Source: Candidatus Thorarchaeota archaeon
GTDB lineage: Archaea > Asgardarchaeota > Thorarchaeia > Thorarchaeales > Thorarchaeaceae
Direction of reading: 5' to 3'
Assembly: GCA_016839445.1 (NCBI GenBank)
Contig: JAEOUG010000023.1
Span: 1 to 17,301, forward strand
DNA length: 17,301 nucleotides
Every line of letters begins with the position of its first letter. Within the stretch, counting starts at the first letter, position 1. Below, one piece after another: positions 1 to 17,301 of the stretch. The translations under genes and the position numbers were made by a program. Under the pieces are notes generated by a model. That model saw only the letters and a program-made list of their open reading frames with translations. It was not told the DNA's origin and did no database searches.

Positions 1-95
1 CGCGATTTGAACGCGCGACCTTCTGGAGTTTTGATCTCCTGGGAGATCCAGAAGGCTTGCAAACCAGACGATCTGCCGGGCTAATCTACCGGCCC
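1..95 (-). tRNA. tRNA-Ala(UGC) with a 30-nt intron (window 57..28, probably at position 37/38); 3' end lies outside the window
   Basis: Minus strand reads GGGCCGG TA GATT AGCCCGGCA GATC G TCTGG TT TGC A [intron] T CCAGA AGGTC GCGCG TTCAAAT CGCG. D-arm, anticodon stem TCTGG/CCAGA and T-arm are all present. TTTG/CAAA gives a 4-bp central helix next to a 3-nt ACT bulge (BHB/BHL-like). The G3:U70 Ala identity pair cannot be checked because the 3' acceptor strand is cut off. Confidence 0.85.
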
Positions 96-195
96 ACTTG
101 TGCCATTTGCCGCCAGAGGACTAGCCATCAAAGACGGCTGTGTTCATCCCCTGAGTGTGATTGTTTTAACCCTTACGCTACGAAGCGGAGCGCCC

Positions 196-816
196 TTAGC
201 GTTCAGATTCCTGCCTCGCCATGAACTCATCGCGCACAGTGTCTATCCAGAAGGGAGCTCCACGAAGCTTCGAGGCCTCCTCTGCATCAAGCTCCTCGTA
301 TTTCACTAGAGACATATCCTCGGGGAGGATGCCGCTTGTCCCGGCGGGGTCCTCCAGCACAAGAGTGAATGGATATTCTCCTCGAACTGCAAGCTCGATA
401 TTCTCGAGGATTGCGGCTGCATTGCTCCGCTCCTCCTCACTCTCAGCAAAGCTCTTCGCAGTCTCGACCACGCCTCTCACCCTGACGAGCAGCCCCTCCA
501 CGTTTGTGATGAAGGAGTCAGCAGCAGGTCCAGGTTCGACATCTATGCCGAAGTCTGGAAACCTGATTGTACCCGAGCTGGATCGGACAACTCTTACTCG
601 GAGAAGGGACTCATCAGAGACTCGTAGTGAGAATCGGCTTGGTTTCCGCTGCTCTGCCGAGAATACATCATTCTGAGAGAAGCCACAGTCGGGACACTTC
701 ATCGTGAATACGGCCAGCTCATTGAAGAAGGGAACACTGTAGAGCATGGATTCCACTTTCAGACTGCCACTGGAGCACATGGGGCACTGTAGAACAATGT
801 CTTCACTAGAATCCAT
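196..816 (-). CDS. zpr1: ZPR1-type zinc finger protein (archaeal single-module ZPR1)
   Basis: CPMC...VPFFNE...CPDCGF...D motif plus RVVRSSSGTI, PGPAADSFITNVEGLL and FTLVLEDPAGTS, all typical of ZPR1. ATG 816 is preferred over 861 because a CTTATA box lies about 30 nt upstream (847-852). Confidence 0.92.
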   Translation of the reverse strand: MDSSEDIVLQCPMCSSGSLKVESMLYSVPFFNELAVFTMKCPDCGFSQNDVFSAEQRKPSRFSLRVSDESLLRVRVVRSSSGTIRFPDFGIDVEPGPAADSFITNVEGLLVRVRGVVETAKSFAESEEERSNAAAILENIELAVRGEYPFTLVLEDPAGTSGILPEDMSLVKYEELDAEEASKLRGAPFWIDTVRDEFMARQESER

Positions 817-844
817 TCTGACCAATCCGCCTTTGAGAGGTCGT

Positions 845-853
845 CCTATAAGG
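845..853 (-). promoter_or_regulatory. Putative TATA box for zpr1
   Basis: Minus strand CCTTATAGG about 30 nt upstream of ATG 816, matching archaeal spacing. Confidence 0.4.
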
Positions 854-990
854 CTGACCATGTGGCAGCTCTGAATACATCCGTAGAAGGCTCAAAAGCA
901 CAAGCCGTCAATCTATTGTGACACACCTGACGCCAGCAGTCGTCAATAGGGATGCACGACTAATATCGGCCTAAGAGAGGAGTAGACTCG

Positions 991-2184
991 ATGGATATCA
1001 ACAGCATCTACATCATACGGCGAGATACCGGTGTCTGTATCTACAGCAAGGACTTCACCGGTTCAGCCTTCGACCCTCAGCTGCTGTCATCCTTTCTCGT
1101 GGCTATGACGTCCTTCTTCGACGAAGCAACGCGGTCTCTTACTTCTCAGGCTCGAGCCTTCGAGGGAACTGACTACACGATTCTGGTTGAGTTCGGGGAC
1201 TGGACACTCGGAGCCATCTCCACCAAGGCGGACACCGCAGATACTCGTGCCAAGCTCAGACGCATGATAAACAGGTTCGAAGAGCAGTTCAATGTCCTTA
1301 GGTGGGTAGACATTGATCTTGCCGTGCAGACAAGATTCGAGAGGACTGTCATTGACGAGTTCATCCGAGACGCAATTAACCCAGAGACCGTGATTGCAGT
1401 GAAGCCCGAGTGGCAGCACTACACTAGAAGGCCGGATGTGGTTTCGTTTCTCAGACTCATTCCGGCGATCTGCACTGTCCGAGATGCAGCAGGGTTTCTT
1501 GAAGTGCCGGTGGAGATTGCGCTTAATCTGACGGCCGAGGCGCTCTGGGAGAATGCCATATCGGTTTCAAACCCCCTCAAGCCAGACGATATCTACCAGG
1601 TTACTACAGTGACCACGCCAGCAAGACCACGATCGGATCTAAGCCCTCGCGCGGCATTGGCGCTGTCACAGCTCGATGGAGAGACTCCGCTCTCGATTGC
1701 TGCTGAACGGCTTAGGACAGCCGACCTCAAGAGGTTTCTCGATGAGGTGGCATTGCTTGAGCAGAGGAGGATGGTTGAACTCGTTTCTCCCTCGCAGGCA
1801 GTTGTAGTGAGATACTCATCTGCCATCCAGTCTATGCTGAACCGATGCTCAAACATCGTCGGCGTGACCACAATGCGGAATGTCTTCTTCGATTCGAGAG
1901 ACACGATTTCGCCCACTTACTCTTGGCTATCATATGTAACGCTCGAGAATGGCGTGGACTTCGAAGTGAGAAGCACACTGACTTCATCGACACTGAAGGG
2001 CGCAATCGAGCCAGATGCATTGGCAGATGGATTCCGCGTGATGATGCAGTTCATGTCGAGGAATCTGAGAGACCTGGTCGGGGCTGAAGTGGTCAATCGG
2101 ATCATAGCCAAGACAAAGGATGAGGTGCAGTCTAGGTTCCCGAGCACGTCCTACCAGATAGAGTGGGAGGCAATACTGACCTAG
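991..2184 (+). CDS. Longin-domain protein with two winged-helix-like repeats (NPRL2/NPRL3-like architecture) and a helical C-terminal domain
   Basis: N-terminus IYIIRRDTGVCIYSKDF...DPQLLSSFLVAMTSFFDE...LRRMINRFEEQF fits the Asgard longin pattern. Residues ~151-205 and ~220-265 look like wHTH units (LRLIPAICTVRDAA..., LSQLDGETPLSIAA...). GAGAGGAG RBS upstream. Confidence 0.8.
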   Translation: MDINSIYIIRRDTGVCIYSKDFTGSAFDPQLLSSFLVAMTSFFDEATRSLTSQARAFEGTDYTILVEFGDWTLGAISTKADTADTRAKLRRMINRFEEQFNVLRWVDIDLAVQTRFERTVIDEFIRDAINPETVIAVKPEWQHYTRRPDVVSFLRLIPAICTVRDAAGFLEVPVEIALNLTAEALWENAISVSNPLKPDDIYQVTTVTTPARPRSDLSPRAALALSQLDGETPLSIAAERLRTADLKRFLDEVALLEQRRMVELVSPSQAVVVRYSSAIQSMLNRCSNIVGVTTMRNVFFDSRDTISPTYSWLSYVTLENGVDFEVRSTLTSSTLKGAIEPDALADGFRVMMQFMSRNLRDLVGAEVVNRIIAKTKDEVQSRFPSTSYQIEWEAILT

Positions 2185-2211
2185 CATTCGTAGGCACAAG
2201 AAAGAAAACTA

Positions 2212-3030
2212 GTGCTGCCCTCAACTGGAGAGGACAGCTCAGGAGTAGGAATCAACTTGTCGGATGGAAACGGGCTTGGGACACTACTTGTCCTGGTCAC
2301 AGGTGTCATCATCGCGGCTCTGGTCTTGCTGCTTATGACACTTGGATACGGCGACACTTCACAGGCCATCGCCCTCCTGTTTGCCCCGACATCAGCCCTC
2401 GCGTTTGGCCTGCTCGGGATGAACTTGTTTGGACGTGACGGACTCGTCAAAACGGATAGGTTCGTATCCATGAATGTCTGGTTAGCACTTGGCCTGGTAA
2501 TCCTGACACTTGCTGAGATTGCAGGGATAGTCATGGCCTTCGTAGGCAGTCCTGACCAGGTGTGCTTCACTGTCGGCCTAGTACAGATGCCCGGACTTCT
2601 TCTATGGGGCCTCGGTATCATAGGCTACCTCAAGTCTGTCAACCAATCTCTCGATTTGATTGAAGAGGAGCGTCTCTGGCCTATTCTGGTCTTCGTGGCA
2701 GTCATGGGCTCACTCATCTTGGTCGCCGTGGCCATCATAATGTTCCCAGAACGTAGTCCCTTGGCGGTTCTTGTGTCTGCGCCCACTGTAGTCTGGGTCG
2801 GCATCATTGTGTCAATCACTCTAGGGCTATTACTGTACTTCAGAAAAGGCATGATAGCCAGACCTCTTGGATTGCTCTTCCTGGCCCTTGTGATCTACTT
2901 CATCAGGAGCGCACTCTGGGTCATGAGTGAGTATTGCCAAGGGGACCTATTGGACGACCTTCTGTCAATAGAATCCTACCTGTTGATTGGTGCGTCCTTG
3001 ATGGAAGCAGCAAGGTTCGAGAGAGGATAG
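2212..3030 (+). CDS. Polytopic (7-8 TM) membrane protein resembling standalone membrane sensor domains; start codon uncertain
   Basis: Long hydrophobic segments throughout. WLALGLVILTLAEI and FRKGMIARPLGLLFLAL...DDLLSIESYLL resemble membrane input domains of kinases/cyclases. Begins 27 nt after the longin gene on the same strand. Confidence 0.7.
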   Translation: MLPSTGEDSSGVGINLSDGNGLGTLLVLVTGVIIAALVLLLMTLGYGDTSQAIALLFAPTSALAFGLLGMNLFGRDGLVKTDRFVSMNVWLALGLVILTLAEIAGIVMAFVGSPDQVCFTVGLVQMPGLLLWGLGIIGYLKSVNQSLDLIEEERLWPILVFVAVMGSLILVAVAIIMFPERSPLAVLVSAPTVVWVGIIVSITLGLLLYFRKGMIARPLGLLFLALVIYFIRSALWVMSEYCQGDLLDDLLSIESYLLIGASLMEAARFERG

Positions 3031-3042
3031 AGGGCACGAGGT

Positions 3043-5106
3043 CTAGGATTCCTCAGCGCCCCGCTTCTCCATCATTTCTCTGATCTTCTCGCGCACTTCT
3101 GGTGGGAGCCTCTCTGGATGCTCCATGAGCTCCTTCATCTTCTCAGGAGGGATTCTCATTCCGCCCGCCTCGGGAGGAGACATCCCCATGGCAAACATCA
3201 TTCCCGGAGCTCCCGATGCCATCTTCACCTGCTCTTCCACCTTCTCAACCTCAGTCTTGGCGACCTCGACGGTTTCCTCAGAAATTTCTTCAACTCCTTG
3301 GTGCGCATAGTATGTGTCGTAGAGCGCCTTGAAGACTCCTCCAAGAGCCAAGAGCTCCTCGTGAGTCCCCTGCTCCACTAGTTCACCATGGTCGAATACG
3401 AGTACTCGGGAAGCATGGGCAATCGTGGTGAGTCTGTGCGCGATGACGATAGTTGTCCTGTTCGAGAACAGCCGTTCCTGAGCATCCTGAACCAGTGATT
3501 CGCTGTAGGCATCCAGTCGACTTGTCGCTTCGTCAAGGATGAGTATTCTTGGGTCGGCCAACATCGTCCGGGCGATAGTGACCATCTGCCGCTGTCCTGC
3601 ACTCAGGTTCTTGCCGCTTTGGATGACCTTCGTCTGATATCCGTCTGCTAGCACTTCAATGAACTCGTTCGCACCAAGAATCTTGCAGAGCTCGATTATG
3701 TCCTCATCCGATGCCTCTAGGTTCCCATATCTGATGTTCTCCATTATGGTGTCATCGAACAGGTAGGGCTCCTGCGGTATTAGGGACATGGCTCCGTGAA
3801 GGGTGTGCAAGCCCACATCCTTGATGTTCTGATCTCCGATGCAGATATCACCCTCAGTGGGGTCATAAAACCGATTCACAAGTGCGGCTATTGTCGTCTT
3901 CCCAGCTCCTGTGTGCCCTACGATGGCCACAGTTTCAGTAGGATTAATGGAGAAGTCCACATGCTTCAGGACTGGAGTGTCCTTCACATACTCAAATGAA
4001 ACATCTTTGAAGTAGATACCATCGCTGTCTGGACGCAGAGGGACAGATGAGGGGGAGTCAGTGATTGCTGGCTGAGATTCTAGAACATCGGTGACCCTGT
4101 CCATGGCCGCGAGCGAGGTCTGGACTTGAGTGGCCATCATGCTGAGTCCAAGTACAGGGAACAGAATCCCTCGCACCAACGAGATGCCCAGGAAGATGTC
4201 GCCTAACGAGAGAATGGGTAGAGCACCCACTGCAAGTGACCCAGCTACAAACAGCATCGCAGCTATGGCAAACTGGCCAATAGCCATCATCAGAGGTTGC
4301 ATTGAGGACATCAGAATCATGAACCTGAAGCCGTACTTGTATGCCTTCTGATTCAGCTCCAGCAGTCTGTCCGCAATCTCGGTTTCGCGGTTGAAGGCCT
4401 TGGCAACGTGGATTCCGCTGAGGTTCTCTGCAATCTGCCCCGAAACCTCTCCAGATGCTCGCTGGGATGCAAGCATGATCCTCTGCCCGACTGTGCCGAA
4501 GAGCGCCGCAATGAACAGGATTCCGGGCACAACAACCAGAGAAGTCAATGCAAGGAACGGTGACATGAGCCATAGGAGGATGAAGGAGAAGACGAGGGTC
4601 AGAATCTGGCTGGCAAAGCCAATGAGAACATGAATTCCTGTGCTTAGGCTTGTGGCATCACTCGTGACTCTGGATGTGACGTTTCCAGCCTGCTCGGCCT
4701 TGTGATAGGACAGGTCAGCTCGTACCAAGTGCCTGTATACATCTTCCTGTACGTTCTGAACCAGCCCTGCTTGAGCAACTGACATGATCCACGTGTTTGC
4801 CCCACCCATTACCCAAGAGGCAACAGAAAGTAGTATGAACAGCCCTGTCAGAGTCAGAAGGACATCGAGAGAGCCCACTAGATACACAGAGTCGATTCCA
4901 TCCCTGAGAAGAAGAGGAGTGATTACGCTGAGCACTGTTGAGGCGAGAGAGAGGATTGCTCCAACAAGGACTATCCGCTTGAATTTTCCAAGATACTTCA
5001 CCATTTTGCCGAGAAGCACTCTGACCGGGCGGCTTCTCTCCTCCTTCTTGCCCATGAGCCTCCGAGGGCCTCTTGGTCCGGGCCCTCCGGGTCCGTGCAT
5101 GCCCAC
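3043..5106 (-). CDS. Heterodimeric ABC exporter subunit (TMD+NBD; TM288/EfrB-like, consensus Walker B and H-switch)
   Basis: N-terminal TM domain, Walker A GHTGAGKTT, Q-loop PQEP, signature LSAGQRQ, ILILDEATS, IAHRL. GTG start overlaps the TAG stop of the upstream subunit. Confidence 0.95.
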   Translation of the reverse strand: MGMHGPGGPGPRGPRRLMGKKEERSRPVRVLLGKMVKYLGKFKRIVLVGAILSLASTVLSVITPLLLRDGIDSVYLVGSLDVLLTLTGLFILLSVASWVMGGANTWIMSVAQAGLVQNVQEDVYRHLVRADLSYHKAEQAGNVTSRVTSDATSLSTGIHVLIGFASQILTLVFSFILLWLMSPFLALTSLVVVPGILFIAALFGTVGQRIMLASQRASGEVSGQIAENLSGIHVAKAFNRETEIADRLLELNQKAYKYGFRFMILMSSMQPLMMAIGQFAIAAMLFVAGSLAVGALPILSLGDIFLGISLVRGILFPVLGLSMMATQVQTSLAAMDRVTDVLESQPAITDSPSSVPLRPDSDGIYFKDVSFEYVKDTPVLKHVDFSINPTETVAIVGHTGAGKTTIAALVNRFYDPTEGDICIGDQNIKDVGLHTLHGAMSLIPQEPYLFDDTIMENIRYGNLEASDEDIIELCKILGANEFIEVLADGYQTKVIQSGKNLSAGQRQMVTIARTMLADPRILILDEATSRLDAYSESLVQDAQERLFSNRTTIVIAHRLTTIAHASRVLVFDHGELVEQGTHEELLALGGVFKALYDTYYAHQGVEEISEETVEVAKTEVEKVEEQVKMASGAPGMMFAMGMSPPEAGGMRIPPEKMKELMEHPERLPPEVREKIREMMEKRGAEES

Positions 5107-6992
5107 TACGGAGCACCCCCACGGGGAGATGATACAGCAAGAAGCGCTTGAGCTCCAGGAAGTCTCTCGAATACCCTCCGGTAGTGTTCAGAGTCTCTCA
5201 ATAGCTCTTCGTGAGTTCCACTCGCAACAAGGCGACCCTTATCGAGAATAATGACCATGTCTGACTCTATGAGAGTTCGAAGGCGCTGTGTAACAGTGAT
5301 GCTGGTCCGTCCTCGCATTACTTCATCCAGCGCCTTTCTCATGAGATACTCTGTCTGGGCATCAACAGCGCTCACCGAGTCATCCAGGAGTAGAATCTTG
5401 GGATCCTGGACAATTGCGCGAGCTATGGCCAGCCTCTGCCGTTGACCTCCGCTCAAGGTCATACCGCGTTCTCCAATCATCGTGTCGTATCCTTCAGGTA
5501 GCCGAACAATGAATTCATCCGCCTGGGCGCGCTTCGCCGCTTCAACAATCTCCTCATCTGTCGCATCCGACCGACCAAAGGCGATATTCTCGCGTACAGT
5601 CATCCTGAACAGGAAGATGTCTTGTTCTACAAGACCGACGACGTCTCTGACACCCTTTGTACACACGTTCCGAATGTTCACGTCCCCCACTCGAATCTCG
5701 CCTTCTGTAGGGTCGTACAGCCGGAGGAGGAGTTTCAGGAGCGTGCTCTTCCCCGCACCAGGGCCGCCGATCAGGGCGACTCGAGACCCTCCGGGGATAG
5801 TAATGGAGAGGTCTCTTATTGCATAGTGTGGTCTGCTATTCTCCACTCGACCATATCTGAAGCTCACGTTGTCAAACACAATGTCACCTGTCCATTCAAC
5901 ATCGGTGACCTCTTCCTCGGGCTCTGACATCGGATCTTGCCAGTTCAGGAGATCCACTATCCTACGAGCATTCACATAACCACCGCGAAGCATGAGAAGC
6001 ATAGCGGGAAACTGGAAGTTGAGACCCTGAAGGGAGGTCAGCAGCCCGAGGATCGTGACCATCTGCCCCACATCCAGCACACCAGCAATCACGGCGTATC
6101 CAGCATATGCGAAGGCAACGGTGGTCATACCAGCAAGTATGAGAGCAGGTAGGTAGAAGGCGGAGAGTTTGCCCTCCTTTGCATTGAGCTCCTCCTGCAT
6201 CTTGCTGACATCGTGGAACTTCTTAACCTCGATATCTTCTGCATCGAATGCTCGCACGACCTCAATACCCTGGAAGACGCCCGTCGTGACTGATGTCAAT
6301 TCCTCGAGATTCTCCGAGCGTCGACGTCGCACCGGTTCTATCGCATTGGCGTAGCGATACGAGAAGGCCAGGTAGATTGGTGCACCAATCAGCATAATGA
6401 GTGTGAACCCATATACGGGCAGTGTGTAGCCACCCAGCGTGATAGTAAACATCGTACTCACACCCGGGAGGAAATCTACTTGGATGAGAAGGAACGCGGT
6501 GAGGAAGAATGAACCAAGTCCTGTAGCGATGTTCCGAATTGCAGGATTGAGTGAAAAGCGGACGAAGAAGATGTCCTGCATCGCAACAGAGAGCAGACGT
6601 TTGCTGTCGAACTCATCATGGAAGGTCATGCTATTGACTTGAAGAGCTTCGAAGAAGTCCTGACGAGCATCTCGTTCCCATCGAAGAGTCAGAGTGGCCC
6701 AGACATAGCCTCCAACGAAGTAGAGACCCATATAGATCAGGGCGAAGACTACAATGAGCCATACATATGACATGAATAGTGCTGTAAGTGCTCCAGTCTG
6801 CAGGATTTCAGTCACTGCCCTGCCGATGAAGACTGACGGGAACACTGTAAGTAGAGTAGACGTCATCACAAGCAAGAGACCAATGCTTGCCAGAACCTTG
6901 TTACGTGTCATGCCGCTCAGCATGTATCTCCAGGGAGTCTTGCGGATTGTTTCGCCGCCGTTGCTTCTAGACATTCTATGTGGCTCCATCAT
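5106..6992 (-). CDS. Heterodimeric ABC exporter subunit (TMD+NBD; TM287/EfrA-like, degenerate catalytic residues)
   Basis: Walker A GGPGAGKST, signature LSGGQRQR, Walker B LLLDDSVSAVD (E to D), switch TQRL (H to Q). Confidence 0.95.
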   Translation of the reverse strand: MMEPHRMSRSNGGETIRKTPWRYMLSGMTRNKVLASIGLLLVMTSTLLTVFPSVFIGRAVTEILQTGALTALFMSYVWLIVVFALIYMGLYFVGGYVWATLTLRWERDARQDFFEALQVNSMTFHDEFDSKRLLSVAMQDIFFVRFSLNPAIRNIATGLGSFFLTAFLLIQVDFLPGVSTMFTITLGGYTLPVYGFTLIMLIGAPIYLAFSYRYANAIEPVRRRRSENLEELTSVTTGVFQGIEVVRAFDAEDIEVKKFHDVSKMQEELNAKEGKLSAFYLPALILAGMTTVAFAYAGYAVIAGVLDVGQMVTILGLLTSLQGLNFQFPAMLLMLRGGYVNARRIVDLLNWQDPMSEPEEEVTDVEWTGDIVFDNVSFRYGRVENSRPHYAIRDLSITIPGGSRVALIGGPGAGKSTLLKLLLRLYDPTEGEIRVGDVNIRNVCTKGVRDVVGLVEQDIFLFRMTVRENIAFGRSDATDEEIVEAAKRAQADEFIVRLPEGYDTMIGERGMTLSGGQRQRLAIARAIVQDPKILLLDDSVSAVDAQTEYLMRKALDEVMRGRTSITVTQRLRTLIESDMVIILDKGRLVASGTHEELLRDSEHYRRVFERLPGAQALLAVSSPRGGAP

Positions 6993-7518
6993 TTAGTCGA
7001 TCAACAAGTGACGCTATCTTTGCAGACATCTCTTTCAGATGTTGGAGCAAATTCTGTCGCTGTCGTTTGGTCAAGGAATCTGCTAGTGTGTTGAAGGACT
7101 CTACTGAGTGAATCATCCCAATGGTGTGGAAGTTGAGGCGCTCCTCGGGTTCGAGAAGTTTCTCCCAGAGCCGGGGGCCAAGACGAGTCTTTTCTCCCAC
7201 AGCCCCACGCCGATGTTTGATAGCAAGATCAATGCGCCTTCTCCCTTCATCAGTAAGACGATAGGTCTTGCTTCTTCCCTCAGTTGAGGCAGCCTCAATA
7301 ATGCCGTCTTCCTCGAGGGATGACAACAGAGGGTAGATCGTGCCAGGTCCAGGATTCCACTCCCCGTCGGTGAGTTCGTTGAGGCGTTGCATGATATCAG
7401 CCCCAGTCATCTCGTCGGACCGCAGGAGTCGGGGAATGACATGCCTAAGAAGCCCCCTAGGTACTGATTGTGGCATCTCCAGATGGTCACATTCGTGTTG
7501 GGGATCTTCCTTACTCAT
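6976..7518 (-). CDS. PadR-family transcriptional regulator
   Basis: RGLLRHVI..LL...MTGADIMQRL......W.PGPGTIYPLLSSLEEDG.I.......K.YRLTDEGR matches the PadR wHTH. ATG 7518 is preceded by the GGTGGTGA RBS; the ORF overlaps the downstream ABC gene start. Confidence 0.93.
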   Translation of the reverse strand: MSKEDPQHECDHLEMPQSVPRGLLRHVIPRLLRSDEMTGADIMQRLNELTDGEWNPGPGTIYPLLSSLEEDGIIEAASTEGRSKTYRLTDEGRRRIDLAIKHRRGAVGEKTRLGPRLWEKLLEPEERLNFHTIGMIHSVESFNTLADSLTKRQRQNLLQHLKEMSAKIASLVDRLNDGAT

Positions 7519-7530
7519 GCTCACCACCAG

Positions 7531-7577
7531 TTCCAATATCGGATGCGATTATCGGATGCGATATAAAAGTATTGGAA
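7531..7577 (-). promoter_or_regulatory. padR-ABC promoter with TATA box and tandem palindromic operator
   Basis: Minus-strand TTTTATAT at 7568-7561. Exact 13-bp direct repeat TATCGGATGCGAT at 7537-7549 and 7550-7562, each containing ATCG-N4-CGAT. Flanking 8-bp inverted repeat TTCCAATA (7531-7538) / TATTGGAA (7570-7577). Confidence 0.75.
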
Positions 7578-7657
7578 GGGTCTATGACAACGAGCACAGG
7601 GCAAGTTTGATAAGACCGGTATTTGGTGTGACTTAGAAATCCTGAGAGTGGAGACAC

Positions 7658-9502
7658 GTGGGTGAGAAGGCGAAGGTAAAGGAAACGGTACGCCTCTACA
7701 CGAAGGTGTGGCAGCTCCCTTCCTTTCGACAGATAATCCTGAGACTGGCACTTCTAGTCCTGGCGACATCTGTGGTATCTACCGTCCTAAAAGGAATCTC
7801 GCCTGGCCCCTCGAATCTTCTCGTGACATTCGCGTTCTACATGTTTCTGAGCGGCATCCCAACCTTTCTTGGGACTGGATTGCTCTATCTCATTGCCGCT
7901 GAGAAGAACTCACCACTCGATGCAAGGAGGACAGCCGGCTCTGTGCTCTTTGGACTGCTCTTCTGGTTCTCCATGGGAATCATCGGAGGACTTGCCGATT
8001 CGTTGCTGTCAACACAGACCTTCGAACCCCGATTCTGGATTCTGGGGGCAAGTATGGGATACCTCGCGTTCGCCTTCTTGATTAATGGTCTCAGTGACCA
8101 TTCAGAGCCTCGCAACTTTGCAGGTGCCACAATGCCCTACCTTCTCTGGTTGGTGACTGCCATGTTCGTGTCCCCCTTGGATCCACTGCTTCCAGCGCTC
8201 CCAACACTCTGGCCAGTGATAGTGGTAGGCTCTGTTCTTGTCATGTCTCTGGCAGTGCACTACATCTATCGAGCAGTGAGCGTTCCATTTGAGCGCGACC
8301 TTGGGATAAACGGGCCTGACCTCCTGCGTGCTTTCGGTCACGACTACCTCGCTGACAATCCAGAACCCATTGAAGCCATTCTCACAGGAATCGCAACGCT
8401 CCAGGACATCCCTCTGGAAATCATACTCTTCTCAGATGGTCAGAAGCCTGTGGCCTGTGGTGTTGTTTCATATGTTCACCCCGGGCCATTTCGGGACATC
8501 GGAAGCAGCGATATTCCGTCTGCACTCATCGCACACATCCGAAACAAGTATGACATACCATCCTTCGTCTTGCATGGCAGCTGCACCCACCAGCAGAATC
8601 TGACCACGAAGGAGGACTACTCAAAGGTCTTTGATGAGGTTGATCGCCTCATCGAGAACACGAAGACATACTCCGAGGTGTCTGGACCACACTGGACTGA
8701 CGGAGGCAAGTTCAAAGTCTGGACTCTATTTGCCGGGCCAGATGTCCTAGCAATCACAACAAGCTCTCCAGACTTCACCGACGATATCGCCCTTGAAGTA
8801 GGAGTCGATACTGCAGACATGGTGAGAAAGAGGTCACCTCATCTCGATTCAGTGACCATAGTTGATGCTCACAACTGCATCAATGATCACGCGGTCTCTG
8901 TGACAAAAGGAGACCCTGAGGCCACGGAATACGTGGGCACGGTTTCCGGAGCTGTATTCTCAACTGACGGACGTGCTAAGACAGGAATCGAGGCAGGTGT
9001 CCATCAACTGATTCCTGATGGCTTCCCTCAGAAAGAGGGTATTGGGCCAGGGGGTATCACTTCGCTTGTGTTCAGAACAGGCGAGGGAGATACTGCGCTC
9101 ATCGTAGTGGACGGAAACAATGTTGTACCGGGCTTCAGGGAGGAAGTGATTGGGATTCTAAGGGCCCAAGGATTCGACCATGTGGAATTGGCGACAACAG
9201 ACACACACGTTGTCAATGCGATTTCACTCTCCAGCAGAGGATATCCACCGGTGGGCAGATATCGACCTGAGGAAACCATTGAGTACATGATTGTAGCATC
9301 AGAGAGAGCCCGAGAGAAGTTGCGTAAGGTGGAGATAGGGCTAGGTTCCGGCATGGCGAAGGGGCTTCGGACTTTCGGAGAGAGAGGGTTTGATATCCTG
9401 ACACAGAACGTTGCAGAGGCTGCGGACATTGCCAAACGGAAAGGTCTGGGAGCTGCCGCTTCAGCGTTTCTCCTTTCAGTTCTACTCGCGTTCTTCATCT
9501 GA
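7658..9502 (+). CDS. DUF2070-family membrane protein (predicted neutral ceramidase-superfamily lipid hydrolase)
   Basis: About six N-terminal TMs, then HPGPF, HGSCTH..N, DAHN, DGNN and TTDTH motifs, and a C-terminal TM. Confidence 0.88.
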   Translation: MGEKAKVKETVRLYTKVWQLPSFRQIILRLALLVLATSVVSTVLKGISPGPSNLLVTFAFYMFLSGIPTFLGTGLLYLIAAEKNSPLDARRTAGSVLFGLLFWFSMGIIGGLADSLLSTQTFEPRFWILGASMGYLAFAFLINGLSDHSEPRNFAGATMPYLLWLVTAMFVSPLDPLLPALPTLWPVIVVGSVLVMSLAVHYIYRAVSVPFERDLGINGPDLLRAFGHDYLADNPEPIEAILTGIATLQDIPLEIILFSDGQKPVACGVVSYVHPGPFRDIGSSDIPSALIAHIRNKYDIPSFVLHGSCTHQQNLTTKEDYSKVFDEVDRLIENTKTYSEVSGPHWTDGGKFKVWTLFAGPDVLAITTSSPDFTDDIALEVGVDTADMVRKRSPHLDSVTIVDAHNCINDHAVSVTKGDPEATEYVGTVSGAVFSTDGRAKTGIEAGVHQLIPDGFPQKEGIGPGGITSLVFRTGEGDTALIVVDGNNVVPGFREEVIGILRAQGFDHVELATTDTHVVNAISLSSRGYPPVGRYRPEETIEYMIVASERAREKLRKVEIGLGSGMAKGLRTFGERGFDILTQNVAEAADIAKRKGLGAAASAFLLSVLLAFFI

Positions 9503-9562
9503 GAGGGCATTTCGATAGAGGTATATGCGGCATCTGGGAACTGATACAGAAGAGGACTAGAC

Positions 9563-10132
9563 ATGGGTGCGAAGCGGGTTCTCGTTGCGATGACTGGTGC
9601 AAGCGGGTCGATTTACGGTTTACGACTTATCAGGGCACTGAAGGCCGCTGGGAATGAAGTGCAAGTCATCATAAGCAGGTGGGGCGAAGAGACCCTGAAG
9701 TATGAGACTGGAATCGATAGAGAGACTCTAGTTGCAGAGGTCGATAGGGGTTACGACGAGAACGATCTCTCAGCGCCTCCTGCTAGTGGCAGCTACCACC
9801 TTGACGCAATGGTGGTCATACCCTGTTCAATGAAGACACTTGCCGGCATCGCACACGGTTACGCAGACAATCTTGTGGGAAGAGCGGCAGACTGCAGTCT
9901 CAAAGAGCGCAGGAAGCTGATTCTCGTCCCCCGAGAGAGCCCGTTGAACCTGATTCACATTCGGAACATGGCGACAGTAACCGAGGCGGGAGCGATTGTG
10001 ATTCCAGCATCGCCAGCGTTCTGGCACAGACCCAAGACAATTGAGGACCTCGTGGACTCTGTAGTTGAACGTGTTCTATCGCACCTCAGCTCAGCTGGCG
10101 AGAAGGCCGCTGAGTGGACTGGTCTTGACTAA
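9563..10132 (+). CDS. ubiX: UbiX-family flavin prenyltransferase
   Basis: AMTGASGSIYG, APPASGS, PCSMKTLAGIAHG.ADNL..RAADCSLKERRKLILVPRESPL, PASPAFW.RPKTIEDLVD. Confidence 0.96.
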   Translation: MGAKRVLVAMTGASGSIYGLRLIRALKAAGNEVQVIISRWGEETLKYETGIDRETLVAEVDRGYDENDLSAPPASGSYHLDAMVVIPCSMKTLAGIAHGYADNLVGRAADCSLKERRKLILVPRESPLNLIHIRNMATVTEAGAIVIPASPAFWHRPKTIEDLVDSVVERVLSHLSSAGEKAAEWTGLD

Positions 10133-11976
10133 CTCCAGTGCAGTGGCGTGTCGCAGTTCGGGCAGATTATGGTTTCTCCGGGCAGAGCACGTCTTGGCAA
10201 CGCGGCTCCACAGTGAGCACAAGGTATCTTTCGGGGAGCTGTGTCCTCGGACTTGGCTTGGATTCTCAACAGGACCTCACGTAGTTCATCACGCATGTCC
10301 GAAAGAAGCAGATCCAGCTTCTCCTCGTCAGAGCTTGCCACAGATATCCTCACTGTGAGATTCTCCTTCGAGACAGAGCCCACAACAACAAACTCGTCGC
10401 CTGCTAGCGCCTTTCCGTAGTACCAAGCCTCAATCCCGGTCTTAGGGTCTGAGTTCTCATCAACGTAGGTGACACTGTGTTGCTCGATGATGCTCCTGAC
10501 TGTGTCAAGCATATCAGCTGCGTCTGTTTCGGGGTCTATCTGATACTCGCACGCTCTCTGAGTCTGTAAACTCGTTTCAAGAAGCCTCTGCAGGTTGCTC
10601 AAGTTCTTGAGCGAAATGAATGCGTCTCTAACACTCCCCTCATGTCCCTGAGGGATGGCAATCTCTTCTTCGCCGTGACCTTCACAGTTGACGACGGCAA
10701 TAGACTTGTCCTCCAATTCGTCTATGCGGACAAGTTCCCTTGGGTTGTGACAACGATGGCATTCGTATAGCTGCCGATAGGCCTGAGACAGCAGTTTCGG
10801 ACCAGCCTCGTTAGAGAAGAAACGCTCCTGTCCATGTCCGTTGCGACATTCCACCTTGAATTCCACATAGGCGTCCTTTAGTTTCGTGTCCTTGATAGTG
10901 ACCGGTGACGAGCACTTCTCACATTTCGATGCGGCTTCAACAGAAGGCCCACGGTCTATGAGAGGGTCGCGTTCCTCCAGATGCTTGAAGACACCGACTG
11001 GCATGCTCTTGCGCATAGCGCCATGAATAGGACAGACAAGCTCGAGATCCACGTCCTTTCCACGCACTCTTGTCTCCACAATCTGTGTGAGCAGATCGCA
11101 CTGGTTGCATTTGAGGAGACCACCCACGATTGCGTCGATTGCTTCTTCGTCAAGTCCTGTCTGCTGCATCAACTCGGAGGAATGTCCGTCAGGACACGAG
11201 CACTTGATCTTGTAGCGGTCCTTGTCCAGTTCGATACTGCGAATCGAGAGCGACTTGCTGCAATTAGTGCAGCTCAGCATGGACCGCACGATTGTGCCTT
11301 CAGAGAGTGCTTCTGTTATCTTCTCAAGTAGCCATGCATGCTCGGCCGGGAGTTCCTTCTTCTGCTTTCCATGCGCAGGGCATAGAACCTCAACACGGGC
11401 TCTGTCCCCCTTTGTGGTCGTCTCGAGGACCTTGCACGGAAGGCCACACACATCACAGTGAACCAGCCGCTTGACCACCGTCTTCATGACCGCATCCATT
11501 GCATCCCGAGGAATCAATCTGATCTCCTTGTGCCCATTAGGACATCGGAATCTGACCTCGAGGAACCTCTTCCTATCAATAATGTCACTTGCTGAGAATG
11601 TCTGGGCACACTTCGGGCAGGTGAGAGAATCAAGAATGGACTTGGAGCTGTTCACCATCTGCTGCAAATCGGTCACTGCAGTGTGATAGTGGGCAGGAAT
11701 CCGCTTCTTCTGCTCACCATCGATTGGACACAGGAAGGTATACTCAACTTCGTTTCTCCCGAGATCAGTGTTGATGAGAGACATTGAGGAGCCGCAGATG
11801 ACGCACACAAACAGACCCTTGAACAGATCATGAGCCATGCTATCAGCCTGATATCTTGAGACCTCTCGCTTCCCCTTGTGGCCGTTTACGCACTGGCAAT
11901 AGACACGTAACGTCTGACCGCGGATCTCCGCCCCCAGCGCGTGAAACGGCTCTTTGCATTTCTTGCAGGTGAACAA
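10129..11976 (-). CDS. Cys/His metal-binding repeat protein A: 8 CxxC-x21-C(xxGH/xxHG) modules, adaptin/COP platform-like domain, C-terminal Cys4 zinc ribbon
   Basis: CxxC at aa 4, 58, 120, 174, 236, 290, 352, 406. AWYYGKALAGDEFVVVGSV..NLTVRISVASSDEEKLDLLLSDM platform-like segment. CAHC...CPNC at the end. TTG start with GGAGGAG RBS; stop overlaps the ubiX stop. Confidence 0.85.
   Translation of the reverse strand: MFTCKKCKEPFHALGAEIRGQTLRVYCQCVNGHKGKREVSRYQADSMAHDLFKGLFVCVICGSSMSLINTDLGRNEVEYTFLCPIDGEQKKRIPAHYHTAVTDLQQMVNSSKSILDSLTCPKCAQTFSASDIIDRKRFLEVRFRCPNGHKEIRLIPRDAMDAVMKTVVKRLVHCDVCGLPCKVLETTTKGDRARVEVLCPAHGKQKKELPAEHAWLLEKITEALSEGTIVRSMLSCTNCSKSLSIRSIELDKDRYKIKCSCPDGHSSELMQQTGLDEEAIDAIVGGLLKCNQCDLLTQIVETRVRGKDVDLELVCPIHGAMRKSMPVGVFKHLEERDPLIDRGPSVEAASKCEKCSSPVTIKDTKLKDAYVEFKVECRNGHGQERFFSNEAGPKLLSQAYRQLYECHRCHNPRELVRIDELEDKSIAVVNCEGHGEEEIAIPQGHEGSVRDAFISLKNLSNLQRLLETSLQTQRACEYQIDPETDAADMLDTVRSIIEQHSVTYVDENSDPKTGIEAWYYGKALAGDEFVVVGSVSKENLTVRISVASSDEEKLDLLLSDMRDELREVLLRIQAKSEDTAPRKIPCAHCGAALPRRALPGETIICPNCDTPLHWS
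10672..11967 (-). repeat. Protein-level tandem repeat: 4 x 116-aa double module in paralog A
   Basis: Counted spacing: the CxxC to C linker is 21 aa in all eight modules; inter-module linkers alternate 24 and 32 aa. Not evident as a DNA-level repeat. Confidence 0.9.
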
Positions 11977-12030
11977 TCCTTCTCCTCCAAAGGATGGTAG
12001 CGCTCGCAGTGCATAGTGCAGTAGATGACC

Positions 12031-12040
12031 TTGTTAAAAG
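12031..12040 (-). promoter_or_regulatory. Putative TATA box for paralog A
   Basis: Minus strand CTTTTAACAA in the 74-nt gap between the paralogs, about 55-60 nt upstream of TTG 11976. Confidence 0.4.
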
Positions 12041-12050
12041 ATGTTCCGCG

Positions 12051-14330
12051 TCACTGCAAGTACAGAGCAATCGTGAGGGTATGAGTGCAGTACTTGCATC
12101 GGATCGGTGCTCGAGTTCCAAGCTCCTGCACTTGATCAGGGTCTAGAGGCGCGCCGCATCGAAGACAGACCCAGGAGTCCATGGTATCGGCCAGTTCATC
12201 GATGGTGGTAGGGAGCATGGCCACATCCTCGCCGAGTGCTTGAACCTTCACAACTGAATGACGTCCGTGCTCGGGTCCACAGATCAGAACAATCACTGCG
12301 ACCTTCCGCTTGGTGTACTTGCCCTCAGCGAAGCCTCGGATGGTGCCAATGAACTCCCCTCCAACCACATGTTCCTCACTGTCCACGATGTGGAAGTTCT
12401 TCGCGGGAAGTATCTTCTCAGCCTTGGTGAAAAGGACCTTAGCGTTCCAGTCAAGCTCCTGCTCTTGCTGAGTACTCTCCAAGGCGGAGAGCACAAGGTC
12501 GAACTGCTTCGAAGTCTGTTTTGAGGGCTTCAGCAAGTCACAGACAGAGCGAATCAGGTACGGCTCTACGCTCATTGTGTGTAGCTGATCAAGGAAGTCT
12601 ATGAAGGAAACAGTGGCGACGACCTTGCCTTGGACACAATCCTTCGTAGGGTAGAACGTGAACTGAGGACTGCGGAAGCCGCCGACCTCTATCCTAGATA
12701 TGGTCTTGACAGACTCTCCTGCAAGTTCCATGCAGTCCTGTGGATACGCGACGATGCTTACTGTGACATTGGTGATCACGAAGCCTGTGTTGTTGCGAAT
12801 CTTCACCTTGTAGTCGAACTTACCTCCGATGATCTCACATCCGCGTGCGACTTCAACCACGGACTCACGCGATTCTGTGGTCTCAGCCTCCCCTTCCAAT
12901 GATAGGGGTTCATCTTCAGGTGCTGTCGCCTCAACTGGGGGACGGGCCTTGTCAGCTTCAATCTCGTCATATGCCCTCTGCATGGCCTCCGCATGGTCTG
13001 GTGGAATGTCAAGTACATACTTGCCGTGGAGAGAACATAGAAGCACAACCCGCTCTTCTCTCCCTCTTGGTTCTATGTATACAAGGCTGAGCTGCTCATA
13101 GCACTCAGGACACTGATACAGCTGCTTGTAGAGATCGACAAGCGTTTCTTGAGGTAAGCCTGGCACGAAGAGCCGCTTGCTCCTATGCCCATTCCTACAC
13201 TCTACATCGAACTCTATCAACCCACGTCGCTCTTCGACATCCCTCACGGTCAATGGCATCATGCATTTCTCACAGCTTAGACTACGAATCATCGAAGTCC
13301 TTCTGTCCATGGTCTCTTGCCGACTGCTGAGAATATCAAAGACCTCAGAAGAGCACTCACGAGTCATGACTCCGTGAATGGGGCATACAATCCGGAACTT
13401 TGTGCTCTTCTTGCTTCTTCTTCTATCCAGAATGTGTGTTAGATGTCCGCACTCATCGCATGACAGAATCGCTGTAGCCAGACGTTCGGCTACACTCTCG
13501 CTCCAAGTGATGGGCAATGTACGCTCGGTTGTGTATCCTGAACCAGGGCATGCGCACTTGATTCGGAATCCAGATTTGGATTCGTGAATCGATCGAATTG
13601 TAAGCGGCTTCTTGCATCCGCCGCTAGTAAGCATTGACCTGACCACTGCATCGTCAGGGACTTCAGCAACGGCATCCTCGAAGAGGGCCATTGTTGATGT
13701 TGGCAGGTCCTTACGAGAAGAACCGTGCACGGGACAGGAGGTTGTCACCCGAGTCACGTCCTTTCTCGGTTCTCGTTCAACGACGCTTCCGGGAAGACCA
13801 CACCTGTCGCAGTGGACGACCCGTTGGAGAATCTTCTTCAGAAGGTCGCTGTCGACCGAGGCCGGCAGGAAACGATCCTGTCTATGACCATTTGCGCAAC
13901 GTACTGCCAGTTCTAACATGCCGTTTCTCTCTTCAATGCCGCTCACGGCAAAGACCAGACCACACTGCTCGCAGCGAAAAGAGTCAGTTATGGATCTGGC
14001 CGTATCTACACTAGATGCGGCGAACTCGACTGCAGCAAGATAGGTCCGAGGGAACTCCCGCTTCTCAGTTCCGTGGATAGGACAGAGGAACACCCCCTCA
14101 ATCTTGGACTCCTGCTCGTACTGCTCAAGGAGGGTCATATAGGAGCCGCACTCGAGACAGGTGAATATCCTCTCGAAGATGTCCTGCGCTATCTCGAGCG
14201 CCTGATGTTCGGCGATACGTCTCGCGCCCTTGTGACCGTTGAGGCATTGTACATCAAGGGTCAGAATTCGGTCTCTTACCTCAGCACTTCGGATGTAGAG
14301 GGGTTCACCACACTTCTTGCATGAGAACAA
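12051..14330 (-). CDS. Cys/His metal-binding repeat protein B: 8 modules (5th degenerate), acidic hinge, Ig-like (GAE-like) plus platform appendage-like domain, C-terminal Cys4 ribbon
   Basis: CxxC at aa 4, 58, 120, 174, (236 SGGC), 291, 353, 407. Pro/Glu hinge at aa ~463-490. YKVKIRNNTGFVITNVTVSI...VVATVSFID beta-sandwich, CDLLKPSKQTSKQF junction, CLRC...CKYC end. TTG start with GAGGT RBS. Confidence 0.87.
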   Translation of the reverse strand: MFSCKKCGEPLYIRSAEVRDRILTLDVQCLNGHKGARRIAEHQALEIAQDIFERIFTCLECGSYMTLLEQYEQESKIEGVFLCPIHGTEKREFPRTYLAAVEFAASSVDTARSITDSFRCEQCGLVFAVSGIEERNGMLELAVRCANGHRQDRFLPASVDSDLLKKILQRVVHCDRCGLPGSVVEREPRKDVTRVTTSCPVHGSSRKDLPTSTMALFEDAVAEVPDDAVVRSMLTSGGCKKPLTIRSIHESKSGFRIKCACPGSGYTTERTLPITWSESVAERLATAILSCDECGHLTHILDRRRSKKSTKFRIVCPIHGVMTRECSSEVFDILSSRQETMDRRTSMIRSLSCEKCMMPLTVRDVEERRGLIEFDVECRNGHRSKRLFVPGLPQETLVDLYKQLYQCPECYEQLSLVYIEPRGREERVVLLCSLHGKYVLDIPPDHAEAMQRAYDEIEADKARPPVEATAPEDEPLSLEGEAETTESRESVVEVARGCEIIGGKFDYKVKIRNNTGFVITNVTVSIVAYPQDCMELAGESVKTISRIEVGGFRSPQFTFYPTKDCVQGKVVATVSFIDFLDQLHTMSVEPYLIRSVCDLLKPSKQTSKQFDLVLSALESTQQEQELDWNAKVLFTKAEKILPAKNFHIVDSEEHVVGGEFIGTIRGFAEGKYTKRKVAVIVLICGPEHGRHSVVKVQALGEDVAMLPTTIDELADTMDSWVCLRCGAPLDPDQVQELGTRAPIRCKYCTHTLTIALYLQ
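13023..14321 (-). repeat. Protein-level tandem repeat: 4 x 116-aa double module in paralog B (one extra residue in module 5)
   Basis: Same 21-aa internal spacing and 24/32-aa alternating linkers as paralog A, collinear module by module. Confidence 0.9.
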
Positions 14331-14417
14331 TAGGCCTACCTCAGGGTTCGCTGTCTCGCGACCTCTGATTCGGCCTCAGCACTCTTAAGGGAATTCCCGA
14401 CAGGTTCCTGAAAGCAT

Positions 14418-14906
14418 CTACTGGTCGTTGTCAGAACTCGGTTGCTCTGGCTTCGATGTGTCTTCCTTCTCCTCAGCCGGCTTGGTCTTCTTCTCCTTTG
14501 CCTTCGGTTTCTTCTTTCCCTCAGACTGCTTCTCAATGAACTTCTGAAGCTCAGTAAGCACTGGGAGTTCTCCGCGCTGGAGAGCCAAGGGAAGTGCGAA
14601 GAAGATGACCATGACGGCCCCAGCGATATACATTATCGGGCCAACAATGAAAACCCAAGAGAGATAGTCACCTATCACCATCACAAGCCCTCCAAGTAGC
14701 ATTCCTGGCCAAGCTGTTGCGACTGGCCGCTTCAGTGCAGTTGTAGCGCATGAGAAGCAGACCAGAGCGAAACCGGTCACTCTGAAGAGTGGTCCGATGA
14801 ACCAGATGTACACTCCGATGAACCAGATGGCGGCTCCGGCCAACATCATGAGGAAGCTCGGGTCTGAAAGAAGCTGATCTACGGCGTTCTTTGGTTCGTC
14901 AATCAT
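14418..14906 (-). CDS. Small membrane protein (about 4 TM) with a Lys/Glu-rich soluble C-terminal tail
   Basis: Four hydrophobic segments in aa ~18-108, then KQSEGKKKPKAKEKKTKPAEEKED. Sits co-oriented between the HD-like gene and paralog B. Confidence 0.75.
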   Translation of the reverse strand: MIDEPKNAVDQLLSDPSFLMMLAGAAIWFIGVYIWFIGPLFRVTGFALVCFSCATTALKRPVATAWPGMLLGGLVMVIGDYLSWVFIVGPIMYIAGAVMVIFFALPLALQRGELPVLTELQKFIEKQSEGKKKPKAKEKKTKPAEEKEDTSKPEQPSSDNDQ

Positions 14907-14958
14907 ATCTCTACCCAGCAGAACTAGGAGCTTGGCCCATATTATGCCTTACGGGCCA

Positions 14959-16233
14959 TCAGTCAGAGCCGCTCGTGTCAACACTCTCAAGGATTCGATC
15001 TGCAGACTTCTTCACCTTGGTTCTGTACCCCCGCGTGGTGTAGATTCGGACAGGCTTGAGGATTCTAGAGAAGCTTCTGGCCATCAGACTCATGTCCGAG
15101 ACTCGCCAGAACTCATATCCAGTTGACCCTCGCTCGAAAAGCGCAATCTCGTCGAAGTTGTAGCGTCCGGGATAGAAAGTCACAGAGGGCCTGTCGGGAA
15201 AGTCAACATAGACGTTCCGGGGATCTATGTCCGCATCTTCCGCAATCTCGCTCTCGATGGAGTAGAGACCATCGGCTGTGCTGAGCTTGTCCAGAAAGAC
15301 TGGATCGGAGATTGCCCTAGCGCTGACCATTTTTATGAGGTAGCGCCTGTTGAATTCTTCAAAGATACGACTTGCCTCTTTCATCTCCTCTGAAGACTCA
15401 GGCTCAACGTGCAGGAGATCGTGAAGGAATGTGAGGTCATCACACAAGAAGAAGCTATCAGGATTCTCACTTGGCATGGGCAGTATCTGTGACCCAGCCA
15501 CGTCCAGCACCCGAAGGAGCATGAGCTCAGCGGCTCGAACCGTCTTGTGGAAATAGATGGCATCGAACATATTGGCGGCAGCGGCAAAATACGCCTCAAG
15601 AGTGAAGAGAGAAGTGCGCTCTACAGCCAACCGATTCTTAGCGACCTTCGTTGCTGCGAACAGCCTTCTAAAGTCTAGCTGGGCATATTCAACACCCGCG
15701 AAGTACGCGTCACGAGAGATGTCATCAATCAGCTCAGGATTGATCGAACAGGTTGTCAAGTCAATGTACAGGTTCTTGAGAGGAATCCCTCTATCTACGA
15801 GAGCAATAGCCTCCTTCTTGGAAATGCCATTCTTCTGCAGCTGGTCACCCACACTTGTCTTGCTGACAAGAATGGACACCAACTTCTTCCGGCTAGTACC
15901 CCGTACTTCCAGATACTCTCTCATGACATTGGCCCACGGACCAGTTGCCAGCATCAACAGCAGCGCTGCGATTCGCCCATTCTGGACCTCCTCAAGGCCG
16001 CCGTCGAGGTGTTCAAAGAAGATCTCTGTCATGTGCATGAAGCCAAGCGTTCGACCCATGAGAGCAATGTCTGCACCGGGGTAGACCAAGGAGAGGCCAG
16101 CAGGCTCACGGATGTATCGGAGCCTCTGAGAAACCCTCTGGTCGATGATGTCCTTCTCCACAGCGGACAGGGAAACGTATCCGTGAATGGGATCCTTGAT
16201 CTGCACAACGGATGGGAAGTCAGTCACAGGCAT
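14959..16233 (-). CDS. SAMHD1/YdhJ-like HD-superfamily phosphohydrolase homolog with degenerate active site
   Basis: IKDPIHGYV, IID....QRLRYI, LVYPGA, RDAYFAGVEY, IYFHKTVRAAELML are family hallmarks, but the HD motif and other metal ligands are missing. ATG 16233 is preferred because ATG 16269 overlaps the TATA-like TTTAATAT. Confidence 0.88.
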   Translation of the reverse strand: MPVTDFPSVVQIKDPIHGYVSLSAVEKDIIDQRVSQRLRYIREPAGLSLVYPGADIALMGRTLGFMHMTEIFFEHLDGGLEEVQNGRIAALLLMLATGPWANVMREYLEVRGTSRKKLVSILVSKTSVGDQLQKNGISKKEAIALVDRGIPLKNLYIDLTTCSINPELIDDISRDAYFAGVEYAQLDFRRLFAATKVAKNRLAVERTSLFTLEAYFAAAANMFDAIYFHKTVRAAELMLLRVLDVAGSQILPMPSENPDSFFLCDDLTFLHDLLHVEPESSEEMKEASRIFEEFNRRYLIKMVSARAISDPVFLDKLSTADGLYSIESEIAEDADIDPRNVYVDFPDRPSVTFYPGRYNFDEIALFERGSTGYEFWRVSDMSLMARSFSRILKPVRIYTTRGYRTKVKKSADRILESVDTSGSD

Positions 16234-16267
16234 TGTAAATCCGACCCGTTCTAACCTCCTGAGAGGC

Positions 16268-16318
16268 ATATTAAACTTCGCGACTGCAGCTCAGTTGCTC
16301 CTAGGAGAAGCTTAAGAA
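16268..16318. promoter_or_regulatory. Divergent promoter region with two TATA-like boxes
   Basis: Minus-strand TTTAATAT (16275-16268) about 35 nt before ATG 16233. Plus-strand CTTAAGAA (16311-16318) about 25 nt before ATG 16343, consistent with a leaderless transcript. Confidence 0.5.
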
Positions 16319-16342
16319 GGGGTTAGGCAGGACCAACTCACC

Positions 16343-17301
16343 ATGAAGCGGCTGTGGATAGCACTTGTCCTGTGTTTCGTTCTTGTGGCGCCCCCTCTCT
16401 CTGTGGGTCAACCACAACTCTCAAGCGGACTAGTGACCTCACAACAGCCAGAGTCATTGTTCCCCCACGTGTATGGCGAGGACCTTTCGGAATTCATCTA
16501 CTATCAGACACTGACGAGTAGGATTACAGACTATGTGGAGAAGTTCACAGAGAATGGTACCAGATACATCATGGACTTCTCTCAGGCAGACATGGGATCC
16601 AACATGTATGCACGAAACTACCTTGTGCAAAAGTTCGACGAGCTCTCGAATGGAAGAGTGGAAACGGAGATCATTGGCACCTACCGGAACATCGTATCCA
16701 AGCTACCAGGCTATCTGCCAGGCGACAACCCGGTTTTCATCGTTTCCGCGCACTATGACTCGGCGGACGGCTCGCCAGGTGCCAACTGCGACGGAAGCGG
16801 AATCGGCGTGATGATGGAACTCATGGATGTAATGGCGGACTTCGCGTGGCCGCTCGACATTTACTTCGTGGCCTTTAACGGTCTATTTGGGCAGAGCCCT
16901 CGTGGTGGTAGCCCGCAGGTCGCGAACTGGTTCATGGTGAACGAGATAGACATACTGATGCTATACAATGTCGACACGATTCTTGTCCCTGACACCGCCC
17001 TACCAACAGACCAGAGAATCCAGATGGGATATAGTGTTGGAGCACCATACCACATCTCACACTACTGGGCAGACCTTGCGAGAACTATAAGCAACAACAT
17101 TGGTTCAAACCTCATCAGGCCTGTCCCCTCGAACGCGTTCTATCTCTGGACGAATTCTGATCACTACAGCTTCGACGAGAGGGGAATGCAGAGTGTGACA
17201 TGCTTCTTCGAGTCTGGCCTTGCCTTGGATGGAGCGTATCAGAACAGAGCAGACCGCTATAGCAACTACCGCTATCAGTACTACCTTGCACGAGAGGTGG
17301 C
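16343..17301 (+). CDS. Secreted M28 peptidase-family protein, 3'-partial, with degenerate metal and catalytic site (not in the ORF track)
   Basis: Manual translation is open to the window end: signal peptide MKRLWIALVLCFVLVAP, RNIVSKLPG, IVSAHYDS...PGANCDGSG, IYFVAFNGLFG...GS, YNVDTI, SDHYSF, YQNRAD. Confidence 0.88.
   Translation, partial: MKRLWIALVLCFVLVAPPLSVGQPQLSSGLVTSQQPESLFPHVYGEDLSEFIYYQTLTSRITDYVEKFTENGTRYIMDFSQADMGSNMYARNYLVQKFDELSNGRVETEIIGTYRNIVSKLPGYLPGDNPVFIVSAHYDSADGSPGANCDGSGIGVMMELMDVMADFAWPLDIYFVAFNGLFGQSPRGGSPQVANWFMVNEIDILMLYNVDTILVPDTALPTDQRIQMGYSVGAPYHISHYWADLARTISNNIGSNLIRPVPSNAFYLWTNSDHYSFDERGMQSVTCFFESGLALDGAYQNRADRYSNYRYQYYLAREV

Follow-up and report, generated by a model that had tools for sequence, protein, structure and literature searches.

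Two adjacent genes in a 17,301-nt stretch of Candidatus Thorarchaeota DNA (‘the window’) encode paralogous proteins, here called short and long, that are candidate adaptor or scaffold proteins of an undescribed kind: each joins an N-terminal array of zinc-ribbon-like modules to a non-repeat tail, and it is the adaptin-ear-like C-terminal domains that provide the main functional clue. We put at about even the chance that both belong to an Asgard-specific family of cytoplasmic repeat scaffolds, built on a trunk-plus-ear, adaptor-like plan with docking tails. The genes are co-directional on the minus strand, and both open reading frames read (M)F[T/S]CKKC from a TTG start, as an earlier note on this DNA had said (Table 1). 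As a set of observations that note was partly confirmed: its periodic array, TTG starts and colinearity of the two proteins stood, but its module count and its matching of each module to a counterpart did so incompletely.

Table 1. Positions in the window of the paralogous pair, their component parts and adjacent features.
Feature	Position	Strand	Remarks
Short paralog, 615 aa	10129..11976	-	TTG start; zinc-ribbon array, then platform-like domain, then C4 ribbon
Short array, residues 1-460	10597..11976	-	Four 116-aa di-module units, eight C3H-type sites; module 2 is C3D in this genome
Short array units 1-4	11629-11976, 11281-11628, 10933-11280, 10585-10932	-	116 aa each
Short platform-like domain, residues ~457-575	10252..10608	-	Alpha/beta, beta-alpha-beta4-alpha order; resembles adaptin-ear platform subdomain
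Short C-terminal zinc ribbon, residues 586-615	10132..10221	-	CxxC-x15-CxxC; four Cys in 43/44 short rows
GGAGG	11984..11988	-	7 nt upstream of short paralog TTG
Long paralog, 759 aa	12051..14330	-	TTG start; array, then hinge, then ear-like domain, then C4 ribbon
Long array, residues 1-461	12948..14330	-	Seven intact C3H modules plus degenerate module 5
Long degenerate module 5	13470-13634	-	SGGC...CPGSG
Long hinge, residues 462-491	12858..12947	-	Acidic, Pro-containing; P464, P465 and E467 nearly invariant
Long ear beta-sandwich subdomain, residues 492-593	12552..12857	-	AlphaFold2 model; Foldseek and VIA matches to adaptin/COPI appendages
Long ear platform (alpha/beta) subdomain, residues 600-717	12180..12533	-	
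Long C-terminal zinc ribbon, residues 720-759	12054..12173	-	CxxC-x19-CxxC; Pfam Zn_ribbon_SprT (borderline)
GAGGT	14338..14342	-	7 nt upstream of long paralog TTG
Gene for 162-aa hydrophobic protein	14418..14906	-	Lys/Glu-rich tail; co-directional, upstream of pair

CxxC motifs in the short paralog begin at residues 4, 58, 120, 174, 236, 290, 352 and 406, at periods of exactly 54/62/54/62/54/62/54, with a further Cys 21 residues after each CxxC and with endings that alternate: odd modules finish in C-x-[ND]-G-H, even ones in C-x-x-H-G. The long paralog keeps the same register, displaced by one residue from module 6 on (291, 353, 407), and these positions bear out the alternating 54/62 periods and the 4 x 116 aa originally described, exact in the short protein and offset by one residue in the long. 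Profile-profile comparison of the eight modules gave higher probabilities for odd-odd (98.1-99.1%) and even-even (94.6-98.9%) pairings than for odd-even pairings (39-96%), so the unit is a 116-aa di-module, repeated four times. Nor is the periodicity a matter of chance, since the ligand columns are all invariant or close to it in an alignment of 60 homologues, 44 short and 16 long (A1). The count of eight CxxC modules in each protein holds for the short paralog and not for the long: the first Cys of long-type module 5 is replaced by Ser or Ala in 16/16 long homologues and its His is kept in 7/16, and these ligand losses leave seven intact sites and one degenerate. Module 2 of the short paralog ends here in CPIDG, with Asp where 41/44 short homologues carry His. 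Up to nine metal sites per chain are predicted when the C-terminal CxxC...CxxC ribbon of each protein is included, in agreement with the number first proposed.

Over 455 residues the short and long proteins can be aligned colinearly, with 37% identity. It had been claimed that each module matches its counterpart in the other paralog; by a crude measure, ungapped identity across 50 positions, the counterpart by position was the best match for five of the eight short modules, was tied with another for module 5, and was beaten for module 3 (S1 34% vs L3 32%) and module 8 (L2 30% vs L8 26%). Colinearity is better grounded in the full-length alignment and the tree than in such module identities. 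The separate clades that short and long types form in the tree support the claim that the array is older than the gene duplication.

AlphaFold2, run with a 60-row alignment, modelled the short protein at a mean pLDDT of 88.9 and a pTM of 0.71. No 10-residue block in residues 1-570 fell under pLDDT 82; there is therefore no low-confidence linker between modules, which speaks against flexible beads on a string, an outcome that the earlier note had named as refuting its heterodimeric scaffold and one not seen in the model. A metal-stabilised continuous body is thus supported at the level of the model. Within it each module is modelled with a three-stranded sheet and either one helix (odd modules) or two (even modules), and the CxxC...Cx2-3H ligand pattern is conserved. 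A beta-propeller assignment for the whole short model was rejected as repeat noise (Foldseek TMq 0.07-0.14, rmsd 18-32 A, among the matches listed).

None of the Pfam ribbon models reached its cut-off on the array, nothing in Pfam and NCBIfam together did so, and PDB sequence profiles gave no match for A1 and a best E value of 0.25 for A3, in support of the claim that the array belongs to no described family. It is the eight-site zinc-ribbon array that is a previously undescribed repeat, ear-like domains in archaea having already been published. Its modules, as modelled, resemble classical zinc ribbons (TFIIB, TFS, Rpb9, Elf1, RpoP) in their CxxC knuckle, beta-hairpin, second knuckle and three-stranded sheet, and weak Pfam similarity and the automatic names of homologues link the array to them; they differ in a second knuckle that is Cx2-3H rather than CxxC, in the packing helices after each, and in the fusion of eight in strict alternation. 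The same 116-aa unit (CxxC...C-x(2-3)-H, helix, CxxC...CPxHG, helix) was found with unit profile A4 in proteins of the other Asgard families f12, f21, f22, f23, f24 and f9 (E 1e-9 to 4e-23), which have one unit instead of four and are 113-324 aa long. In several of the ten examined, a linker rich in Pro is accompanied by a Zn_Ribbon_1 or DZR domain at the C-terminus; a TM region lies at the N-terminus of two, and an ear domain was present in none of the ten. As a compact, highly regular, metal-stabilised repeat, the array may be of interest to protein designers.

The earlier note implied the extra ribbon in each tail but missed the large non-repeat C-terminal domains, which are adaptin-ear-like. 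The acidic hinge of the long paralog (net charge -8 over residues 462-495) is modelled in part, with protein residues 481-489 (model residues 1-9) at pLDDT <50. The model of the long C-terminal part (pLDDT 86.5, pTM 0.69) contains a beta-sandwich and then an alpha/beta platform, in the order of an ear. The top 14 PDB matches returned by Foldseek were all adaptin or COPI appendages and spanned both subdomains, the best being 9qpq_H (E 2.5e-11, TMq 0.66, TMt 0.75, 241 columns), with alpha, beta2 and gamma-COP ears at E 3e-9 to 1.3e-7; ear matches covered 238-251 columns in Foldseek and 207-215 aligned residues in the top VIA rows. For the long tail as modelled, the adaptin/COPI-appendage fold is the best structural match by these two independent aligners, at 7-14% sequence identity to known ears. 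Judged by sequence, membership of an ear family fails, no Pfam ear model coming near its cut-off on the pair: Alpha_adaptinC2, Alpha_adaptin_C and B2-adapt-app_C were all unlisted in an hmmscan of the pair, and in whole-genome searches PF02883 (Alpha_adaptinC2) had no match on the pair, PF02296 (Alpha_adaptin_C) none in the genome, and PF09066 (B2-adapt-app_C) a single one, on the short tail, whose 10.5 bits (E 1.09) fall short of the 22.6-bit cut-off. The short tail consists of a platform-like domain and a ribbon without the beta-sandwich, and when the two tails were compared as profiles the ribbon alone aligned (23% probability). The long terminal ribbon matches PF17283 Zn_ribbon_SprT at 28.3 bits against a cut-off of 28.1 (E 1.8e-6, residues 720-754, whole protein), an assignment that is borderline because the score drops to 18.4 bits with the 279-aa tail alone.

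Tails of this kind are widespread. In the same genome the module also occurs on two membrane-spanning proteins, one multi-TM and one single-TM, and on a HEAT-repeat protein, there lacking the ribbon. Among proteins that share the short-type tail the N-terminal part is variously TPR, an NHL or SBBP propeller, a beta-helix or a CBM, with TM segments predicted upstream of the module in 15/23, and the ear-plus-ribbon profile has matches in 234/400 Asgard genomes. A distant relative, P0246, likewise joins two zinc modules, ear and ribbon, and in the relative L021 the short gene adjoins an SPFH-plus-Zn-ribbon gene and an ear gene. Since the tail module is common to TPR, HEAT, propeller and membrane-anchored Asgard proteins, we read the array as the trunk of an adaptor-like protein with trunk, hinge and ear.

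In the mechanism that we infer, with its putative zinc binding, rigidity, partner binding and membrane or sorting link, the trunk comprises four tandem 116-aa units of two zinc-ribbon-like modules each; one Cys3His site per module would clamp a three-stranded sheet, after which come one or two helices, and the helices and sheets of successive modules would pack into one continuous body. The long trunk leads through an acidic hinge of ~30 residues to the predicted two-part appendage-fold domain and a C4 zinc ribbon, and the short trunk directly into its platform-like domain and then its ribbon. The trunk may present a rigid protein-binding surface, in the slot held by TPR, HEAT or propeller repeats in sister proteins, and the ear or platform domain may be a docking hub for partner proteins, for which the many membrane-anchored proteins with the same tail module are candidates. 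On this view the paralogs would serve as adaptors or scaffolds on the cytoplasmic side of the membrane.

Many zinc ribbons, including those of TFIIB, TFS, Rpb9, Elf1 and RpoP, bind DNA, RNA or polymerase, and the arrays might instead be nucleic-acid-binding modules that read or coat DNA or RNA while the ear recruits other factors. Short modules 1, 3 and 7 are indeed basic (pI 8.9-9.9), yet charge nearly balances over each array as a whole (pI 7.7 with net charge +2, and pI 6.5 with net charge -3), and the complete proteins are acidic (pI 6.2 and 5.9). Homologues are annotated ‘transcription elongation factor Elf1’ or ‘RNA polymerase subunit RPC12/RpoP’, and there are weak matches to the Pfam Zn_ribbon_recom, Zn_ribbon_RPAB4 and Elf1-type ribbons; all of these matches, however, lie under cut-off, and the source names seem to have been assigned on comparably weak resemblance. 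The same tail is moreover joined to membrane anchors and to TPR, HEAT and propeller scaffolds, none of them a nucleic-acid context, and no nucleic-acid-metabolism neighbour is conserved except an HD_assoc_2-domain protein. Nucleic acid binding is, on this evidence, unlikely.

In the window's genus, 23 of 28 genomes carry the two genes as an adjacent co-directional pair with the long gene upstream; contig ends interrupt four of the remaining genomes, and the fifth gave no match. Three g29 genomes and one g25 genome also have the adjacent arrangement. This adjacency, the age of both clades and their being kept together in lineages with the pair would suit the A/B heterodimer or alternating co-polymer scaffold proposed earlier, by analogy to eukaryotic adaptor complexes, which use two paralogous large subunits. 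A class-wide search (87 genomes in 17 genera, and the window's own genome) found ten genera with the long type only; 12 of the 13 g25 genomes with a match have the short type only; in G073 a short gene occupies the syntenic slot of the long one; and in G049, a single contig, short and long genes lie at 0.73 and 2.44 Mb, 1.7 Mb apart. From single-type lineages and separated genes it follows that each protein works without the other in many lineages, and an obligate heterodimer or co-polymer is accordingly improbable; the paralogs may cooperate where both are present, but neither requires the other. Of the earlier interpretation, the age of the array, its novelty as a family and, as far as the model goes, its continuous body are supported, and the heterodimer or co-polymer is not.

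Conserved gene order around the pair may reflect only family-wide synteny. Orthologues of the short paralog are 40-77% identical to it, and the long paralog has orthologues too. In a Pfam/NCBIfam scan the window neighbours comprised an HD_assoc_2-domain protein, UbiX, DUF2070, PadR and ABC exporters, and no ESCRT, GTPase or coat gene was present in the window. The gene for the 162-aa hydrophobic protein may be co-transcribed with the pair, as a putative part of the system; in 8/13 related f1 loci with the syntenic block, its homologue is flanked by the HD_assoc_2 gene on one side and by the long or short gene on the other.

An adaptin appendage region, combining Ig-like and TBP folds, has been described in archaeal proteins taken to be interaction hubs in archaeal ESCRT loci; one Methanobacteriales-type example has a Zn ribbon and an uncharacterised N-terminal domain, and in Asgard archaea the region is described in diverse multidomain proteins (bioRxiv 10.1101/2024.02.06.579148). 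The long paralog likewise has an Ig-like plus TBP-fold region, as modelled, with a ribbon at residues 720-759. Those proteins were defined by Vps4/ESCRT-III proximity or Vps28-C/steadiness-box fusion, and no such Pfam domain was found in the pair or the 10 neighbouring proteins scanned. The preprint's passages on these proteins name none with a tandem zinc-ribbon array, although its supplements may list this family. Asgard adaptor domains are elsewhere stated not to be fused to each other (PMC10307638).

The long protein shares with the large subunits of AP/COPI (alpha, beta2 and gamma adaptin; beta and gamma COP) the order of repeat trunk, short flexible acidic hinge and two-part appendage, and the two paralogous large subunits of AP/COPI are paralleled by two paralogous large proteins side by side in the window. 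The trunk, however, is made of zinc-ribbon-plus-helix modules, not the HEAT-type alpha-solenoid of AP/COPI, though a hinge is present; an extra C4 zinc ribbon follows the long ear, the short paralog has no beta-sandwich, and medium/small subunit genes are absent nearby, with none of mu or sigma type among the 13 window genes scanned. There is, in our estimation, a slim chance that the pair makes up the core of an adaptor-like complex in Asgard archaea, one of two paralogous large subunits, with a zinc-ribbon-solenoid trunk instead of HEAT, ears that recruit partners, and ear-plus-ribbon membrane proteins as cargo or receptors. Slighter still is the prospect that the Cys-rich array is a zinc store, metal buffer or redox sensor whose state is switched by metal occupancy or thiol oxidation: the nine or fewer predicted sites per chain and their Cys3His chemistry, which can be redox-labile, would fit, but the strictly conserved spacing, inter-site helices, many non-ligand residues and confident, packed AlphaFold2 model indicate a structural role, fusion to an interaction-hub fold better suits a scaffold, and no metal-homeostasis gene is conserved in the neighbourhood.

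Asgard archaea are a search ground for the forerunners of eukaryotic membrane-trafficking machinery, and this locus offers a conserved protein with the full trunk-hinge-ear order. It is part of a large, mostly unannotated ear-plus-ribbon family, to which the same genome also contributes a HEAT-plus-ear protein and ear proteins anchored in the membrane. Should the ears dock partners, the family would provide a concrete, clonable protein set with which to ask about adaptor-like sorting in Asgard cells; and were the adaptor-like complex real, it would constitute a lineage-specific sorting system with the same architectural logic as eukaryotic coats, the ear module being a docking device widely used in Asgard archaea before, or independently of, adaptins.

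The two paralogs are co-directional genes on the minus strand, together filling the interval to which an earlier note had assigned a tandem pair, and belong to a 2.9-Mb genome, 89.8% complete, of which the window is one entire contig. In the short paralog, the CxxC motifs start at residues 4, 58, 120, 174, 236, 290, 352 and 406, an exact alternation of 54- and 62-residue periods, with a Cys 21 residues after every CxxC and with odd modules ending in C-x-[ND]-G-H and even modules in C-x-x-H-G. The long paralog is colinear with it (37% identity across 455 residues), its module 5 bearing a one-residue insertion. The eight-module arrays described in the note are real and far beyond chance, but the note errs on two modules: the first Cys of long module 5 is replaced by Ser or Ala in 16/16 long homologues (the His is kept in 7/16), and module 2 of the window's short paralog has Asp at a position that is His in 41/44 short homologues. 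The remaining ligand columns were invariant or nearly so among the 60 aligned homologues. Coordinates of the genes discussed here are collected in the table.

Positions of the array genes, their neighbours and related genes elsewhere (window coordinates unless a locus or contig is named)
Feature	Position	Strand	Details
Short paralog	10129-11976	-	615 aa; TTG start, GGAGG 7 nt upstream
Long paralog	12051-14330	-	759 aa; TTG start, GAGGT 7 nt upstream
162-aa protein	14418-14906	-	Several hydrophobic segments, Lys/Glu-rich tail, no family match
PadR then two ABC exporters, facing DUF2070 and UbiX	3043-7536; 7658-10132	-; +	Block syntenic in 11 genera
ZPR1-type protein	196-861	-	Zinc ribbon and jelly-roll (Pfam E 2.3e-17 and 4.3e-8); unrelated to array
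505-aa protein (window's genome)	L015:1492-3009, contig C114	-	Several hydrophobic segments; C-terminal ear-plus-ribbon
333-aa protein (window's genome)	L016:1297-2298, contig C155	+	Single TM; C-terminal ear-plus-ribbon
457-aa HEAT protein (window's genome)	L017:808-2181 (G000:C168)	+	HEAT_2 (E 3.3e-9), then ear-like domain
Relocated short gene and neighbours (genome G049)	L021:5883-9944
Row of four ear-plus-ribbon genes (a relative)	G003:C156, 60121-65284
Short-type orthologue (genome G086)	G086:C218:9111-10949	-	One in-frame TAG, otherwise full-length match (E 1.6e-274)

Profile-profile comparison of the modules gave probabilities of 98.1–99.1% between odd modules and 94.6–98.9% between even modules, against 39–96% between odd and even, indicating that the true unit is a di-module of 116 aa, repeated four times. 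Each module had been said to match its positional counterpart in the other paralog; by crude identity the counterpart was the best match for five of the eight, with one tied and two not. The associated claim that the array predates the gene duplication was borne out by a quick IQ-TREE phylogeny of 20 array-region rows, rooted on the long-branch single gene of the sister family, in which short and long sequences form separate clades (SH-aLRT 99 and 88, respectively), so that the four-unit array is the older.

An AlphaFold2 model of the short paralog, built on a 60-row alignment, had a mean pLDDT of 88.9 and a pTM of 0.71, with every 10-residue block across residues 1–570 at pLDDT ≥82. In the model each module opens with a three-stranded sheet, with one helix behind it in odd modules and two in even ones, and no low-confidence linker separates the modules, which argues, as far as a prediction can, for a single packed body, rod or curved solenoid, rather than beads on a string. 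The rigid, metal-stabilised body proposed in the note is in this respect plausible; both zinc binding and rigidity are putative properties of the array. Searched whole against the PDB with Foldseek, the short paralog model returned only propeller and repeat noise (TMq ≤0.14, rmsd >18 Å), and in VIA-align its C-terminal domain took all 50 rows, none falling on the array.

No described family was recovered for the array by sequence. Pfam gave no match over cut-off on the array of either paralog, in a copy searched without accession PF26040; PF26040.1 is carried as a precomputed tag by homologues P0016, P0028, P0035, P0037, P0038, P0078, P0105 and P0227. The terminal ribbon of the long paralog reached 28.3 bits against Pfam Zn_ribbon_SprT (cut-off 28.1). 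NCBIfam yielded nothing over cut-off for either protein, a ‘Sel_Asgard’ match at 16.3 bits (E 0.0071), far under its cut-off of 132, being discarded as noise. Profile searches of PDB sequences found 0 matches with the alignment of short and long homologues (A1) and nothing useful with a further alignment, A3 (best E 0.25, ribosomal protein bL33). Among 1.84 billion cluster representatives, phmmer found only 41 proteins at E ≤0.001, of which about 15 matched on the array and most others only on the last 155 residues of the short paralog; a protein search with the 116-aa unit profile (A4), at near lengths, returned two fragments only. Every label among the named homologues was Thorarchaeota, Sifarchaeia, Promethearchaeota or Odinarchaeota, all of them Asgard archaea.

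The long paralog has a further part, absent from the description in the note. Its array is followed by an acidic hinge (residues 462–491; net charge −8 over 462–495), in which P464, P465 and E467 are nearly invariant, then by a domain of 230 residues and a CxxC...CxxC ribbon. This tail shares 69–95% identity among long orthologues, conservation far above that of the array. AlphaFold2 modelled residues 481–759 (pLDDT 86.5, pTM 0.69) with a beta-sandwich first, an alpha/beta domain next and the ribbon last, and two mutually independent aligners agreed on an ear-like fold. In Foldseek against the PDB, the top 14 of 29 matches at E ≤0.001 were adaptin or COPI appendages, with both subdomains covered: the best, 9qpq_H from a COPI leaf, aligned over 241 columns (E 2.5e-11, TMq 0.66, TMt 0.75); ears of AP2 alpha, AP2 beta2 and gamma-COP came next, and after them a BBSome subunit (E 1.9e-5). 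Sequence identity to adaptin and COPI ears was 7–14% and no Pfam ear model matched the tails; on this evidence the likeness lies in the fold and in how the domains are ordered, and stops short of demonstrated family membership. ESM Atlas structure matches to adaptins and COPs had TM-scores of only 0.26–0.33 and serve as leads only.

Ear-like domains recur on other scaffolds within the same genome. The 505-aa and 333-aa membrane proteins (see table) are 37–38% identical to the long paralog over their last 270 residues, and the 457-aa protein joins a HEAT trunk to an ear-like domain that has 22% identity to the long paralog ear (E 2.8e-14) and no ribbon. The ESM Atlas also has a Thorarchaeota cluster (50 members, 407 aa, HEAT_2 in 80%) whose alignment to a long-type homologue falls on its ear region. 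Proteins of other Thorarchaeota (P0123, P0126, P0127 and P0140; 675–805 aa) combine a helical N-terminus with two tandem, complete ear-plus-ribbon modules, lack the zinc-ribbon array, and are 44–59% identical to the long paralog ear; no member of this double-ear class was found in the genome of the window. Representatives bearing the tail of the short paralog have N-termini made up of TPR, NHL or SBBP propellers, beta-helix or CBM, and a simple hydropathy scan placed hydrophobic segments upstream of the tail module in 15/23.

The ear-plus-ribbon profile (A5) matched in 234/400 Asgard genomes at E ≤1e-5. Matches were found in 80/85 genomes of the window's family (f1), 122/135 of f9, 12/14 of f26, 4/4 of f27 and 5/5 of f32, and in 0/31 of f5 and 0/19 of f12. 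Thorarchaeota genomes hold several copies each, some in tandem, counts that are minima since six candidates were scored per genome. Tandem rows of ear-plus-ribbon genes occur in relatives also, as in the contig listed in the table.

The unit profile A4 matched in 134/400 Asgard genomes, with eight matches per genome in members of f1 having both paralogs and four in those having one. Single units were found in six other families (f12, 19/19; f21, 6/6; f22, 3/3; f23, 2/2; f24, 2/2; f9, 32/135). Examples from f9, f12, f21, f22 and f24 (loci L034–L044) are proteins of 113–324 aa, several with a long, Pro-rich linker plus Zn_Ribbon_1 or DZR at the C terminus, and two with an N-terminal membrane region; no Pfam model covers the di-module unit of these small proteins, which on this evidence is an unnamed domain widespread in Asgard archaea. 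The four-unit array, among the same 400 genomes, was found only in f1; sister family f2 has a single, more divergent gene. A class-wide search with A1, spanning 17 genera (87 genomes) and the window's own genome, found the long type in 14 genera and the short type in four (g1, g25, g29 and g19), with neither type in two genera (0/3 genomes each, 87–99% complete). The in-frame TAG in the short-type orthologue of G086 could stem from sequencing error or recoding, or mark a pseudogene. Sequencing runs containing the stretch were DNA only, from metagenomes labelled marine sediment, estuary, mangrove and the like, with no RNA run listed.

In the window's genus, the long gene lies directly upstream of the short on one contig in 23/28 genomes (of the other five, four are interrupted by contig ends and the fifth lacks a match), and three g29 genomes and one g25 genome share this adjacency. 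The heterodimer of the two paralogs suggested in the note is not supported, however: ten genera have only the long type, 12/13 matching g25 genomes have only the short type, whose gene in G073 sits in the slot held elsewhere by the long gene, and in G049, a single-contig genome, the two genes are 1.7 Mb apart. Complex prediction for short residues 1–460 and long residues 1–461 (alignments A1 and A3) scored 0.27 and 0.00, the mark being 0.32, values that weigh neither way on binding.

Across 11 genera of the family, 13/14 loci keep one gene order around the pair: HD_assoc_2 protein, the 162-aa membrane protein, the long gene, the short gene, UbiX (a flavin prenyltransferase, convergent), DUF2070 (a membrane protein), PadR, two ABC exporters, each gene with a membrane and an ATPase domain, and a gene of unknown function. 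In 8/13 related syntenic loci the 162-aa gene immediately precedes the long gene or the short one, and the single f2 locus had only UbiX and the array gene in common. This is family-wide synteny and alone has little functional meaning; no ESCRT, GTPase or coat gene was found in the window. The one locus of the 14 that departs from the order is in G049, where the relocated short gene lies just downstream of a gene for a 291-aa protein combining SPFH/Band-7 with a C-terminal Zn-ribbon, a 314-aa ear-plus-ribbon gene adjoining both. The combination, seen in one genome only, recalls the Methanobacteriales ‘adaptin’ ESCRT loci described in bioRxiv 10.1101/2024.02.06.579148. With that SPFH-plus-ribbon protein as query, none was found in the window's genome (89.8% complete).

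Taken across these proteins, the comparative pattern is a repeat scaffold or membrane anchor, then an ear or platform, then a ribbon, and in both paralogs the zinc-ribbon array occupies the scaffold slot. The long paralog has the same order of parts, trunk, hinge and ear, as adaptin and COP large subunits, and this analogy favours an adaptor or scaffold role for the paralogs, in which the trunk would form a rigid binding surface and the ear a docking site for partners. Such partners, and any membrane or sorting role, are conjectural. Nucleic-acid binding by the ribbons of the array, the main rival to an adaptor or scaffold role, is less likely, given the near-neutral charge of the arrays and the domain contexts in which the tail module is found. 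An artefact or non-coding reading is rejected in view of about 127 conserved homologues and intact frames, and no sign of a mobile-element or phage origin was seen; a scan for sigma-70 promoters and terminators is uninformative for an archaeon.

Archaeal proteins, including Asgard ones, that carry an adaptin appendage region (Ig-like plus TBP fold) are described in bioRxiv 10.1101/2024.02.06.579148, one having a Zn ribbon as well as an uncharacterised N-terminal domain, and such proteins are there seen as interaction hubs; its passages on them make no mention of a tandem zinc-ribbon array. Nor did literature searches on Thorarchaeota and Asgard zinc ribbons find a paper on such an array; on archaeal adaptin appendages and zinc, that preprint alone came up, and Asgard zinc-finger and solenoid papers, including PMC10927574, were unrelated to it, as judged on titles and abstract openings. 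The pair is best filed as archaeal ear-domain proteins, the new part being a trunk of highly regular zinc-ribbon repeats. The pair, whose role is predicted, gives a tangible starting point for studying a possible adaptor-like machinery of Asgard archaea.
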